Source: Gammaproteobacteria bacterium (lineage in GTDB: Bacteria; Pseudomonadota; Gammaproteobacteria; GCA-001735895). From it: a DNA stretch of 64,000 nt. Where the stretch lies: the NCBI GenBank assembly GCA_014382695.1, contig JACNJF010000106.1, forward strand, positions 15,520 to 79,519, given 5' to 3'. How positions within the stretch are numbered: the first letter of the stretch is position 1; each line of letters begins with the position of its first letter. Under the pieces are notes generated by a model. The model was given only the letters and a program-made list of their open reading frames with translations. It was not told where the DNA came from and did not search any database. Shown here piece by piece: positions 1 through 64,000 of the stretch. A program made the position numbers and the translations under genes.

Positions 1-428
1 TCAACTTCTGTTTTTGGCGTGTCCACCATCAGCAGAATGTCACCATGATCGATTTCCCGCTTGAAATTATCCAGCTGGTGATTGTGTTCATGACCCTTCA
101 CCAATCCCAGGATGACGACTCCAAATCCGATGCCGGCCAGGGTGCCAATCAACAGGGCGTTCAGGCCCAGCTCCAGTCCGCCGGGTGGAAATAGCAGTGT
201 AAACAGGCTCCCGGAAAAGCCTGCCAGGCCGCCTAGAATGGTTCCCCAGATCAGTCCACTGGCAAGTTCTGTTCTTTGCCAGATGGTTGCCTGTGGAAAT
301 CCTTTCAATGAGTATTCGATGCTGGCTACGACATGTAAATGGGACGCTGCAATTCCCTGCTGCTGTAGTTCAGCAATAATAACTTCAGTGAGGGGCAGAC
401 TGGGTATTAAAAAATTGATACGACGCAT
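1..428 (-). CDS. Glycine-zipper membrane protein of unknown function; 3' end runs off the window
   Basis: The reverse-complement frame translates cleanly as MRRINFLIPSLPLTEVIIAELQQQGIAASHLHVV...GTILGGLAGFSGSLFTLLFPPGGLELGLNALLIGTLAGIGFGVVILGLVKGHEHNHQLDNFKREIDHGDILLMVDTPKTEV, with Gly-rich TM helices, ATG at complement 426-428 and no stop before position 1. The listed plus-strand ORF 112..444 is P/R/S-rich and not protein-like. Confidence 0.5.
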   Translation of the reverse strand, partial: MRRINFLIPSLPLTEVIIAELQQQGIAASHLHVVASIEYSLKGFPQATIWQRTELASGLIWGTILGGLAGFSGSLFTLLFPPGGLELGLNALLIGTLAGIGFGVVILGLVKGHEHNHQLDNFKREIDHGDILLMVDTPKTEV

Positions 429-703
429 TTTTTTTTCCTGTTGATAAGGCCGTAACAAAATAGCTTTGACCCGAATCGATAGTACCGAAGTGTAACGCTT
501 ATATGAGTAAAATTAACAGATTCATGCGCAGCTAGAATTGATATGGAGCAAACATATATCGTTTATTTGTATCGGCGATAGAGTTGAAAAATGAGAAATC
601 AATTTCAATTTAACTATTTATTGAAGGTATTTAATCCAAACTCTAAAAATCTCTACTATATTCATTGATTGTGTATAATTTCTGAAAATTGATTGTATTA
701 AAT

Positions 704-1591
704 ATGGCATCGCAGCAAAGAGTCGAGGTACTGGATTTCGGAGGAACTGATAATATCGATCTGCTGATTAGTGAGGTTGATAAACTGGTCAGTTTGCCGG
801 ATGTCTATTATCGACTCGAAACCCTGATTGAACATCCCGGTTCGTCTATTGCTGATTTTTCCAAGGTGTTATCCAGTGACCCCGACCTTTGTGCTCGCCT
901 GCTAAGCCTGGCGAATAGTGCGTTCTATAGCTTTCCTGCCAGTATCGAGTCGGTGGATAAGGCGATTCAAATCATCGGTGTGCGTCAGGTACGTGAACTG
1001 GTGCTGGCCACCAGTATTCTGAATGTATTCAATAAAATGCCATTAGGCATGATAAACATGAGGTTGTTCTGGGAACACTCTATCGCAGTTGGAGTGATGG
1101 CAAAATCGATCGGCCAGTATTGCAATATTAGTCAGCCAGAGCGTTTTTATGTGGCCGGGTTGTTGCACGATATCGGTCGACTGGTGTTTTTTCTGAAATT
1201 ACCGGGCCTGATGCACGATCTATTATTACTGCGGGAGTCTCGTGAAGAGTCGCTGTATGTACTGGAGCTGGAAAGTCTAGGCTATAGCCATGCTGAGGCG
1301 GGCGGTCGCCTGCTGGAGAACTGGCGCGTACCACTGTCGATACATGAACCGGTCAGCTTTCATCATAAACCTGATCTATCGCTTGAGTTCCCGCAGATAA
1401 CGGCTGCGGTACATGTTGCTGATTTCTGGGTTAACAAGCAGCAGATGGGCAGTAGTGGCGACCGTTTTGCTTTACCGCTCTATCAGTCGGCATTGAAACT
1501 ATTAAAATTACAGAGTTATGAGCTGGAAGAAATCTGGATTCTGGCAGAGGATGCGATGAAGGATGTGATGCATCAATTTTTAAGTCAGTAG
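704..1591 (+). CDS. HDOD-domain signalling protein
   Basis: The ORF is called from TTG at 689 but the likely ATG is at 704 (MASQQRVEV...). It carries the HDOD-type core GLLHDIGRLVFF / HAEAGGRLLENW and is about 295 aa. A TATAAT -10 lies at 674-679 in an AT-rich upstream region. Confidence 0.75.
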   Translation: MASQQRVEVLDFGGTDNIDLLISEVDKLVSLPDVYYRLETLIEHPGSSIADFSKVLSSDPDLCARLLSLANSAFYSFPASIESVDKAIQIIGVRQVRELVLATSILNVFNKMPLGMINMRLFWEHSIAVGVMAKSIGQYCNISQPERFYVAGLLHDIGRLVFFLKLPGLMHDLLLLRESREESLYVLELESLGYSHAEAGGRLLENWRVPLSIHEPVSFHHKPDLSLEFPQITAAVHVADFWVNKQQMGSSGDRFALPLYQSALKLLKLQSYELEEIWILAEDAMKDVMHQFLSQ

Positions 1592-1593
1592 GC

Positions 1594-1628
1594 AAAAAAA
1601 AAGCTTCAATTAATGAAGCTTTAAAACT
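1594..1628. terminator. Bidirectional rho-independent terminator between convergent genes
   Basis: An A-run, the perfect inverted repeat AAGCTTCA-ATTAAT-TGAAGCTT, then a T-rich tail, sitting between the stop of the HDOD gene (1591) and the stop of the minus-strand lipoprotein gene (1674). Confidence 0.6.
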
Positions 1629-1673
1629 AACACGTCCCTGTGTTAAAGAGGAGATAAAACATGGGGGAGTAGA

Positions 1674-3140
1674 TTAATCCTGAGCTTCGAGCTCAACTTC
1701 ATCGATGACGCCATCAGCTGGAGCATTATCGGTTAACTTGACGAAAGTACCGGTTGCCAGCTGATTATAAAAAACAGGTGCCGTGATAACCGCTTCCAGA
1801 CTGTTTTTATAGACCGCCGTTGAACCCACAACGAAGGTCTGACCGAACATGGTGACGCTTTGAACAGTAGCATCGAAAGATTCAACCGGTCCCTGCAGTC
1901 TGGAATCATCAGTATTATCCTTTTTCAGCTCTACTGCGTTGATCACTGATGTGCCATCAAAGAAGGCTTTTACTTCGACAAAATCACCGGCGACCAGCTG
2001 GCTCAGTGTGATGGCCTGATTATTAACCTTGTCATCCAGTTTGGTTTGCTGATTGACCCGGACCGTGATGTTATCGCTGCCGCCAAACAGATTGAAGCTG
2101 GCGCTGCCACTGGTAGCGTTAATGGAGCTGATTTCTGCAAAAACCTTGATTTTCTGGCCTCTGAGTTTGATCTTGTCGGCAAACAAGGTTCCACCTACCA
2201 GTGATCCTTCCGCTTCTACCTTGATGCCATCGGCCAGGGTCAAGGTTGATGGAGTGAATACCGGTGCTGCGGAAAAATCGATCAACTGGCCCTGAATCGT
2301 GAAAGTGCTGGCGGCAGCATTGTAGTCTGCCACGAACCCTTCGATTTCGACTTCATCGGCATTGTCACCCAGAGTATCTTCTCCAGACTCAATTTTGGCG
2401 GCTACCAACGCATCACCCGCGCCGTTTAACAGGCCTTTGACTTCTACATACAGGCCATTGCTTAGGGCGCTGATGCTATCATCCAGTATGGTGGAACTGT
2501 ACTGGATGTTAAAATCCCGGATCGTGAAAGTGTTCGGTGTAGCATCCAGATTAGCAATCACACCCTTGATTTCGACCTGATCGATAGCCGGGATGAAGGT
2601 TCCGCCTGGCTGTCTTTCAATAAAGGTTGCGCTGATGCCGGTGCTGGAAAGCAGGCCACTCACTTCGATAAAATCAGTGTTTGCCAGATCGGTCAGTGTG
2701 AGACCCTGATCGAAGCGTGTATCGGCATTGATTTCAACCTGCTGGCCCAGAATAGTCATCGTCGCCAGAGTCGGGTCTGTCGCATCAATCGCCAGATTGC
2801 TGACAGGTCCTTTCAGTTCATTCTGATAAATCAAACTGGTAGCGGTGCCGGTAACGCCGTCATCATTGACCGTGCCGTTAATCTTGACGCGCATGCCGAT
2901 GCGTAAATCATCCTGGCTGGCAGTCGGATTATCATCGACGTTCATGCTGGTGGTAGTGGTTTCGAATTTCACACCATTCACATACACACTGCCGAAACCG
3001 GTGATGATGCCGGAGGAGATACGGCTGGCCCTTGGCAGGGAGTCTGATGAGTCATCGCTACTGCTGCCGCCGCAACCGCCGATGATTAATGTGGTGGTGA
3101 TTAATGCCGGTAAAAGAGCTTTTTTAAAGGGTGTATTCAT
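1674..3140 (-). CDS. Secreted lipoprotein with about seven tandem DUF5666-like (OB-fold-like) repeats
   Basis: The likely start is the internal MNTPFKKALLPALITTTLIIGGC, giving a signal peptide and lipobox Cys. An S/D-rich linker follows, then a roughly 60-aa unit repeated about seven times (G.I.GFGSVYVNGVKF..., ILGQQVEINADTRF, VEVSGLL, VEIKGVIANLD, VEVKGLLNG, VEIEGFVAD, VEAEGSLVGG, VEVKAFFDG). The ORF track extends to 3209 with an N-terminal extension. Confidence 0.7.
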   Translation of the reverse strand: MNTPFKKALLPALITTTLIIGGCGGSSSDDSSDSLPRASRISSGIITGFGSVYVNGVKFETTTTSMNVDDNPTASQDDLRIGMRVKINGTVNDDGVTGTATSLIYQNELKGPVSNLAIDATDPTLATMTILGQQVEINADTRFDQGLTLTDLANTDFIEVSGLLSSTGISATFIERQPGGTFIPAIDQVEIKGVIANLDATPNTFTIRDFNIQYSSTILDDSISALSNGLYVEVKGLLNGAGDALVAAKIESGEDTLGDNADEVEIEGFVADYNAAASTFTIQGQLIDFSAAPVFTPSTLTLADGIKVEAEGSLVGGTLFADKIKLRGQKIKVFAEISSINATSGSASFNLFGGSDNITVRVNQQTKLDDKVNNQAITLSQLVAGDFVEVKAFFDGTSVINAVELKKDNTDDSRLQGPVESFDATVQSVTMFGQTFVVGSTAVYKNSLEAVITAPVFYNQLATGTFVKLTDNAPADGVIDEVELEAQD

Positions 3141-3321
3141 TGAAGTAATTCCTCGTTTGGTTAAGATTTTTGGATACCGCGTATCCGATAATTGGGAATA
3201 TAGTCCCAAATTAAAAAGGATGCAAACTTATTTGCTGGTTTGGTAATTGTTCACAATTTACTCAGGATGATTCCGGCTGAGGGTAGTTTTTACGCGGCTG
3301 GATTAAGCTATGAGGGTTGTA

Positions 3322-4671
3322 TTATAGCAGGAACAGGGTTGCCATACCGAGAAAGGCGAGGATACCGATCACATCGGTAAAGGTCGTTAATACCACACTG
3401 CCTGCAAGCGCCGGGTCAACTCCGATTCTTTTTAGCAGTACGGGGATGATGGCACCGGCATACGCACCCGCCAAAAGATTGATGACCAGTGACAGCGCAA
3501 TGATCCAGGCCAGATTAAAGTCTTCAAACCAGAGGATGGTAAAGGCGGCGACGACGGCTGCCCATAACAGGCCATTGATCAGGCCGACCGTGATTTCCTT
3601 TTTGACCAGGCTGTTAAAATTGGAACTGCCGAGCTGGCCCAGCGCCAGACCCCGTATCACCAGCGTCAGGGTCTGTGATCCGGCAATGCCTCCCATGCTG
3701 GGCACGATGGTGAGCAGGATCGCCAGTGCAACGATCTTGTCCAGTGCATTTTCGAACAGTCCGATCACCGAGGCGGCCAGAAAGGCGGTGAGCAAATTGA
3801 ATCCCAGCCATACCGCCCTGCGTCTAGAGCTGCTCCAGATCGGCGAAAACAGGTCTTCATCTTCGTGCAGGCCAGCCATGCTGAGTACGGAGTTATCGCC
3901 CTCTTCACGAATAACATCGACCACGTCATCGATCGTGATACGTCCGAGCAGGCGGCCATTTTCATCGACCACGGCGGCGCTGATCAGGTCATTGTCTTCA
4001 AAGATGCGCGCAACATCATCGTCGATCAGCTGTGCCTGCAACGGCAGGATGTCGATATTCATCACCTGTTCGACTCGGATTTCGGTGTCGCTGGTTAACA
4101 GCCTGCTCAGGGAGAGTGTACCGATCAGTTTGTCATAACGATCGGTTACGAAGAGCTGATCGGTATGAGCCGGTAATTCTCCGCGTATACGCAGATAACG
4201 CAGTACCACGTCGAGTGTTACGTCGGCACGAATCGTAATCGGGTTGAGATCCATCAGCCCGCCGGCAGTATCTTCCGGGTAGGCCAGCACCGATTCCAGT
4301 TTTTCGCGTTTTTGCTGATCCAGTATAAATAGTACGCTGACCAGTTTTTCTGCTGGTAGAGAGAGCATCAGGTCAGCCTGATCATCCACATCCGGTAGCG
4401 TATCGATGATTTCTGCAATTTGCTTTGAACTGAATTTTTTCAGTTTCTGCTGTCGCACTTCATCGCTGGTTTCGAGTAGAACAGGGCCCAGGTTAAACGG
4501 GTATACCTGCGGCCAGATCTGTTCGCGTTGCGAGGAAGGAGTGGAGTCAAGAATGTCCGCGATCTGGGCAATATTGATCCGATCCAGAATCTGCGCTATT
4601 GCGGAAGAATCAGACTGTTCGAGTGCTGAAGAAATATCCTGCCGGAGGTTTTCCGTGATCAGATCAGGCAT
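3322..4671 (-). CDS. mgtE: Magnesium transporter MgtE
   Basis: 449 aa with an N-terminal MgtE_N region, tandem CBS region (GRITIDDVVDVI), a C-terminal five-TM domain and the conserved PSMGGIAGSQT motif. Confidence 0.9.
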   Translation of the reverse strand: MPDLITENLRQDISSALEQSDSSAIAQILDRINIAQIADILDSTPSSQREQIWPQVYPFNLGPVLLETSDEVRQQKLKKFSSKQIAEIIDTLPDVDDQADLMLSLPAEKLVSVLFILDQQKREKLESVLAYPEDTAGGLMDLNPITIRADVTLDVVLRYLRIRGELPAHTDQLFVTDRYDKLIGTLSLSRLLTSDTEIRVEQVMNIDILPLQAQLIDDDVARIFEDNDLISAAVVDENGRLLGRITIDDVVDVIREEGDNSVLSMAGLHEDEDLFSPIWSSSRRRAVWLGFNLLTAFLAASVIGLFENALDKIVALAILLTIVPSMGGIAGSQTLTLVIRGLALGQLGSSNFNSLVKKEITVGLINGLLWAAVVAAFTILWFEDFNLAWIIALSLVINLLAGAYAGAIIPVLLKRIGVDPALAGSVVLTTFTDVIGILAFLGMATLFLL

Positions 4672-4789
4672 AAGGGTAGCCAGAAAAAATTAACCTCTAA
4701 ATTTTAGCAAAGTTCTGTTTTATTTGCGGAACTATTAAATCGAAATTGGAGAGACTGGTCGAGTGGTTAGTATCGATAAGGCTGACGGC

Positions 4790-5059
4790 TTACTCTTCTT
4801 CGTCAAAGCGATTATTGATCAGCTTGACGATGGCTTCGAAACAGGCTGTTTCATCGTCACCGTCAATCTCCAGCTTAATCAGGGTGCCCTTGCTCGCCGC
4901 CAGCATCATAACGCCCATGATGCTTTTTGCATTGACCCGGTTACCCTTGTTATCGAGATGCACTGAACTGCCAAATTGAGAGCATAGATTAACCAGCTTG
5001 GAAGCGGCTCGTGCATGTAACCCGAGTTTATTAATGATGGTGATGTCTTGAGTAATCAT
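4790..5059 (-). CDS. ptsO: HPr-family phosphocarrier (NPr/PtsO-like)
   Basis: 89 aa with GLHARAA placing His at position 15 and NAKSIMG placing Ser at position 46, so both the EI site and the HprK target serine are kept. It is the last gene of the rpoN-linked PTS-Ntr cluster. Confidence 0.85.
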   Translation of the reverse strand: MITQDITIINKLGLHARAASKLVNLCSQFGSSVHLDNKGNRVNAKSIMGVMMLAASKGTLIKLEIDGDDETACFEAIVKLINNRFDEEE

Positions 5060-5179
5060 AGTAATAGCAGTTGTATTGTTTTATTGCTGATGCTGAAATT
5101 TCAGTAAATCAGTTTGCGGGTCATTATCTGGCGCATCAATATACAACAGATATATTATTTAGCCTATTACGCTTTTAGC

Positions 5180-5587
5180 TTAAATCGACAGGCCGTCTTC
5201 TTCCTTGCTGATACCCTTATTGGCACCCTGGATTGCACTCAGCGCCATTTCAGGAAGACTCTGTTCGTCATAGTTGATGATCCGGATCAGCATCGGAAGG
5301 TTGAGCCCCGTCACTATTTTTACGTTATGGTGATTAGCAAAATAATGTGCCAGATTGCTTGGGGTTGCACCGAAAATATCGGTCAGTATTAAGACTCCCT
5401 GACCCTTGTCCAGGGTATCGATGTCAGATTTTATCTGATCGGCATACCTGCCCAGTTCTGCCGCAATCAGGTCTCCCGGAATTCCCACCGTACGGATGGT
5501 TGCCACACATTTCCCGACTATGGTTTCAGCGGTTTTTAGCATTTCCTTGCCAATATTGTTGTGAGTGACGATCAGGATGCCGGTCAT
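5180..5587 (-). CDS. PTS EIIA component, mannose/fructose (EIIA-Man) family
   Basis: 135 aa; MTGILIVTHNNIG gives the EIIA-Man fold N-terminus with a phosphorylatable His near residue 9-10. The start overlaps the rapZ stop by 1 nt. Confidence 0.75.
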   Translation of the reverse strand: MTGILIVTHNNIGKEMLKTAETIVGKCVATIRTVGIPGDLIAAELGRYADQIKSDIDTLDKGQGVLILTDIFGATPSNLAHYFANHHNVKIVTGLNLPMLIRIINYDEQSLPEMALSAIQGANKGISKEEDGLSI

Positions 5588-6444
5588 TAGTCAAACTCCC
5601 GGTGTCTGATCGATACGTTGTTTCGATTTTTTTGCAATGCGGATGCGATTTTTTGTACCAGATAGACGGATCGATGCTGGCCACCGGTACAGCCGATGGA
5701 GATGGTCATATAACTACGCCCTTCTTTTTCAAAGCAGGGTATCCATTGCTGCAGAAAGTTTACTATCGACTGTTCCATATCATTCACTTCAGTGAATCCT
5801 TCCAGATAGTCAATAACCGGCTTATCTTTACCGGTAAAAGGACGCAAATGACCCTCCCAGTGGGGGTTTGGCAGGCAGCGCACATCAAACATAAAGTCGG
5901 TATCGGCCGGCAGGCCATGTTTAAAACCAAACGATTGAATCAGTATCGCCATCGAGTCGATGTTGCCGTTCAACAGTCGATTGTTAATGATATGGCGTAG
6001 TTCATGCACGTTGAGCTGGGTGGTGTCGATGGTGATATCCGCTTTGGAGGATATGCTTTTAAGTATGCTGCGTTCCATATGTATCGCTTCCTCCAGTGGC
6101 AGGCCCTTGCGCGAAAGAGGGTGTTTGCGCCGGGTTTCACTGAAGCGGGTGAGCAGCTTTTCGACTTTGGAGGTCAGGAACAGGATTTCTACCTTGACAT
6201 CAAGGGCCTGAATTTCGGAAATGATACTATCGAAATGAACAATATCCTGGATATTGGCGCGTGCATCGATGGCGACTGCGATCAGATCGTATAGCGCCGG
6301 TTTACTGGTTTTCATGGAGTGGACAAAATCAGTCAATAGACCGACTGGCAGATTATCCACGCAGAAATAACCGGCATCTTCAAGTGTGTGTAGCGCGATG
6401 GTTTTGCCGGAACCGGAAAGTCCGCTCACAATCACCAGTCTCAT
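5587..6444 (-). CDS. rapZ: RNase adaptor protein RapZ (YhbJ)
   Basis: 285 aa; N-terminal MRLVIVSGLSGSGKTIALHTLEDAGYFCVDNLP carries the P-loop, and the position inside the rpoN locus is conserved. Confidence 0.9.
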   Translation of the reverse strand: MRLVIVSGLSGSGKTIALHTLEDAGYFCVDNLPVGLLTDFVHSMKTSKPALYDLIAVAIDARANIQDIVHFDSIISEIQALDVKVEILFLTSKVEKLLTRFSETRRKHPLSRKGLPLEEAIHMERSILKSISSKADITIDTTQLNVHELRHIINNRLLNGNIDSMAILIQSFGFKHGLPADTDFMFDVRCLPNPHWEGHLRPFTGKDKPVIDYLEGFTEVNDMEQSIVNFLQQWIPCFEKEGRSYMTISIGCTGGQHRSVYLVQKIASALQKNRNNVSIRHREFD

Positions 6445-6573
6445 TGAATTTTCTCCTGCATCAGGCAGATTCGTGTGGGTATAAAGCCCAGATCTTGACC
6501 TGGGTATTTTGCTGCTGATAGTAGCGCGTTGATTTTCATCTAACTATGTCCTGCATCACTGTTTAGATTAAAT

Positions 6574-7530
6574 CTATAACTGGCTCTTGGTATTTGCCAG
6601 AATGGCGAGTCGCTGTCGTTCGATAAAATCCTCTGCCGCATTATAGCCGCTCAGTTTTTGCTGATGATTACGCGCGGCAGCTTCGACCAGTACGGTCAGG
6701 TTGCGGCCAGGAGAGACGGGCAGGGTCATTTCAGGAATCGCAGTGCCCAGAATGGTTCTGGTTTTATGGGTGTCACCCAGGCGGTCAAACTGGTGGCTGT
6801 TTTCTGAGGTGTAGTGAATCATATTCACGATCATACGCAGTGTTTTGTTTCTACGTAGAGCATTACTTCCGAACATGGCGCGTATATTCAGGATACCAAC
6901 GCCACGCACCTCGATGAAATCGTTGGACAGTCCAGGGTGAATGCCGTCAATCACCCCCGGTGCTAATCTTGAGAACTGGACAATGTCATCGGCAATCAGG
7001 CGATGACCTCGGGAGATCAGTGACAGAGCGAGTTCTGACTTTCCTACGCCACTATCGCCGACAATCAGGGTACCGACGCTATACACCTCGATAAATACAC
7101 CATGCATGGTCGTGGTTTCGGATAATGCCTGATTCAGGAAATAGCGTAAATTACTGAGTAGCGGGGTATCTTCCAGCTCGGAGCGGAAGATCGCGATAGC
7201 GGCTTTGCTACAGTACTTGATGGTCGAGTTCGACAGTGAAGCGCGCTGACTTAATATCAGACTGCAAACTGACTGCCGAAATAGCTGCCCGAGCAGGTTG
7301 TGCTGGTTTTCGGAACTCATGGAGGCCAGATAGTTTGATTCGTGAACGCCGATCACGGCAACGCTGGCGGGTCGAATGAGATTCAGGAAATCGGCGGTTT
7401 CATAGTTTCCGCTATCTTTTGAGGGGGAATGAATCTCCTTTTCCATGCCGACCTGTCCGGAAACAAAAGACAGCTGCAGACGTTTCTGGAAACGCTGATG
7501 AAACTCTCGAATGCTGAGGCTGATGGACAT
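6574..7530 (-). CDS. hprK: HPr kinase/phosphorylase
   Basis: 318 aa with the Walker A motif GDSGVGKSE and IEVRGVGI, the C-terminal catalytic signatures of the HprK family. It sits between ptsN and rapZ. Confidence 0.85.
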   Translation of the reverse strand: MSISLSIREFHQRFQKRLQLSFVSGQVGMEKEIHSPSKDSGNYETADFLNLIRPASVAVIGVHESNYLASMSSENQHNLLGQLFRQSVCSLILSQRASLSNSTIKYCSKAAIAIFRSELEDTPLLSNLRYFLNQALSETTTMHGVFIEVYSVGTLIVGDSGVGKSELALSLISRGHRLIADDIVQFSRLAPGVIDGIHPGLSNDFIEVRGVGILNIRAMFGSNALRRNKTLRMIVNMIHYTSENSHQFDRLGDTHKTRTILGTAIPEMTLPVSPGRNLTVLVEAAARNHQQKLSGYNAAEDFIERQRLAILANTKSQL

Positions 7531-7640
7531 GGATATTCAATCCTGACCCGCTAGTTTAAAGAAGGGGTAACATAAGAACAAATCGGAACCGGGTTTTCAA
7601 GCGAAACATCGAAAACTCAGGGTTAAAAACTAATCTCAGC

Positions 7641-8105
7641 TTATTTGAACTGTTCCAGCTCAGCCTGCTGAATATGGCTGATGATTTCGAGAGCGGAGCT
7701 GCTAACGCGGATTTTATCGGTGACGGTCTTCTGGCTGAAAATTCTGGCCAGAGCGGCAAGGATCTGAAGATGTTCCTCGGTTGACTCTTCCGGAATAAAT
7801 AAGGCAAAGATTAAATCTACACTCTGTTTGTCGATGGCATCATAGTTGATACCTTCATCCAGCTTTACCAGGCAGGCATGGGCCTCTTTCAGATTGTCCA
7901 GACGCGCATGCGGAACGGCAATGCCCTGTCCAAGGCCGGTGCTTCCGAGTCGTTCTCGTTCCAGCAGTTTGTTGTAGATAGCATTTTGTGGCAGTTCAAG
8001 TTCTTCAGCCGCTTTTTCGGCGATAAACTCAAGTAAACGTTTTTTACTTGTAATATCGGCCTGACTGAAAATACGATTTTCCACTAAAAGCGAAGTTATG
8101 GACAT
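7641..8105 (-). CDS. ptsN: PTS EIIA-Ntr (nitrogen regulatory IIA)
   Basis: 154 aa with the IIA-fructose/Ntr fold and the GIAVPHAR active-site His motif. It lies directly downstream of hpf. Confidence 0.9.
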   Translation of the reverse strand: MSITSLLVENRIFSQADITSKKRLLEFIAEKAAEELELPQNAIYNKLLERERLGSTGLGQGIAVPHARLDNLKEAHACLVKLDEGINYDAIDKQSVDLIFALFIPEESTEEHLQILAALARIFSQKTVTDKIRVSSSALEIISHIQQAELEQFK

Positions 8106-8204
8106 GGTCGTTACATGTTAAATTTTATTGCGGGCATGTTAGCTAAAAAAATATTCCATGCAAGATAAAAAATCAGGGAGAACGAATTCTCCCTGATTTT
8201 ATGT

Positions 8205-8522
8205 TCAGGCCATTTCGGTGAGATTTCCTTTCACGCGGTGACTTTTCATTTTTTCTTTATGCTTTTTCCCCTGTCGATCCAGTTTATCGACCATCCCGTC
8301 GATAGCTGCATACATATCTTCCTGTTCATCATCGGCATACATGTTACCGCCGCTGACATGCATGGTGGCTTCTGCCTTATGACGCATTTTCTCTACGGTT
8401 AAAACCACGTGAATATCAAGCGCCTGGTCAAAATGTCTGTCCAGTCTTTCAATTTTCTCATTGACGTAGTTTCTAAGAGAATCCGTGATGTCAACATGGT
8501 GACCGCTTAGACTTACTTGCAT
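8205..8522 (-). CDS. hpf: Ribosome hibernation promoting factor
   Basis: 105 aa; MQVSLSGHHVDITDSLRNYVNEKIERL is the sigma-54 modulation/HPF family N-terminus. It lies directly downstream of rpoN. Confidence 0.9.
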   Translation of the reverse strand: MQVSLSGHHVDITDSLRNYVNEKIERLDRHFDQALDIHVVLTVEKMRHKAEATMHVSGGNMYADDEQEDMYAAIDGMVDKLDRQGKKHKEKMKSHRVKGNLTEMA

Positions 8523-8655
8523 AAGATACCTCCTGAAGGTTACTAATTTCTCAACTTTACAGGTTGAGAGGTTGTGACAGTGATGTTTGATTAACTGTCA
8601 TTTAACTGATCAAAAAAAACGTAATTAAACGGTTTAAATTGTCAGTCACAATATC

Positions 8656-10134
8656 TCAAAAGAGACGTTTACGCTCGTTGGATGGCGGTATGTTCATCGC
8701 TTCACGATATTTTGCAATCGTGCGTCGTGCGACGTTGATACCCTGGTCATCCAGCAAAGCGGCAATCTTGTTATCACTTAACGGTTTTTCGGGCTTTTCA
8801 GCAGAGATCAGCTTTTTGATAATCGCTCTGATAGCCGTAGCCGAGCATTCCCCTCCATCCGCAGTACCAACGTGGCTGGAAAAGAAAAATTTAAACTCCA
8901 GGATGCCCCGCGGAGTGTGCATGAACTTCATCGTGGTTACCCTGGAAATGGTGGATTCATGCATTTCCAGTTCTTCGGCAACATCTCTTAACACCATCGG
9001 TTTCATCGCTTCATCACCGAATTCAAAATAGCCCTTCTGCCGTTCTACAATCGATGTGGCGACCCGCAGCAGGGTGTCGTTGCGACTTTGCAGGCTTTTT
9101 ATAAACCACTTGGCTTCCTGAATATGGTCACGCAGGTAATTATTCTGTTCGCTATTAACGCCGCGCTTAACCAGCTTCGAGTAGGTTTCATTGACCCGCA
9201 GACGCGGTGCATTTTCGCGGTTTATCTTTACCGACCATTGCCCGTTAACTTTTGCAACATACACATCCGGCTTGATGTATTCAGCATGTGTGGTGCTCAC
9301 CAGTTGACCCGGATGCGGGTTGGTGGTCTGGATCAGTTTAATGATTTCCGATAGCTCAGCATCATTCGCCTGCAGTCTTCGCTTCAGCACCGCCATATCA
9401 TTTTTGGCCAGATATTCCAGATATCGATCAACCAGAGCCAGTGCTTTTTTCAGGTGCGGGGTTGCCGGATCATATTGCTCGAGCTGAATCTTCATGCATT
9501 CTGAAGGGGTTCTTGAGCCGACCGCGAGTGGATCAAAGTGCTGGATAAAATGCAGCATGGCTTCAATTTCGTCGAGTTCAACATCGGGATGCTGGGGGAG
9601 AACGCCCTGGTGTATTTCCTGTAAGGTTTCTGTCAGGTAGCCTCTGTCATCGATGCCGTCGATAATGGCGAGGCCTATATCCTTGTCGGTTTCGGTGAGA
9701 TGGGCGCAATCCAGTTGCCAGATCAGATGGTCGTACAGTTCATCGGTTGTTTTTGCCTGATTTTCAAACAGGTCCCGGTAATCTTCGCCGTTATTGGAGG
9801 CGGGCTGAGACATGGATGCGGTGGCACTGGTGTCATAAAAGTCATCCCAGCCGGTATCCATGTCGAGTTCATCCGGCAGGGTCTGCTCTGAGCGGTCTTC
9901 GCTCAGGGAGTCGGATGAAGATTTAAGATCAATGTCTTCTTTATCGGCGTTGCTGTCCTCGGCCGAGGCTTCGGACAGGTTGTCGTCCTGTTCGAGTAAA
10001 GGATTAGAGTCCAGTGTCTGCTGAATTTCGGCCTGTAGTTCGATAGATGAAAGCTGGAGTAGGCGTATTGCCTGCTGCAGTTGAGGGGTCATGGTCAGGC
10101 TTTGACCAATCTTCAGTTGCAAGCTTTGCTTCAT
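8656..10134 (-). CDS. rpoN: RNA polymerase sigma-54 factor RpoN
   Basis: 492 aa with a Q/L-rich N-terminal region I, an acidic region II, and a C-terminal RpoN box ARRTIAKYRE. Confidence 0.95.
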   Translation of the reverse strand: MKQSLQLKIGQSLTMTPQLQQAIRLLQLSSIELQAEIQQTLDSNPLLEQDDNLSEASAEDSNADKEDIDLKSSSDSLSEDRSEQTLPDELDMDTGWDDFYDTSATASMSQPASNNGEDYRDLFENQAKTTDELYDHLIWQLDCAHLTETDKDIGLAIIDGIDDRGYLTETLQEIHQGVLPQHPDVELDEIEAMLHFIQHFDPLAVGSRTPSECMKIQLEQYDPATPHLKKALALVDRYLEYLAKNDMAVLKRRLQANDAELSEIIKLIQTTNPHPGQLVSTTHAEYIKPDVYVAKVNGQWSVKINRENAPRLRVNETYSKLVKRGVNSEQNNYLRDHIQEAKWFIKSLQSRNDTLLRVATSIVERQKGYFEFGDEAMKPMVLRDVAEELEMHESTISRVTTMKFMHTPRGILEFKFFFSSHVGTADGGECSATAIRAIIKKLISAEKPEKPLSDNKIAALLDDQGINVARRTIAKYREAMNIPPSNERKRLF

Positions 10135-10186
10135 GTTAAATTATAAGCGTATTCCGCATGTTTTATTATTGTTCTCATAGTTACCT

Positions 10187-10933
10187 TTATAGCTTAAAAT
10201 CCTTTCCCAAGTAAATCTTTCTTACAACTTTATCTGCCAGGATATGATCCGGGTCACCTTCAGCCAGCAGCGTACCCTCTCCCATTACATAGGCCCGATC
10301 ACACACTCCCAGGGTTTCCCGAACATTATGATCGGTGATCAGAATGCCAATGCCACGTTCAGCCAGCTGGCGGATAATGGACTGGATATCGATCACTGAA
10401 ATCGGGTCAACACCCGCAAACGGTTCGTCGAGTAATATGAACTGTGGTTCATTCGCCAGCGCGCGTGCGATTTCGACGCGCCGCCGTTCCCCGCCAGAGA
10501 GTGAAATGCCAAGGCTTTTACGGATGTGCTGAACCTGAAATTCATCCAGCAGGTATTCCAGCTTGTCCGCCTGCTGTTCCGCCGATAGATCTTTTCTAAG
10601 TTGCAAAATGGCGCGGATATTATCTTCAACGGATAAGCCTCTGAAGATAGAGGATTCCTGTGGCAGGTAGCCTATGCCTTTCTGTGCGCGTTTATGCATC
10701 GGCAGTCGGGTGATGTCCTGGCCATTCAGGGTGATAGATCCGAAATCACTGTTGACGAGGCCGACAATCATGTAAAAGCAGGTGGTTTTACCGGCGCCGT
10801 TAGGGCCCAGCAGGCCAACGATCTGACCGCTCTGTACCTGCAGGCTGACGGATTTGACGACGTTACGGCCCTTATAGCTTTTGGCCAGCTGTGTCGCCTG
10901 TAATTGATGGCTGTGCGGGCTGTCTGCACTCAT
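10187..10933 (-). CDS. lptB: LPS export ABC transporter ATP-binding protein LptB
   Basis: 248 aa ABC ATPase with Walker [10 protein letters not shown], signature LSGGERRR and Walker B ILLDEP. It lies immediately upstream of rpoN as in the E. coli locus. Confidence 0.9.
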
Positions 10934-11460
10934 TTGGGCAGGGACGGGTTCGCTGTACCGGTCAGGTTTTTGGGCTGGATTAACATACGCACGCGGTTTT
11001 CACCTTTTTTGCTACCGGCCCTGAGTGCATCGGTATCGGTGTTGACGCTGATCCAGTCACCCTCAATGGTATCGCGGTCGCTGTTAAAGCGAGCTTCGCC
11101 TTCCAGGTTAAGCAGCAGTTGATTGTCGGTATAGATGATCTTTCTGGCTGAGCCAGTGAGCTTTTGATTCTTGTCACTGAGCTGTTTCAGCGAGGCCGGG
11201 CTGCCTTCGATTTCCAGCCGTAACAGGTCATTATTACTGTCGAAGAAAAAAACAATCTTGTCAGCGATGATATGCAGGCTGCCCTGATGCATCTCAACAT
11301 TACCCTGATAGATACTGATATGCTGCGCATCATCGATATCGAGTTTATCGGCCTGAATATCAATCGCCTGAGCCCGATCGGTGGATAAGGCGTTGACGTA
11401 TATAGGAAAGCTAAGCAGTGAGATAATCACTGAAAGTAAGGGTATATTAACTCGCTTCAT
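10930..11460 (-). CDS. lptA: LPS transport periplasmic protein LptA
   Basis: OstA-like beta-jellyroll protein. The probable start is [24 protein letters not shown] (signal peptide) at complement 11460; the ORF track extends to 11505. It overlaps lptB by 4 nt. Confidence 0.8.
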
Positions 11461-12040
11461 GTAGTTCTCTGGTTTTTTTATTGGCCTGATGGGTGGCTTT
11501 GACACGATTAAATTGATAATAGTTTTTATCGATATTCAGTGTGGCACCTGCTGCCTGTAAATGGATGGTGCTGGAAACCAGTGTTAGTGCTGCCGGAATT
11601 TCGATCAGATTGCTCTGTGGTCTGAGTATCATCCGTTCTGTATTGAGGCGCATCGGGTCCTGCGCTGAATTGCGTAGCATTTCGACCTGATGCTGTAGTT
11701 CGAACACTTCCTGCTGATGCTGCAGGGTTCCGTTGCGGGCCTGGATTCTCCAGCTCGACTGCTCACCGTTGAGTTGTAAATCCGGTTGTTGAATCTGTGA
11801 AATATCTTCACGGATAAAGTGCTCCAGATAAGGGGATAATAGTTGATAATGAAGGGTGCCCTGCTGATTCATCGCGCGATAGTTTACCTGGCTCAGATAG
11901 TAATCGATATTATCCGGTAGTAATAAGGCCTCGGTCGTTGTGGGGGCGAGCCTGCGGTCATAAAACCAGCCAATACCGATGGCCAGTGAAACCAGCCCAA
12001 TAACCGTGAGCATGAAGCCGCTGTTGACTCTCTGGCTCAT
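11447..12040 (-). CDS. lptC: LPS export protein LptC
   Basis: 197 aa with a single N-terminal TM anchor (FMLTVIGLVSLAIGIGWFY) and a periplasmic domain, positioned between kdsC and lptA. Confidence 0.8.
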   Translation of the reverse strand: MSQRVNSGFMLTVIGLVSLAIGIGWFYDRRLAPTTTEALLLPDNIDYYLSQVNYRAMNQQGTLHYQLLSPYLEHFIREDISQIQQPDLQLNGEQSSWRIQARNGTLQHQQEVFELQHQVEMLRNSAQDPMRLNTERMILRPQSNLIEIPAALTLVSSTIHLQAAGATLNIDKNYYQFNRVKATHQANKKTRELHEAS

Positions 12041-12609
12041 GCCAGATAGCTTCCCAGCTTGTCTTCGAGCAGGCCCTGGGCCTGCAGGATAAATTCAATC
12101 GCTTCGCGTGCCGCACCCTGTCCACCACTGTTTTCAGTGATGTAGTCGGCGTGCTGTTTGACGAAGGCATGCGCATCCTGCACCGCAATCGCCATACCAA
12201 CCTGAGTCATCACTGGTAGATCGATCACATCATCGCCCATATAGGCAATGTTCTCGGGCTTTAGCCCGGTTTGCTGTAACAGTTTGGCGAAGGCCGGGCG
12301 CTTGTCTCTATAACCCTGAAAAACGATGTCAATGCCGAGGTCTTTCATGCGGTGTTCAACCACATTCGACTGGCGTCCGGTAATCACCGCGGCCTGCAGG
12401 CCGCACTCCAGCAGCATTCTCAGGCCATGCCCATCCTTTGAGTTAAAGGCCTTGTATTCCTGGCCATCGTTATCGAAGTACAGGGTGCCATTGGTTAAGA
12501 CACCATCGATATCAAAGATGACCATTTTTATGTTCTGTGCGAGTTTTATGGTTGAATCCATCTGATCTTTCCTGTGTTGGCTATACGATGCCGGCCCTGA
12601 GTAAATCAT
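12037..12609 (-). CDS. kdsC: 3-deoxy-D-manno-octulosonate 8-phosphate phosphatase KdsC
   Basis: HAD phosphatase with the VIFDIDGVLT motif I. An alternative start MDSTIKL at complement 12561 would remove the 29-nt overlap with kdsD. Confidence 0.85.
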   Translation of the reverse strand: MIYSGPASYSQHRKDQMDSTIKLAQNIKMVIFDIDGVLTNGTLYFDNDGQEYKAFNSKDGHGLRMLLECGLQAAVITGRQSNVVEHRMKDLGIDIVFQGYRDKRPAFAKLLQQTGLKPENIAYMGDDVIDLPVMTQVGMAIAVQDAHAFVKQHADYITENSGGQGAAREAIEFILQAQGLLEDKLGSYLA

Positions 12610-13552
12610 GCATGTTTAGGGCACCCAGAATGGTGCCGTCTTTATGCTTAACGATGAGCGCATTTATCGCGTTGTTTTCCATTAAAGTCAATGCAGAGCT
12701 GGCAATAAGATCGGCATCGATGGTCACGCAATTCGCAGTCATATGATCACGAATCATCGCGCTCTGAATGTCGGCGTTGCTGTCCAGTGTTCGTCTGAGA
12801 TCACCATCGGTGTAGATACCCAGTAGTTTATTCGACTCATCCGCGATGGCGGTCATTCCCAGGCCCTTTTTAGTCATTTCGAGCAGCGCCTGTTTCAGGC
12901 TGGCGTCTCTGCCAACCACCGGAATACGTTCTCCTGTGTGCATGATGTCGCGTACGCGCAGCAGCAATCGTCTGCCCAGACTGCCGCCCGGATGCGAGCG
13001 TGCAAAGTCTTCTTCGGTGAAGCCGCGTGCTTCCAGCACGGCAATGGCGAGGGCGTCGCCCATGGCCAGACTGGCGGTGGTGCTGGAAGTCGGTGCCAGT
13101 CCAAGCGGGCAGGCTTCCTTCTCTACCGCGACGTCGAGATTGATATCGGCCATCTCGGCCAGCGTCGAATTTTTATTTCCGGTCAGGGCAATCAGTGGTA
13201 CCGGCAGGCGTTTTAATAATGGTAGCAGGGTAATAATTTCTGCCACTTCACCGGAGTTGGACAGCGCGATCACCAGATCCTGCTCGGTAATCATGCCCAG
13301 ATCGCCATGACTGGCTTCTCCCGGATGCATAAAAAAAGCCGGGGTGCCGGTGCTGGCCAGGGTTGCGGCGATCTTGTTACCGATATGGCCGGATTTGCCC
13401 ATGCCTGTCACCACAATCCGGCCCTTGCAGGCCAGTATCATTTCACAGGCATCATGAAACTTATGGTCGATGCGCCCGATTAGAGCGTTGATCGCTTCCG
13501 CTTCTGTTTTTAAAACGGCGATGCCGAGTTGTTGAAAGGAGTGTTTGCTCAT
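12581..13552 (-). CDS. kdsD: Arabinose-5-phosphate isomerase KdsD (SIS plus tandem CBS)
   Basis: 323 aa with the SIS domain motif VVTGMGKSGHIG and a C-terminal CBS pair. Conserved position yrbG-kdsD-kdsC. Confidence 0.9.
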   Translation of the reverse strand: MSKHSFQQLGIAVLKTEAEAINALIGRIDHKFHDACEMILACKGRIVVTGMGKSGHIGNKIAATLASTGTPAFFMHPGEASHGDLGMITEQDLVIALSNSGEVAEIITLLPLLKRLPVPLIALTGNKNSTLAEMADINLDVAVEKEACPLGLAPTSSTTASLAMGDALAIAVLEARGFTEEDFARSHPGGSLGRRLLLRVRDIMHTGERIPVVGRDASLKQALLEMTKKGLGMTAIADESNKLLGIYTDGDLRRTLDSNADIQSAMIRDHMTANCVTIDADLIASSALTLMENNAINALIVKHKDGTILGALNMHDLLRAGIV

Positions 13553-13576
13553 AAGGAGTGCCAGTGTGCCATAGTT

Positions 13577-14548
13577 TCAGACTGCGATAACCTGAAAATA
13601 CAGAAGAGACTGATAGGCGACAAAACTGCCGAGCAGCAACAGTCCCTTAAAGCGGGTGAGAATACAGCAGCTTTTTTTGGGTAGATACGATAACAGGTAA
13701 AGCAGTGCGGTGAGTGCCAGCATCACCGGCAGATCACGCGTGATGGCTTCCTGTGATATCTGAAAATCGATCATTACCGCCGGGATGCCAATCACCGCCA
13801 GTGAATTGAATAGATTGGAGCCGATCACATTGCCGATCACCAGTTCTGGTTCACCCTTGCGTGCTGCGGCGATGGCGGCCGCCAGCTCGGGCAGAGATGT
13901 TCCCAGTGCGACGATGGTCAGGCCGATGATTAATTCGCCGACGCCGAGTTGGGTGGCAATGTTAACCGCGCCCCACACCAGCAGTTTGGAGCTTCCAACC
14001 AGGATCAGTAAGCCGACCAGGGTCCACAACAGTGCACTTTTGGTGGGCATGTCGCGAGGGATCTCCTGTTCCAGCTCGTCAGCCAGGGTGTCATCCATAT
14101 CGCTGCGCGAGAAGTGAATCAGATAAACCATCGAAATTGCCAGCAGCGCCAGCAACAGTATTCCATCCATCAACGTCAGCTGTGCATCCCATAACAGCCC
14201 GGTCATCAGCGCAGAGGCGATGAGTAGAATAGGGAATTCGCGTTTCAACAGTTTGGAAGTAAAGGCAATCGGTAAAAACAGCGCAGTGACGCCCAGAATC
14301 AGACCGATGTTGGCAATATTCGACCCCAGCGCATTGCCGATAGCCAGATCGGGGGTGTCATCAAACACGGAAAACACGGATATCATGATCTCCGGAGCCG
14401 AGGTGCCGAATCCAATAATAGTAATCCCGATGATCAGCGTGGAAACGCCCATGTTACGGGCGGTTGCAGAAGCGCCCTCTACAAACCGGTCAGCACTCCA
14501 GACCAGTAAAGCCAGGCCGATGATGATGGCTGCCAGTGATAAAAACAT
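13577..14548 (-). CDS. yrbG: Ca2+/Na+ antiporter family inner membrane protein (YrbG-like)
   Basis: 323 aa polytopic protein with two alpha-repeat motifs, GNALGSNIANIG and GNVIGSNLFNSL. Adjacent to kdsD as in the E. coli locus. Confidence 0.85.
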   Translation of the reverse strand: MFLSLAAIIIGLALLVWSADRFVEGASATARNMGVSTLIIGITIIGFGTSAPEIMISVFSVFDDTPDLAIGNALGSNIANIGLILGVTALFLPIAFTSKLLKREFPILLIASALMTGLLWDAQLTLMDGILLLALLAISMVYLIHFSRSDMDDTLADELEQEIPRDMPTKSALLWTLVGLLILVGSSKLLVWGAVNIATQLGVGELIIGLTIVALGTSLPELAAAIAAARKGEPELVIGNVIGSNLFNSLAVIGIPAVMIDFQISQEAITRDLPVMLALTALLYLLSYLPKKSCCILTRFKGLLLLGSFVAYQSLLYFQVIAV

Positions 14549-14563
14549 GATGATTACTTCAGA

Positions 14564-15088
14564 TTAAAAGTCGTCGGTAGAGGTGAACAGGCCAACACGC
14601 AGATCTTTGGCGCTATAGATTTCGCGTCCGTCAACCTGCATCGTGGCGTCGGCTATGCCCATCACAAGCTTGCGCATGATCAGGCGTTTGACGTGAATTT
14701 TATAGGTGACTTTTTTGGCGCCCGGTAAAACCTGACCGAAGAATTTGACTTCACCGGAGCCCAGCGCGCGACCATGTCCCTTACCGCCTTTCCAGCCCAG
14801 GTAGAAACCAACCAGTTGCCACATCGCATCCAGGCCCAGACAGCCGGGCATCACTGGGTCGGTTTCAAAATGGCAGGCAAAAAACCACAGTTCGGGTGTA
14901 ATATCGAGCTCTGCTTCGATATAGCCTTTGCCGTGGTCACCGCCATCTTCGGTGATATGGGTGATACGGCTGAACATCAGCATCGGAGGTAATGGCAGCA
15001 GGGCATTACCCGGCCCAAAGAGCTTTCCTTTTCCAGCGTCGATGAGTTCCTGGTATGTGAAGCTGTTTTGACTGGTGAGTTCTGCCAT
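14564..15088 (-). CDS. fabA: 3-hydroxydecanoyl-ACP dehydratase/isomerase FabA
   Basis: 174 aa, near-collinear with E. coli FabA: [68 protein letters not shown]. Confidence 0.9.
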
Positions 15089-15228
15089 AATATTCGTTCG
15101 TAGTTAATCAGGGAGCGAACACTAACGATTCAGTCTGGGTTTTTCCAGTAAAATCTTTGGCTGAATTTAATTTTGGGCTGGTTTTATGATGTCTTTTTTA
15201 CTCCTTCGATTAGCTTTATCCTGTTGCC

Positions 15229-15822
15229 ATGCCAATTAAGCTGGGCGTTTATAACTGGCAGAGCTTCGCGCCTGATGCGGGTTACTATCCGCAGGATCTA
15301 CCGCCGGACTGGAAGCTATCGTATTACGCGAATGAGTTTGCATCGGCCGCTATCGATCTGGCCTCTGGAAGGATTGGTATACAGCAACTGCAGCAGCTGG
15401 TCGATGGATTGGCGCAGGAATTTGAGCTGACGCTGGCCTTTTCCGGGCTGGCGCAGCTGGATCAATGGCTCACGCCCCTGCATCAGCAACCGATAAAGCT
15501 ACATAGCCTGATGTTACCACCGTCTGCGTTAGCTCAACTGTTACGGGATCAGACCAGGCTCAAGCCGCTATCCACCCTTGGCATAGTCCATTCCACACAA
15601 TTGATTACAGCGGATGCTCTGTGGAGCCCGGATAAACCGGATCAACATTGTCGGATAGCGCTACTGGAGGCGCATAGCGATTTGAAACAGTATCGTCGCT
15701 GGATCGAGCAATGGGTCGGGGATCACCCTGAGCGCTGTGAAACACTGTGGCTACAGGGTGAAACAGCGAATTATTCACAGTTGACTAAATTACGTACGCT
15801 GTTGGAGTTGCTGGGGTATTAA
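15229..15822 (+). CDS. Hypothetical protein with DUF72 (YecE/UPF0759)-like N-terminus
   Basis: 197 aa. The N-terminal pattern IKLGVYNWQSF....YYPQDLPPDWKLSYYANEF....IDL matches the DUF72 consensus G..GW....W...FYP..L.....L..YA..F...E.N, but the protein is shorter than typical DUF72 proteins (about 250 aa). It is divergent from fabA. Confidence 0.45.
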   Translation: MPIKLGVYNWQSFAPDAGYYPQDLPPDWKLSYYANEFASAAIDLASGRIGIQQLQQLVDGLAQEFELTLAFSGLAQLDQWLTPLHQQPIKLHSLMLPPSALAQLLRDQTRLKPLSTLGIVHSTQLITADALWSPDKPDQHCRIALLEAHSDLKQYRRWIEQWVGDHPERCETLWLQGETANYSQLTKLRTLLELLGY

Positions 15823-15886
15823 ACTGGGCATGGAGTTCAACGCCGCTTATTGTTAGACTCGCGCCACATTTATTGCACTTTACATC

Positions 15887-16690
15887 ATGACTCAGGCATT
15901 AATTCAAATCAGGAATCTACATTTCAGTCGAGGCCAGAATAAAATATTCGATGGCATCGATATGGATATCAGCGCAGGCCGCATCACCGCTATAATGGGC
16001 CCGAGTGGAACCGGCAAGACAACGCTACTAAAAATGATTGGCGGACAGTTGCACCCGGAGGCTGGTGAAGTGATCGTGGATGGCCAGAATGTGCATCGTC
16101 TGAAACGTTCCGAGCTGTACCAGCTACGCAAGAAAATGGGCATGTTGTTTCAGTCGGGTGCGTTGCTGACCGATCTTACGGTATTTGAAAATATAGCCTA
16201 TCCGCTGCGTGAACATACCAATCTGAGTGAGTCGATGATTTACTCCATGGTGTTGATCAAACTGCAGGCGGTGGGCCTCAGTGCAGCGCATACGCTGATG
16301 CCGGCTGAGCTTTCCGGTGGGATGGCGCGACGCGTCGCACTGGCTCGGGCGCTGGCGCTCGATCCGATGATGATTATGTATGACGAGCCTTTTACCGGTC
16401 AGGATCCGATCTCGCTGGGGGTACTGGTGAAGTTGATCCAGGAAACTAATTCTGCACTCAAGCTGACCAGTATTATGGTGTCGCATGATGTTAATGAAAC
16501 CATGTCCATTGCCGATGATGTGAAGATTATTTCACAGGGCAAGGTGGTGGCTGCTGGCACTCGACAGGAAATTGAGCAGTCGGATTCTGCCTGGGTACGT
16601 CAGTTTATCGACGGACAGGCCGACGGGCCGGTGCCGTTTCATTACCCCGGGGAAACTATCGAGCAGCAGCTGATGAAGGTGACCAAATGA
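15887..16690 (+). CDS. mlaF: Phospholipid ABC transporter ATP-binding protein MlaF
   Basis: 267 aa ABC ATPase with Walker [10 protein letters not shown], signature [14 protein letters not shown] and Walker B IMYDEP. First gene of an mla-type operon. Confidence 0.9.
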
Positions 16691-17439
16691 AAGCGCTGAC
16701 CCAGATGCTAACCCGGCTGGGGCGTGGCTCGCTGTTTCTAATCAAGATTCTGGCCGGAATTCCACAGCTATTTCTGCGCTTCCGGCTGGTGGTGCAACAG
16801 CTTCATTCAGTCGGCGTTCAGACCCTGATGATTACGCTGGTTGCCGGACTTTTTGTGGGTATGGTACTGGCGTTACAGCTGTACTATACGCTCAGCACGT
16901 TTGGCGCTGAAGACACCCTGGGGATGGTGGTCGACCTTGCACTGGTTCGCGAGCTCGGCCCGGTCGTTGCAGCTTTGCTATTTGCCGGGAGAGCGGGTTC
17001 TGCGTTAACCGCAGAGATAGGTCTGATGAAAGCGACCGAACAGTTGTCCGGGCTGGAAATGATGGCGGTCGATCCGGTCAACCGGATTATCGCACCGCGT
17101 TTTCTGGCCGGGTTTATCTCGATGCCGTTATTGGCTGCAATCTTCAGTGCGGTAGGTATTCTGGGTGGCTATAGTGTCGGGGTTGACCTGCTGGGGGTGG
17201 ATTCAGGTGCGTTCTGGTCGCAGATCCAGGACAAGGTTGATTTTTATGACGATGTGTTAAACGGTGTGATCAAGAGTTTTGTGTTCGGTTTTATCGTTAG
17301 CTGGATCGCCGTTTTTGAAGGTTATGACTGTATTCCAACCTCGGAGGGGGTATCGCGAGCGACTACCCGAACCGTGGTGCATTCCTCCCTTGCCGTACTG
17401 GGAATGGATTTTGTATTAACTGCAATCATGTATCAGTGA
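16687..17439 (+). CDS. mlaE: Phospholipid ABC transporter permease MlaE
   Basis: 250 aa multi-TM permease of the MlaE/Ttg2B family, overlapping mlaF by 4 nt. Confidence 0.9.
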
Positions 17440-17448
17440 GGAAATAAG

Positions 17449-17907
17449 ATGTTTCGCAGTATCGAATTAAGTGTAGGTCTGTTTGTCGGCATCGGTCTGG
17501 CGGCGTTGTTTATGCTGGCCATGCAGGCGAGTAACTTGAGTAGTTTTACCAGTGCCGGGCATTATCAGGTGAATGCCCGCTTTGATAATATCGGCGGTCT
17601 CAAGGTGCGTTCGGCGGTCAAGGTTTCCGGGGTCAAGATCGGCCAGGTGACTACGATTGATTATGATTCGGAAACCTTTGAGGCGGTTGTTAGCATGCAG
17701 ATCGATGAGAAATTCAGTAAGTTTCCACGCGACACGATTGCCAGTATCTTTACCTCCGGGTTACTCGGTGAGCAATACATCGGTCTGGAACCGGGTGGCG
17801 ATGAAAAGCTGCTGGCGCATCAGTCTGAGATACGGCATACCCAGTCAGCGATGGTGCTGGAGCAGTTAATCGGTCAGTTTCTGTTCAGTAAATCCAAAGA
17901 CGAATAG
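17449..17907 (+). CDS. mlaD: MCE-domain periplasmic protein MlaD
   Basis: 152 aa with an N-terminal TM anchor (LSVGLFVGIGLAALFMLAM) and a single MCE domain (VKVSGVKIGQVTTI). Confidence 0.85.
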   Translation: MFRSIELSVGLFVGIGLAALFMLAMQASNLSSFTSAGHYQVNARFDNIGGLKVRSAVKVSGVKIGQVTTIDYDSETFEAVVSMQIDEKFSKFPRDTIASIFTSGLLGEQYIGLEPGGDEKLLAHQSEIRHTQSAMVLEQLIGQFLFSKSKDE

Positions 17908-17916
17908 TATCCGATC

Positions 17917-19281
17917 ATGAAACTTGTCTATTTCATCTGTTTGTTACTGCCGTTTATGCCGGTTAACGCTGCGACGACCTTAAGTCTGGATCAGGCTATT
18001 GAGATGTCAATGCAGGCTGATCCGCGTATCGAGGAAAAAAGAGCTTTTGTGCGTAAAGCCGAAGCGCTGCTGCAGGAAGCGGAAGGCAGCGGTGGTGTGC
18101 GCTATTCGGTAGATGCGTATATGGCGCTGGCGACCGGTCTGGATGGTGGTTTCTATGCTGGCGGTGCGGATAGCTGTAGTGCCGGTGCCGACTGCACACC
18201 CAGAGACGATGCCTATGATCTGGATGATGGCTTTTCGTTCTGGACCGGATTTACCTTCAGCATCATCAAACCCCTGACCACCTTCGGTCAGCTGGAGAGT
18301 TATCAGGACGCTGCGCGGCATAATATCCTGATCAAGCAGCAGGATATTACGCTGGAGAAGGAGGCTATCAAGCTGGATGTGGTACGCGCCTATTATGGCT
18401 ATCTGGCGGCAAGGGACGGGCGCTATCTGATGCTGGATACGCAGAAAAGATTGCAGTCGGCGCTGGATCTGGTGCTGGAATGGCTGGCCGAAGACAATGG
18501 TAAAGCGAAGCTTTCGGATCGCTATGCACTGGAAGCGGGCCTCGGATTGATTGAACGTTTTCTGGCCGATGCCAGTGCGCTGGAATCGATCGCTATGGAA
18601 GGCATTAAGTTGCTCACGGGTGTTGCACGCGAAGAAACAGTCGAGCTGGAGGATACACGCCTGCGAGCCGTGGCTTTACCGGAGCGAACGCTGGATGAGT
18701 GGATCGAACTGGCTTTGGCCGGACGCGCCGAATTCAAACAGGTAGAAGCCGGGCTAGCGTCCAGACGTGCACTGGTTGAGGCCAAACGGGCGAGTAGTAA
18801 GCCAGTGGTGTATGCCGGTCTGGCAGGTTCTGCGGCTTATGCGCCGGAGCGTGAACGACTGGATAACCCGTATATCACGGATCCTTTTAATCATGTTGCC
18901 GTGTCACCTTTGATAGGAATGCGCTGGCAGTGGGAAGCGGATGCGCAGCCGGCGCGGGTTGCACAGGAACAGGCCGAGCTGGATGCGCTGGTGCATAAGG
19001 CTTCTTTTGCACGTAAGGGTATCCCGTTTCAGGTGGCCGAGCAGTATCACCTGGTACAATCGAAATACAGCGGGATGGATGCAATGAAGAACAGTGCCCA
19101 GGCCGCCCGGCGCTGGATGATCGCGAGTTATACCGATTTTGAAGCAGGGCTGGAGAAAGCGGATAAAATTCTCACTGCAATGCAGGCGTATGTACTGGCG
19201 TATGCAGAGTATTTAAAAATTGTGAATGAATACAATAATCACGTGTCGAAATTGAATAGTGTCAGCGGAGTCTATGAATGA
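17917..19281 (+). CDS. TolC-family outer membrane channel protein (OEP family) encoded inside the mla operon
   Basis: 454 aa with signal peptide MKLVYFICLLLPFMPVNA, the OEP-like N-terminus TLSLDQAIEMSMQADPRIEE, helix-rich repeated halves and a C-terminal aromatic residue. It starts 10 nt after mlaD and overlaps mlaC by 4 nt. Confidence 0.65.
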   Translation: MKLVYFICLLLPFMPVNAATTLSLDQAIEMSMQADPRIEEKRAFVRKAEALLQEAEGSGGVRYSVDAYMALATGLDGGFYAGGADSCSAGADCTPRDDAYDLDDGFSFWTGFTFSIIKPLTTFGQLESYQDAARHNILIKQQDITLEKEAIKLDVVRAYYGYLAARDGRYLMLDTQKRLQSALDLVLEWLAEDNGKAKLSDRYALEAGLGLIERFLADASALESIAMEGIKLLTGVAREETVELEDTRLRAVALPERTLDEWIELALAGRAEFKQVEAGLASRRALVEAKRASSKPVVYAGLAGSAAYAPERERLDNPYITDPFNHVAVSPLIGMRWQWEADAQPARVAQEQAELDALVHKASFARKGIPFQVAEQYHLVQSKYSGMDAMKNSAQAARRWMIASYTDFEAGLEKADKILTAMQAYVLAYAEYLKIVNEYNNHVSKLNSVSGVYE

Positions 19282-19892
19282 GCATCAAAACTTTAACTAC
19301 GGCGTTTATACTGATCTGGCTGAGTCTGCTTCAGTCACCTCTTTTTGCGGCTGAATCGGCACCGGAACAGTTGATTCGGCAAACGGCGGATGAAGTGCTG
19401 GCAACGATTAAAACCAATCAGGATGAGTATAAGCAGCAACCTGCCAGGCTGTACGCGATGGTGGATGAAAAAGTATTGCCGCATTTTGATTTTGAACGCA
19501 TGACAGATCTGGCACTGGGTCGTTATAAGCGTCAGGTTGAAGCTGCGCAACGTGAAAAGCTGGTGCAGGCCTTCCGCAATCTGCTGGTCAGAACCTATGG
19601 CAAGGCATTGCTCGAATATACCAATCAAAAAATTCTGTATTTGCCTATGCGCGGTAAACTGGCCGAAGGTGAAGTCACCATTCGAACCGAGATCGAGCAG
19701 CAGGGCGGGTTCCCAATTCCGATCAATTATGAAATGTATATCAAGGATGGCAGCTGGAAGGTGTTTGATATCAGTATCGATAATATCAGTCTGGTCACTA
19801 ATTACCGGTCCAGTTTTGCACAGGAGATCAAGGCCAAAGGGGTCGATAGCCTGATTAAAACCCTGCAGGATAAGAATAAGCAGGAGAGTTAA
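19278..19892 (+). CDS. mlaC: Periplasmic phospholipid-binding protein MlaC (Ttg2D)
   Basis: 204 aa of the Tgt2/MlaC family with a signal peptide (LSLLQSPLFAAES). Confidence 0.85.
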   Translation: MSIKTLTTAFILIWLSLLQSPLFAAESAPEQLIRQTADEVLATIKTNQDEYKQQPARLYAMVDEKVLPHFDFERMTDLALGRYKRQVEAAQREKLVQAFRNLLVRTYGKALLEYTNQKILYLPMRGKLAEGEVTIRTEIEQQGGFPIPINYEMYIKDGSWKVFDISIDNISLVTNYRSSFAQEIKAKGVDSLIKTLQDKNKQES

Positions 19893-19896
19893 GGGG

Positions 19897-20199
19897 ATGG
19901 GCGTAGAGATCAGCTTCGATAGCACGAAGCAGTATATTCAGGTCAAGGGTGAGCTAACCTCGGCCACGGTGATGTCTGCATTAAAGCAGTTTTCACGCGA
20001 ATGTAAGGCTTTGCCACGCTGGGTGATTGATTTTACCCAGGTCACCAGAGTCGATAGCTGTGCACTTGCGTTATTGATTGAGTTGAAGCGTAATGCTGCA
20101 CAAAAAAATAAAAGCATTTCGTTTATTTACCTGCCGGCTGCACTACTCAGTATTGCCAGGCTGAGTCAGGTAGAGCTGTTACTGACTGGAAAAGACTGA
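19897..20199 (+). CDS. mlaB: STAS-domain protein MlaB
   Basis: 100 aa STAS/anti-sigma-antagonist-like fold, the last gene of the mla operon. Confidence 0.8.
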   Translation: MGVEISFDSTKQYIQVKGELTSATVMSALKQFSRECKALPRWVIDFTQVTRVDSCALALLIELKRNAAQKNKSISFIYLPAALLSIARLSQVELLLTGKD

Positions 20200-20289
20200 A
20201 GCTTATTCACACCGTGAGCGCCTGTTTTAGGTCCGGGTTAAGCGGATTCTTTAGTGTCCATTTAGTTTTATACTTAGGGTTATGACTAA

Positions 20290-20319
20290 TTAACTTATCT
20301 ATCGGCGTTCTGCTACAAT
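20290..20319 (+). promoter_or_regulatory. Putative sigma-70 promoter of murA
   Basis: TTAACT, an 18-nt spacer, then TACAAT, ending about 55 nt upstream of the murA ATG. Confidence 0.35.
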
Positions 20320-20359
20320 GCGCCATTTTTTGATCCGTCTTTCTGATCCAGCGTTTTAA

Positions 20360-21634
<1,275 letters not shown>

Positions 21635-21655
21635 CCCCTCGATTTAACACTTAAC

Positions 21656-22297
21656 ATGAATAATTTGATTACTATTGCACTGGCCAAGGGCCGTATCCTG
21701 AAGGAAACGCTGCCGCTGCTGGAACGAGCGGGTATTCTGCCTCTCGACGATCTGGAAAAGAGTCGCAAGCTGATCTTTGAAACCAATCACCCGAACATCA
21801 ACCTGGTCTTGATACGCTCTGCCGATGTGCCGACCTATGTCCAGTATGGTGCTGCCGATATGGGCATTGCCGGTAAGGATGTGCTGCTGGAGCATGGCGG
21901 AGAAGGTCTTTACGAATGGCTCGACCTAAAGATTGCACCCTGCCGTCTGATGACGGCTGGTTTTGCCGATCGTGAGTTACCCGCTGGCCGGCTCAAGGTG
22001 GCGACCAAATACACCACTATTACGCGAGATTATTTCACCCAGCAGGGGCGCCAGGTTGAACTCATCAAACTGTATGGTTCGATGGAGCTGGCCCCGATCG
22101 TCGGGCTGGCGGATATGATCGTTGATCTGGTCGATACCGGCAACACCCTGAAAGCAAACGGACTGGTTCCTCAGGAATTTATCATGCAAATCAGTTCCCG
22201 TTTAATTGTCAATCGTGCTTCTTTGAAGATGAAGAACCGGGCGATTAAACAGGTGATCACAAAAATAGAAAATGCAATCAATCCACCCGTTGAATAA
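21656..22297 (+). CDS. hisG: ATP phosphoribosyltransferase, short form (HisGS)
   Basis: 213 aa, lacking the C-terminal regulatory domain of long-form HisG; family N-terminus [16 protein letters not shown]. Confidence 0.9.
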
Positions 22298-23608
22298 GTG
22301 AGCGTCATGAGTATCAAAATCAAACAGTTAAATAGTCAGGATCAGAATTTCTGGCAGGAAATGGAACAGTTACTATCCTGGGAATCCGTTTCTGATGATC
22401 AGGTGTTTAGTACCGTATCGGAAATTATTTCCAGTGTGCGCAACCAGGGCGATGCCGCTGTGATCGATTTTACCATGCGTTTTGACGGTCTGCATGTATC
22501 TGATATGTCGGAGCTGGAGATGCCGATGAGTGCACTGAAAGCCGCTTTTGACGGATTGCCGGAAGGCCAGAGACAGGCATTGCGCACGTCCGCCGAACGC
22601 ATCCAGCGCTACGCAGAGAAACAGAAAATGAGCTCCTGGGAATATACCGAGGAGGATGGAACGGTGCTGGGTCAGCAGATTACTCCGCTGGATAGAGCCG
22701 GGCTCTACGTGCCGGGTGGAAAGGCTGCCTATCCATCGTCGGTGTTGATGAATGCGATTCCCGCCAAGGTGGCCGGTGTTGCAGAGCTTATTATGGTGGT
22801 ACCGACGCCGAATGGACTGGTGAATGATCTGGTACTGGCGGCCGCCCATCTGTCCGGAGTGGACAGGGTGTTCACCATCGGCGGAGCACAGGCGGTCGCC
22901 GCACTGGCATACGGCACTGAGACCATTCCACAGGTCGATAAGATCGTCGGGCCGGGGAATATCTACGTAGCGACCGCCAAGCGTATGGTGTTTGGCGCGG
23001 TAGGCATCGATATGGTGGCCGGGCCTTCCGAGATTCTGATCATCTGTGATGGTAAAACGAATCCGGACTGGATCGCGATGGATCTGTTTTCGCAGGCAGA
23101 GCATGACGAAGATGCACAGTCCATACTGGTTTCTCCGGATGCGGATTTTTTAATTCAGGTAAAAAAGAGTATCGATAAGCTACTCGAAGAGATGCCGCGT
23201 AAGGCGATCATTCATGCTTCGCTGAGTGCTCGTGGTGCCCTGGTAAAGGTGAAGGATATGGCGGAAGCGATTGAAGTCGCGAATTACGTCGCGCCAGAAC
23301 ACCTTGAGCTATCGGTGGAAGATGCGCCGGAAATGGCGAAAAAGATTCGTCATGCGGGAGCCATATTCATGGGACGTTATACCGCTGAAGCGCTGGGTGA
23401 TTATTGTGCTGGACCCAATCATGTGTTGCCGACCTCGCGCACCGCACGTTTTTCTTCGCCACTCGGGGTGTATGACTTCCAGAAGCGTTCCAGCCTGCTC
23501 GGTTGCTCGGCTGCAGGGGCTTCAGAGCTGGGCAAGGTTGCATCGGTGATGGCGCATGGCGAAGGGCTGACCGCGCATGCCAGATCGGCAGAGTATCGAA
23601 TTAAGTAG
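22298..23608 (+). CDS. hisD: Histidinol dehydrogenase HisD
   Basis: 436 aa with Zn/NAD-binding signatures typical of the HisD family; contiguous with hisG. Confidence 0.9.
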
Positions 23609-23617
23609 TTGATTAAC

Positions 23618-23646
23618 GGCTCCGGCCGCTGCCGGAGCTTTTCACG
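23618..23646. terminator. Bidirectional rho-independent terminator (hisD / degS-like convergent pair)
   Basis: GGCTCCGGC-CGCT-GCCGGAGC stem-loop followed by TTTTCACGTTT, in the 44-nt gap between convergent stops. Confidence 0.65.
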
Positions 23647-23652
23647 TTTACG

Positions 23653-24816
23653 CTACTGTGGTCTCTCCATGGTCACCATAATCAGGTCGAGCGGTTTTCC
23701 GGCTCGTAACAGGCTGATTTTGACCTGATCGCCGGGGCGGTGTCCGGCAATGTTTTCCAGTACATTTCTAACCCGGTAAACCGGACTGTCGTTGATAGCG
23801 GTAATAATGTCGCCGGTCTGAACACCGGCAATATCGGCCGGGCTATCGATAAAGACACCGACTACGAGTACTCCGCGTACATTCGGATTGCCGGATGCGA
23901 TCGCTGCCTGAGCGGTGATTTCAGTGCCTTCCACGCCCAGCCATCCGCGACTGACTTTTCCATTTTCGACGATCTCCTGCATGATGTCGATCGCCAGTGT
24001 GGCGGGAATCGCAAAGCCTATACCCTGTGAGCCACCAGACTGGCTGAAGATGGCTGTGTTGATGCCGATCAGGTCGCCACGTGCATTGATCAGGGCGCCT
24101 CCTGAGTTACCAGGATTGATCGCGGCATCGGTCTGGATGAAATTCTCAAAAGTGGTCAGGCCGACCCGGTTTCGGCCGGTGGCGCTGATGATACCCATCG
24201 TCACCGTTTGTCCGACATTCAACGGGTTGCCAATGGCGAGGGCGATGTCACCCACCTGAATTTCATCGCTATTGTTCGCGATTTGAATATTTTGCAGACC
24301 TTTCAGCGGTATGTGTAGTACCGCGATATCGGTTTCCCGGTCCTGTCCAATAAGTTCCGCTTCACTGCTGCGCCCATCCGGTAATGACACCAGGATTTCA
24401 TCCGCGCCGTCGATCACATGCTGGTTGGTCAAAACATAGCCGGATCGAGTAATAATCACACCCGATCCCAGATTGGTTTCGGTGCGACCACGCTTTAAGT
24501 TTTTAAGCTGTTCACCGAACAGCTGATCGAAGATTGGATCATCCAGCAGCGGGTGCAGTTTAGGGCGGATTTTTTTACTGGTATAGATCGAGATGACCGA
24601 AGGCGAGGATAGTTTTACCGCATCCGCATAGGAGACCGGGCCGGTTGAGAATGGCAGTTGAGGCGCGGCAGTATCGATACGATCCTGTTTTTGTGGTAAC
24701 AGGTTGAGAATTTTGTCGGTATCGAAATCCTGTTGCCAGAATACATAGGCTGCCGCAATAATCAGGCCAAAAAAGACGGACTGAATCAGGAACAGGAATA
24801 GTTTTAGCGTTTTCAT
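23653..24816 (-). CDS. Membrane-anchored HtrA-family serine protease, DegS/AlgW-like (trypsin domain plus one PDZ)
   Basis: 387 aa with an N-terminal TM anchor, catalytic His near HVIDGADEI, a catalytic serine in GNSGGALIN, and a single C-terminal PDZ. Confidence 0.85.
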   Translation of the reverse strand: MKTLKLFLFLIQSVFFGLIIAAAYVFWQQDFDTDKILNLLPQKQDRIDTAAPQLPFSTGPVSYADAVKLSSPSVISIYTSKKIRPKLHPLLDDPIFDQLFGEQLKNLKRGRTETNLGSGVIITRSGYVLTNQHVIDGADEILVSLPDGRSSEAELIGQDRETDIAVLHIPLKGLQNIQIANNSDEIQVGDIALAIGNPLNVGQTVTMGIISATGRNRVGLTTFENFIQTDAAINPGNSGGALINARGDLIGINTAIFSQSGGSQGIGFAIPATLAIDIMQEIVENGKVSRGWLGVEGTEITAQAAIASGNPNVRGVLVVGVFIDSPADIAGVQTGDIITAINDSPVYRVRNVLENIAGHRPGDQVKISLLRAGKPLDLIMVTMERPQ

Positions 24817-24857
24817 CGGTTTACTTTATCATAAGGAGAATATATGAGGCGCGGGAG

Positions 24858-25601
24858 ATGATAATGCAATTAGATGAACTATGTCATTTTTGTAATGACT
24901 ATCTTTGTGTGGATGATTTCGCAGACTTTTGCCCGAACGGATTACAGGTGGAAGGCAAACCGAACATCAGTCGGCTGGTGTCCGGGGTAACGGCCAGCCT
25001 GAAGCTGATTGATGCGGCCATCGAACAGGAGGCGGATGCGATTCTGGTACATCATGGCTATTTCTGGAAAGGAGAGTCGCAGTCTCTGGTGGGGTACAAG
25101 GGCAATCGCATACGCAGACTGATGCAAAATGACATCAGTCTACTGGCCTACCATCTGCCGCTGGATGCGCATCCTACGGTAGGGAATAATGCGCAACTGG
25201 CGCAACGTATGGGCTGGCTGGTGACCGGGCAGCAGGGCATGTTATGGATCGGGGAGCTTGCCCAGTCGGTTAGTGTTGACAGGGTGCTGGATGATCTGGG
25301 GGAAAAAATCGATACCAACCCGCTGTTGATCGTGGGTAGCAATAAGCCGGTTCATCGAATCGCCTGGTGTACCGGTGCCGCTCAATCCTATATCGATCAG
25401 GCACTGGCACAGGGTGTTGATCTGTTTATTTCGGGCGAAATTTCGGAGCAGACAGTACATGTCGCGCGTGAGGCCGGGATACATTATATTGCTGCAGGGC
25501 ACCATGCGACCGAGCGCTACGGGGTTCAGGCGCTGGGACAGGTGATCGCGAACCGCTTTAGTATTCATCATGAATATATCGAAATTGATAATCCGGTATA
25601 G
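24858..25601 (+). CDS. Nif3-family dinuclear-metal protein (YbgI / GTP cyclohydrolase 1 type 2 homologue)
   Basis: 247 aa with conserved His clusters (ILVHHGYFW, AAGHHATE). Divergent from the degS-like gene with only about 41 nt between start codons. Confidence 0.8.
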   Translation: MIMQLDELCHFCNDYLCVDDFADFCPNGLQVEGKPNISRLVSGVTASLKLIDAAIEQEADAILVHHGYFWKGESQSLVGYKGNRIRRLMQNDISLLAYHLPLDAHPTVGNNAQLAQRMGWLVTGQQGMLWIGELAQSVSVDRVLDDLGEKIDTNPLLIVGSNKPVHRIAWCTGAAQSYIDQALAQGVDLFISGEISEQTVHVAREAGIHYIAAGHHATERYGVQALGQVIANRFSIHHEYIEIDNPV

Positions 25602-25792
25602 CGCTGTGAGCCTGATGAAAGCAGGGCCTTGATGGATGGGTCATTAAATTGACACAGGCCGGGTTAGTACTTATTAGCCCTCGACTAAATAACAAAATTA
25701 GGATACTCTTTCCGCCGATTTTTTGCCGGTTTGTAGAGCTGTAATTGCGTGCAGACCATACAACAATTCTTATATGTTGGAGAGTTATTCAT

Positions 25793-26368
25793 ATGTCATC
25801 TGATGGTATAGATAAATCCCGTCGACGCTTTCTTACAGCCGCAACAAGTGTTGTGGGTGGTGCGGGTGTTGTCGCCGTAGCAGTGCCTTTCCTTTCGAGC
25901 TGGAATCCAAGTGCTCGGGCTCAGTCAGCAGGGGCTCCGGTCCAGGCCGATATTAGTAAGCTGGAGGCTGGTGCTCAAATAATAGTTAAATGGCAGGGTA
26001 AGCCAGTCTGGGTGGTTCGTCGTGACGAAACTTCACTGGGAACGCTGAGTAAAATCACTTCACAGTTGAGAGATCCAGAATCGAATGAAAGCATTCAGCC
26101 TGCATATGCTAAAAACGAAACCCGTTCGATAAAGCCGGAGTATCTGGTTGTTGTTGGTATCTGTACACATCTGGGTTGCTCACCCACTTATCGTCCTGAA
26201 ATAACGGCTGACTGGATGGGTGGCTTTTTCTGCCCCTGTCATGGTTCCAAGTTTGACTTCTCTGGCCGTGTTTATGCGGGTGTACCTGCACCTACTAACC
26301 TGGACATTCCGCCACACAGATTTGTTGCTGAACATGTGGTGTTAATCGGTGATGACGGAGAAGCATAA
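25793..26368 (+). CDS. petA: Ubiquinol-cytochrome c reductase Rieske iron-sulfur subunit
   Basis: Probable start is the internal [14 protein letters not shown] (Tat motif) preceded by a GGAG RBS. It carries the Rieske boxes CTHLGC and CPCHGS. The ORF track starts earlier, at 25745. Confidence 0.9.
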
Positions 26369-27588
26369 TGAGTAAACCAAATAATCTGATGGGCTGGATC
26401 GATGCACGTTTCCCGCTGACTAAAATGTGGGAAGAGCATCTTTCCAAATACTATGCGCCAAAGAACTTCAACTTCTGGTACTTTTTTGGCTCACTGGCCC
26501 TGCTGGTACTGGTTCTCCAGATCGTTACCGGTATATTCCTGACCATGCATTATAAGCCCGATGGCGCCACCGCCTTTGCATCGGTTGAATACATCATGCG
26601 TGATGTGGACTGGGGCTGGTTGATTCGTTACATGCACTCTACCGGCGCCTCAGCCTTCTTTATCATCGTCTATCTGCATATGTTCCGTGGATTGATGTAC
26701 GGTTCCTACCAAAAGCCGCGCGAACTGATCTGGCTGTTTGGTATGTTCATCTTCCTGGCGCTGATGGCGGAAGCTTTCATGGGCTATCTGCTGCCCTGGG
26801 GCCAGATGTCTTACTGGGGTGCGCAGGTTATTATCTCCCTGTTCAGTGCGATTCCGGTGATTGGCGATGATATTACGCTGTGGATTCGTGGTGACTTTGT
26901 TATCTCCGATGCCACCCTGAACCGTTTCTTTGCGTTACACGTGATTGCGGTACCGCTGATTCTGGTGATGCTGGTCGTGATGCATATCCTGGCGCTGCAC
27001 GAAGTCGGTTCTAATAATCCGGATGGCGTTGAAATCAAAAAGAAAAAAGATGAAAACGGTATCCCGCTGGATGGTATTCCTTTTCATCCTTACTACTCGG
27101 TAAAAGATATCGTAGGTGTGGTTGGTTTTCTGATCCTGTTCAGTGTGGTTATTTTCTTCATGCCGGAAATGAATGGTTATTTTCTGGAGCATGCTAACTT
27201 TGAACCTGCTAACCCGTTCAAGACGCCAGCACACATCGCGCCAGTCTGGTATTTCACACCGTTCTACGCCATTTTGCGTGCGGTTCCAGACAAGTTGATG
27301 GGTGTTATTGGGATGTTTGCCGCGATTATCGTGCTGTTCCTGTTGCCCTGGTTTGATCGCGGCAAGGTGCATTCGATTCGTTACCGTTCCACCGCTTTTA
27401 AAGTGCTGCTGACAACCTTTGTGATCAGTTTTATCGCTCTGGGTTATCTGGGTGCCATTCCGGCGACTGAAACGCGCACCTGGTTCGCACGTTTGTTTAC
27501 TTTTGCTTATTTTGGTTATTTCATTGGATTATGGTTTATCAGTAAAAATGAAAATACCAAGCCTGTACCAGAGAGGGTTACATCATGA
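26368..27588 (+). CDS. petB: Cytochrome b of the bc1 complex
   Basis: 406 aa polytopic protein with conserved haem-ligand His residues; its start overlaps the petA stop. Confidence 0.9.
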   Translation: MSKPNNLMGWIDARFPLTKMWEEHLSKYYAPKNFNFWYFFGSLALLVLVLQIVTGIFLTMHYKPDGATAFASVEYIMRDVDWGWLIRYMHSTGASAFFIIVYLHMFRGLMYGSYQKPRELIWLFGMFIFLALMAEAFMGYLLPWGQMSYWGAQVIISLFSAIPVIGDDITLWIRGDFVISDATLNRFFALHVIAVPLILVMLVVMHILALHEVGSNNPDGVEIKKKKDENGIPLDGIPFHPYYSVKDIVGVVGFLILFSVVIFFMPEMNGYFLEHANFEPANPFKTPAHIAPVWYFTPFYAILRAVPDKLMGVIGMFAAIIVLFLLPWFDRGKVHSIRYRSTAFKVLLTTFVISFIALGYLGAIPATETRTWFARLFTFAYFGYFIGLWFISKNENTKPVPERVTS

Positions 27589-28349
27589 GAAAGACGATCA
27601 TAGTTATAGCCAGTTTACTGTTCCCGGTACTGGGCTGGTCCGCCGGCGGTGAAGCAATGTTTCCGAACGATGATATCTCGGTTGACTGGGATGACAAGGA
27701 ATCCATGCAGCGTGGTGCCGCATTATTTACCAACTATTGTCTGAGCTGTCATTCGGCCGCTTACTCACGTTATAACCGGGTGGGTAAAGATCTGGGTATT
27801 TCGGATGAAGATATGTCGAATAACCTGATTTTTACCACCGATAAGTACGGCGATAAAACCAAGGTTGGCTCCCTGATGACAACCACCATGACTATCGAGT
27901 ATGCGGAAGCTGCTTTTGGTACAGCACCACCCGATTTATCGCTGGTTGCCCGCTCGCGCGGTACCCATTGGCTGTATAACTATCTGCGTGGATTCTATCT
28001 GGATGATACGCGTCCGCTGGGTGTGAATAATGGTGTTTTTCCTGCTGTCGGGATGCCGCATGTTCTGGTTGGTCTGGAAGGACTAAAAAAAGCCAAAAAA
28101 GAAATGAAGGATGACGGGCATGGTGGACAGCACGAAGTTATCGTTGGTTTTGAGCAGGTCAGTAAGGGCAGCATGTCGACCGCAGAGTATGATCAGGCAG
28201 TGAAGGATCTTGTGTCTTTCCTGGATTATCTGGCTGAGCCTTACAAACAGAAACGTCAGAGTGTTGGTACGGGCGTCCTTATTTTCCTGTTTTTCTTCCT
28301 GATACTGACGTACATGTTGAAGAAAGAATACTGGAAAGATATTCATTAA
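27585..28349 (+). CDS. petC: Cytochrome c1
   Basis: 254 aa with a signal peptide, CLSCHS haem-binding motif and a C-terminal TM anchor. Confidence 0.85.
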   Translation: MRKTIIVIASLLFPVLGWSAGGEAMFPNDDISVDWDDKESMQRGAALFTNYCLSCHSAAYSRYNRVGKDLGISDEDMSNNLIFTTDKYGDKTKVGSLMTTTMTIEYAEAAFGTAPPDLSLVARSRGTHWLYNYLRGFYLDDTRPLGVNNGVFPAVGMPHVLVGLEGLKKAKKEMKDDGHGGQHEVIVGFEQVSKGSMSTAEYDQAVKDLVSFLDYLAEPYKQKRQSVGTGVLIFLFFFLILTYMLKKEYWKDIH

Positions 28350-28383
28350 TAGTGCTATTTAATTATCAGGAAACCTTAAATAT

Positions 28384-29010
28384 ATGTCAGCAGTAGCCAA
28401 TAGACGTTCTGTGATGACCTGTTTTTCATCACCGGTTGACCCTCAATGTCATCGAAGCCGTATCGTGTTAGCCGAAAAAGACATCACTGTAGAGATATAT
28501 GATGTGGATATGGATAATTTGCCCGAGGATCTTCTGGATCTAAATCCTTATGCCACGGTACCTACCATGGTGGATCGAGATCTGGTGTTATACGATGCGC
28601 GGGTACTTATTGAATATCTGGATGAGCGTTTTCCGCATCCCCCGCTGATGCCTGTTGATCCGGTTTCCCGGGCCAAGAGTCGCCTTGGTTTGTTCCGTAT
28701 TGAAAGTGACTGGTATAGCCTGTTGCCGGATATTGAACATGGTACCGAAAAGAAAAAAGCGCAGGCCAAGAAAGCATTAACCGAAAGTCTGATTAATTCG
28801 ATTGATGTTTTTGCGGCCATGCCTTATTTCCTGTCGGATGATTTCAGTCTGCTGGATTGCAGTATTGCCCCTATCCTGTGGCGCCTGCCTTATTATGAAA
28901 TCGAGTTACCAGCAACCTCTCGGCCGATAAAGGATTACATGAAGCGAGTATTCTCCAGACCATCGTTTCAGCATAGTTTGTCTGAACAGGAAAGGGATAT
29001 GGTCGAGTAA
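28384..29010 (+). CDS. sspA: Stringent starvation protein A (GST fold)
   Basis: 208 aa, near-collinear with E. coli SspA: RSVMT.FS...D...H..RIVLAEK..VP..VDR.L.L.....I.EYLDERFPHPPLMPV.PV.R...YFLSD.FSL.DC..AP.LWRLP. Confidence 0.9.
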   Translation: MSAVANRRSVMTCFSSPVDPQCHRSRIVLAEKDITVEIYDVDMDNLPEDLLDLNPYATVPTMVDRDLVLYDARVLIEYLDERFPHPPLMPVDPVSRAKSRLGLFRIESDWYSLLPDIEHGTEKKKAQAKKALTESLINSIDVFAAMPYFLSDDFSLLDCSIAPILWRLPYYEIELPATSRPIKDYMKRVFSRPSFQHSLSEQERDMVE

Positions 29011-29040
29011 GCATCGCTTACTGGTCAACGACTGTTAAAG

Positions 29041-29072
29041 ACCGGTATCATCCGTGATACCGGTTTTTTTTT
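29041..29072 (+). terminator. Rho-independent terminator after sspA
   Basis: ACCGGTATCA-TCCG-TGATACCGGT stem-loop followed by T9. Confidence 0.65.
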
Positions 29073-29334
29073 GGCCAGGGAAGGCCTTATACCCTGAAGC
29101 CCAGGGACGGGCGAGAAGGGTGTTTGGCCAGGGAGGGGGCCTTATACCCTGAAGCCCAGGGACGGGCGAGAAGGGTGTTTGGCCAGGGAAGGCCTTATAC
29201 CCTGAAGCCCAGGGACGGGCGAGAAGGGTGTTTGGCCAGGGAGGGCCTTATACCCTGAAGCCCAGGAGCCGATAAAAGCTCCAGGCATGATCGGCATTCA
29301 ACATCCCTGTCGTTCAAGGGCGAGAAGGGTGTTT
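29073..29334. repeat. Tandem array of 53-55 bp GC-rich direct repeats: 3 intact units plus 1 disrupted
   Basis: The unit GGCCAGGGAAGGCCTTATACCCTGAAGCCCAGGGACGGGCGAGAAGGGTGTTT occurs at 29073-29125, 29126-29180 (with a +GG variant), 29181-29233 and 29234-29266. The array then diverges and ends with GGGCGAGAAGGGTGTTT at 29318-29334. Each unit holds a CCCTG-AAGCC-CAGGG hairpin. There are no spacers, so it is not CRISPR-like. Confidence 0.9.
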
Positions 29335-29367
29335 ATTAATAAACTTGATGATATTCGCAGGCTTACA

Positions 29368-29766
29368 ATGATGACTTCTAATAAACCTTATCTGATAAGA
29401 GCGCTGTACGAATGGCTGGTCGATAACGATGCGACTCCCCACATTATGGTGGATACCACTAATGCCGAGGTGAAGATTCCGCGCGGCATCGATAAGGATG
29501 GTCAGGTGGTGCTGAATATTGCAGCGCGTGCGGTACAGCGGCTGGAGATGAGTAATACCTACGTTTCTTTTTCTGCGCGATTTAGCGGCGCATCGCAGAA
29601 TATCTATATTCCAATAGAAGCTGTGATGGCTATTTATAGTATGGAAGATGGCGAAGGCATGATGTTTGCCGGTGAATCAGCCAGTGCAGGAACATCCCGC
29701 ACGGAAGGTAAAGAGGCTGCCGATAAAAATAAAAAAAACCGGCCTGGATTAAAGGTGGTTAAGTAA
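29368..29766 (+). CDS. sspB: ClpXP adaptor / stringent starvation protein B
   Basis: Probable start is MMTSNKPYLIRALYEWLVDNDATPHIMVD, matching the E. coli SspB N-terminus RPYLLRAFYEWLLDN.LTPHLVVD, followed by an acidic tail and C-terminal LKVVK (E. coli ends ALRVVK). The ORF track start at 29287 is a TTG extension reading through the repeat array. Confidence 0.85.
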   Translation: MMTSNKPYLIRALYEWLVDNDATPHIMVDTTNAEVKIPRGIDKDGQVVLNIAARAVQRLEMSNTYVSFSARFSGASQNIYIPIEAVMAIYSMEDGEGMMFAGESASAGTSRTEGKEAADKNKKNRPGLKVVK

Positions 29767-29805
29767 ACGATGGGCTTTAGCGCATTGCAAGTTGAGCTCA
29801 GAAGT

Positions 29806-30192
29806 TTAATAAAAATCTGATGAGCTGGCTTCAAACGCGTTACGAATCCATTCATAGCGATATTCAGTGCCTGAAGTTCCAGGCTCGATCAATAGCGCAT
29901 CGAATCTATAGTTGCTGTGCTGGCAGGCTTTATGGGTGGCAATGAAGCTGAGAGCCGAGCGCGTGATCTTTTCCTGCTTGGAGCGGGGAATGCTGAAAGC
30001 GGTGCCGCCGAAGGCATTGTTTTTACGGTATTTGACTTCGATGAAGCATACGGTCGACGCATCCAGCATGATCAGATCAATTTCACCGAAGCGGCAGTTG
30101 AAATTCTGTTCAATCATTCGCAGTCCCTGCTGCTGTAACCAGTGCAGGGCTAACTGCTCAAAGTAATCGCCCTTTTCTCTGCCTCCCTGCAT
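29806..30192 (-). CDS. yraN: YraN-family (UPF0102) predicted endonuclease
   Basis: 128 aa with the GE.DLI......V.FIEVK.R core typical of UPF0102, located downstream of lpoA as in the E. coli locus. Confidence 0.8.
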   Translation of the reverse strand: MQGGREKGDYFEQLALHWLQQQGLRMIEQNFNCRFGEIDLIMLDASTVCFIEVKYRKNNAFGGTAFSIPRSKQEKITRSALSFIATHKACQHSNYRFDALLIEPGTSGTEYRYEWIRNAFEASSSDFY

Positions 30193-30200
30193 GTGAATAC

Positions 30201-32123
30201 TTACTTCACGCTCTCTACCGATTTCTTCAGCAATTCGGCCTGACCGTTGTTAAAGGTTGCTAACAGCAGTTCGCGATGCACTCTGCCGCTGGAATCAACC
30301 GTGATGGTACCGGTGTTGAGGTTGATTTTTTCTTCTGGATTGATCAGCAGGCGGCGTAGTGATGGGATCAGTTTGTAGGCATCGATGCCCAGAGCAAAAA
30401 AGCGTGAGTACTGTTCGCTTTGTTCCGGCCATAATTTTTTCACCGCAATGTAATCGCTATTTTCCTGTTGTTTGAGAGACCATGGCATATCGACGAACAG
30501 GGTCTCATTCAAGTCTCTATCGGCATCCTGATCGTTAACCCCACTGGAAATGCTGGACGTGGTATATACCGGTAGATCCTTGGCATGATGGAATTTAAGC
30601 TGGGGCTTGATCAGGCGCGCCTGACGTGGATTGCCTGCAATAAAGATCATGTCCACATCCTGACGCCGACGCGGGATAAACTCAGAGGTCTGCCCGGTGA
30701 TCTGATCCAGAATGGAGTGGCGGCGTTCGCTGCTGTTCAGGTTCAGCATCTGTTTGATCGTCGGTGAGTAATCGTTTTTGCTGGATGGGTAGGAAGCCCT
30801 CTCGACCACCTGTCCGCCAAGCTTTTCAAAGCGGCTGCTAAAGGCCTGCTGCAGACGTTGTCCCAGGGCGCTATCCGGGGTCAGCGTGACGGCATGGTAA
30901 TGCCCGTTGGTGAGCGCATAATCAGCAATCTGTTCGGCTTCATCTTCCGGTCTGAGACCGAACTGATACAGGTTCTTAACCGCCTTCAGTTCGTCATCGG
31001 CATAATTCAGGGTTAAGGTCGGCACCTCCAGTTTATGGTTTTGCTGGAGTTCATTGACCAGTTGTTTATCGAGAGGGCCGACGATAAAGTCGGCTCCATT
31101 TTGTATCGCCGCACGGTATTGCTGGAAAAATTGCGGTGCCTCACTGCTCACGTTGATGATTTCAAGCACGGGTTTGCTTTCTGGATCATTGTAATAGGCA
31201 TACAGAAAGCCGTTCTGAATCGCTTCCGATACGTTTTTCAGGTTATCGGTAAGCGGCAGTAACAGGGCTATCCGTAGTGGATCGATATAGATCAGCTTGC
31301 TTTCTTCGACCAGGCGATCGGCAAAGCTGATGGACGCTTCATGACCCAGATAAATTTCATGCCATTTTTTGATCCAGGGTTCTATCTTGGATGGCAGCAT
31401 GTCGGAGCGGCGTGCAATCAGATTCAGCTCCAGCCAGCCTCTGAGAGGCATGGTCTGTTGCTGGGCAAGTGCATTCAGGATATTCGGTTCGGTGATACGG
31501 TTAAGCGCATCCCAGATGAAGTCATAGTTTTCCTGTTTTTCAACATCACTTTCCAGATGCTGGCCAATCTCGATACGCAGTTTGGCGCTTTCCAGTGGTT
31601 TACCGATCGCCAGCACACCCCTGGAGCGGATATTCAGCGCGATCGCTTTGTAAATCGGATTGCTGATACTGTCCAGTTCGGGCAGATTGCCCAGGCTCTG
31701 ATAGGTTTTACCCTGTTCAAAATAGATCCCCGCCAGCAACACATTTTTATTGATCGCGTCCTGTTCGAGTAAATCGTTTTCTGCCAGGCCGTCATAAAAA
31801 GCGATGATCTCCGCGTTTTGCTGCAGACGGTACATCATCAGTGCGGTTTTCTGTAGATACAGGGAGCGTTCAGGCTGAGTGGTCTGCTCGCTCAGTTGGC
31901 GGAACATACTGGCGGCTTCGGCCCACTGGCGCTGCTGTTCGTAGTTTGCGCCAATAATCTTCGCTTCTACTGTGGCCTGTACGGTCATGTCGGGCTTGAT
32001 CACCGAGGTGGTGGTCTGACAGGCTGCCAGCAGTAACGCGGTTAGTGCAAACAGAGCGAAATGGGGTAACCCGGATAGGCGAAATTTAATCATGGCTAAA
32101 GTCAATATTCTGAACGAGCGCAA
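30201..32123 (-). CDS. lpoA: Penicillin-binding protein activator LpoA (outer-membrane lipoprotein)
   Basis: 640 aa with lipoprotein signal ...LLAACQ, an N-terminal TPR-like helical domain and a C-terminal periplasmic-binding-protein-like domain. Divergent from rsmI as in E. coli. Confidence 0.8.
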   Translation of the reverse strand: MRSFRILTLAMIKFRLSGLPHFALFALTALLLAACQTTTSVIKPDMTVQATVEAKIIGANYEQQRQWAEAASMFRQLSEQTTQPERSLYLQKTALMMYRLQQNAEIIAFYDGLAENDLLEQDAINKNVLLAGIYFEQGKTYQSLGNLPELDSISNPIYKAIALNIRSRGVLAIGKPLESAKLRIEIGQHLESDVEKQENYDFIWDALNRITEPNILNALAQQQTMPLRGWLELNLIARRSDMLPSKIEPWIKKWHEIYLGHEASISFADRLVEESKLIYIDPLRIALLLPLTDNLKNVSEAIQNGFLYAYYNDPESKPVLEIINVSSEAPQFFQQYRAAIQNGADFIVGPLDKQLVNELQQNHKLEVPTLTLNYADDELKAVKNLYQFGLRPEDEAEQIADYALTNGHYHAVTLTPDSALGQRLQQAFSSRFEKLGGQVVERASYPSSKNDYSPTIKQMLNLNSSERRHSILDQITGQTSEFIPRRRQDVDMIFIAGNPRQARLIKPQLKFHHAKDLPVYTTSSISSGVNDQDADRDLNETLFVDMPWSLKQQENSDYIAVKKLWPEQSEQYSRFFALGIDAYKLIPSLRRLLINPEEKINLNTGTITVDSSGRVHRELLLATFNNGQAELLKKSVESVK

Positions 32124-32174
32124 CGCTGGAGTCTGATAAAATAGGTCGCCTAGTTTACATGGATAAAGAATAAA

Positions 32175-33020
32175 ATGTCAGGCGTACTTTATATTGTAGC
32201 CACCCCGATCGGTAACCTTGATGATATCACTCTGCGCGCGATTGAGGTGCTCGGTAGTGTCGATCTGGTAGCGGCCGAAGATACCCGTCATAGCCAGCAT
32301 TTAATGGCGCATCTGGGGCTGCGCAAAAAGATGTTGTCGCTGCATGAGCACAATGAACAGGATCGAGTGAATCAGATCCTCGGATTGCTGGCGCAGGGCC
32401 AGCAGATTGCACTGGTTTCGGATGCTGGAACCCCGCTGATTTCGGATCCTGGCTTTCCGCTGGTCAGGGCGGTGATCGAAGCCGGATATAAGGTCACTCC
32501 GATACCGGGTGTCAGCAGCATCATCGCCGCGCTCAGTGCAGCTGGTCTGGCCACCGATTCGTTTAGCTATCATGGCTTTCTGGCGCATAAAAATGCAGAC
32601 CGGTTGACGCGTCTGCAGGCGCTGAAAAAAATCGGCGGTACGCATGTGCTGCTGGAGTCTACCCATCGTATCGAACGCCTGCTGGAGCAGATCGACGAAT
32701 TGATGCCCGCCTCCCAGCTGGTGCTGGCGAAAGAACTGACCAAGCGCCATGAGTCCTTTATCCGCGGTACGGCACAGCAATGTCTGCAGATCTTTAGCGA
32801 TGACCCGCTGCGAAAGAAGGGCGAGTTCGTGGTGCTGATGTATCATCCTGCACCCGAAGAGGACGAGTCGGTACGACTTAATGCACAGAAACTACTGCAA
32901 CTGCTGATGGCTGAAATGCCATTAAAAAAGGCCGTCAAACTAGCGGTTGAAATCAGCGGCGGCAAGAAAAATGAACTGTACCGACAGGCATTGCTGCTTA
33001 GCGAAAACGAGCAAACCTGA
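32175..33020 (+). CDS. rsmI: 16S rRNA (cytidine1402-2'-O)-methyltransferase RsmI
   Basis: 281 aa; MSGVLYIVATPIGNLDDITLRAIEVL is the tetrapyrrole-methylase-fold RsmI N-terminus. Confidence 0.9.
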   Translation: MSGVLYIVATPIGNLDDITLRAIEVLGSVDLVAAEDTRHSQHLMAHLGLRKKMLSLHEHNEQDRVNQILGLLAQGQQIALVSDAGTPLISDPGFPLVRAVIEAGYKVTPIPGVSSIIAALSAAGLATDSFSYHGFLAHKNADRLTRLQALKKIGGTHVLLESTHRIERLLEQIDELMPASQLVLAKELTKRHESFIRGTAQQCLQIFSDDPLRKKGEFVVLMYHPAPEEDESVRLNAQKLLQLLMAEMPLKKAVKLAVEISGGKKNELYRQALLLSENEQT

Positions 33021-33128
33021 GCCGGCCTGGACCTCCTCTTTGGCTGTAAGGTATTACGCCGTCCCCTTGTTTCAGGGGTGGTGAAACCCGGTGCTAATGG
33101 CATAGACTAGCGACTCCTGGACCCGAGC

Positions 33129-34019
33129 TTGAGATTCTTGAAAGGTTTATCTGCCCCCTTCAAACTGACTTTACCTGCGCTTCCACCTCGGCAGTCGATA
33201 CTGGCTTTACTGACACTGGTTTTTGTGCTTAATGCGCTGCTGATTTACTTCATGCTGGAGCAGCCGCGTTTTGGTATTTCGCTGCAACTGGTGGACGGTA
33301 AAATCTTTGCGACTGAAACCAGCCCGTCCTCCCTGGACGATCAGCAGGTGCCTCGTGAATTGACTGCGCTGGCTACTGCAGAATACCGGTTCGAGCTTGA
33401 AGCTGAAGATTTACTCGAAGAGCCCGATTTGCTGACCCGCTACAGTGAATATAACCGTTTCATGCAACGCCAGTCGATGCTGTTCGATTTACTGCAATAC
33501 CCTCGCGTCGAACTGTTCTGGGCAGATCAGGCTAGCTCTTCGTTGGCGCCGCGCAAAACCGTCTGGAGTGATTTACCCCTGATGTTCTGGTTTCAGTTGA
33601 TCGTTGCCAGTTTCAGTCTGCTAGTGGGGGCCGCTGTCTGGTTGTTCCGACAACGCGACCGTTCCGCACTACATTATTTTCTGATTGGCGTTTTCCTCGC
33701 GCTGGTCATCTTCCCCGCTGCCATCTATAGCAGCCGGGAACTGGCGCTGGATGGCGAACTGTTCAGGGTGTTATCGGTTGTTGATCATCTTGGGCTGTAC
33801 ATCGTGATGGCGGCCATTGTGTCGCTGGTGTGGTGCTATCCACAGCCTTTATGGACATTCCCGTTCCCGGCTTTGTTTTATTCGCTGATGTATCTGTGCT
33901 GGGTGGTGGATACCGTGCAGTGGTTTCCTGATCTCGATGTGAGCACCAGAATTGTTCCCCTGCTGATGCTCGTACTCGGTTTTGTACTGTTGATTGTGCA
34001 CTGGAAGCGATCTGCCTGA
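33129..34019 (+). CDS. Polytopic membrane protein, the probable N-terminal sensor module of the downstream kinase
   Basis: 296 aa with a TTG start, one N-terminal TM, a roughly 110-aa extracytoplasmic segment, then about five TM helices. It ends at a TGA that is in frame with, and one codon upstream of, the TTG start of the next ORF. Confidence 0.5.
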   Translation: MRFLKGLSAPFKLTLPALPPRQSILALLTLVFVLNALLIYFMLEQPRFGISLQLVDGKIFATETSPSSLDDQQVPRELTALATAEYRFELEAEDLLEEPDLLTRYSEYNRFMQRQSMLFDLLQYPRVELFWADQASSSLAPRKTVWSDLPLMFWFQLIVASFSLLVGAAVWLFRQRDRSALHYFLIGVFLALVIFPAAIYSSRELALDGELFRVLSVVDHLGLYIVMAAIVSLVWCYPQPLWTFPFPALFYSLMYLCWVVDTVQWFPDLDVSTRIVPLLMLVLGFVLLIVHWKRSA

Positions 34020-34022
34020 AAT

Positions 34023-35318
34023 TTGCTCTACCGTCAGTCGATCAAATGGTTCCTGCTGGTTATAGTCGCTGGCAGTGGCTTGTTTGTAGGGGTGGTTTTT
34101 GTGCCACCGTTATTCGGGTCCGCGCCGCTGATTTCTCAGGGACTCGCTTTTGTCGCTTTCCTCAGTATTTACCTGAGTCTGGCCATCGGTGTCATCCGTT
34201 ACCAGCTGTTCGAGCTGGATCGCTGGTGGTTCAAGGTGTGGATCTGGATTGCAGTCGGCATCATACTGATTGGTTTTGATATTCTATTCATTTCGCTGCT
34301 GAACCTGTCTCAGGACCAATCCCTCTGGCTGGCACTGGGTATTACCGGCTGGCTTTACTTTCCACTACGCCAGTGGCTGCTTACCCGGTTTCTTTCGATC
34401 CGCGACAGTTCTCTTGAGAGTTATCTACCGATGGTTGTTCGCAGTATTGCACAGGCCAGAACGGCTGATGATCTGCTGGCTGGAAACCGCGCCTGTCTGG
34501 TAACGATCTTTTCACCATTGTCGACGTTGATGAGGGATGAGCTCGATCCGCTGGTGGCTATCTATGAAAACGGACTCAGTCTGCATGTACCGTTCCCGCG
34601 TTCCAGCCAGACCCTGTTTCTAAAATGTCCGGGACAGGGCCGTCAGTTATTTCAATCTGCCGATGTGGAGATTGTGCAGGCATTAATGAATCTGTTCGAA
34701 CAGGCCTATATCGCGCGCGAAGCCAGAGACGATGCGATTCGTCAGGAGCGGGAACGCATCAAGCAGGATATGCACGATACGCTGGGCGGGCGTCTGTTAT
34801 CGATTATGCGCCAGAATACAGAGCCGGAAAGCGCGCTGATTGCGACTTCCGCCTGGCGTGAATTACGCGACATTCTGACCGCTCTGGAAGGTAAAAAAGC
34901 GCCACTGATGCATGTTATTGATCAATGGCATAAGGATGCACGACAGCAGGCGGAACAGTCAAAGGTTGCTCTGGAATGGTTAATAGAGAATGAATTGCGC
35001 GATAAGTGCTGGGTGATCGATGGAAATCAACGACTCAATCTGGGCCAGATTCTACGCGAATCCCTGACCAACGCGCTGCGCCACTCTAACACCAGGCGGA
35101 TTAAGGTAGCGTTTAGCGCCGACCAGCATGAACTGGTTCTGAGCGTGAATAACGATGGCGTGAATGCGCCTCCTGCAACCTGGGTAGCAGGTCGTGGCCT
35201 GCATCATATTCGCAAACGCGCACACAAGCTGGATGCTTCGCTCGAATGGAATATGCAGGGAAATAACGCGGTTGAATTGAGCTTGAGGCTGACAATGAGG
35301 GAAGAGTGTAATGGATAA
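34023..35318 (+). CDS. Sensor histidine kinase, HisKA_3/NarX-type (multi-TM N-terminus)
   Basis: 431 aa with a TTG start and four N-terminal TM helices. The H-box is ERERIKQDMHDTLGGRL (HisKA_3) and the HATPase_c N-box region is LRESLTNALRHSN. The stop overlaps the regulator start by 8 nt. Confidence 0.75.
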   Translation: MLYRQSIKWFLLVIVAGSGLFVGVVFVPPLFGSAPLISQGLAFVAFLSIYLSLAIGVIRYQLFELDRWWFKVWIWIAVGIILIGFDILFISLLNLSQDQSLWLALGITGWLYFPLRQWLLTRFLSIRDSSLESYLPMVVRSIAQARTADDLLAGNRACLVTIFSPLSTLMRDELDPLVAIYENGLSLHVPFPRSSQTLFLKCPGQGRQLFQSADVEIVQALMNLFEQAYIAREARDDAIRQERERIKQDMHDTLGGRLLSIMRQNTEPESALIATSAWRELRDILTALEGKKAPLMHVIDQWHKDARQQAEQSKVALEWLIENELRDKCWVIDGNQRLNLGQILRESLTNALRHSNTRRIKVAFSADQHELVLSVNNDGVNAPPATWVAGRGLHHIRKRAHKLDASLEWNMQGNNAVELSLRLTMREECNG

Positions 35319-35937
35319 AATATTAGTAGTTGAAGATCAGACTGAAATACGTGCCTGGATTATCCGATTTGTGGCAGAGGTGTTTACCCACGCCCGCTTT
35401 GTGGAGGCCGTTAGCGTGGAGCAGGCGCGGCAGTATATCGATAGCTCGATCGATCTGTTATTGGTCGATCTAAGTCTGCCGGATGGTAGAGGGGATGAAT
35501 TAATCCGGCTTTTCAAGCATATCAATCCCGATGTTCCGTGTGTGGTGATTTCGAGTTTTGAGGACGATGATTTTTTGTTTCCTGCGCTCAAGGCTGGCGC
35601 CGATGGTTATCTATTGAAGGATCAGACAGAAGAGGAACTAAAGTCGCTGTTGATGGGCATTGTCAATGGGAAGCCCCCACTTTCGCCGGCAATCGCTTAT
35701 CGTCTGTTTGATTTTTTTCGGAAACCGGCCGATGACGAGACAGAGGTGAAACTGACCGACAGAGAAAAGGAAACGCTGCGACTGATCGCAAAGGGTTATA
35801 GCGTCAAGGAGTGCGCACGCAAGATGGAAATAAGTCCACATACCGTGGCGGGTTACATCAAGGAAGTGTACCGCAAACTGCAGGTCAATTCGCGCGCTGA
35901 GGTCGCGCTGGAAGCTGCGCGCCTGGGATTGAACTGA
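35311..35937 (+). CDS. Two-component response regulator, NarL/FixJ (LuxR HTH) family
   Basis: 208 aa with a receiver domain (MDKILVVEDQ..., acceptor Asp in LLLVDLSLPDG, conserved K in LLKD) and a C-terminal LuxR-type HTH (TDREKETLRLIAKGYSVKECARKMEISPHTVAGYIKEVYRKL). Confidence 0.85.
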   Translation: MDKILVVEDQTEIRAWIIRFVAEVFTHARFVEAVSVEQARQYIDSSIDLLLVDLSLPDGRGDELIRLFKHINPDVPCVVISSFEDDDFLFPALKAGADGYLLKDQTEEELKSLLMGIVNGKPPLSPAIAYRLFDFFRKPADDETEVKLTDREKETLRLIAKGYSVKECARKMEISPHTVAGYIKEVYRKLQVNSRAEVALEAARLGLN

Positions 35938-35963
35938 GTCGATCCAGCATACAGAATTCGCCT

Positions 35964-35985
35964 GTACCCCTGATTCAAGGGGTAC
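35964..35985. promoter_or_regulatory. Perfect 8-bp-arm palindrome GTACCCCT-GATTCA-AGGGGTAC between the regulator gene and the lipoprotein gene
   Basis: Inverted repeat read directly, lying upstream of a TATATAAT -10 (about 36017-36024) and GAGGTGG RBS of the 36042 gene. A related CCCCT-TGTTTC-AGGGG hairpin is at 33064-33079, upstream of the sensor gene. It could be a terminator or an operator. Confidence 0.4.
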
Positions 35986-36041
35986 ATTCCTGTTCCAGAC
36001 GGGTTTAGATTAAGTGCTTCTATATAATCTGAGGTGGCGAC

Positions 36042-37523
36042 ATGAAGTTAATCCAATCCAGTTTTGTCAAACTATTTATTCTGCTGATGGCAGGTTTTAT
36101 ATTATCGGCCTGCGGAGGATCGGACAACGACGACGCTCCAGCCAATACTACAGCGACCCTGAGTGGCACTGCAGCGGTGGGAGCGGCTCTGGCCAGTCGA
36201 CAGGTGACTATAGTCGATAAGAGTGGTGCATCAGTCACCACTACGACGGATGCGAATGGTAAATACAGTGTAACGGTAACGGTATCGGCAAAACCATTTA
36301 TGCTTAAGGTGGAAACCGATGGTGAACCGTTGTATTCGTTTGCAGCGGAAGCAGGTATCAGCAATATAACGCCTCTGACCAATCTGGCGCTGCACGAAGC
36401 GAACAGGAATGGCAGTACCTATACGCCTTTAAGTAGTCTGTTTAGTTCGTTTAAGGATTCATATGCCGGAATTACCGAAACCAGGCTGAATGAAGCGAAA
36501 GCAAAAGTGAATGCCAATCTGGCCAGTGTCTATTCCAGCGCCGGCGTGGCTAATGGTTTTGATTTTTTTAAAACCGCTTTTAATGCGGACGGTAGTGGTA
36601 TCGATCAGGTGCTGGATAATGCGGGTATCAGCATCGACAGTAGTGACCCGGGTATTATCACTATCAATGTTACCGGGGCTTCTGCATTTTCTTTCAACCC
36701 CGGTATAGATTTCAGTCAGTTTGTGGTTGGCGGTGGAGCGGGCAGCGGTGGCGACATCGGGACACTGCCTTCCTATGTGGCTAGTCAGGTTGTGGACATG
36801 GAATTCTGTTGTGCGGCGGCAGGTGCCCCCTATAGTAACGGCGAGGTCGTTAAATTCACTTTCAGCGGTAGCGGTATGCTGTTTCTGACCGAGTCGTTTA
36901 CCGTTGTGGCGCCAACCTTTACCGATAACAGTAGTGCGACGCCTGGACCTTATATATGGGATAACGGAACCTATAAATATGAGCTGTCGGTACTGAATAA
37001 TGCGATTCATGAAGTGAATGTGTTTGCCTCTACAGCGGGTACCTTCCTCGGCCAGTTTACCCCGGTTACGGGTAATGGTGGTGGCAGCACTACTGGCGCG
37101 CCGGAAATTCCGGCGGGAGAGTTCGGGCTGGCATTTAAGCTGGATGGCGTGGTAACTCAGAGAACCACAGCAACCCCAACCTTACCCGGTATTGCACTGG
37201 CCATCACAGGCCTGGGCACTGAACGCTATCTGGCTTTTCTGGGAACCGGTGTTACCGATCAGTTAAGAATGATCCCGATCAATACCACGGGAACCTATAC
37301 CTGTGGAGCGGGCCCGAATTCATTCCGCCTGGTCGAAATGTGGCTCAGCCTGCCTGGATCGCATAAAGCCGATGCGAGCAAAGGAAGCTGCACCATTAGC
37401 GTCACTTCCGTCGGTAGTGTGTATGCAGGAACGTTCTCCGGCACCGTTATTAGTGATAGTGACGGTGTGACTGCGGTTTCAATTACTGAAGGTGTTTTCA
37501 GGGTGGACGGATCTTCTTTGTAA
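36042..37523 (+). CDS. Secreted lipoprotein of unknown function (N-terminal Ig-like/CarboxypepD_reg-like segment)
   Basis: 493 aa with signal peptide and lipobox (FILSAC), a TTDANGKYSVTVTV motif typical of CarboxypepD_reg/Ig-like beta-sandwiches, and a Gly/Thr/Ser-rich, non-membrane remainder. Confidence 0.6.
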   Translation: MKLIQSSFVKLFILLMAGFILSACGGSDNDDAPANTTATLSGTAAVGAALASRQVTIVDKSGASVTTTTDANGKYSVTVTVSAKPFMLKVETDGEPLYSFAAEAGISNITPLTNLALHEANRNGSTYTPLSSLFSSFKDSYAGITETRLNEAKAKVNANLASVYSSAGVANGFDFFKTAFNADGSGIDQVLDNAGISIDSSDPGIITINVTGASAFSFNPGIDFSQFVVGGGAGSGGDIGTLPSYVASQVVDMEFCCAAAGAPYSNGEVVKFTFSGSGMLFLTESFTVVAPTFTDNSSATPGPYIWDNGTYKYELSVLNNAIHEVNVFASTAGTFLGQFTPVTGNGGGSTTGAPEIPAGEFGLAFKLDGVVTQRTTATPTLPGIALAITGLGTERYLAFLGTGVTDQLRMIPINTTGTYTCGAGPNSFRLVEMWLSLPGSHKADASKGSCTISVTSVGSVYAGTFSGTVISDSDGVTAVSITEGVFRVDGSSL

Positions 37524-37544
37524 ATAAAAAATACTGATTTTTAA

Positions 37545-37570
37545 AGTCCGCGTAATGCGGGCTTTTTTTT
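37545..37570 (+). terminator. Rho-independent terminator after the lipoprotein gene
   Basis: CCGC-GTAAT-GCGG GC-rich stem followed by T8 (GCGGGCTTTTTTTT). Confidence 0.55.
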
Positions 37571-37597
37571 GCCCCCAATTCAGGTATCATGCGCGCC

Positions 37598-37941
37598 AAG
37601 TCAGCTGGATAATCGCTGGCACCGTCAGGTGCTGGAGGAAAGTCCGGGCTCCACAGGGCAGGGTGCCAGGTAACGCCTGGGAGGCGCGAGCCTACGGAAA
37701 GTGCCACAGAAAATATACCGCCGGACAGCTTGCTGGACGGTAAGGGTGAAATGGTGCGGTAAGAGCGCACCGCGCGACTGGCAACAGTCGTGGCAGGGAA
37801 AACCCCACCCGGAGCAAGACCAAATAGGAGAGCTATGGTGCTGCCCGCACTGCTTTCGGGTTGGTTGCATGAGGGTCCTGGTGACAGGGCTCCCAGATGA
37901 ATGATTATCCTCGACAGAACCCGGCTTACAGGCTGACTTAT
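37598..37941 (+). ncRNA. rnpB: RNase P RNA (bacterial type A, M1 RNA)
   Basis: GGAGGAAAGTCCGGGCTCCACAGGGCAGGGTGCCAGGTAACGCCTGGG, GGTAAGGGTGAAATGGTGCGGTAAGAGCGCACC, CCACCCGGAGCAAGACCAAATAGG and a 3' ACAGAACCCGGCTTA are near-identical to the conserved cores of E. coli M1 RNA. The P1 arms AGUCAGC / GCUGACU pair. All ORFs called across this interval are non-coding. Confidence 0.93.
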
Positions 37942-38174
37942 CTAAATTCCACCTTTCCCGTCTGCTCATTTTTTACCCTGAGCGGCGGGAAAATGTGGTA
38001 ACCCATGTTAATTTTTTCAGAATTTTCCCCGTTACATTAGTAGTACTTAATATTTCACTTTAACTATGCCTGTTTAATATATGTTTTTAAATGGGATTGC
38101 CCGTTCGTCATAAAAAAGTTTGCTAAGTCCTTGTTGTTATTAAAGAAATTCTATTCTGCCAAGTGGTTTTTTAC

Positions 38175-38202
38175 TTGACTTGTGGTGCTTTGGAGCCATA
38201 CT
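38175..38202 (+). promoter_or_regulatory. Putative sigma-70 promoter of the dcw cluster (Pmra-like)
   Basis: TTGACT, a 16-nt spacer, then CATACT, about 50 nt upstream of the mraZ GTG. GTGGG-type repeats at roughly 10-bp phase lie just downstream (38212-38240). Confidence 0.4.
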
Positions 38203-38253
38203 GTGTAAATTGGTGGGGATATGTGTCATAAAGTGGATAACAGGGTCTAGAAA

Positions 38254-38706
38254 GTGCTGAAATTCAGAGGGGCTTCAAATTTATCTTTAGATGCGAAAGG
38301 CAGAGTGGTTCTGCCTGCGCGCTATCGAGAGCTGCTGTCTGAAATCTGCAATGGCCAGCTGGTGGTGACTATCGATATCGACCAGCCCTGCCTGCTGATT
38401 TACCCGTTGAATGAATGGGAAATCGTCGAACAAAAAATTAATGCTCTGCCCGGTGGTGTGAATAAAGCGGTCAGACGCATTCAACGCAAACTGATTGGTT
38501 ATGCCACTGATATCGAGGTCAACGAAAGCGGTCGTCTGCTGTTGACGGCTCCCCTGAGAAATTATGCCAGGCTGGACAAAAAAGTTGTGCTGATCGGGCA
38601 GGGCAATAAGTTTGAGCTGTGGGATGAGCAGTTGTGGGACAAGCTGTGCATGGAAGAAGATGATGATGAGGATATTCCTGCGGCGCTGGCGGAGTTGTCG
38701 TTATGA
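38254..38706 (+). CDS. mraZ: Transcriptional regulator MraZ
   Basis: 150 aa with a GTG start, collinear with E. coli MraZ: FRG...LDAKGRVVLPARYRE...QLV.TID...CLLIYPL.EWEI.EQK...LIGQGNKFELWDE. Confidence 0.9.
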   Translation: MLKFRGASNLSLDAKGRVVLPARYRELLSEICNGQLVVTIDIDQPCLLIYPLNEWEIVEQKINALPGGVNKAVRRIQRKLIGYATDIEVNESGRLLLTAPLRNYARLDKKVVLIGQGNKFELWDEQLWDKLCMEEDDDEDIPAALAELSL

Positions 38707-39647
38707 GCCAATCCGTGTTTTCCCATCAACCAGTCCTGTTTAAGGAAGTGCTTGAGTGTCTCCAGGTCAAGCCTGATGGCGTGTATGTGGATGGGACTTT
38801 CGGTCGTGGCGGTCATGCTGCAGCGATTCTGGCATTACTAAATGAACATGGGCGACTGGTGGTGATGGATAAAGATCCAGAGGCGATTGCATTTGCCAGG
38901 CAACTGCATGCAGATGACGCGCGTGTCACCATTATCCATGACGATTATTCTCAGATGTCGGCCTGTATTGAGCGCCTGGGCTTAACTCAGCAGGTGGATG
39001 GTGTATTGCTGGATCTCGGTGTTTCATCGCCGCAACTGGATGATGCCAGTCGCGGCTTCAGCTTTCAGCAGAATGGTCCGCTGGATATGCGGATGAATCC
39101 TGCACAGGGAATCTCCGCATCCGCATGGCTGATGAGCGCGAAAGAAAAAGAGATCGCCGATGTGTTGTGGGAGTTGGGTGAAGAACGCTTTTCACGCCGG
39201 ATCGCCAGCCGCATCGTACAATTCCGTGAGCAGCAGCCGATTCTGGATACGGCGACTCTAGCCCGAATTATCAGTGAGTGCGTACCCGCCTATAAGGAAA
39301 AGAAGCATCCTGCTACGCGTAGCTTCCAGGCGATCCGGATCAAGGTAAACCAGGAGCTGGAACATATTGAGCAGGTTCTGGCGCAGATTTTTGAGGTGCT
39401 TAAGATCGGTGGTCGATTGCTGGTGATCAGTTTTCACTCGCTAGAAGACCGTCTGGTTAAGCGCTTTGTAAAAAAACAATCAACCGCGCCCGCCATACCC
39501 AGAGGTTTGCCGGTACGTGATAGTGATATTGCAGTGACTGTGCGACTGCGCAGTATCGGAAAAGCGGTAAAGGCAACAGTGGAGGAAATAAAGCAGAACG
39601 CACGCTCACGTAGCGCGGTTCTGAGAGTCGCTGAGCGGGTGTCCTGA
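38703..39647 (+). CDS. rsmH: 16S rRNA m4C1402 methyltransferase RsmH (MraW)
   Basis: 314 aa with the SAM-binding motif VDGTFGRGGH; second gene of the dcw cluster. Confidence 0.9.
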   Translation: MSQSVFSHQPVLFKEVLECLQVKPDGVYVDGTFGRGGHAAAILALLNEHGRLVVMDKDPEAIAFARQLHADDARVTIIHDDYSQMSACIERLGLTQQVDGVLLDLGVSSPQLDDASRGFSFQQNGPLDMRMNPAQGISASAWLMSAKEKEIADVLWELGEERFSRRIASRIVQFREQQPILDTATLARIISECVPAYKEKKHPATRSFQAIRIKVNQELEHIEQVLAQIFEVLKIGGRLLVISFHSLEDRLVKRFVKKQSTAPAIPRGLPVRDSDIAVTVRLRSIGKAVKATVEEIKQNARSRSAVLRVAERVS

Positions 39648-39919
39648 TGCAGCGTATCTACTGGGTTTTACTGCTGACCGTGGTGGTCATCGGTAGTTCG
39701 ATGGCAGTGATCTATGTGAAGCATGAGAGTCGCATTCTATTTTCTGAGCTAAGGCTCAATCAGAAACAACAGGACGAGAAGCTTCTGTACTGGAGTCGTT
39801 TGCAGATTCAGCAAAGTACCTTAATGACCCAGGCAAATGTAGAGTCTGTGGCGAGCAAACGGCTCAATATGGTTTTACCGGACAATATTCAGATCGTGAC
39901 CCTGATTGATTATGAGTGA
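39647..39919 (+). CDS. ftsL: Cell division protein FtsL
   Basis: 90 aa bitopic protein with TM (IYWVLLLTVVVIGSSMAVIYV) followed by a coiled coil; conserved position. Confidence 0.8.
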   Translation: MQRIYWVLLLTVVVIGSSMAVIYVKHESRILFSELRLNQKQQDEKLLYWSRLQIQQSTLMTQANVESVASKRLNMVLPDNIQIVTLIDYE

Positions 39920-41627
39920 TAGCGTTCCTACCAGCTCTTTTTTTGCGACCAGACACTATTTTGTGCTGACCCTGATTGCGTTGTTGTTTTCAGGTCTGAT
40001 TGCACGCTCTGCCTATCTGCAGGTTTTTAATCAGGACTTTCTACTCGATGAAGGTAGTCAGCGTCAATTAAGAACGATTGAAACACCGGCTTACAGAGGC
40101 ACCATTATGGACCGATTCGGTACTCCGCTGGCGGTCAGTACACCGGTTGATTCGGTATGGGTCAATCCAAAACTGGTGTTGCAGGATATTAACGGGCTTA
40201 AAAAGGTGGCGAAGTCACTGGGTCTAAATTTTGCAGACACCGTGGATAATCTAAAGCAACGCGCGGACAAGGAGTTTGTCTATCTGAAGCGGCAAATAAA
40301 GCCCGAACTAGCGAGCAAGGCGGTTGAGGGTGTGGAAGGGGTCTATATTCAGCGTGAGTATTCGCGCTTTTATCCGGCTGGAGAAGTGGTTTCGCACGTG
40401 CTCGGTTTTACCGATATCGACAACATGGGCCGGGAAGGTCTGGAGCTGGTATACCAGGACTGGTTGAAGGCTCGTGCCGGCAAACGTCAAATACTGCGTA
40501 ATCGTAAAGGTGAAGTGGTTGAGAATATTTCACAGGTTGAAGCGGCGCGCGCGGGTAATGATCTGTACACCAGTATCGATATGCGATTGCAGTATATAAC
40601 TTATCGCAGCCTGGCAAAGGCGATCAAGTATCATGATGCTAAATCAGGCAGTGCCGTATTGCTGGATGCGAAAAGTGGTGAAGTTCTGGCAATAGCCAAT
40701 CTGCCGTCCTATAACCCGAATCAACATAAAGATAAATCCGCCGCAAGTCGCCGCAACCGAGCGATAACGGATGTGTTTGAACCGGGCTCTACGATCAAGC
40801 CATTCACGCTGGCTGCCGCACTGGATAAAAAATTATATAGTCAGGATAGTCGCATCAATACGGCTCCCGGTTATATGAAAGTGACCGGGTTTCCAATCCG
40901 TGATTTTAGCAATTATGGGGTGCTGGATCTGGCTGGTATCTTACGTAAGTCGAGTAATGTCGGGGCTTCAAAAATTGCCCTCTCCATGCAGCCGCAGGAT
41001 CTATGGCAGGCCTTTAAAAATTACGGTTTTGGTGAGCATCCCGGGGTTAGTTTTCCGGCTTCATCATCCGGTTATTTTAATCATTACAGTAACTGGCAGC
41101 CACTGGATCAGGCCACCATGGCATTTGGTTATGGTCTTTCCGTTTCAACACTGCAGCTGGCGCGCTCTTATTCGCTGTTTGCGAATGAGGGCAGAATTCA
41201 GGATGTGAGTTTACTCAGGCGTGATCAACCTGCCGAGTCTACTCAGGTTATGCAGGCAGCCACCGCCAGGATGGTGTTAGAGATGATGGAAGAAGTGGTT
41301 GGCCCGAAAGGTTCGGCTAAACAGGCGGCCATTCCCGGTTACCGTGTTGCAGGCAAGACCGGTACGGCTAAAAAGAGTAGCGCCGGTGGTTATCTCGAAG
41401 ACAGTTATGTGGCCGTATTCGCGGGTGTGGTGCCTGTCAGTAATCCCAGACTGGTGATGGCAGTGATGATCAATGAACCGCGTCAGAATGGATACTATGG
41501 GGGCATAGTCGCTGCACCGGTGTTCCAGGAAGTGTTAAGCCATGCCTTACGTCTGATGAATATATCGCCGGATGACTTGCCGAGCAGCGGGGAAGTCGTC
41601 AGGGTCGCGACGAGGGCGATTTTATGA
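39906..41627 (+). CDS. ftsI: Peptidoglycan D,D-transpeptidase FtsI (PBP3)
   Basis: 573 aa with an N-terminal TM and the penicillin-binding motifs STIKP (SxxK), SSN and KTGTA. Confidence 0.9.
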   Translation: MIMSDSVPTSSFFATRHYFVLTLIALLFSGLIARSAYLQVFNQDFLLDEGSQRQLRTIETPAYRGTIMDRFGTPLAVSTPVDSVWVNPKLVLQDINGLKKVAKSLGLNFADTVDNLKQRADKEFVYLKRQIKPELASKAVEGVEGVYIQREYSRFYPAGEVVSHVLGFTDIDNMGREGLELVYQDWLKARAGKRQILRNRKGEVVENISQVEAARAGNDLYTSIDMRLQYITYRSLAKAIKYHDAKSGSAVLLDAKSGEVLAIANLPSYNPNQHKDKSAASRRNRAITDVFEPGSTIKPFTLAAALDKKLYSQDSRINTAPGYMKVTGFPIRDFSNYGVLDLAGILRKSSNVGASKIALSMQPQDLWQAFKNYGFGEHPGVSFPASSSGYFNHYSNWQPLDQATMAFGYGLSVSTLQLARSYSLFANEGRIQDVSLLRRDQPAESTQVMQAATARMVLEMMEEVVGPKGSAKQAAIPGYRVAGKTGTAKKSSAGGYLEDSYVAVFAGVVPVSNPRLVMAVMINEPRQNGYYGGIVAAPVFQEVLSHALRLMNISPDDLPSSGEVVRVATRAIL

Positions 41628-43153
41628 TGGCTTCTTTAAGACGACAATCAGGCATAACTCTGCAGACCTTATTATCAGACTTTGTGATTGATCGAGTGTT
41701 AGCGGATGTTGAAGTGACCGGTATTACCGGTAACAGCGTTCAGGTAAATCCGGGTGATCTATTTGTGGCGCAGGCGGGGTTAACCCAGCATGCGATCGAT
41801 TATGCAGCCGCTGCGATTAAGGCGGGAGCGATTGCGGTTATCTATGATGCCGATGATCACTACTGTCAGCAGCGGGTTCTATTGCTGCAAAAAACACATG
41901 CGGTCGAATTTATAGGAATACCAGATCTGGCGTTCAATTGTGGACTTATCGCGGCAAAATTTTACGCTGATCCGAGCAAAAATTTTAAGCTGATCGGTGT
42001 CACTGGCACGGATGGGAAAACCAGCGTCACCCATTTACTGGTGCAGGCCTTAACCCGCATGGGTAAGAAAGCGGGCAGTGTTGGAACACTGGGTTATGGT
42101 ATCGCCAACAAATTAAAAATGACCCGTTTTACCACACCGGATGCGATTACATTACAGTCGATTCTATCTGAACTATCGGAAACTGGCTGTGAGTATGTGG
42201 TGATGGAAGTGTCGTCACATGCACTCGAACAACATAGGGTCAGCGGCTGTCATTTCGATGTGGCCGTGCTCACCAATCTGGGTAGCGATCATCTCGATTA
42301 TCATGGCGATCAGGCACAGTATCGGGATGTCAAATCACGTCTATTCGATATGCCTGGCCTGACGGCAAGAGTTCTCAATCTGGCGGATGAATTTGGTCGG
42401 TCTCTCCAGTCTATGCATAAAGGTAACAAAGTGATGGGGTATAGTGCCGATCTTGCCAATCATAAGCCTTCTCAGGTGAATCTGGTGTTTAGTGAAATGA
42501 TGCCGCAGGGCATTAAAATATCGGCTTCGACCGCAAATGGCCTGTTTGAAATCCAGACCGGTCTGATTGGGAAATTCAATATTGATAACCTGCTGGCCTG
42601 TCTATCGGTATTGTTGCAGCTTGGTTTTAAGCATCAGCAGATTGAAACCAGTATGCAGAATTTGCAGCCTATTCCTGGACGCATGGAATATTTTCCTTCA
42701 AGTTCTCAGTTACCCGCAGTGGTGATCGATTTTGCACATACCGAGCAGGCGCTGGAAGCCTGTCTGAGTTCGCTAAAAAATTACACCAGAGGGCGTCTCA
42801 TCTGCGTTTTTGGTTGTGGTGGTGATCGTGATCAGAGCAAGCGCCCCAAAATGGCAGCGGTGGCGGAACGACTGGCCGATCAGGTGATTGTGACCGATGA
42901 CAACCCCAGAAACGAGTCAGCACAACACATCATGCGAGATATTCTGTCAGGCTTTTCCGCTCCGGAACAAGCCAGAGTGATCCATGACCGGCAAAAAGCC
43001 ATTGAAATCGCGCTGGCGGATGCAACGCCGCAGGATCTGGTGGTGATAGCCGGCAAAGGGCATGAAGAGTATCAGATTGTGGGAAATCAGCGCCTGCCAT
43101 TTAGCGATCGTTATGTAGTCAGGCAGGCTTTTCAGAAGAGGGTTTCACTATGA
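41624..43153 (+). CDS. murE: UDP-MurNAc-L-Ala-D-Glu:meso-DAP ligase MurE
   Basis: 509 aa Mur ligase with the P-loop GVTGTDGKTS; conserved position. Confidence 0.9.
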   Translation: MMASLRRQSGITLQTLLSDFVIDRVLADVEVTGITGNSVQVNPGDLFVAQAGLTQHAIDYAAAAIKAGAIAVIYDADDHYCQQRVLLLQKTHAVEFIGIPDLAFNCGLIAAKFYADPSKNFKLIGVTGTDGKTSVTHLLVQALTRMGKKAGSVGTLGYGIANKLKMTRFTTPDAITLQSILSELSETGCEYVVMEVSSHALEQHRVSGCHFDVAVLTNLGSDHLDYHGDQAQYRDVKSRLFDMPGLTARVLNLADEFGRSLQSMHKGNKVMGYSADLANHKPSQVNLVFSEMMPQGIKISASTANGLFEIQTGLIGKFNIDNLLACLSVLLQLGFKHQQIETSMQNLQPIPGRMEYFPSSSQLPAVVIDFAHTEQALEACLSSLKNYTRGRLICVFGCGGDRDQSKRPKMAAVAERLADQVIVTDDNPRNESAQHIMRDILSGFSAPEQARVIHDRQKAIEIALADATPQDLVVIAGKGHEEYQIVGNQRLPFSDRYVVRQAFQKRVSL

Positions 43154-44523
43154 TTCATATGAGCTCTCAGGAATTATTCAGCGTGTTTCCACAGACTAGT
43201 CTGGAGCATCTGGATTTTCATTTTAGCGGGGTCGAGATCGATAGTCGAAAGTCCTGCGCAGAGATGCTTTTTATTGCGCTCAAGGGTGATTCTTTTGACG
43301 GTCATGAGTATGCCGCTGCAGCTGCCAGCAAAGGCGCTGTCGCTGCCATTGTGGAGCATGAGCTGGCGCTCGATATTCCGCAAATTGTGGTGTCAGATAC
43401 ACGTCTGGCTCTGGCCCGGCTGGCTAACTACTGGCGCACCAGGATTAATCCGTTAGTGGTTGCGATTACCGGCAGCAATGGTAAGACCAGCGTGAAGGAA
43501 ATGCTCGGCAGAATCCTGTCATCGCAGGCCAGTACGCTGGTGACGCCGGGTAATTTTAACAATGATATCGGCGTGCCTTTAACCCTGTTTAAGCTCTCCG
43601 CTCAGGATCGCTATGCGGTGATTGAAATGGGCGCGAATCATCCACAGGAAATCAGAAACCTGCTAAGCATAGCCGAACCGGATGTGGTGTATGTGAATAA
43701 TGCCCAGGCCGCGCATATACAGGGCTTTGGCTCATTACAGGGCGTCGCACAGGCGAAGGGCGAGATGTATCAGTACTGCAACAGCGATGCGATTGCGGTG
43801 TTTAATCAGGATGAGCCCTTCTGTGACTACTGGATGTCGGTTGCATCGAGTCAGCGCAGGATTCGTTTTTCCAGTCAGCAGCCGAGTGATGTGAGCGCAA
43901 AAGGGGCCATGTTGAGTGATGGCATTCGGTTACAGCTTGATTACCAGCAGCAAGCGTTTACCTGCGAACTGAAGGTTTATGGTGAGCATAATATTCAAAA
44001 CGCGCTGGCCGCTATTACGCTGGCGATAGCCTGCGGCATTGATGCGGCAAGCTGCTGTCAGGCCCTGCAGGGTTTTGCGGGTGTAAAAGGCCGCCAGCAA
44101 TTCGTCAGCGGAGTGAATAACAGCCTGATCATTAATGACAGCTACAATGCCAACCCGGGTTCACTTAAAGCGGCGCTCAAGGTGCTGTGCGCTCTGCACG
44201 GGCATGCCTGGCTAGCGCTGGGTGATATGGCCGAAATGGGAGACGAGTCACTGCAAATGCATCAAACAGCGGTGGCTGAAGCGCGCGCGATGGGTGTTGA
44301 AAAACTGTATACGATTGGCGCTATGAGCTGCCAGGCTGCGTCGCTGTTTGGTGAAGATGGATACTGTTTCGACACACATGAAGAGATGGCTCATGCTCTG
44401 GCAGGTCAGCTGGGTGAGGGTGTAAATCTACTGGTGAAAGGCTCACGCAGTGCAGGGATGGAAAAACTGGTCGAGTTAATAACGCCATTTCCAATTAATA
44501 AAGGAGCCAATCATGCTGTATAG
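43150..44523 (+). CDS. murF: UDP-MurNAc-tripeptide:D-Ala-D-Ala ligase MurF
   Basis: 457 aa Mur ligase with the P-loop ITGSNGKTS; conserved position. Confidence 0.9.
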
Positions 44524-45595
44524 CCTCGCCAGTTATCTGACCCAGTTTTACAGTGGATTTAATCTGTTTCAGTATTTGACCCTGAGAACCATACTGGGGG
44601 TACTGACCGCATTGTTGATTTCGTTACTGGTTGGTCCCTGGATGATCCGTTATCTAAGTCGTTACAATATCGGTCAGAGCATCCGCGATGATGGACCGAA
44701 ATCGCATTTCAGTAAGGCGGGGACGCCCACCATGGGTGGCGCGTTGATTCTCATCGCTATCGTGGTGAGTACCCTGCTGTGGAGTGATCTATCTTCCCGT
44801 TTTGTCTGGATCGTGTTATTCGTGACTATGGGTTTCGGGCTGATTGGCTGGGTGGATGATTATAAGAAAATCGTCTTTGGTAACTCAAAAGGACTGTCTG
44901 CGCGTTATAAATACCTGTGGCAATCCGCGGTTGGACTCACCGCTGCGTATGTCCTTTTTTCAACGGCCACGGTGCCGATCGAAACCCAGCTTATCGTACC
45001 ATTTTTCAAGTCCGTGGTGTTTGATCTGGGCTGGATGTATATCCTGCTGGCTTACTTTGTGATTGTCGGTAGTAGCAATGCGGTCAATCTGACAGATGGT
45101 CTGGACGGTCTGGCAATACTACCTACGGTACTTGTCGGTGGTGCGCTGGCAGTTTTTGCGTATGTCACCGGGAATACCAATTTTGCGGCTTATCTGGGGA
45201 TTCCGTATATCCCCGGTGTCGGTGAAATGGTGGTGTTCTGTGGTGCCATTGTCGGCGCCGGTTTGGGCTTCCTCTGGTTTAATACCTATCCAGCTCAGGT
45301 TTTTATGGGTGATGTCGGGGCGCTGGCACTGGGTGCGGCGTTAGGCGTGGTTGCGGTCATCGTACGTCAGGAACTGGTACTGTTCATCATGGGCGGCATC
45401 TTCGTGGTGGAAACCATCTCCGTGGTGTTACAGGTGGCATCTTATAAATTAACCGGACGACGCATCTTCCGCATGGCGCCGTTACATCATCATTTCGAAT
45501 TAAAGGGCTGGCCTGAACCCCGAATCATTGTACGGTTCTGGATCATCACTGTCATCCTGGTGTTAATCGGTCTGGCGAGTCTGAAGGTCAGATGA
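44513..45595 (+). CDS. mraY: Phospho-MurNAc-pentapeptide translocase MraY
   Basis: 360 aa polytopic protein with [13 protein letters not shown] and the HHH motif. Confidence 0.9.
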
Positions 45596-46929
45596 TGAAT
45601 TCAGCAACCGCCCTGCATCCCCTGCACCTGGATCAGTGCTATCTGGTCGTTGGTCTTGGCATGTCTGGATTTTCGGCGGCTAAATACCTGCTGCAACACG
45701 GTTACCGTTGTGCGGTTCAGGATAGCCGACAGCAACCGCCTTATCTAAGCGCATTGCTCCAGCAATTCCCTGCAGTCGAGCTGGTGCTGGGTGAGTTAAA
45801 CGAACAGCTGATTAAGCAGTATGACTGTCTGGTGCTAAGCCCCGGCTTATCACTGCATACCCCATTGATGCAAAAAGTGGCACAGTCAGGCAAGCGTATA
45901 ATTGGTGATATCGAACTGTTTGCAGAAGCAGTAAAAAGTCCGGTGCTGGCGATTACGGGTTCAAACGGTAAAAGTACCGTGACCACTCTGCTCGGCGAAA
46001 TGATTGCCGCCGACGCTAAAAGGGTCGCCGTGGGAGGCAATATCGGGGTGGCCGCACTCGATCTAGTTTCGGACGATGTTGAGCTGTATGTACTGGAGTT
46101 GTCCAGTTTTCAGCTCGAAACTACGTACAGTCTGAATCTGGCAGTGGCGAGCGTGCTGAATGTGTCCGAAGATCACCTGGATCGCTACCATGACTTTGCT
46201 GAATATCAGCAGGCCAAAAAATCGATCTACCGTCATGCGCAGCACTGTGTAAGTAATCAGGATGATCCCTGCACGTTTAATGATGAGCAGGATTATCGTT
46301 TTTCCTTAACAGACCCGGACGTGCCCTATACGGTGATAGAAGATGGCCAGTCCTGGCTGGTCGTACACGGTGAAAAGTGGATCGCGACCTCCGAGCTGAA
46401 GCTGAAAGGTCGGCATAACTGGGCTAACTGTCTGGCGGCGATAGCGATGGCGCAGCTGGCGGGCATCTCGAAGTCAGCCATACTGCAGGCATTGACAGCA
46501 TTTGCTGGACTTGCTCATCGCAGTCAATGGGTAGCCGAGATTGATGGCGTGAGCTGGATCAATGATTCCAAGGCCACCAATACCGGGGCTGCCAAAGCCG
46601 CCATCGATGGCATCGATGAGCCGATCATATTGATTGCCGGTGGACAGGCTAAAGGTGCCAATGTGTCAACATTGTGCGAGAGCCTGCAAAAACATGTTAA
46701 AACCGTTTTAGTGTTCGGACAGGACGCCGATATCTTGCTGCAAAACTGGCAACACTGTGTAGCTGTTGAGCGGGTGCAAAACATGGATCAGGCAGTGCAA
46801 CGTGCGCATCAACTGGCGCTTACCGGTGATCTGGTATTGCTGTCCCCCGCCTGTGCAAGCCTGGATATGTATAGTGGCTTCGCCGCGAGGGGTGAGCATT
46901 TTTGCCGTCTGGTCGGTGAGCTGTCATGA
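45592..46929 (+). CDS. murD: UDP-MurNAc-L-Ala:D-Glu ligase MurD
   Basis: 445 aa Mur ligase with the P-loop ITGSNGKST. Confidence 0.9.
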
Positions 46930-48128
46930 ATACACAGGCGTTTCGCGCATCCCAGCTGAAACCACTAAAATTTTCAGCCATTCCGGGTCATATCGATAGC
47001 CAGATTCTGCTTATTTTTGGCTTACTCGCAGGGATTGGTCTGGTGATGGTTACTTCGGCCTCAATCGGAGTTGCCGATGTGCAAATGGGTGATCCGTTTT
47101 ATTTTGGCAAGCGCCAGTTTTTGCGCCTGCTGCTGGGTGTCCTGCTGATGTGGATAGCCTACCGTATTCCGACTTCCTTCTGGGAAAAGCATGGCATGAC
47201 CCTGATGCTTAGCTCACTGTTTTTGCTGGCGCTAGTGCTGGTGCCGGGGGTCGGTCGAACCATCAATGGATCTACCCGCTGGCTAGACATGGTATTTTTT
47301 ACGGTACAGGTTTCTGAAATCGCCAAGCTTTTTCTAATCATCTATCTGAGTGGCTATCTGATTCGCCGTTCCGATGAAATCAAAAGCGGATCGATGGGCT
47401 TTATCAAACCGATGATTATTCTGGCGCTGGCCAGTGGCCTGCTGTTACTGGAACCGGATTTCGGTGCCGCAGCGGTATTATTGATGACGGGACTGGGTAT
47501 GATGTTTCTGGGTGGCGTGCGCTTTGGCCAGTTCCTGCTATTTGTACTGGGCACGCTGAGTATCATGGTGCTGCTGGCGTTGTTATCACCCTACCGGATG
47601 GCCCGTATCACTTCCTTCATGGACCCCTGGGCCGACCCCTTTAACAGTGGTTTCCAGCTAACTCAGTCGCTGATTGCGATCGGCAGCGGTGGCGTATTTG
47701 GCACCGGACTTGGGGGCAGTATCCAGAAACTGTTTTATCTACCTGAAGCCCATACTGATTTCCTGTTTGCAATCTATGCAGAAGAGTTTGGTCTGATCGG
47801 TGCGATCTTCCTGATCCTGATTTATGTGTGGTTTGTATTGCGCTGCTTTCAGATTGGAAAGGTCGCATTATTAAGCGGTAAGCCTTTTGGTGCCTATCTG
47901 GTTTACGGGGTAGGGTTGCTGGTGAGTATCCAGGCCGTGATTAATATCGGTGTGAATATGGGTGCGTTGCCAACCAAAGGTTTGACCCTGCCGTTTATCA
48001 GTTATGGCGGTAACAGTATTTTGATTATGTCGTTTGCAATGGGCCTGGTGCTGAGAGTTTTTTATGAAAACAAGGTGCAGCAGGCGGATCTAGAGAGTCC
48101 AAAAAACCCGCGTATGGTGGTGCAATAA
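46926..48128 (+). CDS. ftsW: Peptidoglycan glycosyltransferase FtsW (SEDS family)
   Basis: 400 aa SEDS protein with about 10 TM helices; conserved position between murD and murG. Confidence 0.9.
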   Translation: MNTQAFRASQLKPLKFSAIPGHIDSQILLIFGLLAGIGLVMVTSASIGVADVQMGDPFYFGKRQFLRLLLGVLLMWIAYRIPTSFWEKHGMTLMLSSLFLLALVLVPGVGRTINGSTRWLDMVFFTVQVSEIAKLFLIIYLSGYLIRRSDEIKSGSMGFIKPMIILALASGLLLLEPDFGAAAVLLMTGLGMMFLGGVRFGQFLLFVLGTLSIMVLLALLSPYRMARITSFMDPWADPFNSGFQLTQSLIAIGSGGVFGTGLGGSIQKLFYLPEAHTDFLFAIYAEEFGLIGAIFLILIYVWFVLRCFQIGKVALLSGKPFGAYLVYGVGLLVSIQAVINIGVNMGALPTKGLTLPFISYGGNSILIMSFAMGLVLRVFYENKVQQADLESPKNPRMVVQ

Positions 48129-49219
48129 TGGCCTCGATGCGCAAACCTATCATGATTATGGCCGGTGGCACCGGCGGACATGTATTCCCGGCGCTGGCGC
48201 TGGCAAATTATCTGCGTGATCAGGGGGAAACCATCGTCTGGATGGGGACCCGTTCCGGTATCGAGGCTCGTCTGGTACCGGCTGCAAATTTTCCGATTGA
48301 GTGGCTTTCCATCGAAGGACTGCGTGGTAAGGGACTGGGCGTGCTTGCTATGGCTCCTTTCAGGCTGCTGAAGGCCTGTCTGGAAGCGCTACAGTTACTC
48401 AGAAAGCATCGGCCTCGTGCGGTACTGGGCATGGGTGGGTTCGCCTCCGGGCCGGGTGGACTGATGGCCTGGCTAATACGTATTCCGGTGGTCATTCATG
48501 AGCAGAATGCGGTGATCGGGTTAACCAATAAATTACTCAGTCGCATTGCCCGGCTGAATTATTTTGCGTTTCCGCAGGCCGCCAAAGGCGTCAAAAGAAG
48601 CCATGTTATCGGTAATCCGGTGCGTCAGGATATCCTCGGCATAGAGCCACCTGAAACCCGCCTGCAGGGGCGTGATCAGGAAAGCATGAAGCTGCTGGTA
48701 CTGGGCGGTAGTCTGGGTGCCAAAACACTCAACGATGCGATCCCTGCCGGTATCGCCCTGCTCGACCCTGCGCTTAGACCCGTGGTCAGGCATCAGTGTG
48801 GAGCAAAGCATGTGCAGGATTGCAACACACTTTACCAGCGCCATCAGCTGGAAGCTGACGTAGTTGATTTTATCGATGATATGCAGGCCGCCTATGCATG
48901 GGCCGACCTGGTGATCTGTCGTGCCGGGGCGCTTACCATTGCCGAGCTGGCAGCAGCGGGCGTGGCCTCGATACTGGTGCCCTATCCGTATGCAGTGGAT
49001 GACCATCAGTTCTATAACGCGGGCTATCTGGCACAGGCCGATGCCGCCATTGTGATCAGAAATAACCGCTTTGATGCTGCCACCGTAGCGCAGCAATTAA
49101 AGCATTTTTCCAGTCAGCGCGAGGCATTAAGAATGATGGCGATACAGGCCAGAAAAATGGCTTTGACCGATGCGACCGAGAAGCTGGCAGCAGGATTATT
49201 AGCGGAGGCGCTGCAATGA
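48128..49219 (+). CDS. murG: UDP-GlcNAc:lipid I transferase MurG
   Basis: 363 aa GT-B glycosyltransferase; MAGGTGGHVFPALA is the MurG N-terminal signature. Confidence 0.9.
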   Translation: MASMRKPIMIMAGGTGGHVFPALALANYLRDQGETIVWMGTRSGIEARLVPAANFPIEWLSIEGLRGKGLGVLAMAPFRLLKACLEALQLLRKHRPRAVLGMGGFASGPGGLMAWLIRIPVVIHEQNAVIGLTNKLLSRIARLNYFAFPQAAKGVKRSHVIGNPVRQDILGIEPPETRLQGRDQESMKLLVLGGSLGAKTLNDAIPAGIALLDPALRPVVRHQCGAKHVQDCNTLYQRHQLEADVVDFIDDMQAAYAWADLVICRAGALTIAELAAAGVASILVPYPYAVDDHQFYNAGYLAQADAAIVIRNNRFDAATVAQQLKHFSSQREALRMMAIQARKMALTDATEKLAAGLLAEALQ

Positions 49220-50637
49220 CACGCACATCCAGACAGTTGATGCGAAGAATCAGAAACATTCATTTTGTTGGCATTGGTGGCGCCGGAATGAGCGGGATTG
49301 CGGAGGTTTTTCATAATCTCGGCTATCGAATCAGTGGTTCGGATATCAATGACAGTAGCACTGTGCAGCGACTGGCCGATCTTGGCATTCAGGTGCATAT
49401 CGGGCACCGTGCAGAAAATATTACGGATTGTCATGTGGTGGTGGTTTCGACCGCTATCGACCAGACCAATCCGGAAATTAAAAGTGCCAAGGAACTGCGT
49501 ATACCGGTGGTCAGACGGGCAGAAATGCTGGCTGAATTGATGCGCTTCAGAAAAGGTATTGCGGTCGCCGGTACCCACGGCAAGACCACGACGACGAGTC
49601 TGGTTACCTCGTTACTGGCGGAGGGCGGACTTGATCCGACCTATGTGATTGGTGGCAAACTAAATAGCTCCGGCAGTCATGCAAAACTGGGCGACAGTGA
49701 GTATCTGGTGGCTGAAGCGGATGAATCCGATGCTTCGTTTCTGTATCTGCAGCCGATCATATCGATCGTTACCAATATCGATCAGGATCATCTTTCGACC
49801 TATGAAGGGGATTTTGAGCGACTCAAGCATACCTTCGTTGAGTTCCTGCATCATCTGCCATTTTATGGGTTAGCCGTGCTGTGTATCGACGACCCTGTGG
49901 TACGTGAAATTCTGCCCCAGGTGGCACGCCCGGTGCTGACTTATGGATTTTCTGAAGATGCCGATGTGCGTATCAGCGAAGTCAGGGCCGATACTGTAAG
50001 AACCCATTTCAAGGTCCGCTTTCCGGATCAGGGCGAGTTCGATATCGTACTCAATATGGCCGGCAAACATAACGTACTGAATTCGACCGCAGCACTGGCA
50101 GTAGGCTGGGAACTGGAAGTTACCGCTGCCGAAATGCAACAGGCGCTGGCAAAGTTCGAAGGTATCGGGCGTCGTTTTCAGGTCACTGAAAAGATTAATT
50201 TTGACGGCAAGCTGATCCGTCATATCGATGACTATGGTCATCACCCGAATGAGATTAAAGCCACCATCGAAGCGATTCGGGCGGCCTGGCCAGATAACCG
50301 TTTAACCGTCGTGTTTCAACCACACCGTTTTAGCCGTACACGTGATCTGTTTGAGGATTTTGCCAGTGTGTTATCCGAAGTGGATCAACTGGTGTTGCTG
50401 GAAGTGTATAGTGCTGGAGAAAAGCCGATCAAGGATGCGGATAGCCGCTCCCTGTGCCGTGCGATCCGAACCCGTGGTCGCATTGACCCCGTTTTTGTCG
50501 AGCATATTGCTGAGCTGGAAGATGTGCTGAAAACCGTGGTTGCGAGTGATGATGTGGTGGTCACCCTCGGAGCCGGTAGTATCGGTGCGTTCGCGGTCGA
50601 CTTTTTAAAACGCTATAAAACGGATTTTACAGGGTGA
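49216..50637 (+). CDS. murC: UDP-MurNAc:L-Ala ligase MurC
   Basis: 473 aa Mur ligase with the Rossmann motif HFVGIGGAGMSGIA and the P-loop GTHGKTTTT. Confidence 0.9.
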   Translation: MTRTSRQLMRRIRNIHFVGIGGAGMSGIAEVFHNLGYRISGSDINDSSTVQRLADLGIQVHIGHRAENITDCHVVVVSTAIDQTNPEIKSAKELRIPVVRRAEMLAELMRFRKGIAVAGTHGKTTTTSLVTSLLAEGGLDPTYVIGGKLNSSGSHAKLGDSEYLVAEADESDASFLYLQPIISIVTNIDQDHLSTYEGDFERLKHTFVEFLHHLPFYGLAVLCIDDPVVREILPQVARPVLTYGFSEDADVRISEVRADTVRTHFKVRFPDQGEFDIVLNMAGKHNVLNSTAALAVGWELEVTAAEMQQALAKFEGIGRRFQVTEKINFDGKLIRHIDDYGHHPNEIKATIEAIRAAWPDNRLTVVFQPHRFSRTRDLFEDFASVLSEVDQLVLLEVYSAGEKPIKDADSRSLCRAIRTRGRIDPVFVEHIAELEDVLKTVVASDDVVVTLGAGSIGAFAVDFLKRYKTDFTG

Positions 50638-51530
50638 ATAAAATGGCGATTCAACACGGAATTCGTGGTCAACTGCTAAGCAATGAGCCTATGTCGAAGC
50701 ATTGCAGCTGGCGGACGGGTGGCGTGGCTGAAACCTATTTCATGCCGGCAGATAAACAGGATTTACAGACGTTTCTGGCACAAACCAGTGCCGAACTGCC
50801 AGTTTACTGGATTGGTCTGGGCAGTAACCTGCTGGTGCGAGATGGTGGATTAAAAGGCGTGGTAATCGGTGCACTGAACCGGCTTAATAAATTGCAGCTT
50901 CTGCCACAGGAACTGGTGTATGCGGAAGCCGGTGTGAGCTGTGCGAAGCTGACCCGTTTTTGCCAGCAACACAATCTGGATGGGGCTGAATTTCTGGCCG
51001 GGATACCGGGTACCGTGGGTGGAGCGCTGGCGATGAATGCGGGAGCTTTTGGAAGTGAAACCTGGCAGTTTGTAGAATCGGTAGAAATGATGGATCGGCA
51101 GGGCAATCTGTTTGAGCGTGAAGCGGCCAGCTTTGCAGTAAGTTATCGCTCGGTGGATCTGGCTAAGGATGAATGGTTCAGTGCGGGTGTTTTCAGCTTC
51201 CCGATAAAACTCAATGATAAGCCCTCTGTTATCAAGCCATTGCTGGCAAAAAGAAATTCTTCGCAGCCTATCGGGCTGCCTTCCTGTGGTTCGGTATTCA
51301 AGAACCCTGAGGGTGATTATGCGGCAAGACTGATTGAAGCCTGTGGCCTGAAAGGTTTTTGTATAGGGGGTGCCTGTGTTTCTGAAAAGCATGCAAACTT
51401 TATTATCAATGACGACCAGGCGAGTGCATCCGATATTGAGAAATTGATTGGCTATATCCAGCGTGAAGTTAGCGAAAAGCATCATATACAGCTGCAAACT
51501 GAAGTAAGAATTATCGGAGAGAAATTATGA
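50634..51530 (+). CDS. murB: UDP-N-acetylenolpyruvoylglucosamine reductase MurB
   Basis: 298 aa FAD-binding PCMH-type enzyme with a MurB C-terminal domain; it lies between murC and ddl. Confidence 0.85.
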   Translation: MNKMAIQHGIRGQLLSNEPMSKHCSWRTGGVAETYFMPADKQDLQTFLAQTSAELPVYWIGLGSNLLVRDGGLKGVVIGALNRLNKLQLLPQELVYAEAGVSCAKLTRFCQQHNLDGAEFLAGIPGTVGGALAMNAGAFGSETWQFVESVEMMDRQGNLFEREAASFAVSYRSVDLAKDEWFSAGVFSFPIKLNDKPSVIKPLLAKRNSSQPIGLPSCGSVFKNPEGDYAARLIEACGLKGFCIGGACVSEKHANFIINDDQASASDIEKLIGYIQREVSEKHHIQLQTEVRIIGEKL

Positions 51531-52486
51531 ATTTTGATCATTTGATTCCTGCGCCAGATACACCAGCAAAATGTGGCAGAGTCGCTGTTCTGATGGGCGG
51601 CACTTCTGCAGAGCGGGCAGTGTCACTGAAATCCGGCAGTTTCGTATTACAGGCTTTACTGGACGCCGGTGTCGATGCGTTTGGGGTCGATCTGAATCAG
51701 GACAGGCTGGTCCAGTTACAGGATCTGCAGGCCGATAGAGTGTTTAATATTCTGCATGGACGCGGTGGTGAAGATGGCGAAGTGCAGGCAATACTTGAGA
51801 TATTAAATCTACCCTATACCGGGAGTGGCGTGAAAGCCTCTGCGGTAACCATGGATAAGTTGATGACCAAGCGACTGTTACTCGGTAGCGGTATCCATAC
51901 ACCGGCTTTCATGCAACTGAAAACTCTGCAGGATTGTCAGCAGGCGCTGGATGTAATCGGCCTGCCACTGATTATTAAACCGGTAAATGAAGGCTCCAGT
52001 ATTGGTATGAGCAAGGTTACCAGCGCAGAGGAACTGGAGGCTGCCTTTTTACTTGCTGCACAGTACGGTGCGGTACTGGCCGAACAGTGGGTAAGCGGAT
52101 CTGAGTATACCGTCGCCTGGGTGGGCAATACGGTGTTACCGGCCATTCGACTCGAAACGCCGCATGTGTTTTACGATTATTCGGCAAAATACGAAGCCAG
52201 CGATACGCGTTATATCTGTCCATGCGGGCTGGATCCACAACCTCTTCAGAGCCTCAATGAAATCGTTGCTCAGACCATCGATGTGTGTGAAGTGCGTGAC
52301 TGGGGAAGAGTCGATCTGATGCGTGATGAGCAGGGCCGGTTTCAGGTGATTGAAGTGAATACGGTGCCGGGCATGACCGATCACAGCCTGGTACCTATGG
52401 CCGCGAAACAGGCCGGGTTGAGTTTCCAGCAACTGGTTTTAAAGTTGATTCATCTGACGCTCAGAGAGGAGGTGCAACATGTTTAA
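51527..52486 (+). CDS. ddl: D-alanine--D-alanine ligase
   Basis: 319 aa ATP-grasp enzyme; the N-terminus GRVAVLMGGTSAEREVSLKSG is family-typical. Confidence 0.9.
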   Translation: MNFDHLIPAPDTPAKCGRVAVLMGGTSAERAVSLKSGSFVLQALLDAGVDAFGVDLNQDRLVQLQDLQADRVFNILHGRGGEDGEVQAILEILNLPYTGSGVKASAVTMDKLMTKRLLLGSGIHTPAFMQLKTLQDCQQALDVIGLPLIIKPVNEGSSIGMSKVTSAEELEAAFLLAAQYGAVLAEQWVSGSEYTVAWVGNTVLPAIRLETPHVFYDYSAKYEASDTRYICPCGLDPQPLQSLNEIVAQTIDVCEVRDWGRVDLMRDEQGRFQVIEVNTVPGMTDHSLVPMAAKQAGLSFQQLVLKLIHLTLREEVQHV

Positions 52487-53348
52487 ACTGTTTAGCCTGA
52501 ACAAAACTGCTGCAGTGAATAGTCGTTCGCCTGAGCCGCTAAAAAAGAAGCCAAAAAAGAAAATGCAGGCGAGTAAAATGCAGTCCGATACACCACTCGA
52601 TCTGAGCTGGTTAAAACCCTTCTGGCAACCGAAGGTGATCGTGGGCTTAACCCTTGCTAGCACAATTCTGATGTTGTCGATTATGTTGCATGGCAAGGTG
52701 CTGTTACCGATTGAAAGAATAAAAATTTCGGGTGAGTTCAAGCAGCTCAATAGCGATCTGATCGAGCGCCAGTTATCGGTGTATCTGGGGCAGGATTTTT
52801 TCTCGGTGGATATACAGTCGATACAGCATCTGATCGGACAGCAGCCCTGGGTGCAGACGGTTTCGATCAAACGCATCTGGCCGAATCTGTTACAGGTGAA
52901 TGTGCGCGAAAAAAAGGCGTTCGCGAGATGGGATGATGATCAATTGCTGAGTACCCAGGCAGAGATATTCAGTGCCCGGGTTGCCGATTTTGCCAGCTTG
53001 CCAAAAATCAATGGTTATTCCGGTAAAACCGCCGAATTGCTGCGCAGTTACCTGAATCTGCAGCGCCAGCTGGTTGGGCTGAATATTGTGGTAACGGAAT
53101 TTAGGGAAGACAGTAAAGGGGCGCTCAGTCTTTTATTGAATCAGACCTTGAAGGTGAATATTGGTAGTGAGCAGAGTGATATGAAGATCAGGCATTTAAT
53201 AGCCGTCTATCCAGAACAGATTAAACCTAAAACTGAACAGATTAAATATATCGATTTTCGCTATAGCAATGGCTTTGCTATCGCCTGGAAAGACGAGTAT
53301 CAAAAACAGCAGGATGAAATAATGCAACGAGGCAACAACAATGTCTAA
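52479..53348 (+). CDS. ftsQ: Cell division protein FtsQ
   Basis: 289 aa with a Lys-rich cytoplasmic N-terminus, one TM (VIVGLTLASTILMLSIML), then POTRA and FtsQ beta domains. The true start may be an internal Met. Confidence 0.8.
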   Translation: MFKLFSLNKTAAVNSRSPEPLKKKPKKKMQASKMQSDTPLDLSWLKPFWQPKVIVGLTLASTILMLSIMLHGKVLLPIERIKISGEFKQLNSDLIERQLSVYLGQDFFSVDIQSIQHLIGQQPWVQTVSIKRIWPNLLQVNVREKKAFARWDDDQLLSTQAEIFSARVADFASLPKINGYSGKTAELLRSYLNLQRQLVGLNIVVTEFREDSKGALSLLLNQTLKVNIGSEQSDMKIRHLIAVYPEQIKPKTEQIKYIDFRYSNGFAIAWKDEYQKQQDEIMQRGNNNV

Positions 53349-54576
53349 GAAGACAGAAAATAATCTGATCGTGGGGCTCGATATTGGAACATCAAAAGTC
53401 GTTGCAATAGTTGGAGAAGTGACTGCCGATGGGCAGATTGAAATCATCGGTATAGGGACTCAGCCTTCGCGTGGCCTGAAGAAAGGTGTCGTAGTCAATA
53501 TCGAGTCTACGGTACAATCTATCCAGCGTGCGGTTGAAGAAGCGGAGCTGATGGCCGGCTGCCAGATTCGTTCGGTGTATGCGGGTATCGCGGGTAGTCA
53601 TGTGCGCAGTATCAATTCGCACGGTATCGTCGCGGTAAAAGATAAGGAAGTGACCGCTGCGGATGTGGCGCGTGTTATCGATGCAGCAAAAGCGGTAGCG
53701 ATACCGGCCGATCAACGCATCCTGCACGTTATTCCGCAGGAATTCCTGATCGATAATCAGGAAGGTATCCGTGACCCGATCAGTATGTCTGGTGTGCGTC
53801 TGGAAGCCCGGGTGCATCTGGTCACCGGTGCGGTGAGTGCCGCACAGAATATCATCAAGTGTGTACGCCGTTGTGGTCTGGAAGTGGATGACATCATTCT
53901 GGAGCAACTGGCGTCGAGCGCCTCAGTGTTAACCGATGATGAAAAAGAACTCGGTGTGTGTCTGGTCGATATCGGCGGTGGCACCACCGATATCGCGGTA
54001 TTTACCGATGGCGCGATCCGCCATACCGCGGTGATTCCAATTGCGGGTGATCAGGTCACCAATGATATTGCGGTCGCATTACGCACACCAACCCAGTACG
54101 CGAATGACCTGAAGATTAAATATGCCTGTGCCTTACGTCAGCTGGCAACAAGCGATGAAACCATCGAAGTGCCCAGCGTAGGTGATCGCGAACCGCGTCG
54201 CCTGGCGCGCCAGACCCTGGCCGAAGTGGTCGAGCCGCGCTATGAAGAACTGTTGAGTCTGGTGCTGGCGGAGCTCAGACGTTCCGGCTTCGAAGACATC
54301 TGCGCCGCCGGTATCGTGTTGACCGGTGGTAGTTCCAAGATGGAAGGGGTAATCGAGCTGGCAGAAGAAATATTTCATATGCCGGTCAGACTGGGCGTAC
54401 CACAGCATGTTTCCGGTCTGATCGACATTATTAGTAATCCGATCCATGCAACCGGCGTCGGATTACTGCTGTTTGGTCACAAGCAGAAGTCCAGTTTCTC
54501 CAGCCGCGAGCTGGAAGAAAACGCTGGAGACAGCTTATGGGAGAAAATGAAAAGCTGGTTCCAGGGTAATTTTTAA
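53341..54576 (+). CDS. ftsA: Cell division protein FtsA
   Basis: 411 aa actin-fold ATPase with N-terminal LIVGLDIGTSKV. Confidence 0.9.
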   Translation: MSKKTENNLIVGLDIGTSKVVAIVGEVTADGQIEIIGIGTQPSRGLKKGVVVNIESTVQSIQRAVEEAELMAGCQIRSVYAGIAGSHVRSINSHGIVAVKDKEVTAADVARVIDAAKAVAIPADQRILHVIPQEFLIDNQEGIRDPISMSGVRLEARVHLVTGAVSAAQNIIKCVRRCGLEVDDIILEQLASSASVLTDDEKELGVCLVDIGGGTTDIAVFTDGAIRHTAVIPIAGDQVTNDIAVALRTPTQYANDLKIKYACALRQLATSDETIEVPSVGDREPRRLARQTLAEVVEPRYEELLSLVLAELRRSGFEDICAAGIVLTGGSSKMEGVIELAEEIFHMPVRLGVPQHVSGLIDIISNPIHATGVGLLLFGHKQKSSFSSRELEENAGDSLWEKMKSWFQGNF

Positions 54577-54612
54577 GTATTAACTGTCAATCAAAGTAAG
54601 AGGAGAGATCTC

Positions 54613-55776
54613 ATGTTCGAATTAATGGATGCATTTTCGCAAAATGCGGTAATCAAGGTAATCGGAGTCGGCGGCGGCGGCGGTAACGCTGTGCAGCATA
54701 TGGTCGAGTCCGGTATAGAAGGTGTCGATTTTATGTGTGTCAATACTGACGTACAGGCACTCAAGAAAATGGATGCTAAAACCACTATTCAAATTGGTAG
54801 CAGCATCACCAAAGGGTTGGGCGCAGGTGCAGACCCTGGTGTTGGACGTCAGGCTGCGATGGAAGATCGTGAGCGCATTCAGGAAGCCATATCCGGCACT
54901 GATATGCTGTTTATTACCGCCGGTATGGGTGGCGGTACCGGAACCGGTGCGGCTCCTGTAATCGCTCAGATCGCTAAAGAAATGGGCGTGCTAACGGTTG
55001 CCGTGGTGACCAAGCCGTTTGGCTTTGAACGCGGCAAGCGCATGGCGCAGGCTAATCAGGGCATTGAAGAGTTAGCTGCTATCGTGGACTCTCTGATCAC
55101 GATACCGAACGACAAGCTGATGCCGGTACTAGGAAGAGAGACGTCATTGCTGGAAGTTTTCCTGAAGGCCAACGATGTTCTAAGAGGAGCAGTCCAGGGG
55201 ATCGCAGAGCTGATTACCTGTCCCGGTCTGATCAACGTGGATTTTGCCGATGTCAGAACCGTTATGTCGGAAATGGGTATGGCAATGATGGGTTCCGGTA
55301 TCGCTACCGGTGAAGGCCGTGCCAAGGAAGCCGCGATTGCCGCGATTTCTTCACCACTGCTGGAAGATATCGATATCTCCGGAGCTCAGGGCATACTGGT
55401 GAATATTACCGCTGGTCTGGATCTGGCGATTGGTGAACTGGATGATGTCGGTTCTACTATCACCGAAATGGCTTCCGATAATGCAACCATCGTAATCGGC
55501 ACCGTAATCGATTCAGAAATGGTTTCCGGTGAGTTACGGGTAACGCTAGTTGCAACAGGTCTGGGTAAAGGCAAGAAAAAAGCGACTAAAGTGGAACCTT
55601 CTTTCATCAAGCCTGACCGCACCGGTAAGGTCGATTACTCCAAGCTGGATCAGCCAACCGTTATTCGCGGTTCGTCCACCAAAAAAGTAGTCGGTGACAG
55701 TATTGAAATAGGGCAGGATAAAACTAGCCTGGAATATCTGGAAATACCCGCCTTTTTAAGGCGTCAGGCAGACTAA
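54613..55776 (+). CDS. ftsZ: Cell division GTPase FtsZ
   Basis: 387 aa with the tubulin signature GGGTGTG and the T7 loop; the C-terminus IPAFLRRQAD is the conserved C-terminal peptide. Confidence 0.95.
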   Translation: MFELMDAFSQNAVIKVIGVGGGGGNAVQHMVESGIEGVDFMCVNTDVQALKKMDAKTTIQIGSSITKGLGAGADPGVGRQAAMEDRERIQEAISGTDMLFITAGMGGGTGTGAAPVIAQIAKEMGVLTVAVVTKPFGFERGKRMAQANQGIEELAAIVDSLITIPNDKLMPVLGRETSLLEVFLKANDVLRGAVQGIAELITCPGLINVDFADVRTVMSEMGMAMMGSGIATGEGRAKEAAIAAISSPLLEDIDISGAQGILVNITAGLDLAIGELDDVGSTITEMASDNATIVIGTVIDSEMVSGELRVTLVATGLGKGKKKATKVEPSFIKPDRTGKVDYSKLDQPTVIRGSSTKKVVGDSIEIGQDKTSLEYLEIPAFLRRQAD

Positions 55777-56046
55777 AAAACGACAGTACTTCTCTTACGA
55801 CCCTGTTGCAGGCAAGGATGCCTGTTGCGGGGTTATTCTGTTAGCAACAGGTGAGTCTCGGGGATCGAGTTGAAGGTCCTGTCGGGTTCTTCCTGGAGTC
55901 TGAGCCGGCTCAGTGCATCTATCAGATGAATTGTTTTGCCCCTGTTCGGGCTTTCCTTCCTGTGCCGCAGGCGCATTCATAGTCGTGCTATAGAAACTGA
56001 ATAAAAACACTTATTTAGTCATAAGGAATCGTTATTTAACTTGTCC

Positions 56047-56075
56047 TTGACTCTGTTAACACTGGGCAATAGACT
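56047..56075 (+). promoter_or_regulatory. Putative sigma-70 promoter of the nuo operon
   Basis: TTGACT, a 17-nt spacer, then TAGACT, about 50 nt upstream of the nuoA ATG. Confidence 0.35.
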
Positions 56076-56126
56076 CGCCGACTCATTACTAAAATGACAA
56101 GTTAAGCACAGGGGCAAGCAAATTTT

Positions 56127-56483
56127 ATGCTAGGTAACTATTTACCCATTCTCATTTTCCTGATGGTTACCACCGTTATGGGCTCTGCATTTATCATACT
56201 GGGTAAGCTGTTAGGGCCCTCACGCCCCGATGCGGAAAAGAACTCTCCTTACGAATGCGGATTTGAAGCGTTCGAAGACAGTCGGATGAAATTCGACGTA
56301 CGTTACTATCTGGTTGCCATCCTGTTTATTATTTTCGATCTGGAAATCGCGTTCCTGTTTCCGTGGGCCATCGTGCTGGATGAAATCGGTACCTTTGGAC
56401 TGGTTTCTATGGCTATTTTCCTTGGGGTTCTGGTCATCGGTTTCATCTACGAGTGGAAAAGAGGGGCGCTGGAATGGGAATAG
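56127..56483 (+). CDS. nuoA: NADH-quinone oxidoreductase subunit A
   Basis: 118 aa three-TM protein with [10 protein letters not shown]......[23 protein letters not shown]. Confidence 0.9.
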
Positions 56484-56950
56484 AAGGTGTTTTAGAGCAG
56501 GGCTTTGTCACTACCAGTGCCGACAAGCTGATTAACTGGGCACGTACCGGTTCGATGTGGCCGATGACCTTTGGTCTGGCCTGTTGTGCGGTTGAAATGA
56601 TGCAGGCAGGCGCTTCGCGTTACGATCTGGATCGATTTGGTATCCTGTTCCGTCCGAGTCCGCGTCAGTCCGATGTGATGATCGTGGCCGGCACTCTGGT
56701 GAATAAAATGGCCCCCGCGTTGCGCAAGGTCTATGATCAGATGGCAGAGCCGCGCTGGGTTATTTCGATGGGTTCCTGCGCTAATGGGGGTGGTTATTAC
56801 CATTATTCCTATTCCGTAGTTCGTGGCTGTGATCGTGTGGTACCGGTCGATATCTATGTACCCGGTTGCCCGCCTACCGCAGAAGCACTGCTTTACGGTA
56901 TCTTGCAGTTACAGAGCAAGATTAAACGTACCAATACCATAGCCCGCTAA
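56474..56950 (+). CDS. nuoB: NADH-quinone oxidoreductase subunit B
   Basis: Probable start [11 protein letters not shown] overlaps the nuoA stop by 10 nt. It carries the N2 cluster ligand motifs [20 protein letters not shown] and PGCPP. The ORF track starts at 56453. Confidence 0.9.
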
Positions 56951-56952
56951 TC

Positions 56953-57672
56953 ATGTCTGAATCCTTACAGCTGCATGCCGACGCGCTGCAGAAACACTTT
57001 GGCGATAAAATCCAGAATCTGATTCTCGAATATGCAGAGATCACCATCGATATTGCTCCTGCTGCGCTGATCGAGGTCTCCACCGCACTACGCGATACAG
57101 CGGATTTCGCCTATCAGCAACTGATTGACCTGTGCGGTGTCGACTATTCGCAGTTGGGTCAATCTGAATGGCAGACCGATAAAGCCAGTCACTCAGGATT
57201 CAGCCGTGCGGTCGAGCCGGGTAGCATGGGACATCTGACCTTTGGTGATGAGCTGGAAGCGGTTGCAACCGGGATGTCGCGTTTTGCCTCGGTGATGCAT
57301 CTGATCTCCTACACCCATAACCGTCGTCTGCGAATTCGTGTGTTTGCCGAAAACGATGACTTTCCGATGATTCCTTCGGTTACCGAAGTGTGGTCCTCGG
57401 CCGACTGGTATGAACGCGAATCGTTCGATCTGTTCGGGATTCTGTACAGCAATCATCCCGATCTGCGCCGCATACTGACCGATTATGGCTTTATCGGGCA
57501 TCCTTTCCGTAAGGACTTCCCTCTGATCGGGCATGTTGAAATGCGTTATGACCCTGAGCAGAAGCGGGTAATCTACGAACCGGTATCGATCGAACCACGG
57601 GTACTGGTCCCTCGGGTGATTCGGGAAGATCATCGTTACCTGAAAAATGATCCGCAAGAGGCTGCCAAATAA
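56953..57672 (+). CDS. nuoC: NADH-quinone oxidoreductase subunit C (stand-alone, not fused to NuoD)
   Basis: 239 aa of the 30 kDa subunit family (ERE.FD.FGI.....[22 protein letters not shown]). Confidence 0.85.
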
Positions 57673-58925
57673 TGCCTGAGATTAAGAATTACACATTAAA
57701 TTTCGGTCCTCAGCATCCCGCTGCGCATGGTGTATTACGCCTGGTGCTGGAGATGGATGGTGAAGTGATCGAACGCGCGGACCCGCATATCGGATTACTG
57801 CACCGGGCGACCGAGAAGCTGGCCGAATCCAAGCCCTATAACCAGTCGATCGGTTATATGGATCGTCTCGATTACGTCTCTATGATGTGCAACGAGCACG
57901 GCTATGTGCTGGCGATTGAAAAGCTGCTGCAGCTGGAAGTGCCAATACGCGGGCAGTACATTCGCGTTATGTTTGATGAAATCACGCGTATTCTGAACCA
58001 CCTGATGTGGATCGGAACCCATGCGCTGGACGTCGGCGCGATGACCATGTTCCTGTACGCTTTTCGCGAACGTGAAGACCTGATGGATATGTACGAAGCC
58101 GTTTCCGGTGCGCGTATGCATGCCGGTTACTACCGTCCGGGTGGTGTGGCACGTGACCTGCCGGATCGTATGCCGTTGTATGAAATCAGCAAATGGCGCA
58201 GTAAAAAGGATGCGGATCGGCTGAATGCTAATCGCCAATCCAGTCTGATCGATTTTATCGATGATTTCTGCAAGCGCTTTCCGACTTATATCGATGAATA
58301 CGAAACCCTGTTAACCGATAACCGGATCTGGAAGCAGCGTACCGTTGGTATCGGTGTGGTATCGCCCGAGCGCGCCTATCAGCTTGGTTTTACCGGGCCG
58401 ATGCTGCGAGGATCTGGTATCGAATGGGATCTGCGTAAAAAACAGCCGTACGAAGTGTATGCCGAGATGGATTTTGATATCCCGGTTGGCACCAATGGCG
58501 ATAGCTATGACCGTTATCTGGTGCGCATCGAAGAGATGCGTCAATCCAACCGTATTATTCGACAATGCGTGGACTGGTTACGCGCGAACCCCGGTCTGGT
58601 GCTGAGTGATAACCATAAGGTGACACCGCCCAGACGTGAAGAAATGAAGGCGGATATGGAAGGTCTGATCCATCATTTCAAGCTGTTTACCGAAGGCTAT
58701 ACGCTGCCGGCCGGTGAAGTGTATACCGCCATCGAGCATCCAAAAGGTGAGTTTGGGGTGTACCTGATCTCCGATGGGAGCAATAAACCCTACCGCCTGA
58801 AGATTCGCGCCCCCGGGTTTGCCCATCTGTCGAGTATGAATGAAATGGCCAAAGGCCATATGCTGGCTGACGTCGTCGCCATTATTGGAACCCAGGATAT
58901 TGTATTTGGTGAGATTGATCGATAA
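57672..58925 (+). CDS. nuoD: NADH-quinone oxidoreductase subunit D
   Basis: 417 aa of the 49 kDa subunit family; N-terminus [20 protein letters not shown]. Confidence 0.9.
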
Positions 58926-59425
58926 TGACTGATACGACTACCCACACGCTATTGAATGAGCATACCCGTGAAGAGATTGATCACTGGTTGGCAAAATACC
59001 CTGCAGACAAAAAACGCTCTGCGGTACTGGCTGCACTGAGTGCGACACAGCATCAGAATCAGGGCTTCCTGACCACTGAACTGATGGATGCAGTTGCGGA
59101 CTATCTGAGCCTGCCGAAGATACAGGTGTATGAAGTGGCAACGTTCTACTCCATGTACGAAACCAAACCGGTCGGTCGCCATAACGTCGCGATCTGCACC
59201 AATATCTCCTGCATGCTGATGGGTTCTGACAGTGTGGTCAGCTACATCGAGAAAAAACTCGGTTGCAAGGTGGGGGAAAGTACTGCTGATGGTCGCATCT
59301 ACCTGAAACCGGAAGAAGAATGTCTGGCGGCCTGTGCTGCTGGTCCGATGATGCAGGTGAATCACGTCTATCACGAAAAACTGACACCGCAAAAGATTGA
59401 TGAAATTCTGGATGGGCTGGAATAA
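58925..59425 (+). CDS. nuoE: NADH-quinone oxidoreductase subunit E (24 kDa)
   Basis: 166 aa thioredoxin-like [2Fe-2S] subunit with four Cys (C..NISC ... C..AC). Confidence 0.85.
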
Positions 59426-59427
59426 GC

Positions 59428-60705
59428 ATGGCCAATGAAGTTTGTTTTGCAACCTTACAATACGATCAGCCATGGTCACTGGAGAGTTACATCAAATCCG
59501 GTGGTTATCAGGCGATCCGTAAGATACTGGACGGAAAAATACCTCAGGAAGACGTGATCGAAGAGGTTAAGGCTTCCGGTCTGAGAGGTCGTGGTGGTGC
59601 TGGTTTTCCGACCGGCCTGAAGTGGAGCTTCATGCCGCGCAAGGCGCCCGGCCAGAAATACATCGTGTGTAACTCGGATGAGTCCGAACCTGGCACCTGT
59701 AAGGATCGCGATATCCTGCGTTTCAACCCGCATGCGCTGGTGGAAGGGATGATCATCGCCGGTTACTGTATCGGTGCCACGGTCGGTTATAACTACCTGC
59801 GCGGCGAGTTTATGGACGAGCCTTATCTGCGCTTTGAACAGGCGGTAAAAGAAGCCTACGAACAGGGCTTTCTGGGCAAGAATATCCTGGGCAGCGGGGT
59901 CGATTTCGATCTGTATGCGACCCTCGGTGCCGGTGCCTATATCTGTGGTGAAGAAACCGCCCTGCTGGAATCTCTCGAAGGCAAGAAAGGGCAGCCGCGT
60001 TTCAAGCCGCCATTTCCGGCCAACTTCGGTCTGTATGGCCGTCCGACCACCATCAATAACACCGAGTCGCTGGCTTCGGTTCCTGCCATCATCCGCAACG
60101 GCGGAAAGTGGTTTGCCGATCTGGGTATTCCGAATAATGGCGGGGTCAAGCTGTTCTCGATGTCGGGTCATCTGAATGCACCGGGCAACTTTGAAATCAA
60201 TATGGGTACCCCGTTCAAGGACCTGCTGGCTCTGGCCGGTGGGGTTAAAGACGGGCGTAAGCTGAAGGCGGTTATTCCGGGCGGATCATCGGTGCCGGTG
60301 TTACCGGGCGACGTGATGATGAATTGCAACATGGATTATGATTCGATTGCCAAAGCCGGTTCGATGCTGGGTTCCGGTGCCGTCATCGTGATGGATGAAA
60401 GCACCGATATGGTGGTCGCACTACGACGCATTTCACGCTTTTACTTTTCCGAGTCCTGTGGTCAGTGTACCCCCTGTCGTGAAGGCACCGGCTGGATGTA
60501 CCGCGTACTGACCCGAATCGTGGAAGGCAAAGGCCGTGCGGAAGACATCACCATGCTGGAAGATGTCTCGCATAAGATAGAAGGCAGAACGATCTGTGCT
60601 CTGGGTGAAGCCGCGGCGATGCCGGTGTGGAGCTTTATCAAGCATTTCCGTCCTGAATTTGAATACTATGTCGAACATAAACGTTCGATGATTAGCGCCA
60701 GTTGA
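59428..60705 (+). CDS. nuoF: NADH-quinone oxidoreductase subunit F (51 kDa; NADH/FMN site)
   Basis: 425 aa with the FMN/NADH-binding motif [15 protein letters not shown] and the 4Fe-4S motif [12 protein letters not shown]. Confidence 0.9.
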
Positions 60706-60745
60706 CTGGCTGACAGCCACTGCGCATAAAAGGTAAAAGGCAACC

Positions 60746-63130
60746 ATGAGCGATACCATTACACTCACTATCAATGGTCAGGAGATCCAGGCGAAACCGG
60801 GTCAAATGCTGATTGATGTGGCGGATGAAAACAATATCAGCATCCCGCGTTTCTGTTACCACAAAAAACTGTCGGTCGCAGCAAACTGCCGTATGTGTCT
60901 GGTGGAAGTGGAAAAAGCACTCAAGCCGATGCCGGCCTGTGCTACCCCGGTGAATGCTGGCATGGTGATCAGAACCCGCTCTACCAAAGCGCTTTCTGCA
61001 CAGAAATCCACCATGGAATTTCTGCTCATCAATCATCCGCTCGATTGCCCGATCTGCGATCAGGGCGGTGAATGTGAGTTACAGGATGTGGCGATGGGTT
61101 TTGGCGGTGATATATCGCAATACACCGAACAGAAACGAGTGGTCTGCGACAAGAATATCGGTCCGCTGATCGCTACCGATCTGACCCGTTGTATCCTGTG
61201 TACCCGTTGTGTGCGATTCGGCGAAGAGATTGCCGGATTACCCGAACTGGGAGCCACCGGTCGTGGAGAATATACCCAGATCGGCACTTATATTGAGAAA
61301 GCGGTCAGTTCTGAACTTTCCGGCAACGTGATCGATCTGTGCCCGGTTGGCGCGCTGACGGCTAAACCGTCCCGTTACACTTCACGTCCGTGGGAATTGA
61401 TTCAACATGCGACGGTCGCGGCTCATGACTGCGTCGGATCCAATCTGTATGTGCATACCCGCAATCAGCAGGTGATGCGCGTGGTGCCACGTGATAACGA
61501 GCAGATTAACGAAGCCTGGATTGCAGATCGTGAGCGCTTCAGTTATAGCTCTCTGGAGCATGCTTCACGTCAGCTCAAACCGATGCTGCGTGAAAAAGGC
61601 AAGCTGAAGGAAATTGACTGGGAAACGGCGATCAATCTGGCACTGGAAAAGTTACAGGCTGCGGCGAATCAGAAAGGCGATCTGGCGGCACTGATCAGTC
61701 CTCAGTGTACCCTGGAAGAGCATTACCTGTTGCAGAAGCTGGTACGTGGACTGGGTTCCAATAATATCGATCATCGACTCAGACAGATCGACTTCTCGGT
61801 GCAGGATTATACCCCGGTGATGCCGTGGCTTGGTCGCTCCATCGAATCGCTGGATACACTCAACAGTGCTTTACTGATTGGCGGGAATCTACGTCTTGAA
61901 CAACCTATACTGAATCACCGTCTGCGTAAGGCCGTGGTGCATAATGGCGCGACGATCTCTTCAATTTCAACCCTCACGGGTCAGTATAACTATGATCTGA
62001 CTGAGGATCTGGCCGGCAGCGCCGAGCAGATGCTGCATGAACTGGCAAGTGTGCTGGTGGCACTGGCAACGGCCAGCAAAACCGAACCGGGTAAAGACCT
62101 GAGTGAGTTGCTGGATAAGGTCAAAGCCAAAAAAGAACATAATGCGATTGCTAAATCGCTGCTTAAGGGCGAGCAATCCGCCGTCATCGTCGGGGTACAG
62201 GCGGTTTCACATCCACAATACGGTTTACTGATGCAACTGGCAGAAACGATTGCCGGTATGAGTCAGTCCAGCCTGGGTTATCTGTCAGAATCGGCTAATA
62301 GTGCCGGTGCCTGTCTGGCCGGTGCCTTGCCGCATCGTACCGCCACTGGTTCTACCTCGGAGCGTGCAGGGCAGAATAGTTCTGAAATCCTGACCGCAAA
62401 GCATCGTGTGTTAGTCACCATGGGAGTCGATCCAGAGCTCGATATCAGCAATGAAACCTCTCTGCAGCAACTGGCCGATAATAACGACTTTATTATTGCA
62501 ATCAGCAGTTTCGGTAATGCATTTAATGCCGCGCATGCGGATCTAATTCTACCACTGGCGACCTATCTGGAAAGCTCAGGTACCTTCGTAAACGTTGAAG
62601 GTTTCTGGCAGTCTTTTAAGGGCTGTGCAAAGGCCGCGGGCGAAAGTCGTCAGGGCTGGAAGATATTAACCACGCTGGCGCAACTGCTGTTACCGGGCGA
62701 TGCCATCGACTATGCAGATTCAACGGCTGTACGTAACGAATTGAAAGAGCAATGCCGAAATCTGACACTGGATAACTTTGTTTCGATCCAGTCCGGACAG
62801 AATAAGCTACCAACACGACCGAGAGCCCTTCAGAAGATTTCGTCAACTGCGATCTATGCGGTGGATGCGATGGTCAGAAACTCTGCCGCATTACAGGCAA
62901 CGGTAAATATGCGCGATGCAGGCTGTTTGCGCATGAGTTCAGAGCAGGCCGAAAAACTCTCGTTAAGCACTGGCAGTAAGGTGCATGTAAAACAGGGTGA
63001 GGGTACCGCAATACTACCATTGTTGATTGATGATAATGTGCCTGCCGGTTGTGTGTGGATGCCGACCGGGCTTGAGTCGGTTAAAAACCTGTCGACTCTG
63101 TTTGGCAGCGTTGACGTGGAGAAGGTGTGA
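60746..63130 (+). CDS. nuoG: NADH-quinone oxidoreductase subunit G (75 kDa)
   Basis: 794 aa with an N-terminal 2Fe-2S ferredoxin fold (C..K......C..C), 4Fe-4S motifs ([14 protein letters not shown]; C.LCTRCVRF) and a molybdopterin-oxidoreductase-like C-terminal domain. Confidence 0.9.
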
Positions 63131-64000
63131 TGAAGGACATTATCGCTACGTTTGTTTCCTATCTGCCTGAGTGGATGCAGTATTTCTGGCCGGAATGGTT
63201 TCAGTACCTGATTTCGAATGTTGTGCTGGCGTTAATCATTCTGCTGCCGTTATTTATCGTAGTGGCTTATTACACCTTTGCCGAACGCAAGGTGATCGGC
63301 TATATGCAGATCCGGGTTGGTCCCAATCGGGTCGGCCCGAAAGGCCTGTTTCAGCCTTTCGCGGATATGTTCAAGCTGATGTTCAAGGAAATCATTATTC
63401 CGACCAACGCGAACCGCTACCTGTTTCTGATTGCACCGGTACTCGCGTTTGCACCAGCGATGGCGGCGTGGGCGGTGATTCCATTCAACGATACACTGGT
63501 ATTCAGTGATATTAATGCTGGCCTGCTGTATATCCTGGCGATGACCTCGCTGGGTGTTTACGGCGTGATCATTGCCGGCTGGGCTTCCAATTCAAAATAT
63601 GCACTGCTTGGAGCGATGCGTTCCGCAGCACAGATTGTGGCTTACGAAATCGCCATGGGTTTTGCGCTGGTGGGCGTGCTGATGGCCGGTGGCAGTCTGA
63701 ATCTGGGTGATATCGTCAACAGTCAGGCAGGTTCGGTGTATAACTGGTTCTTTATCCCGCTGTTTCCTCTGTTCATGGTGTACTTTATTGCGGGTGTTGC
63801 GGAAACTAACCGTGCACCGTTCGATGTGGCCGAGGGCGAATCAGAGATCGTAGCCGGCTTCCATGTTGAATATTCCGGTATGACGTTTGCGGTATTCTTC
63901 CTCGGTGAATACGCCAACATGATCCTGATCTCGTTGCTGACTTCATTGTTGTTCCTGGGCGGCTGGTTATCGCCTTTTCCATCGTTGATGGGCGATAGTA
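63130..64000 (+). CDS. nuoH: NADH-quinone oxidoreductase subunit H (3' end runs off the window)
   Basis: Not in the ORF track because it is open-ended. ATG at 63130 overlaps the nuoG TGA (TGATG). Its translation [15 protein letters not shown]...AERKV.GYMQ.R.GPNRVGP.GL.QP.AD..KL.FKE matches the NuoH/ND1 family. Confidence 0.85.

Follow-up and report, generated by a model that had tools for sequence, protein, structure and literature searches.

A divergent TolC-family gene coupled to mlaC in a gammaproteobacterial mla operon, a candidate outer-membrane partner for the Mla lipid route

The passage of phospholipids and other lipids into or out of the outer membrane is still debated, as is the direction of Mla transport, and to our knowledge MlaA bound to a porin is the only known outer-membrane partner of the carrier MlaC. 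We analysed a 64,000-nt stretch of gammaproteobacterial DNA (contig JACNJF010000106.1; hereafter the window) in which a gene for a TolC-family protein, here called OEP, lies between mlaD and mlaC, and asked what such a gene contributes to an mla operon. In the literature searched, no TolC-family gene is described as part of an mla operon in Proteobacteria, and the arrangement appears to be undescribed.

A TolC-fold gene coupled to its neighbours in an mla operon

The first-pass annotation of the window had called a 454-aa ORF between mlaD, which ends at 17907, and mlaC, which starts at 19278 with a 4-nt overlap. Coordinates and sequence agree with this call, and the cluster is composed as follows.

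15887..16690, + strand: mlaF, the ABC ATPase of the Mla transporter (PF00005, E=5e-32; NF008809 is the best NCBIfam match)
16687..17439, + strand: mlaE, the permease (PF02405, 254.7 bits; NF033619, 403 bits, cut-off 315)
17449..17907, + strand: mlaD, an MCE-domain inner-membrane protein of 152 aa (PF02470, 78 bits; TIGR04430, 189 bits, cut-off 135)
17908..17916, + strand: 9-nt spacer (tatccgatc) from the mlaD stop codon (TAG) to the OEP ATG, read from the sequence
17917..19281, + strand: OEP gene, a divergent TolC/OMF-family outer-membrane channel of 454 aa with an ATG start (PF02321, fold models)
19278..19281, + strand: ATGA, the mlaC start codon inside the OEP stop codon (TGA), read from the sequence
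19278..19892, + strand: mlaC, a periplasmic lipid-binding carrier of 204 aa with a signal peptide (PF05494, 193 bits)
19897..20199, + strand: mlaB, the STAS-domain accessory subunit (PF13466, 56 bits; NF033618, 37.7 bits, under the cut-off of 90)

As judged by Pfam and NCBIfam, genes for a complete MlaFEDB inner-membrane complex and for the carrier MlaC are present in the window, and the flanks of OEP are true Mla components. In the NCBIfam scan mlaF reached 390 bits against NF008809, under the equivalog cut-off of 441. The window MlaC scored 97 bits against the NCBIfam MlaC model (cut-off 195), nearly tied with the 95 bits obtained for HpnM and with both under their cut-offs; the same protein matched solved MlaC/Ttg2D chains, namely 2qgu (E=2e-31), 6hsy and 5uwa, at E-values from 2e-31 to 6e-18. 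On the 5' side of the cluster fabA, yrbG, kdsD and kdsC lie on the opposite strand, while murA, hisG and hisD are found 3' of mlaB.

The genes of the cluster are tightly spaced. mlaF and mlaE overlap by 4 nt, and a GGAG-like motif stands a few bases 5' of the mlaC ATG (19278). Promoter and terminator consensus signals across mlaD-OEP-mlaC were no more frequent than shuffled expectation, so these counts do not bear on operon structure, and the GC content of the OEP gene is that of its flanks. The translational embedding of OEP in the mla operon, likewise proposed in the first-pass annotation, is borne out by the 9-nt spacer on the 5' side and the ATGA overlap on the 3' side.

OEP is a divergent TolC-fold outer-membrane factor with a clade of its own. 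Two stretches of the protein matched Pfam OEP PF02321 (E=1.1e-17; 64.8 bits, cut-off 22), the better of which, residues 259-451, covered profile positions 1-187 of 187. Residues 1-18 form a cleavable type-I signal peptide (...PVNA/ATT), and the single Cys of this region lies outside any lipobox and is not conserved. Two AF2 models of the single chain (pLDDT 77.5, rising to 87.8 when a deeper alignment was used) displayed TolC protomer topology, with four beta-strands (residues ~62-73, 106-121, 297-308 and 326-336), two helices of ~67 residues (125-192 and 344-409) and shorter partner helices, arranged as two structural repeats. The early description of OEP as a TolC-family channel with a signal peptide and two repeated halves was thus confirmed by the PF02321 search and the AF2 models.

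Its relationship to solved outer-membrane factors was more distant. Fold comparison gave a full-length match of OEP to efflux OMFs at a sequence identity of just 11-18%, and a phmmer search of the PDB with the OEP protein matched no solved OMF. Among the curated subfamilies TolC (TIGR01844) and NodT (TIGR01845), the sole NCBIfam match was to NodT, with 21 bits vs a cut-off of 210. A profile built from 61 OEP sequences reached 22 bits against SilC and E-values of 0.03-0.1 against TolC. At the sequence level the link from the OEP clade to solved OMFs is thus marginal at best, and it is fold comparison that reveals it. In Gammaproteobacteria MAGs the exact OEP protein is annotated simply as 'TolC family protein'.

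Conservation along the protein was compared in 16 diverse members and was highest, with a mean column conservation of 0.68, in the loop that joins strands 3 and 4 (residues 309-325, PERERLDNPYITDPFNH). Going by TolC topology, this loop would face the cell surface; extracellular loops of efflux TolCs are usually variable. The first strand-to-strand loop is long (~32 residues) and holds two Cys that are kept among close relatives; members of the wider clade can be recognised by PLxTFG where strand 2 ends. Conservation is lacking at the first periplasmic tip (EDNGKAKLSD), which exceeds that of SilC by some five residues. At the second helical tip (FEAGLEKAD) G411 is invariant, and the Gly-centred F-E-A-G-L there is presumably akin to the motif with which the tips of TolC and efflux OMFs contact adaptors. 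A D[PD]FN loop motif was considered as a marker of Mla linkage and rejected, since the Mla-linked relative P0141 does not have it.

OEP and mlaC stay paired over deep divergence and with differing inner-membrane partners

When 1.84 billion cluster representatives were searched exhaustively, only 912 relatives of OEP were returned at E<=1e-3; the OEP clade is small and distinct inside a very large family and remote from canonical TolC. Its taxon labels are mostly MAGs assigned to Gammaproteobacteria, Halothiobacillaceae and Proteobacteria CG1_02_64_396. The homologue search identified cultured carriers as well (Thiofaba sp. EF100, Guyparkeria hydrothermalis, Guyparkeria sp. XI15 and Halothiobacillus sp. 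DCM-1), together with a Solemya pervernicosa symbiont and a Sulfuriferula MAG.

Gene neighbourhoods of close relatives were tabulated by tblastn, using the window proteins as queries, in 20 species-representative genomes, all from uncultured Gammaproteobacteria, and in a metagenome sample comprising the best 80 of 357 OEP relatives. mlaC lay directly 3' of OEP in every locus with downstream room (~100, from the 20 genomes and the metagenome set of 80). Of 103 related sequences, 96 had the 4-nt overlap of OEP and mlaC (ATGA or GTGA), and the spacing in the other seven ranged from -1 to +10 nt. Between mlaD and OEP, the related full operons had anything from 20 nt of overlap to a gap of 10 nt. 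The ORF was intact and full length in ~100 loci, and close relatives shared 62-78% identity.

Two architectures were observed within the common outer synteny, in which kdsC-kdsD-yrbG-fabA lie on one side and murA-hisG-hisD on the other. The full architecture is mlaFED-OEP-mlaC-mlaB, while the reduced one consists of OEP-mlaC alone between fabA and murA. The latter accounts for 64 marine-sediment loci, in which no trace was detected, even with relaxed thresholds, of mlaF, mlaE, mlaD and mlaB or of orf197, a small ORF that lies upstream. One complete MAG chromosome (L010) carries a clear bicistronic OEP-mlaC unit. When MlaD homologues were searched for the mlaFED of the reduced genomes, all matches had at least 73% identity, and the lowest-ranked long contig (P0407 in L111; MlaD 73%) again held a full mlaFED-OEP-mlaCB operon, whose OEP homologue scored 75 bits against PF02321. 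Mirror-tree analysis with murA, hisG and fabA as controls gave a partial correlation of 0.43 for OEP-mlaC and of 0.43 for OEP-murA, and so no signal of co-evolution specific to OEP and mlaC.

The same gene order extends to deep relatives. Six of them, at 30-45% identity, lie between MlaD and MlaC: P0121 (45%), P0124 (41%), P0130 (40%), P0136 (34%), P0141 (31%) and P0144 (30%). Together with the full operons, they show that an OEP gene between mlaD and mlaC, which the first-pass annotation had noted for the window, recurs in related sequences. A seventh relative, P0142 (29%, L113), follows MlaE-MlaD on a contig that stops 164 nt past OEP in a 49-codon fragment with no MlaC match. The flanks of the Mla-linked deep relatives (L021-L025, L027, L113 and L115) are mutually unrelated, and in a rough NJ tree these relatives are spread over three or more deep branches of the clade.

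The inner-membrane partner is different in L114, where P0169 (28%) is flanked by an MlaC/HpnM-like gene and an HpnN/BstA-like HAE3 RND transporter gene, with overlapping stop and start codons. Exceptions to the pairing were P0138 (L026), which has no adjoining MlaC gene and stands alone beside cdsA, lgt and lspA on the opposite strand, and P0159 (L029/L030), where mlaC is not the next gene.

Two components of known systems were sought around OEP. A gene for a HlyD-family (membrane-fusion) adaptor was absent from the window and from the neighbourhoods of the annotated related loci. mlaA is usually encoded away from the other mla genes, so local searches for it are to be read in that light: a Pfam scan of the 27 window ORFs returned no MlaA-family match, and tblastn with an approximate E. 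coli MlaA query returned none in the window and 115 loci (856 kb).

Readings of the OEP-MlaC pair

Taken together, the comparative sequence data make a functional link between OEP and Mla, rather than a chance fusion, a well-supported conclusion. The first-pass annotation had suggested that the MlaFEDB complex may be coupled, directly or via MlaC, to the channel in an architecture resembling tripartite pumps. Comparative genomics upheld the link to Mla; the direct MlaFEDB-channel form of it fared poorly, as no adaptor gene was found nearby, MlaD is short and the constant neighbour is MlaC. MlaC in particular is the conserved genetic partner, because OEP-mlaC survives the loss of mlaFED and mlaB from the locus and because the L114 relative pairs with an MlaC-like gene and an RND transporter.

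Our preferred reading, to which we assign slightly better than even confidence, is that OEP most likely forms the outer-membrane terminus of the Mla lipid route in this lineage, with MlaC shuttling to it and OEP filling the role of MlaA-OmpC/F. OEP would presumably assemble as a homotrimer whose subunits together form a 12-stranded barrel and a ~100 Å periplasmic helical tunnel, MlaC would carry lipid between the inner-membrane MlaFEDB complex and OEP, and OEP would serve as the docking station for MlaC in place of MlaA-OmpC/F. The fold, the coupling and the conservation of the pair are shown by the data. That MlaC docks on OEP, which lipid is carried and in which direction are parts of this scheme that we infer, and the replacement of MlaA is likewise putative.

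Several points were counted against the preferred reading. The TolC tunnel is normally water-filled and offers no obvious path for acyl chains. Gene adjacency can also come from co-regulation of envelope functions. P0138 and P0159 lack an adjoining MlaC gene, and the mirror-tree correlation was 0.43 for OEP-mlaC vs 0.43 for OEP-murA.

A bolder extension of the preferred reading, which we regard as tentative and on balance doubtful, is that the whole TolC-fold clade comprises outer-membrane lipid translocons fed by soluble MlaC-family carriers, not adaptor-coupled efflux ducts. These would replace MlaA-porin in the Proteobacteria considered here and serve HpnN-like RND lipid transporters elsewhere, and the outer leaflet would be the site of action of their conserved loop on the cell-surface side.

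Among the alternatives, we think it unlikely that OEP-MlaC is an autonomous module for other hydrophobic cargo, such as a hopanoid- or sterol-like lipid, a solvent or a surface lipid, that can be plugged into various inner-membrane engines and is not specific to phospholipid asymmetry maintained by MlaFEDB. The pair does stand alone in the 64 reduced loci, and in L114 an MlaC/HpnM-like gene, OEP and an HpnN/BstA-like RND transporter gene follow one another. With the HpnM model the MlaCs of these loci reach scores at least as high as with the E. coli-type MlaC model, and for the transport of hopanoids a pair of an MlaC-like and an MlaA-like protein has been put forward (PMC12324291). However, the window and all deep relatives bar L114 have a complete mlaFED...B operon with near-zero spacing, the window MlaC matches solved phospholipid-binding MlaC/Ttg2D, and no hopanoid or sterol genes were seen nearby.

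We likewise consider it improbable that OEP is a general TolC exit duct for efflux pumps or type I secretion systems whose genes lie elsewhere, co-transcribed with mla as envelope housekeeping. tolC genes are frequently unlinked to their pumps, and this reading would sit well with the full-length fold match to efflux OMFs and with the second tip, whose F-E-A-G-L and invariant G411 recall, as we assume, the tip of TolC. The Negativicutes likewise have mlaEFD-tolC synteny, for which the sections of PMC10665443 consulted here propose no TolC role in Mla. One would not, however, expect a generic duct to share a 4-nt overlap with mlaC in 96 of 103 sequences, to remain paired with mlaC after loss of mlaFED and mlaB, or to reappear beside an MlaC-like gene in an RND context; nor do the unconserved first helical tip, longer than that of SilC, and the remoteness of the clade from canonical TolC favour this reading.

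Far less probable is a continuous trans-envelope conduit, tripartite-pump-like, in which a hexamer of MlaD would sit directly on the six-hairpin tip of an OEP trimer. A hexameric MlaD and the pseudo-sixfold tip of TolC are geometrically compatible in principle, mlaD precedes OEP by 9 nt, and trans-envelope variants of MlaD occur in Negativicutes (PMC10665443). Yet the tips of OEP are not its conserved parts, MlaC is kept in every locus with downstream room and stays where mlaD is absent, and the MlaD of the window has no long periplasmic extension. The MlaC-shuttle model is favoured over such a conduit because MlaC is constant, MlaD is not, no adaptor gene was found and MlaD is 152 aa long.

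Finally, the first-pass annotation had allowed for an operon fusion with no functional link, and such an accidental insertion, or a decaying gene, is highly improbable: the general variation of mla gene order (PMC11131202) is all that speaks for it, and it is contradicted by the conservation data, which include an intact ORF in ~100 loci, 62-78% identity among close relatives, flank-like GC content, and an OEP-mlaC pair kept in ~100 loci with its position retained down to 28% identity in unrelated neighbourhoods.

If the preferred reading is true, a TolC-fold protein locked genetically to MlaC in many lineages would be a second, structurally unrelated solution at the outer membrane, and the roles of the TolC family would reach beyond adaptor-coupled efflux and secretion. 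It could also explain Mla-type carriers in organisms or pathways without MlaA. Cultured Halothiobacillaceae (Halothiobacillus, Guyparkeria and Thiofaba) carry members of the clade, and if these have the same gene context, the idea would be testable genetically and biochemically.

Comparison with known lipid transport and efflux systems

In the E. coli Mla system (MlaA-OmpC/F, MlaC and MlaFEDB) the outer-membrane partner is the lipoprotein MlaA, which is encoded elsewhere, and no TolC-like part is present (PMC10665443, PMC11131202), as the first-pass annotation had also stated. The window resembles this system in having mlaF, mlaE, mlaD, mlaB and mlaC at the ancestral gammaproteobacterial site by kdsD/kdsC/lpt and murA. 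In contrast to E. coli, a TolC-family gene, unrelated to MlaA, lies between mlaD and mlaC and is coupled to mlaC. Orders of mla genes vary in other bacteria, with mlaA and mlaC together in Campylobacter, mlaA with mlaBCDEF in Neisseria, and continuous, differently organised operons in Burkholderia (PMC11131202).

The sole published case that we found of a tolC homologue adjoining mla genes is the mlaEFD-tolC-tamB arrangement of the Negativicutes (Veillonella parvula, Acetonema longum), which is class-wide and lies in an outer-membrane biogenesis cluster (PMC10665443 and its preprint; PMC13018214). There tolC stands after mlaD and before tamB, the consulted text assigns it no part in Mla, the proteins MlaC, MlaA and MlaB are absent, and MlaD is long and trans-envelope with a beta-barrel of its own (PMC10665443). 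The OEP of the window differs in being tied to MlaC and in occurring in Proteobacteria, and the two TolCs are likened at the family level.

Compared with the OMFs of AcrAB-TolC, MacAB-TolC, MexAB-OprM and CusCBA/type I secretion, OEP has 11-18% identity and is encoded without an adaptor gene nearby. In contrast to tripartite pumps, its partner would be a soluble lipid carrier, its first tip is unconserved, and its predicted extracellular loop is its most conserved part. A further parallel is the chloroplast TGD system, in which the Mla-type ABC/MCE transporter TGD1/2/3 works with the outer-envelope beta-barrel TGD4 and not with MlaA; it differs from the window in that TGD4 is not of the TolC family and there is no MlaC-type carrier.

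The hopanoid route proposed in a preprint pairs the MlaC-like HpnM and the MlaA-like HpnS with the RND transporter HpnN (PMC12324291). HpnN-HpnM-HpnS and BstABC share with the OEP clade the combination of an MlaC-family carrier, an RND/HAE3 transporter and an outer-membrane partner, for in L114 the carrier and RND genes flank OEP. The outer-membrane partner of the hopanoid route is the MlaA-like lipoprotein HpnS, whereas that position in L114 is taken by a TolC-family OEP, and the window, in contrast to both, uses the MlaFEDB ABC transporter.

Reduced loci and the ORF upstream of mlaF

Among the loci of OEP relatives, 64 display a reduced architecture, in which only the gene for OEP (the divergent TolC-family outer-membrane channel) and mlaC are left between fabA and murA. 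These include L009-L017, L019, L039-L043, L046-L052 and others; the OEP-mlaC pair of L010, for example, occupies positions 4983-6937 of that locus. The reduced architecture is common in marine-sediment metagenomes.

Comparison of the two architectures bears on the following ORF of the window, which lies immediately 5' of mlaF:

15229-15822, plus strand: orf197, a 197-aa ORF

Searches of Pfam, NCBIfam and PDB with orf197 returned zero matches. Full-operon loci retain it at 32-46% identity, whereas it is absent from the 64 reduced loci, as are mlaFED and mlaB. Since its presence or absence follows that of mlaFED and mlaB, orf197 may be a functional member of the inner-membrane part of the system.

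Upstream neighbours and other features of the window

Further features of the window are as follows:

1674-3209, minus strand: four-repeat DUF5666 protein, 511 aa
6574-7530, minus strand: HPr kinase/phosphorylase gene, adjoining rapZ
14564-15088, minus strand: fabA, between yrbG and the mla operon
33129-34019, plus strand: 296-aa ORF with a TTG start
36042-37523, plus strand: 493-aa ORF
37597-37944, plus strand: bacterial RNase P RNA class A (Rfam, 348 bits)

In E. coli, fabA is not known to lie at the yrbG/mla junction. Judging by position, we take the region of the HPr kinase/phosphorylase gene and rapZ to be the expected site of lptCAB, rpoN and ptsN. Neither the 296-aa nor the 493-aa ORF has a Pfam match; between them lie an ORF resembling a histidine kinase and a response regulator of the LuxR type. 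The RNase P RNA is the sole Rfam match in the window to reach the gathering threshold.

Other contexts and predicted surface loops of the OEP clade

Two members of the OEP clade stand in other genetic contexts:

L114, 1-3699: 28% identity, between an MlaC/HpnM-like gene and an HpnN/BstA-like HAE3 RND transporter
L026, 1396-2856: solitary, 29% identity

The stop and start codons of the L114 cluster genes overlap, and the locus would be a lipid-transport cluster containing a TolC-family protein without an adaptor. The L026 member departs from the clade's linkage with MlaC; one of its flanks carries the lipid and lipoprotein genes cdsA, lgt and lspA on the opposite strand.

Two surface loops are predicted in OEP itself (gene at 17917-19281 of the window):

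residues 74-105: loop 1, ~32 residues long
residues 309-325: loop 2

Both cysteines of loop 1, C87 and C93, are invariant among close relatives, and conservation across the clade is highest in loop 2. Taken as predicted, these surface loops are unusual for TolC-type proteins.

Follow-up and report, generated by a model that had tools for sequence, protein, structure and literature searches.

To our knowledge, CsrA antagonists are known in detail for only a few cultured Gammaproteobacteria, as stand-alone sRNA genes. CsrB and CsrC, as well as RsmX, RsmY and RsmZ, all carry numerous A(N)GGA motifs, located in loops of short hairpins, and the GGA density in CsrB is around 1 per 17 nt. The primary motif is A(N)GGA, and SL2 of RsmZ was a positive-control hairpin, of a design like that described below (PMC4066749). 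The SELEX consensus of CsrA is RUACARGGAUGU, with the GGA in hexaloops, stems of at most 4 bp and AC/GU pairing, and a CsrA dimer bridges sites at distances of 10-63 nt, optimally of more than 18 nt (PMC7652899). The E. coli sRNAs RrA, RrB and RrF, which lie after the first of the dual terminators of rrn operons and are made by read-through, bind CsrA in vitro (PMC8144298), and TwoAYGGAY (RF01731, clan CL00106) has been proposed, not demonstrated, to be a CsrA-sequestering sRNA (PMC4333381; PMC2864571). Among DNA repeats, the REP/BIME elements of Enterobacteria and Pseudomonas, BIME-2 included, are GC-rich extragenic hairpins located at gene 3' ends or between the genes of operons; they are lineage-specific, number tens to hundreds per genome and can form tandem arrays with changing copy number. 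The mycobacterial MIRU, which Supply and colleagues reportedly described in 1997, are said to be intercistronic direct tandem repeats of 46-53 bp, oriented with transcription and variable in copy number.

The array considered here lies between sspA and sspB in the window, i.e., the whole 64-kb stretch of DNA that was analysed. An earlier note, made from the sequence alone, had described a spacer expanded to about 360 bp by GC-rich tandem repeats, and its interpretation is partly supported by our analysis. The spacer measures 357 nt, compared with mostly 9-24 nt in 24 related species. The features of the locus are the following.

28384-29010, forward strand: sspA, ORF for the 208-aa, GST-like stringent starvation protein A (Pfam GST_N families on an identical protein)
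29022-29051, forward strand: promoter-like TGGTCA-18-TATCAT from a consensus scan, overlapping the 5' arm and loop of the terminator
29037-29072, forward strand: sspA intrinsic terminator, a 14-bp hairpin (29037-29068) with a T9 run (29064-29072), -18.5 kcal/mol
29073-29125, forward strand: short unit 1, 53 nt (covariance model R1, 83.6 bits, E 7e-20)
29073-29086, forward strand: hairpin 1 of short unit 1, GGCC-AGGGAA-GGCC, followed by a CUUAU linker
within 29073-29125, forward strand: outer stem of short unit 1, UAUACCCU/AGGGUGU
29099-29112, forward strand: inner hairpin of short unit 1, GCCC-AGGGAC-GGGC
29126-29180, forward strand: short unit 2, 55 nt (R1, 74.6 bits; read from the sequence)
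29181-29233, forward strand: short unit 3, 53 nt, identical to unit 1
29234-29334, forward strand: long unit 4, 101 nt (R1, 64.5 bits over 29234-29334)
29335-29367, forward strand: remaining spacer, free of GGA motifs as read from the sequence
29368-29766, forward strand: sspB, 132-aa ClpXP adaptor (Pfam SspB on an identical protein)

The tandem array is real. It occupies 29073-29334 and is made up of short units of 53, 55 and 53 nt and a further one of 101 nt, as read from the sequence, and Tandem Repeats Finder reports it at 29070-29266 with a period of 53, 3.7 copies, 95% matches and a score of 362. Its GC content is 61%, against 50% for the window, and two exact occurrences of the 53-mer are found in the window, compared with 0 expected from shuffles. 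Short unit 2 has two extra G in loop 1, which enlarge this loop to AGGGAGGG. The strong sspA terminator that the earlier note had placed in front of the array is present as well. A search for further copies, which that note had recommended, returned none in the 64-kb window, whether by exact or 3-mismatch pattern, blastn-short, or the covariance models R1 and R2 (the latter run with filters off); related units do occur at other metagenome loci (see below). A coding reading of the array was rejected: neither 53 nor 55 nt, the lengths of the units, is divisible by 3, the frames rotate, and stops are present in both strands, one per three units in each. In a census of array-derived spurious ORFs, a chimeric peptide query had no matches, and the 185-aa ORF called through the array of L102, a related locus, is absent from the protein collection. 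A CRISPR array was discarded also, as the units are head-to-tail and have no spacers, and so was a promoter within the units, where TTGGCC and TATACC are only 11 nt apart and a promoter scan found none.

On the sense strand, the unit is predicted to fold into two short hairpins, the first with a 4-bp stem and the second composed of a 4-bp inner hairpin held by an outer stem of 6-7 bp. The minimum free energy fold of short unit 1 has -25.3 kcal/mol, and covariation supports the predicted two-hairpin arrangement. Among 16 distinct units, 87% of the cells are paired, and 8 of the 15 pairs are changed on both sides. The covariation score of 0.374 exceeds the shuffle mean of 0.149 and was reached by 0 of 500 shuffles, while slid controls gave at most 0.084. 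Alignment A5, which includes two hand-edited sequences, was used solely for building R2 and is excluded from these statistics. Compensatory differences are also seen between the orthologous units of L092 and L093, and of the 14 units with both bases present at the foot of the outer stem, 13 retain a U.G wobble. Beyond this one conserved pair, wobbles are without strand bias (6 G.U versus 12 A.C), and wobble strand bias was set aside as an uninformative test for an RNA-level fold.

The earlier note had proposed mutually exclusive hairpins, in which the central CCCTG of each unit pairs with either the upstream or the downstream CAGGG; switching between these conformations might then work as an attenuator and determine the ratio of SspA to SspB. 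The CCCUG of the window variant can indeed pair with either CAGGG. Across variants, the downstream helix is weakly kept, being 86% pairable, but the upstream helix lacks covariation: it is 75% paired, which equals the shuffle mean, and 276 of 500 shuffles are as good. Moreover, it is the 3' partner, rather than the loop, that changes to compensate mutations in the outer stem, the two-hairpin fold takes 83% of the ensemble, and units occur also where there is no downstream gene to attenuate. An attenuator is very improbable on these grounds; the conserved terminator is the better candidate for control of the SspA:SspB ratio, and its hairpin is found at the orthologous position in relatives both with and without units.

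The loops of the two hairpins resemble sites of CsrA, a global regulator that binds RNA. Both hexaloops read C-A-N-G-G-A-N-G, lie ~26 nt apart and match the CsrA/RsmA consensus. The A, the GGA and the closing C-G are invariant or nearly so; both N positions vary, with all four bases found at the first one. The window array contains seven CANGGANG sites in 262 nt, six of them in hexaloop hairpins with 4-bp stems. Hairpin 1 of L092 (GCAC-AGGGAU-GUGC) matches ACARGGAUGU at 10 of 10 positions. Additional GGA are present in internal loops of some variants (AGGA in L102; UGGA or GGGA in L111), and L102 has ~3 GGA per 52 nt, a density close to that of CsrB. Thus, the geometry of the unit matches that of a high-affinity CsrA/RsmA site pair, and one unit could bind one CsrA dimer, the spacing of the sites being suitable for dimer bridging as it is in CsrB and the Rsm RNAs. 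Among the roles listed in the earlier note, that of a protein-binding decoy would fit the loops best, with CANGGANG corresponding to the CsrA consensus.

Our main reading, to which we assign a probability of roughly 45% from motif and geometry, is that the repeat is a module that places predicted high-affinity CsrA sites on read-through or sspB-leader RNA, where it may be a sponge or a stabiliser. Transcription would include the array in the sspA-sspB intercistronic RNA, either by read-through of the terminator or from the conserved promoter-like element in it, and this RNA with its seven consensus sites would behave as a small CsrB placed within a starvation operon and titrate CsrA. Alternatively, CsrA and the 5'-proximal hairpins might stabilise the sspB portion of the transcript. 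Direct translational repression of sspB is unlikely, because no GGA overlaps its ribosome-binding region; the last GGA on the same strand, at 29265, is 103 nt upstream of the start codon. If CsrA sites are indeed planted behind terminators, cells and perhaps phages would have a different route to tune the availability of CsrA, and its titration would be coupled to the read-through of specific operons, in this case sspAB, a starvation operon.

Several observations count against a role in CsrA binding. GGA recognition does not account for the invariant CUUAU linker or the CGAGA internal loop, a terminator of the array's own and a conserved upstream site of the GacA type are both lacking, wobble strand bias is absent beyond one conserved pair, unit 4 lacks a second GGA loop, and units are missing in sister species. 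A terminator scan found none within the array, and none follows it. At the sspA stop (29005-29021), the GTAAG-N5-CTTAC palindrome AGTAAGCATCGCTTACT was rejected as a GacA/UvrY box, as it has N5 spacing and is not conserved in L101. A tblastn search with E. coli CsrA found no csrA in the window and the related loci.

Unlike CsrB and the Rsm RNAs, the array does not form a gene of its own; a promoter with a GacA/UvrY site is absent, and the array continues into the sspB leader. Furthermore, its units are near-perfect tandem copies, the family is found at several loci and on a phage, and there is no similarity to the Csr/Rsm covariance models of Rfam, even at E<=10. RrA, RrB and RrF share with the array the location just past a first terminator and are a precedent for a CsrA ligand made by read-through; however, they are single-copy, ended by a second terminator, unrelated in sequence, and not built of repeated units. 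In Rfam, the window array matched nothing at gathering score and nothing at E<=10; weak matches to STnc390, fluoride and HgcG were noise on the flanks. TwoAYGGAY is the only family with any signal and is the nearest known one, scoring 19.2 bits on L102, the array of a sister species, against a gathering score of 43, with no match to the window array at E<=10. It is found in Gammaproteobacteria among other groups and likewise has two hairpins, with C-A-Y-G-G-A-Y-G terminal loops; the L102, L106 and L108 variants have ACGGAU or AUGGAU, whereas the window variant has AGGGAA and AGGGAC, i.e., ARGGAN. Its alignment to the units is circularly permuted, so that the inner hairpin of one unit is aligned with hairpin 1 of the next. 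In contrast to the 4-bp stems here, the stems of the TwoAYGGAY model are 10-15 bp, and the units described here are tandemly repeated and adjoin terminators.

The promoter-like element at 29022-29051 has 9 of 12 consensus matches, which by itself is no better than chance; TTGGTC-N17-TATCAT aligns in L101, L097, L098 and L106. It is a possible, weakly indicated internal sspB promoter; RNA initiated there would start just upstream of unit 1 and be without the terminator's 5' arm. The sspB start is ATG 29368, and homologues align from residue 1-2. The earlier note had an sspB ORF extended from a TTG through the repeats, but the longest extension begins at ATG 29287, inside unit 4.

Unit 4 had been regarded as a disrupted fourth copy after three intact ones. 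The three intact copies stand as the short units, but a random disruption does not fit, as the long form is a conserved class of unit and recurs at the purL locus of another organism (L110), where a single long unit follows a terminator. The two long units are identical at 84 of 101 positions and ~90% identical in the insert, and their consensus fold has four compensatory pairs between the two copies. The insert of 51 nt in unit 4 (29267-29317) lies between GCCCAGG and GGGCGAGAAGGGTGTTT. Hairpin 1 (GGCC-AGGGAG-GGCC) and the outer and inner stems are retained, and loop 2 is replaced by the insert, which has a GCCGAU/AUCGGC stem and a GGA hairpin on the opposite strand. The GGAGC-CGATAAAA-GCTCC hairpin described for this unit is present at 29264-29281. 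That the insert would be a full inverted unit was rejected; R2 gave no minus-strand match, and only one hairpin of the CANGGANG type is present there.

The array is a member of a previously undescribed family with units of 52-55 nt, which is found in an uncultured marine gammaproteobacterial clade and on at least one phage. Related units or arrays also lie between sspA and sspB in some sister species (SspB identity of 71-82%) and occur in three other contexts, one of which is a phage tail operon, where a single unit (56-71 bits) lies between the genes for the major tail protein and the tape measure. With four independent contexts, the earlier suggestion of a structured repeat holds, in that the element is dispersed rather than a one-off. 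A 20-mer of the unit matches four metagenome contigs at other loci and gave 0 matches in 185,579 species genomes; therefore, the species is not represented in that collection and the exact word occurs in no other species there. Of the 35 loci that came from degenerate viral scans, L111 alone belongs to the family; an unrelated 25-nt repeat is present in L114 and L117, and the remainder were chance matches in coding sequence. A blastn search for a plasmid or phage origin gave no match.

The placement of the units is consistent. In 8 of 8 cases, an intrinsic terminator precedes the first unit in the direction of transcription, 0 nt separate its T-run from that unit, and the terminator hairpin has a T7-T9 run and -12 to -22 kcal/mol. 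Units occur singly or in tandem, and all short units are direct. The arrangement of the copies indicates that arrays grow on the terminator side, because L106 and L108 have a single unit whose orthologue in L102 and L104 is the decayed one at the distal end, and in L102 at least eight identical new units are located between this old unit and the T-run. Decay of distal units combined with identical copies is what a selfish repeat, or one with rapid turnover, would be expected to show. At the sspA-sspB locus of the sister species L097-L100, L105, L107 and L013, units are missing; thus, the element is dispensable for sspAB.

A functionless, locus-specific VNTR minisatellite, produced by replication slippage and with no relatives elsewhere, would agree with the near-identical units and the apparent copy-number differences between assemblies. 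It is extremely improbable given that unrelated loci and a phage carry homologous units, that the 5' boundary is always a T-run, and that the stems covary between species. The link with terminators could also reflect an accessory role in RNA ends or termination that does not involve CsrA, the units being back-up terminators or 5'-proximal protection of read-through RNA after cleavage in the U-tract. They follow terminators in operons that need downstream expression (sspA/sspB; major tail/tape measure), the whole spacer folds very stably (z = -7.1), and units end in hairpin 2 and a few U. However, these U-tracts are only 2-3 nt, against at least about 5, and hairpin 2 is interrupted by two internal loops, which makes for poor terminators; the arrays of L090 and L093 face a convergent gene, so that there is no downstream gene to protect; and the strict conservation of the loops is left unexplained. 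We consider such a role quite improbable.

More weight has to be given to the main rival, a REP/BIME-like selfish or domesticated DNA repeat, in which the GGA loops would be incidental and any effect on sspB a by-product, even if we regard it as somewhat unlikely. The hairpins would then be single-stranded DNA signals for a strand-specific enzyme, i.e., a RAYT or an IS200/IS605-type HUH transposase, which would insert copies 3' of a target composed of a hairpin and a T-run. The exact abutment on the T-run is in agreement with this, and each unit ends with a hairpin and then YTT, re-creating the target for the next copy. The growth on the terminator side, with its identical copies in L102 and decaying distal units, the patchy presence among sister species at one locus and on a phage, and the lack of wobble strand bias beyond one pair agree with it as well. 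The HUH elements IS608 and ISDra2 use short cleavage or target words beside a hairpin, and the conserved TTAT linker at the foot of the hairpin resembles such words. The units further share with REP/BIME elements the short, GC-rich, imperfectly palindromic hairpins, the extragenic position at gene 3' ends or within operons, the tandem arrays with apparently changing copy number and the restriction to a lineage. In contrast to those elements, they have no GTAG/GTGG, i.e., GT(A/G)G, head, starting with GGCC, GCAC or GUAC, they are direct instead of alternating inverted doublets, and they have an exact 5' junction with a T-run. No RAYT gene is known for the family, and no transposase was seen near any copy. 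The density is low, with one array in 64 kb (R2, filters off) and none in about 430 kb of relatives' loci, although a count of zero in 64 kb bounds the rate only to < about 190 per 4 Mb. Additionally, a single unit is kept at the orthologous position across species with compensatory changes in its stems, and the A-N-GGA-N loops vary exactly as CsrA sites do. Mobility would account for the spread of the repeat and is compatible with a role of its RNA.

Both aspects might be combined in a self-propagating regulatory cassette, a 53-nt module with a putative CsrA-dimer site that is copied to the base directly behind terminator U-tracts in chromosomes and phages and piles up on the terminator side. 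We think this unlikely. It would call for a mechanism that recognizes terminators, candidates being a transcription-coupled process and an HUH-type or reverse-transcriptase-type enzyme. If true, read-through of strongly expressed genes would be converted into a CsrA-titrating signal, and the family would be a mobile source of sponges for the Csr system and display a new mode of directional array growth. Independently of CsrA, the exact T-run junction and the growth on the terminator side are unusual among bacterial repeats and together point to an undescribed copying mechanism.

Like MIRU, the units are direct tandem repeats inside an operon, oriented with transcription; unlike MIRU, they do not carry small ORFs overlapping the flanking stop and start codons, and MIRU have neither the GGA hairpin design nor a link with terminators. 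Two units are found in L003, L004 and L147 and four in the window and L002, and L001 has a scaffold gap. The variable copy number anticipated in the earlier note is thus seen between assemblies, but collapse during short-read assembly could yield the same picture, because five contigs are broken off within unit 1, where one scaffold also contains an N gap. The family breaks short-read assemblies at its loci, which is relevant to MAG quality and to any copy-number typing. The SspA protein encoded beside the array is 100% identical in 20 public contigs.

The 357-nt spacer between sspA and sspB in the window contains four repeat units, the first of which begins at the base directly after the T9 run of the sspA terminator. 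The existence of repeats in this position, reported in an earlier note, is borne out: Tandem Repeats Finder scored the array at 362, and an exact 53-mer occurs twice in the window vs. zero times in shuffled sequences. Two details of that note were slightly off, the extended sspB reading frame and the proposed folding; homologues and public gene calls place the sspB start at ATG 29368. Gene identities, like those of sspA and sspB, derive from Pfam families precomputed for identical proteins; the order is petA/B/C-like cytochrome bc1 genes, sspA, sspB and, on the opposite strand, yraN-like and lpoA-like genes.

Features of the sspA-sspB locus (window coordinates)
28384-29010, sspA
29037-29068, 14-bp hairpin of the sspA intrinsic terminator (-18.5 kcal/mol), with T9 run at 29064-29072
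29073-29125, short unit 1
29126-29180, short unit 2
29181-29233, short unit 3
29234-29334, fourth unit, 101 nt
29368-29766, sspB

Elsewhere in the window, bacterial class A RNase P RNA (37597-37944, +; 348 bits) is the sole Rfam family reaching its gathering score.

In 24 species with 83-91% identical SspA, all of them uncultured 'Gammaproteobacteria bacterium' MAGs, the spacer is mostly 9-24 nt long, and in a few it holds a terminator hairpin without a repeat. Judged from these sequences, the array is an insertion into a normally tight operon. The window species is present on 20 public contigs, two of which show the four-unit form and three one short plus one long unit. Unit 1 is the breakpoint (contig end) for five others, and one has a scaffold gap inside the array; hence, the true copy number is not readable from short-read assemblies. 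Woeseiaceae MAGs have an unlike spacer of 265-272 nt (L077 2721-2992, L080 3128-3392, L083 3128-3393), matched by no Rfam family, in which a conserved ~35-bp hairpin shows compensatory changes and GGCTTATGT boxes recur; the 3' part is also conserved.

The minimum free energy fold, which makes up 83% of the ensemble for the unit, consists of two hairpins. Hairpin 1 (GGCC-AGGGAA-GGCC) is followed by a CUUAU linker and by hairpin 2, in which an outer stem (UAUACCCU/AGGGUGU) encloses an inner stem (GCCC/GGGC) that carries the loop AGGGAC. When 16 distinct units drawn from several loci and species were compared, 87% of cells were paired, and 8 of the 15 pairs showed changes on both sides. For example, GGCC/GGCC of hairpin 1 becomes GCAC/GUGC or GUAC/GUAC, ACCCU/AGGGU of the outer stem becomes ACCGC/GCGGU or GCUGC/GUAGC, and GCCC/GGGC of the inner stem becomes GCGC/GCGC. 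The covariation score was 0.374, a value that none of 500 shuffles reached (average, 0.149); slid controls gave 0.084 or less. The mutually exclusive hairpins proposed earlier fared differently: one alternative helix was no different from shuffles, and the second is weakly kept, only through the likeness of loop 2 to the 3' arm of the outer stem. A conformational attenuator, as suggested with those hairpins, fits less well and is very improbable.

Also the 'disrupted' fourth unit is no damaged copy. Another organism carries a long unit at its purL locus that aligns with the fourth unit from end to end; 84 of 101 positions are identical, and identity in the insert is ~90%. The two long units differ by compensatory changes in the outer and inner stems, and both keep an intact GCCGAU/AUCGGC stem within the insert. 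With loop 2 taken up by the insert, one canonical GGA hairpin is left in the long unit; read on the other strand, the insert itself holds a single CANGGANG-type hairpin.

The units form a family. A single exact search with a 20-mer from the unit gave no match among 185,579 species genomes, and one such search in metagenomes matched four contigs, at other loci; being limited to an exact 20-mer, it yields a list of loci biased towards window-like variants. Look-ups of SspB homologues revealed related units in the sspA-sspB spacer of sister species: at least eight identical 52-nt units in one (73% SspB identity), one unit apiece in two, degenerate units in another and none in several. The species of loci L097-L100 (77% SspB identity) is without a unit, and TTCGGAGGACGCAGAGGGTTATGG just past its T-run may be a heavily decayed remnant of the unit's 3' half. 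At the purL locus, the long unit lies 3' of the terminator of a gene for a Gly/Tyr-rich secreted protein, convergent with purL. Both organisms with purL-locus units have a tmRNA gene upstream of purL (L093 42-403, L110 1329-1703, both -), which confirms that the two loci are syntenic. A long inverted repeat (GGAAACTAACTCAGGTC...GGCCTGAGTTAGTTT) separates the secreted-protein gene from its terminator and is kept in three organisms (L092 ~900-1040, L093 ~4840-4945, L110 6060-6180, all -). A single unit is found on phage contig L111 (2720-2800; IMGVR_UViG_3300042196_000075), directly after a terminator and flanked by the major tail protein and tape-measure genes. Two covariance models detected no further copy in the window or in ~430 kb of relatives' loci; the family is thus dispersed but sparse. 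An AT-rich 120-kb viral contig (IMGVR_UViG_3300023184_000046) carries 3-4 tandem 25-nt units TTGCACGGATGTACTTATAAACTTA in at least three places (L114 1529-1561, L114 7963-8045, L117 3685-3717); they contain the ACGGAUGU word, but the covariance model showed them to be unrelated to the family.

At all eight visible 5' boundaries, representing four independent contexts, 0 nt separate the first unit from the T7-T9 run of a same-strand terminator hairpin. In sister-species loci L106 and L108, the lone unit abuts the T-run, and its clear ortholog in L102 and L104 is the distal unit, which is decaying; this old unit is separated from the T-run in L102 by at least eight identical units of another variant. 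Also in the window, L090, L092 and L093, terminator-proximal units are intact and distal ones diverged or truncated. Arrays therefore gain new units next to the terminator. At the end of each unit, a hairpin followed by YTT makes a weak copy of 'hairpin + T-run' that could serve as the next target. Literature searches found no description of an exact T-run junction or of terminator-side growth. Plain slippage of a minisatellite fits these arrays less well and is the least probable explanation. Under the main rival, the units are DNA repeats of REP/BIME-like type with hairpins that would serve a strand-specific mobilizing enzyme. The T-run junction is well explained in this way, as are polar growth, the identity of copies, their patchy distribution and their presence on a phage. 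However, the units have neither a REP head nor inverted pairs, their density is low, no transposase was seen close to any of the copies, and the loops show the pattern specific to CsrA sites. This explanation, which is compatible with an RNA role, is possible but rather unlikely.

In both loops, A, G, G, A and the closing C-G pair are kept, giving the word C-A-N-G-G-A-N-G; loop positions 2 and 6 vary, position 2 showing all four bases. CsrA/RsmA sites present GGA in a hexaloop on a stem of at most 4 bp, with the SELEX consensus RUACARGGAUGU, in which AC pairs with GU (PMC7652899), and the primary motif A(N)GGA (PMC4066749). Hairpin 1 of several variants (GCAC-AGGGAU-GUGC) matches ACARGGAUGU exactly. 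The two loops of one unit are ~26 nt apart, and one CsrA dimer bridges sites separated by 10-63 nt, best by more than 18 nt (PMC7652899); internal loops of some variants hold an extra GGA. The loops of the units correspond to this published design of sites recognized by CsrA/RsmA. The only Rfam family with a signal was TwoAYGGAY, proposed, but untested there, as a CsrA-binding sRNA (PMC4333381); it scored 19.2 bits vs. a gathering score of 43, limited to the AYGGAY-loop variant of L102 and in a permuted register. The array is a variant of two known kinds of element, TwoAYGGAY-like repeat RNAs with CsrA sites and extragenic repeats of REP/BIME-like type. A CsrA-type hairpin, UAUC-ACGGAU-GAUA, is also formed by the minus strand at the sspA terminator loop (window 29059), probably by coincidence since neither L101 nor L097 has kept it.

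Since their orientation always follows transcription, the units would be present on read-through RNA. At sspAB, expression of sspB would have a single route, which passes through the units: read-through of the conserved, presumably leaky sspA terminator or transcription from an embedded promoter-like element. The latter, TTGGTC-N17-TATCAT (window 29022-29051), overlaps the 5' arm and loop of the terminator, is conserved across species (aligned in L101, L097, L098 and L106) and may be an internal sspB promoter; its transcript would lack the terminator 5' arm and start just before the units. The palindrome AGTAAGCATCGCTTACT (window 29005-29021) spans the sspA stop codon and looks like a GacA/UvrY box, but was rejected as one, having a 5-nt spacer and not being conserved in sister species L101. 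RNA made by either route would carry seven consensus CsrA sites and, provided that CsrA exists in the organism, should bind it. Because there is no GGA within 100 nt of the sspB start, titration (as a sponge) or transcript stabilization is favored over direct translational repression. For a CsrA-binding RNA that arises when transcription runs past a first terminator, E. coli RrA/B/F are a precedent (PMC8144298). The analyses show that the family exists, where its units sit and how they fold; we infer such a physiological role, through CsrA binding, with a probability of about 45%. Back-up termination or 5'-protective hairpins fit less well and are improbable. On phage contig L111, a further GGAUG lies ~25 nt ahead of the tape-measure start.

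Follow-up and report, generated by a model that had tools for sequence, protein, structure and literature searches.

A two-component cassette with a candidate lipoprotein target at the rsmI-rnpB junction of a gammaproteobacterium

The genes rsmI and rnpB are separated by a 4.5-kb block in the gammaproteobacterial DNA analysed here (64,000 nucleotides, referred to as the window), which raises the question of what this block encodes, how its genes are controlled and how long it has resided there. An earlier note had described it as an accessory signalling cassette inserted at the junction and bracketed by two palindromes, either operators or simple terminators. Our analysis supports a two-component cassette, a signalling module of ordinary bacterial type, and we consider it probable that the block is a NarL/FixJ-type two-component regulon unit controlling the adjacent lipoprotein gene.

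Genes between rsmI and rnpB

ORF calls place the left flank, rsmI, at 32175-33020, and a match to Rfam RF00010 (348 bits) places the class A RNase P RNA gene rnpB at 37597-37944 (+), outside the cassette; both boundaries agree with the earlier description. Four ORFs on the same strand lie between them, as had been stated (33129-34019, 34023-35318, 35311-35937 and 36042-37523).

The first two ORFs share one frame, parted by a lone TGA (34017-34019), and ORFs, domains and intact orthologues together define a single HisKA_3-type sensor histidine kinase gene (33129..35318, +) of about 726 aa if read through. A TTG at 33138 is a possible alternative start. Profile searches (Pfam/NCBIfam) assigned HisKA_3 and HATPase_c domains to ORF 34023-35318, with Pfam scores that fall slightly short of threshold, at 21.2 bits (cut-off 24) and 25.5 bits (cut-off 26.4), respectively. 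The His-Asp of the H-box, the Asn of the N-box and the Gly of the G-box are invariant in a 26-member kinase alignment, the structure model superposes on DesK (of DesK-DesR) and VraS in Foldseek, and NCBIfam matches include NarQ, UhpB, NarX and LiaS. Taken together, domain scores, invariant boxes, model and NCBIfam matches support membership in the HisKA_3-type sensor kinases. The likeness to DesK and VraS (Foldseek probability 1.0) is limited to the kinase core, that is, the cytoplasmic DHp and catalytic domains. The model further contains ten transmembrane (TM) helices and a periplasmic beta domain, and this input module (membrane and periplasmic parts, residues 1-420) returned no solved or Pfam-described relative in Foldseek and Pfam searches.

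The regulator gene (35311..35937, +), whose first 8 nt are shared with the 3' end of the kinase gene, encodes 208 aa with Pfam matches above both cut-offs to Response_reg (residues 4-113, E 5e-17) and GerE (residues 147-200, E 2e-16), and its translation contains the phospho-acceptor motif VDLSLPDG. A receiver with its acceptor Asp and a C-terminal GerE/LuxR helix-turn-helix identify a NarL/FixJ (LuxR-type) response regulator, as had been proposed. In NCBIfam it scores highest against NarL, with 101.9 bits; since the equivalog NF007935 has a cut-off of 250 bits, we regard the protein as a family member, not as a NarL orthologue. The pair thus resembles the NarX/NarQ-NarL/NarP systems of Escherichia coli in its HisKA_3-type kinase, its receiver/GerE regulator and its best NCBIfam matches (NarL, NarQ/NarX), but scores far below the equivalog cut-offs (101.9 vs 250; 42.8 vs 553). 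The sensors differ as well: NarX has two TM helices and a P-box, whereas the window sensor has ten TM helices and a periplasmic domain unrelated to that of NarX.

The last ORF (36042..37523, +), characterized by homologues, Foldseek and HMM searches, encodes the 493-aa lipoprotein that had been noted at the end of the block. It carries the signal peptide sequence MKLIQSSFVKLFILLMAGFILSAC-GG and an LSAC lipobox, whose Cys24 is invariant in 26 homologues. The product is a lipid-anchored, probably surface-exposed protein. The ORF has no solid Pfam match. Directly after the lipid anchor, however, lies an N-terminal domain (about 33-222) that is a homologue of Geobacter PgcA's non-heme domain, with E 1.6e-27 for the profile HMM against PDB 9i0d (positions 33-222) and E 6.9e-10 in Foldseek against the same entry (TM 0.64 on target, 24% identity). 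A Gly-rich linker (230-238) is followed by a variable C-terminal region: up to residue 229 the protein is 84% identical to that of the closest relative, and beyond this point the two share no similarity. The C-terminus is swappable. A PgcA-N-like domain was found in 21 of 88 kinase-family loci and in none of 57 background loci.

PgcA, an extracellular lipoprotein cytochrome of Geobacter sulfurreducens, likewise combines a lipid anchor, the homologous domain of about 190 aa, a flexible linker and further domains (PMC11520253). Structures of its non-heme N-terminal domain are available (PDB 9i0d/9i0e), and of this first domain it has been stated only that no cofactor is predicted in it (PMC11520253). 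In contrast to PgcA, the window lipoprotein is devoid of (PT)x repeats, its beta-rich C-terminal part bears no relation to that of PgcA, and inspection of the 493-aa translation revealed no CXXCH heme-binding motif.

Palindromes and promoter geometry

Palindrome 1 (CCCC-TTGTTTCA-GGGG, i.e., CCCCT-TGTTTC-AGGGG; 33063..33078, +) lies 43 nt past the rsmI stop codon and ahead of the sensor gene, and is a candidate operator of the sensor-regulator operon. An exact match confirmed its sequence as described before, but one base further left. Palindrome 2 (GTACCCCT-GATTCA-AGGGGTAC, i.e., G-TACCCCT-GATTCA-AGGGGTA-C; 35964..35985, +) is exactly where and what it was said to be; its CCCC-N8-GGGG core spans 35967-35982 (centre 35974.5), between the regulator and lipoprotein genes, making it a candidate operator of the lipoprotein promoter. 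The two sites do not bracket the block, as the first stands ahead of the sensor gene and the second inside the block.

CCCCTN6AGGGG occurs twice in the 64-kb window against an expectation of 0.02, a count that none of 100 shuffles reached. Among 58 LpoA-anchored loci it was found only in the cassette-bearing locus L003, at both equivalent places. An equivalent of palindrome 1 is present in L003 and L075 and absent from the cassette-less rsmI-rnpB junctions searched, while palindrome 2 is kept after the regulator stop codon in L003, L059, L061, L063, L064, L065 and L075. In L061 and L063, where the kinase gene begins 12-50 nt past rsmI, the kinase has no upstream site. Across loci, C-run and G-run are separated by 6 to 8 nt, and the fixed 16-bp CCCC-N8-GGGG frame is our reconciliation of these spacers; in this frame, matches are about tenfold enriched around the kinase family (0.75 vs 0.07 per 10 kb in 89 kinase-family and 57 cassette-less loci, respectively), and 33 of the 60 matches are located immediately before the kinase gene or after the regulator gene. 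The earlier note had suggested scanning for further palindromes near promoters, and one was indeed found about 80 nt upstream of the ATG of P0023 (H8E21_10810), an unlinked paralogue of the lipoprotein gene that the organism carries at a remote locus, with no two-component system nearby; it is the sole CCCC-N8-GGGG within 9 kb.

A -10-like hexamer follows the palindromes at constant spacing. Over 128 oriented sites in about 90 kinase-family loci, TANNNT starts at +32 from the palindrome centre in 16 and at +33 in 9, compared with about 1.2 per offset elsewhere. In the window, TAGACT (33103..33108, +) follows the centre of palindrome 1 with a start offset of 33 nt and would serve the sensor operon, and TAGATT (36006..36011, +), with a start offset of 32 nt from the centre of palindrome 2, is the putative -10 of the lipoprotein promoter. 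The latter is conserved in position, with TAAATT in L003, L059, L064 and L075, TAGAGT in L061, TACATT in L063 and TAGATT in L065 at the same offset; at site 1 of L003, TANNNT is missing from the expected offset. TATATAAT (36021-36028), formerly taken as the lipoprotein -10, is present, but orthologous loci do not conserve it and its end lies 2 nt ahead of the Shine-Dalgarno sequence GAGG (36031-36034), so we replace it by TAGATT. A hexamer at +32/33 puts the palindrome centre at about -43.5 relative to the predicted transcription start.

The NarL heptamer consensus is TACYYMT, and palindrome 2 contains it as an inverted pair (TACCCCT ... AGGGGTA). Both window sites have 6 bp between heptamers instead of the 2 bp of a 7-2-7 site, which gives the frame CCCC-N8-GGGG rather than the CCCC-N4-GGGG of NarL sites. 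A 6-bp-spaced inverted repeat upstream of activated promoters, TGTAAG-N6-CTTACA, is bound by the NarL/FixJ-family regulator GacA/UvrY, although half-site and targets (small RNA genes) differ from those of the window cassette and the sensor architecture is unrelated. The heptamers of palindrome 2 are those of an engineered high-affinity NarL 7-2-7 site, TACCCCTAAAGGGGTA (PMC4549865).

A bound regulator would probably activate, although sequence alone is compatible with repression too. The stretch where a -35 hexamer would be expected is overlapped by the site, and NarL-family proteins are able to repress, e.g., at frdA (PMC4549865), which would fit a regulator that occludes the -35 region. That stretch, however, is filled by the G-run of the palindrome and contains no recognisable -35 box, as is typical of activator-dependent promoters. 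Furthermore, the 7-2-7 sites through which NarL activates napF and yeaR lie at -40 to -49 and -38 to -47, respectively, and the window site, predicted at about -36 to -51 with its centre near -43.5, agrees with such activator positions of about -38 to -49 (PMC4549865). Repression therefore appears unlikely. The lipoprotein gene is most likely the output of the two-component cassette, as the earlier note had suggested. Such lipoprotein targets would set the cassette apart from NarL, which serves respiratory operons.

History of the junction and transcription termination

The same cassette occupies the rsmI-rnpB junction in five diverged lineages (the window, L003, L075, L061/L062 and L063/L076). 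The closest relatives by LpoA, L001 and L002, have no cassette and a gap of only 67-71 nt between rsmI and rnpB, and other lineages carry unrelated genes at this place. Patchy presence, with close relatives lacking it, justifies the term accessory. The short junctions of L001 and L002 and the cargo differing by lineage could also be explained by a recently acquired genomic islet, inserted into an empty junction of the window genome, as implied by the earlier word inserted. Yet kinase and regulator have diverged in parallel with their flanks: identities for kinase/regulator and LpoA/RsmI are 68/84% and 67/72% between the window and L003, 50/63% and 58/61% between the window and L061, and 74/82% and 77/77% between L061 and L063, with no incongruence between cassette and flank in these comparisons (four genomes plus a neighbour-joining tree only). 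In the flank tree, a neighbour-joining tree of two proteins from MAGs without support values, L003 is nested between the cassette-less L001 and L002. A composition check, proposed in the earlier note, gave the same GC for cassette and flanks (0.48-0.53 inside and outside the block) and no skew anomaly. The block contains no integrase or transposase ORF and has no flanking direct repeats, in line with what had been reported; for a cassette that is old at the junction, the lack of an integrase and of a target-site duplication calls for no explanation. A recent islet is thus quite improbable, and on these comparisons the cassette is best described as an old, frequently lost or replaced resident of the junction. 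The earlier note had reserved the term ancestral for a cassette present at this position across the whole order, and this applies in part: five lineages share the cassette at this junction, but the close relatives do not.

The other reading of the palindromes, as mere RNA hairpins terminating rsmI and the regulator operon, draws on their position just past a stop codon and on the stable RNA fold of palindrome 2 (-16.5 kcal/mol, z -3.5), which a simple consensus scan listed as terminator-like. Neither palindrome is followed by the U-tract of an intrinsic terminator (the next bases are TGGTGAAACC and ATTCCTGTTCC, respectively), T-runs are likewise absent at the orthologous sites, and the RNA hairpin of palindrome 1 does not surpass shuffled sequences (z -1.3). 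What such an element looks like is seen at the end of the block (37543..37573, +), where a GC-rich stem-loop with a 9-10-bp stem (37543-37565) is followed by T8, immediately upstream of the rnpB promoter (-10 TATCAT, 37585-37590); a similar GCGGGC-T-run element precedes the rnpB -10 directly in L003 and in the cassette-less L043, L004 and L006. The C-run/G-run stem of the palindromes is itself kept, without compensatory changes, in loci with as little as 25-60% protein identity, and the -10-like hexamer comes after it at the constant +32/33. The rsmI genes of cassette-less relatives have no such hairpin, and the P0023 (H8E21_10810) site lies about 330 nt downstream of the hairpin and T-run of the preceding gene. 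In L079, the palindrome sits between divergent genes with a correctly spaced hexamer in both directions and hence cannot be a terminator. We consider a purely terminating role very unlikely; palindrome 2, as it folds stably, could in addition attenuate read-through from the regulator gene. From conserved sequence and position, enrichment, hexamer spacing and the site at the unlinked paralogue, the assignment of the CCCCT/AGGGG palindromes as operators, not terminators, is well supported.

A nonsense allele and the proposed circuit

The kinase fragments had been described as a split membrane sensor and a separate HisKA_3 kinase; the membrane sensor and the kinase are both there, but as one gene with an in-frame TGA in the loop joining predicted TM6 and TM7. 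The L003 orthologue is an intact ORF of 725 aa, orthologues and family members are single ORFs of 705-735 aa, and a search with the N-terminal module of the kinase returned 617 representatives, nearly all of 700-750 aa. The near-identical assembly L071 matches the window at all but one of 6036 nt; it has GGA (Gly) in place of TGA and an intact kinase, and Gly is held at this position in the orthologues. The TGA allele is common to the window and six other independent assemblies. The interruption is therefore a fresh nonsense allele of one gene, a simple G-to-T change from GGA to TGA. A restart at GTG 34101, after a Shine-Dalgarno-like AGGGG, is possible for the C-terminal fragment. That a full-length sensor is made regardless is hardly credible: agreement of seven independent assemblies rules out an assembly error, and a recoded or read-through codon, which the wide spread of the allele could suggest, is opposed by the Gly codon of the intact allele and the Gly of the orthologues, by the use of TGA as the ordinary stop of rsmI and the regulator gene in the same block, and by a TGA context with no sign of recoding. 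UGA is the leakiest stop codon, and low-level read-through is possible.

We propose that the ten-helix HisKA_3 membrane kinase, with its small periplasmic domain, would act as the sensor and phosphorylate the LuxR-type regulator, a dimer of which would bind the two 16-bp palindromes through TACCCCT half-sites. Each palindrome would have its centre some 43.5 bp ahead of a transcription start, at a promoter with no -35 box. The bound regulator would activate its own sensor-regulator operon and the adjacent gene for a lipoprotein whose N-terminal domain is PgcA-like and whose C-terminal part is exchangeable, and at least one unlinked paralogous lipoprotein gene is probably under the same control. 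In the window strain, the recent loss of the Gly codon in the TM6-TM7 loop has probably abolished or altered signal input, and the circuit may not operate at all. Within a clade of uncultured Gammaproteobacteria, the unit would have long resided at this junction and been lost or replaced repeatedly.

Gene layout and the interrupted sensor gene

Between rsmI (32175-33020) and rnpB (37597-37944; Rfam RNaseP_bact_a, 348 bits), the latter followed by mraZ from position 38254, ORF calling recovered the run of four same-strand reading frames described in the earlier note. These are two sensor ORFs (33129-34019 and 34023-35318), a regulator (35311-35937) and a lipoprotein with signal peptide and lipobox LSAC (36042-37523), behind which the terminator scan placed a strong intrinsic terminator (37543-37565, then T8). 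The domain search assigned HisKA_3 and HATPase_c to the second sensor ORF and Response_reg and GerE to the regulator, whose top curated match is NarL (101.9 bits versus a cut-off of 250 bits). The cassette belongs to the same superfamily as NarL/FixJ-type pairs and works alike; as its scores fall far short of the curated cut-offs, it is not a NarXL orthologue. The first sensor ORF (296 aa) matched no Pfam or NCBIfam family, and the lipoprotein ORF gave only sub-threshold Pfam hits (CarboxypepD_reg, 19.9 bits versus 32.3 bits required).

The sensor had been described as split. However, both ORFs lie in one frame and are divided only by a TGA codon at 34017-34019, and the orthologue in L003, a relative carrying the same cassette, is a single 725-aa ORF reading ...HWNRSAGNALYRQ... 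where the window has ...HWKRSA*NLLYRQ.... Full length is also the rule in the kinase family, with 26 of the 28 clusters found measuring 691-735 aa; the 296-aa fragment used as a query retrieved 617 cluster representatives, nearly all of 700-750 aa and with the module at the N-terminus. The TGA recurred in six independent assemblies with 99.9-100% identity to the window (L068-L070, L072-L074; ENA and Logan, several samples), whereas the Logan assembly of SRR29139947 (L071) differs by one base in 6036, carrying GGA (Gly) instead of TGA and thus encoding a 726-aa protein. Therefore, the stop is not an assembly error, and we conclude that it is a recent, segregating G-to-T nonsense allele of one sensor gene. 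Recoding of the UGA as Sec or Gly was considered and rejected. The start of the gene is ambiguous (33129-33140): the mechanical ORF begins at TTG 33129, while gene callers in other assemblies and the orthologue in L075, another cassette locus (MKGLLSS...), favor TTG 33138.

Modeled with AlphaFold (mean pLDDT 81.8), the intact orthologue is predicted to consist of TM1, a periplasmic, beta-rich domain (about 90 aa), TM2-TM6 and TM7-TM10, followed by a small cytoplasmic alpha/beta domain, the DHp and the catalytic domain. In this model the TGA position falls into the loop between TM6 and TM7. The full kinase model matched only cytoplasmic kinase cores when searched with Foldseek against the PDB, and Pfam has no model for the N-terminal module, which about 600 clusters at 50% identity carry; the input module is thus without a described relative in Pfam, NCBIfam or the PDB. 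Most likely, the nonsense codon uncouples the circuit from its signal in the window lineage. The C-terminal fragment might be restarted at GTG 34101 behind an AGGGG Shine-Dalgarno-like motif, its activity being hypothetical.

Palindromes as candidate operators

Two palindromes accompany these genes, one before the sensor gene (CCCCTTGTTTCAGGGG, 33063-33078) and one between the regulator and lipoprotein genes (GTACCCCTGATTCAAGGGGTAC, 35964-35985). The earlier note had reported them as CCCCT-N6-AGGGG hairpins; their existence is well founded (2 occurrences in 64 kb versus 0.02 expected), and only the first had to be moved, by one base to the left. CCCCT-N(4-7)-AGGGG was found in none of the 57 cassette-less loci, and in L003 it occurs exactly at both equivalent places. 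Every cassette examined has a related palindrome behind the regulator stop and ahead of the following gene, including L061 (CCCCCTGATTCAGGGGG), L063 (CCCCCTGTTCAGGGGG), L059 and L064 (CCCCCTTATTC(A)GGGGG), L065 and L075, although the kinases of these cassettes are only 43-63% identical to that of L003. Since the orthologues show N5 spacing or longer C/G runs, the strict CCCCT-N6-AGGGG definition was replaced by CCCC-N8-GGGG, a 16-bp frame that all sites fit despite differing spacer and run lengths. The window palindromes are its minimal 4+8+4 form, and the kinase-family consensus reads (TA)CCCCCTG-NN-CAGGGGG(TA).

The density of this motif is 0.75 per 10 kb across 89 kinase-family loci (803 kb, 80 loci from a metagenome scan) versus 0.07 per 10 kb across the 57 loci without the cassette (861 kb), some of the loci being mutually related. 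Of the 60 hits in kinase-family loci, 33 immediately precede the kinase gene or immediately follow the regulator gene. Further, the start of a TANNNT hexamer is found at +32 (16 cases) or +33 (9 cases) from the palindrome centre among 128 oriented sites, versus about 1.2 cases per offset elsewhere. In the window the corresponding hexamers are TAGATT (36006-36011, offset 32), toward the lipoprotein gene, and TAGACT (33103-33108, offset 33), toward the sensor gene. If the hexamer is taken as the -10 element, the palindrome is centred near -43.5 and its G-run occupies the place of the -35 box, which would be the geometry of an activator-dependent promoter. This position agrees with the sites at -40 to -49 and -38 to -47 in the NarL-activated napF and yeaR promoters (PMC4549865). 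Palindrome 2, TACCCCT-GATTCA-AGGGGTA, also contains the same heptamers as the engineered high-affinity NarL site TACCCCT-AA-AGGGGTA, with a 6-bp spacer instead of the 2-bp spacer of this 7-2-7 site (PMC4549865).

We discard TATATAAT (36021-36028), the -10 element originally proposed for the lipoprotein gene, as the regulated one: it lies 49 nt from the palindrome centre, ends 2 nt before the Shine-Dalgarno sequence GAGG and has no counterpart in orthologous loci. It could possibly serve as a second, constitutive promoter.

Similar sites were found in other gene arrangements. In L079, a kinase-family locus, a single palindrome (CCCCCATGATTGCGGGG, around 3085) separates divergent genes, a PgcA-N-like lipoprotein gene and a regulator-kinase operon, and is followed by TANNNT at +33 and +32 on its two sides, which looks like a bidirectional regulated promoter pair. 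The organism of the window also encodes a paralogous PgcA-N-like lipoprotein, P0023 (H8E21_10810; L155, gene 4001-5077), at an unlinked locus where no two-component genes were found nearby. About 80 nt before its ATG lies CCCCCTATACAGGGGGG (L155, 3907-3923), the only CCCC-N8-GGGG in 9 kb, followed by TATAAT (offset 27) and TATGGT (offset 32).

These two loci also bear on the alternative, raised in the earlier note, that the palindromes act purely as terminators. The stability of hairpin 2 (-16.5 kcal/mol, z -3.5) speaks for this reading, and some attenuation of read-through from the regulator gene is possible. However, hairpin 1 folds no more stably than its shuffled versions (z -1.3), no T-tract follows either window palindrome, the L079 palindrome has a correctly spaced hexamer on both sides, and the gene preceding P0023 has a hairpin with T-run of its own, about 330 nt upstream of the P0023 site. 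Simple termination is therefore poorly compatible with the data; enrichment, conserved position and the hexamer at +32/33 instead support the operator reading comparatively, and we propose that the palindromes behave as operators.

Other genes found behind palindromes in the kinase family encode FG-GAP repeat proteins, a PEP-CTERM protein, a second lipoprotein family and the two-component operon itself. On these genomic grounds, the regulon appears to consist of exported or envelope proteins together with autoregulation. The second family, unrelated and lipoprotein-like (330-344 aa), was seen in the distant kinase-family members L110 (~1461), L129 (~3123) and L139 (~7758).

Lipoprotein architecture and history of the junction

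The lipoprotein was modeled (mean pLDDT 77.7), and its predicted structure matched the non-heme N-terminal domain of Geobacter sulfurreducens PgcA (PDB 9i0d/9i0e; Foldseek E 7e-10), as did an HMM of lipoprotein homologues (positions 33-222, E 1.6e-27). PgcA itself, an extracellular triheme cytochrome held by a lipid anchor, has a first domain without predicted cofactor, which proteolysis splits from the heme domains (PMC11520253); unlike PgcA, the window lipoprotein contains no CXXCH motif. The N-domain HMM detected this domain in 21 of 88 kinase-family loci versus none of 57 background loci. Residues 37-229 are 84% identical to P0004, the protein of the closest relative, whereas nothing can be aligned after the Gly-rich linker. 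Likewise, the L003 gene (4447-5979) shares only the N-half, and in L063 (9952-11964) a separate downstream gene encodes the part corresponding to window residues 237-344. The lipoprotein thus is a modular mosaic of a conserved anchor-proximal domain and exchangeable C-terminal parts. The C-terminal ~140 aa recur in L059, L061, L063 and L064. LpqH-like fold matches of the C-terminal half were weak (E about 0.02) and were not relied on.

To follow the cassette, 58 loci from species-representative genomes were collected with the neighboring LpoA as a probe, and rsmI, rnpB, mraZ and the cassette proteins were mapped; all comparative material consists of MAGs and metagenome contigs. The order rsmI-rnpB-mraZ, given in the earlier note, holds across this set. 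Distribution of the cassette is patchy. In the loci closest by LpoA identity (L001 and L002, 70-71%) only 67-71 nt separate rsmI from rnpB, and L003 (LpoA 67%) carries the same cassette at the same junction. Look-ups of kinase homologues added L061/L062 and L063/L076, and the metagenome scan L075, all with rsmI directly upstream of the kinase.

The cassette had been described as inserted; a recent acquisition is at odds with its presence at one junction in diverged lineages and with pairwise identities that track those of the flanks. Identities for LpoA, RsmI, kinase and regulator are 67, 72, 68 and 84% between the window and L003, 58, 61, 50 and 63% between the window and L061, and 77, 77, 74 and 82% between L061 and L063. 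In a neighbor-joining tree of LpoA and RsmI, a distance tree of two proteins without support values, L003 is nested between the cassette-less L001 and L002, and the L061/L063 clade falls outside a further cassette-less group. Together, tree and identities make ancestral presence with at least three losses the simplest history. This would also explain the lack of an integrase, a duplication and a compositional signal: GC inside the block (0.48-0.53) equals that of the flanks, without an island signature, and the search for direct repeats, target-site duplications or terminal inverted repeats round the block yielded only short chance matches, the two palindromes being the sole meaningful pair.

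In L003, and also in the cassette-less L043, L004 and L006, the rnpB -10 is immediately preceded by a GCGGGC/T-run element that resembles the 37543-37573 terminator, indicating that the cassette sits between the rsmI stop and the apparent old rsmI terminator. Elsewhere the junction holds other cargo: prkA-yeaH(DUF444)-spoVR with rhodanese, aldehyde:ferredoxin oxidoreductase and ABM protein (about 8 kb), the latter two alone, a 1482-aa SBP-PAS-GGDEF-EAL protein, a multicopper oxidase with a GGDEF-EAL protein, or an outer-membrane beta-barrel protein (L005, L009-L018 including L014, L024, L025, L029, L034, L040, L044, L056). No mobility genes were found in the cargo of these loci. We conclude that the rsmI-rnpB junction is a turnover spot in its own right. 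By eye only, we also noted a beta-lactamase-like protein in L056 and an O-methyltransferase-like ORF in L044. The longer empty junctions of L007 and L004 (298 and 341 nt) contain ~26-nt inverted repeats flanking ~170 nt (e.g., CCACGAAGCACACGAAGGGCACGAAG ... CTTCGTGCCCTTCGTGTGCTTCGTGG), which resemble small insertions of the MITE/REP type.

The cassette of L061/L062 carries a nonsense lesion as well: an in-frame TAG (10248-10250) replaces a Tyr codon of the lipoprotein gene (L061, 9891-11018). This second lesion is independent of the one in the window and affects another gene. Such repeated decay, with whole loss in close relatives, fits relaxed or fluctuating selection.

Proposed circuit and its wider meaning

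We propose that the ten-helix sensor would perceive an envelope or periplasmic signal and phosphorylate the NarL-family regulator, a dimer of which would bind CCCC-N8-GGGG sites centred near -43.5 and recruit RNA polymerase to promoters without a -35 box. Transcription of its own operon would rise as a result, and so would that of the PgcA-N-type lipoprotein gene next to it and of one or more unlinked paralogues. A broader and, in our estimation, rather improbable reading makes the cassette one local representative of a regulon that is widespread but undescribed: through CCCC-N8-GGGG operators, a dedicated family of ten-helix sensors would control surface lipoproteins composed of a PgcA-like N-terminal carrier and rapidly exchanged C-terminal "cargo". 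In that case the recurrent lesions (sensor nonsense, lipoprotein nonsense, whole loss) and C-terminal swaps would be signs not of mere decay but of selection, fluctuating or negatively frequency-dependent, that phages or grazers, for instance, exert on an exposed surface structure.

A limited literature search found nothing on this kinase family, its operator or the rsmI/rnpB/mraZ junction, and for the first domain of PgcA nothing functional beyond the domain architecture. The kind of system, its mode of regulation and its patchy distribution are ordinary: as a NarL-type two-component unit paired with a target gene it is routine, and thinking on how such systems work is unchanged. Useful leads, though no surprises, are the particular operator, the connection to PgcA-N-type lipoproteins and the naturally occurring nonsense polymorphism. 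For a sensor-kinase family that is sizeable but has been seen only in uncultured bacteria, the analysis offers a concrete candidate operator (CCCC-N8-GGGG, half-site TACCCCT, near -43.5) together with a candidate regulon; it further documents recurrent gene-content turnover at the rsmI-rnpB junction without mobile-element signatures. It also ties this kinase family to lipoproteins with the N-terminal domain of a Geobacter surface cytochrome, which hints that the PgcA-type N-domain is a general anchor or carrier module. Finally, the GGA and TGA sensor alleles form a natural near-isogenic pair, in which metatranscriptomes of the same study could read out what the system controls.

What the first reader, a model, noticed from the sequence alone, without database searches (positions are those of the whole stretch)
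33129..35318. Membrane sensor histidine kinase interrupted by a single in-frame TGA (fission, pseudogene or recoding)
Seen in sequence: ORF 33129..34019 (N-terminal TM, about 110 extracytoplasmic residues, about 5 TM helices) and ORF 34023..35318 (4 TM helices, a cytoplasmic region, HisKA_3 H-box ERERIKQDMHDT, HATPase_c) are in the same reading frame. They are separated only by TGA plus one codon (AAT). The second ORF has no ATG and must start at the TTG immediately after the stop. Read through, they would give a single roughly 730-aa polytopic sensor kinase (about 10 TM helices). Inference: this is a recently disrupted kinase (nonsense mutation), a true gene fission with re-initiation (a GGAAG lies about 15 nt upstream of the TTG), or a sequencing error. 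The tight 8-nt overlap of the kinase stop with the regulator start argues the downstream part is still under selection.
Basis: seen in the sequence. Interest (0 to 1): 0.55.

Follow-up and report, generated by a model that had tools for sequence, protein, structure and literature searches.

The report
Recent nonsense mutation in sensor kinase
One G-to-T change has put a stop codon in the middle of a membrane sensor kinase gene of an uncultured gammaproteobacterium, and because the intact version still occurs in other samples, this is an ordinary, very young broken or crippled gene, not recoding, a conserved gene split or a sequencing error.

Summary
Two same-frame ORFs (33138..34019 and 34023..35318) are separated only by TGA (34017-19) and AAT, and together they encode one 726-aa sensor kinase with 10 TM helices.

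It is a real single-base nonsense polymorphism.
- A Logan contig (SRR29139947, 8362 nt) is identical to the window except 34017 T>G, which gives GGA (Gly) and an intact 726-aa protein (P0068, also listed from FLOH01).
- The TGA allele is found in 20 other fetched loci (some re-fetches of one contig) from at least 13 runs or assemblies, all 99.97-100% identical. That rules out a sequencing error.
- The two nearest orthologues have GGG (Gly) at this codon.
- 45 of 46 genome loci of relatives, and nearly all of 617 family representatives, encode a single uninterrupted kinase of about 700-750 aa. The split is therefore not conserved.
- TGA ends 21 of 56 ORFs in the window, there is no SECIS-like fold, and the homologous residue is Gly. 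Recoding is therefore excluded.

The TTG "start" is a Leu codon already present in the intact allele, and the 8-nt kinase/regulator overlap is ancestral. Neither shows selection. No other substitution exists in the kinase, so dN/dS has no power.

The most likely reading is a very young null or hypomorphic allele. A functional split by reinitiation, or leaky UGA read-through, is possible but untested. Interest is low.

The parts
33138..34019 (+). N-terminal fragment of the sensor kinase (293 aa, TTG start; another in-frame TTG lies at 33129). It holds TM1, a periplasmic beta-rich domain of about 110 residues, and TM2-TM6.
   Evidence: P0067 is the exact sequence, called on 22 contigs; the AF2 model of this half alone has pLDDT 93.3 and pTM 0.88; the TTG start is conserved in the orthologues.
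34017..34019 (+). Premature stop TGA at codon 294. It is derived from GGA (Gly) by a G>T change at 34017 and lies in the short cytoplasmic loop between TM6 and TM7 (VHWKRSA*NLLYRQSIK).
   Evidence: L005 differs from the window only at 34017 (T>G). GGA in the intact allele, GGG in both outgroups; the loop has 4 K+R and 0 D+E; the break falls in a 4-residue loop between helices 269-294 and 299-323.
34023..35318 (+). C-terminal fragment ORF (431 codons from TTG). It holds TM7-TM10, a cytoplasmic alpha/beta linker domain, the HisKA_3 DHp domain with the phospho-acceptor His546 (CAC 34773-34775), and HATPase_c.
   Evidence: P0003; the core matches DesK.
34087..34103 (+). Internal Shine-Dalgarno-like TAGGGGTGG (34087-34095) followed by GTG 34101. 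This is the start that the Prodigal-type callers used for a 405-aa product lacking TM7. It is also present in the intact allele, so it was not created after the stop.
   Evidence: -9.7 kcal/mol at spacing 5, stronger than about 95% of 45 reference genes. P0069, 405 aa.
35311..35937 (+). Cognate NarL/LuxR-type response regulator (Response_reg + GerE). Its ATG overlaps the kinase stop by 8 nt.
   Evidence: the overlap is conserved in L002 and L003; a homologous regulator is found within the fetched flanks (about 6 kb) in 39 of 46 loci of relatives.
33063..33078 (+). Hairpin CCCCTTGTTTCAGGGG between rsmI and the kinase. It is probably the rsmI terminator and the upstream boundary of the kinase-regulator unit.
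35963..35986 (+). Terminator-like hairpin TGTACCCCTGATTCAAGGGGTACA after the regulator. It marks the downstream boundary of the unit.

Best explanation
The TGA at 34017-34019 is a real and evolutionarily very recent G>T nonsense mutation (Gly294 GGA to stop). It lies in a single-copy gene for a 726-aa sensor histidine kinase with 10 TM helices and a HisKA_3 core, and it is segregating in a nearly clonal natural population of an uncultured gammaproteobacterium.

Shown:
- The ancestral, intact allele still exists and differs by this one base.
- The stop allele is the one found in most public assemblies.
- No orthologue is split.
- TGA is an ordinary stop codon in this genome.

Inferred:
- Translation ends after TM6, which separates the sensor module (TM1, periplasmic domain, TM2-6) from TM7-10 and the catalytic core. 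The allele is therefore most likely a null or strongly hypomorphic allele of the kinase, or a 'signal-blind' one if the C half is still made.
- Its wide occurrence suggests that losing this two-component input is tolerated, or even favoured, in the sampled habitats.
- Any residual kinase would come from unselected side routes: termination-reinitiation at the TTG 3 nt downstream, internal initiation at GTG 34101, or a few per cent UGA read-through by tRNA-Trp.
For: Intact allele:
- The cluster of the C half contains an intact 726-aa protein, P0068, identical to the window's read-through product with Gly at the stop.
- Its contig L005 matches the window at 8361 of 8362 bases. The one difference is 34017 T>G.

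Stop allele:
- TGA is present in 20 of the 21 fetched loci of this species (some are re-fetches of the same contig), from at least 13 runs or assemblies. These are two NCBI MAGs, ERZ24794656, ERZ24794671, five ERR133196xx/ERR13319542 runs, ERR6496061/ERZ23492479, ERZ23492938, SRR19040528 and SRR29139953.
- Three flanking haplotypes carry it, with SNPs at 29719/30639 and 32321.

Orthologues:
- The outgroup codon is GGG (Gly) in L002 and L003.
- 62 of 66 homologues are 688-754 aa and cover 84-100% of the fused query.
- 45 of 46 genome loci have one uninterrupted ORF across the junction.
- There are 617 family representatives. Most of the best 150 are 690-770 aa, and the short ones end at scattered positions.

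No sign of adaptation or recoding:
- TGA ends 21 of 56 ORFs in the window.
- There is no significant RNA structure after the stop (z = -0.85).
- TTG 34023 is a Leu codon in the intact allele too, and its SD is weak.
Against: - Nothing here measures function.
- The stop allele is seen in far more assemblies than the intact one. That is also what a harmless or beneficial functional split would look like.
- The break is at a benign place. It is a short cytoplasmic loop, so each fragment keeps a self-consistent topology (N-in, C-in), and the N half is predicted to fold confidently on its own.
- A start codon sits only 3 nt after the stop. At that distance termination-reinitiation can work in E. 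coli (at +2 nt only 5-70% of efficiency is lost; PMC10666635).
- UGA read-through of 2-4% is documented in E. coli K-12 reporters (PMC10570021) and might be enough for a low-abundance kinase.
- The allele counts come from assemblies, not reads, and several runs belong to the same projects.
Confidence: 0.72

Rival explanations
1. Nascent functional gene fission. After termination at TGA, ribosomes reinitiate at TTG 34023, 3 nt downstream. The 293-aa sensor module and the 431-aa 4-TM kinase insert separately, re-associate in the membrane, and signal normally or nearly so. On this reading the allele is neutral or favoured, and it is a gene split caught at its origin.
For: - The break lies in a short cytoplasmic loop with positive charges on both sides, so each fragment has a self-consistent topology.
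- The N half alone gives a very confident compact model (pLDDT 93.3).
- Reinitiation at +2 nt retains 30-95% efficiency in E. coli gene pairs (PMC10666635).
- The stop allele is found in most assemblies.
Against: - No orthologue or family member is split at this position.
- TTG is a weak start and has only a poor, badly spaced SD (-3.3 kcal/mol).
- TTG 34023 and GTG 34101 were both already present in the intact allele, so nothing has adapted to the split.
- No sequence divergence has occurred since the mutation, so there is no evidence of selection on either half.
Confidence: 0.13
2. Leaky stop. Near-cognate tRNA-Trp reads the UGA at a level of a few per cent, giving a full-length G294W kinase in a tolerant loop. 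The allele would then be a low-expression hypomorph and not a null.
For: - UGA read-through of about 2% (37 C) to 4% (25 C) was measured in E. coli K-12 reporters and depends on competition between tRNA-Trp and RF2 (PMC10570021).
- The stop is followed by A. From my own recollection, not checked here, this context has been reported as permissive for UGA suppression.
- The affected residue sits in a short loop.
- The kinase is in any case expressed from a weak TTG start.
Against: - There is no stimulatory structure downstream.
- The stop is not conserved in any relative.
- Read-through levels in this organism are unknown. E. coli K-12 is unusually leaky because of its RF2 variant (own knowledge).
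- Gly is 90% or more conserved at this position among the 11 closest homologues (G294), so Trp may not be neutral.
Confidence: 0.12
3. Sequencing or assembly artefact at 34017.
For: G>T is a typical oxidative-damage error type (own knowledge). The window comes from a metagenome-assembled genome.
Against: The same base is found in 20 other fetched loci assembled by different pipelines (NCBI submitters, ENA, Logan) from at least 13 runs. These include a contig with 110x coverage and loci with different flanking SNPs.
Confidence: 0.01
4. Programmed recoding of UGA, either as selenocysteine or through a reassigned genetic code (UGA = Trp or Gly).
For: The homologous residue is Gly, and UGA = Gly exists in code 25 (own knowledge). 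This is a coincidence only.
Against: - TGA terminates 21 of 56 ORFs in the window, including rsmI and the response regulator next door.
- The fold after the UGA is no better than shuffled sequence (z = -0.85).
- No homologue has Cys or a stop here.
- The downstream sequence is identical in the GGA allele.
- The window holds no tRNA gene.
Confidence: 0.01

Closest known systems
Nonsense-mutation null alleles or young pseudogenes of two-component sensor kinases segregating within a bacterial species. Examples often cited, from my own knowledge and not checked here, are gacS in Pseudomonas, covS in group A Streptococcus and agrC in Staphylococcus aureus.
   Same: A single-base premature stop lies in the sensor kinase while the cognate regulator stays intact. 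Wild-type and mutant alleles coexist in the population. There are no further lesions.
   Different: This case is seen only in metagenome assemblies of an uncultured gammaproteobacterium. The phenotype, the signal and the regulon are unknown. In public assemblies the stop allele is the commoner one.
HisKA_3-type (DesK / NarX / NarQ / LiaS / UhpB class) histidine kinases paired with NarL/LuxR-type response regulators.
   Same: - H-box ERERIKQDMHDTLGG with invariant His546, and N and G boxes.
- Pfam HisKA_3 and HATPase_c match across the family.
- The best structural matches of the model are DesK cytoplasmic cores.
- NCBIfam's best partial matches are UhpB, NarQ, NarX and LiaS, all far below their cut-offs.
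- The adjacent regulator has REC + GerE domains.
   Different: The sensor region of about 500 residues (TM1, periplasmic beta domain, 9 more TM helices, a small cytoplasmic alpha/beta domain) matches no Pfam or NCBIfam family. The protein is not a member of any named equivalog.
Translationally coupled gene pairs that use termination-reinitiation (PMC10666635, PMC6728339).
   Same: The stop codon and a potential start codon are only 3 nt apart, a distance at which reinitiation can still be efficient.
   Different: Native coupled pairs mostly overlap by 4 or 1 nt, and in the E. coli constructs tested a Shine-Dalgarno motif precedes the start. Here the 'start' is a pre-existing internal Leu TTG with a weak, badly spaced SD, and the arrangement is not conserved in any relative.
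Spontaneous UGA read-through by tRNA-Trp (PMC10570021).
   Same: It involves a UGA stop, where a few per cent read-through is documented in E. coli K-12.
   Different: Nothing indicates that read-through is programmed. There is no conserved stop, no downstream structure, and no extension-specific conservation beyond that of the ancestral gene.

Membership tests
Young pseudogene or null allele caused by a nonsense mutation | An in-frame stop inside an ORF that is otherwise conserved along its whole length | tested here: met
   Both halves align end to end with 726-aa P0001 (72% identity) and with 20 other homologues.
Young pseudogene or null allele caused by a nonsense mutation | An intact allele or orthologues with a sense codon at the same position | tested here: met
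   The conspecific contig L005 has GGA with 8361 of 8362 bases identical, and L002 and L003 have GGG; 45 of 46 genome loci are uninterrupted.
Young pseudogene or null allele caused by a nonsense mutation | The stop is real and not a read or assembly error | tested here: met
   TGA is in 20 of the 21 fetched loci of this species, from at least 13 runs or assemblies. Raw reads could not be inspected.
Young pseudogene or null allele caused by a nonsense mutation | Loss or reduction of function of the product | not testable with these tools
   This needs expression and signalling assays. Sequence decay cannot be used, because no other substitution has occurred in the gene.
Conserved gene fission (a kinase made of two polypeptides) | The split is shared by orthologues or recurs in the family | tested here: not met
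   No relative is split at this loop. Short family members end at scattered positions, typical of contig-end fragments.
Conserved gene fission (a kinase made of two polypeptides) | An independent start codon and ribosome-binding site evolved for the downstream half | tested here: not met
   TTG 34023 is a Leu codon already present in the intact allele, with a weak SD (-3.3 kcal/mol at spacing 11). GTG 34101 with its strong SD also predates the stop.
Conserved gene fission (a kinase made of two polypeptides) | Purifying selection on both halves after the split | not testable with these tools
   There is no divergence in the kinase among the 20 TGA loci fetched, so dN/dS has no power.
Selenoprotein (UGA = Sec) | A SECIS hairpin just downstream of the UGA, and Cys or Sec at the homologous position | tested here: not met
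   MFE -21.2 kcal/mol against a shuffle mean of -18.8, z = -0.85; the homologues have Gly.
Reassigned genetic code (UGA as a sense codon, tables 4 and 25) | UGA is not used as a terminator in the genome | tested here: not met
   TGA ends 21 of 56 confident ORFs; rsmI and the response regulator end with TGA.
HisKA_3 / HATPase_c sensor histidine kinase (DesK/NarX class) | A DHp domain with the H-box histidine, and a Bergerat-fold ATPase domain with N and G boxes | tested here: met
   HisKA_3 at 21.2 bits and HATPase_c at 25.5 bits, both just under Pfam's cut-offs; 36 and 35 of 40 family members match; invariant H546, N645, G687. Foldseek's best matches are DesK cores at E about 1e-8.
HisKA_3 / HATPase_c sensor histidine kinase (DesK/NarX class) | An adjacent cognate NarL/LuxR-type response regulator | tested here: met
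   (REC + GerE; NarL is the best partial match); a homologous regulator is found within the fetched flanks (about 6 kb) in 39 of 46 loci of relatives.
HisKA_3 / HATPase_c sensor histidine kinase (DesK/NarX class) | Autophosphorylation and phosphotransfer activity | not testable with these tools
   This needs a biochemical assay.

The most novel reading that the evidence does not exclude
The stop allele is not a dead gene but a gene fission caught at its birth. Termination-reinitiation at the TTG 3 nt after the UGA, or initiation at the strong SD + GTG 34101, would yield a separate 4-TM (or 3-TM) kinase. That kinase would either work with the free 6-TM sensor module or signal constitutively without it. 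This rewired allele would have spread through the population because it is advantageous, while the ancestral fused allele persists at low frequency.
Probability: 0.1. Interest if true: 0.5.

Novelty: new member of a known kind. Interest (0 to 1): 0.2.

Why it matters
Mostly it matters for annotation. The two 'hypothetical proteins' deposited for these MAGs (H8E21_07775 and H8E21_07780) are the halves of one sensor kinase interrupted by a nonsense SNP, and they should be annotated as a disrupted gene or allele.

It is also a clean natural example of both states of a gene inactivation, intact and stopped, differing by one base in an otherwise identical background. The stop allele is seen in most public assemblies. 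If read-level allele frequencies across the samples correlated with habitat or time, the case could serve as a small study of adaptive or neutral loss of a two-component input in an uncultured bacterium.

The kinase belongs to a sizeable family (617 cluster representatives). Its sensor region of about 500 residues, with a periplasmic domain and 10 TM helices, has no Pfam or NCBIfam model.

Tried and rejected
- **Sequencing error:** rejected, because the same TGA occurs in many independent assemblies.
- **Selenocysteine or an alternative genetic code:** rejected.
- **Conserved fission:** rejected.
- **dN/dS of the halves:** not possible, since no other substitution exists in the kinase among the conspecific contigs. 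The nearest orthologues are 72% and 64% identical, too far to say anything about events after the mutation.
- **Exact 45-mer scan of JGI metagenomes, with N at the mutated base, to count alleles:** 0 hits.
- **Genome-contig scan with the single protein:** no relative found. The first alignment was too diverse to yield search patterns. An 11-sequence alignment worked, but the species itself is not among the representative genomes searched.
- **Literature searches for the accessions, to learn the habitat** (JADHTY, GCA_016784805, SRR29139947, ERR13319542, FLOH01, HENK22 and others): nothing relevant.
- **Rho-polarity guess from C>G skew downstream of the stop:** no marked C-rich, G-poor stretch, so uninformative.
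- **PDZ idea for the periplasmic domain:** some members carry a GxxVxxVxxxSPAAxAGLxxGD-like motif, but no Pfam PDZ hit at E <= 0.01 in 40 members. This is left as a lead.
- **Other same-frame ORF pairs in the window:** all are ordinary neighbouring genes with their own ATG starts.
Full report
**1. The observation**

An ORF ends with TGA at 34017-34019, one codon (AAT) follows, and TTG at 34023 opens a 431-codon ORF in the same frame that ends at 35318. A response-regulator gene (35311..35937; Response_reg + GerE) overlaps the kinase end by 8 nt.

There are four small corrections.
- The upstream ORF most likely starts at TTG 33138 (MKGLSAP...), not 33129. Gene callers use that start, and it aligns with the TTG starts of the two closest orthologues.
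It gives only weak anti-SD pairing at a usable spacing: -3.3 kcal/mol, against a median of -5.8 for 45 genes of the window.
- The topology is 6 + 4 TM helices.
- The Pfam matches to HisKA_3 and HATPase_c fall just under the curated cut-offs for this sequence, but they recur in 36 and 35 of 40 family members.

No other same-frame ORF pair in the window has this character. The others are ordinary neighbouring genes with their own ATG starts.

**2. What the gene is**

A search with the read-through product returned 66 homologues. Of these, 62 are single proteins of 688-754 aa covering 84-100% of the fused query. The best are P0001 (726 aa, 72% identity) and P0002 (725 aa, 64%).

In the alignment the stop falls on a Gly in the motif HW(K/R)(K/R)SxG..Y(R/Q)QS(I/V)KWF. 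The AlphaFold model (pLDDT 79) and a hydropathy and charge analysis agree on this layout:
- a short cytoplasmic N-terminus and TM1
- a periplasmic beta-rich domain of about 110 residues
- TM2-TM6
- a very short, positively charged cytoplasmic loop (VHWKRSAGNLLYRQSIK; 4 K+R, 0 D+E), which is where the stop lies
- TM7-TM10
- a small cytoplasmic alpha/beta domain
- a DHp helix pair with the invariant His546 (CAC 34773-34775)
- the ATPase domain

The catalytic core resembles DesK most closely (Foldseek). NCBIfam gives only partial, far-sub-threshold matches to UhpB, NarQ, NarX and LiaS. The first 500 or so residues match no Pfam or NCBIfam model.

The N half alone finds 617 cluster representatives (E <= 1e-3) among 1.84 billion. 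Most of the best 150 are 690-770 aa and carry this module at their N-terminus. This is therefore a sizeable, unnamed family of HisKA_3 kinases, found in Gammaproteobacteria, Burkholderiales and Myxococcota. A homologous NarL-type regulator lies within the fetched flanks (about 6 kb) in 39 of 46 loci.

**3. The decisive evidence: both alleles exist**

The 90%-identity cluster of the C-terminal half contains these members:
- the exact 431-aa product (P0003, two NCBI MAGs)
- the exact 293-aa N half (P0067)
- a 405-aa version of the C half called from GTG 34101 (P0069)
- an intact 726-aa protein (P0068, listed from FLOH01 and found on a Logan contig), identical to the window's read-through product with Gly at the stop

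The contig carrying P0068 (L005, SRR29139947, 8362 nt) matches window 29216..37577 at every base except 34017, where it has G in place of T, giving GGA in place of TGA.

The TGA allele is in every other conspecific locus fetched, 20 of 21 (some are re-fetches of the same contig). These come from two NCBI MAGs (the window's own and GCA_016784805.1), ERZ24794656 (a 202-kb contig at 110x coverage), ERZ24794671, ERR13319542/637/652/669/672, ERR6496061/ERZ23492479, ERZ23492938, SRR19040528 and SRR29139953. These contigs are 99.97-100% identical to the window.
- A few carry their own flanking SNPs: 29719 and 30639 in GCA_016784805.1, 32321 in ERZ23492938, and 36324 in ERZ24794671.
- The stop allele therefore sits on several slightly different backgrounds and was assembled by different pipelines.
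- SRR29139953 (TGA) and SRR29139947 (GGA) have accession numbers six apart. I infer, without proof, that they belong to the same study.

Both outgroup orthologues have GGG (Gly) at the site. The most parsimonious history is GGG/GGA (Gly) to TGA by a single G>T transversion.

**4. What this excludes**

*Sequencing or assembly error* is excluded by recurrence across runs, pipelines and haplotypes.

*A reassigned code or selenocysteine* is excluded on five grounds.
- TGA ends 21 of 56 confident ORFs in the window, including both neighbours of the kinase.
- The RNA downstream of the stop folds no better than shuffled sequence (z = -0.85).
- The homologous residue is Gly, not Cys.
- The downstream sequence is identical in the GGA allele.
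- The window holds no tRNA gene.

*A conserved fission* is excluded on two grounds.
- 45 of 46 genome loci of relatives have one uninterrupted ORF across the junction, and the remaining one is cut by its contig end.
- The minority of short family members end at scattered positions, as contig-end fragments do.

**5.

The kinase, the regulator and, apart from one substitution at a contig end, the downstream 493-aa lipoprotein gene are identical in all TGA contigs and in the GGA contig. No substitutions exist from which to compute dN/dS. The mutation is simply too young.

The 8-nt kinase/regulator overlap (ATGGATAA) is ancestral. It is present in L002, L003 and L004, where the kinase is intact, so it says nothing about selection after the stop arose.

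The TTG at 34023 is a Leu codon already present in the intact allele (Ala GCT in the outgroups). The strong SD-like TAGGGGTGG + GTG at 34087-34103, which explains the 405-aa gene calls, is ordinary coding sequence for G-V-V-F-V and is shared by both alleles. Nothing has adapted to the split.

**6. Most likely mechanism**

Shown: translation of the kinase in the TGA allele must end after TM6 unless the stop is bypassed.

Inferred: the product is a 293-aa membrane fragment lacking the transmitter, so the allele is most likely a null or strong hypomorph of this sensor. Because it appears in most assemblies, losing this input is probably tolerated, or even favoured, where these samples were taken.

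Three unselected routes could leave residual activity.
- *Termination-reinitiation at TTG 34023, 3 nt after the stop.* In E. coli, reinitiation at +2 nt retains 30-95% of the native efficiency and is nearly lost at +38 nt (PMC10666635). Here, though, the start is TTG and the SD is poor.
- *SD-driven internal initiation at GTG 34101.* This would give a kinase lacking TM7.
- *UGA read-through by tRNA-Trp.* This runs at about 2-4% in E. coli K-12 reporters (PMC10570021).

The break sits in a short cytoplasmic loop, each fragment keeps a self-consistent N-in/C-in topology, and the N half is predicted to fold confidently alone (pLDDT 93.3, pTM 0.88). A functional two-piece kinase is therefore physically plausible. 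This is the most novel reading the data leave open, and I give it about 10%.

A truncated kinase without its sensor could also be constitutively on or off. A look at C/G skew downstream of the stop gave no clear Rho-loading region, so polarity on the regulator cannot be predicted either way.

**7. Comparison with what is known, and verdict**

In kind, this is a premature-stop allele of a two-component sensor kinase coexisting with the wild type in a population. That is a familiar phenomenon. The kinase is an ordinary HisKA_3/NarL-type system with an uncharacterised sensor region of 10 TM helices plus a periplasmic domain. It does not qualify as programmed read-through, selenoprotein recoding, code reassignment or a conserved gene fission, because each was tested and a defining feature failed.

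Of its interpretations, 'recent nonsense mutation' is right and 'sequencing error' is wrong. 'Fission with reinitiation' is unsupported as an evolved state but not excluded as a physiological by-product.

Interest is low (0.2). The value lies in correcting the annotation and in a tidy natural example of a gene inactivation caught with both alleles present.

The organism's habitat could not be established. Literature searches for the accessions found nothing, the JGI metagenome scan found no exact match, and the species is not among the representative genomes searched.

Noticed in passing
window 29070-29266: A tandem repeat of a 53-bp unit, 3.7 copies at 95% identity, lies in the spacer between the GST-fold gene (sspA-like, 28384..29010) and the sspB-like gene (29287..29766). 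One assembly (L006) has a 2-nt insertion at 29242, and several independent contigs end at 29213-29216, so the array seems variable or hard to assemble.
   Followed up: partly
window 37597-37944 (+): A bacterial class A RNase P RNA (Rfam RF00010, 348 bits, full length) lies just downstream of the 493-aa lipoprotein gene. The ORFs listed on both strands there are shadows of it.
   Followed up: yes
window 33063-33078 and 35967-35982: Two similar palindromic hairpins (CCCCTTGTTTCAGGGG and CCCCTGATTCAAGGGG, with similar CGCC..GT flanks) bracket the kinase-regulator pair. These are the only 2 matches in the window against 0.18 expected, but the pattern was chosen after seeing them. They may simply be terminators, or a short repeated element.
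   Followed up: partly
window 34087-34103: A strong Shine-Dalgarno-like TAGGGGTGG sits 5 nt before an in-frame GTG, inside the coding region for TM7/TM8 of the kinase (-9.7 kcal/mol, stronger than about 95% of real gene starts in the window). It is present in the intact allele too. It explains why Prodigal-type callers report a 405-aa C half.
   Followed up: partly
[not shown]
   Followed up: partly
window 36042-37523 (+): A 493-aa predicted lipoprotein (signal peptide ending LSAC, no Pfam family) follows the kinase-regulator pair in the window. A gene of the same size and position (494 and 500 aa) follows it in the two closest orthologous loci, with sequence similarity confirmed for L016 (59% over residues 9-228). 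Partial similarity appears near the kinase in four more distant loci (a Thiohalomonadaceae MAG, Thiomicrospira, Thiomicrorhabdus, Catenovulum). It is a candidate target or partner of the system.
   Followed up: partly
window 32342-32345, 32544, 37042, 37577 (contig ends of L008-L014): Independent short-read assemblies of this organism break at the same few positions: inside rsmI, inside the 493-aa gene, and just before the RNase P RNA. This suggests strain-level variation or shared sequence with other community members at those points.
   Followed up: no
window 33138; L002 699; L003 8001: The kinase's own start codon is TTG, without an obvious Shine-Dalgarno site, in this species and in both nearest orthologues. 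This is a conserved weak start, consistent with a low-abundance sensor.
   Followed up: partly
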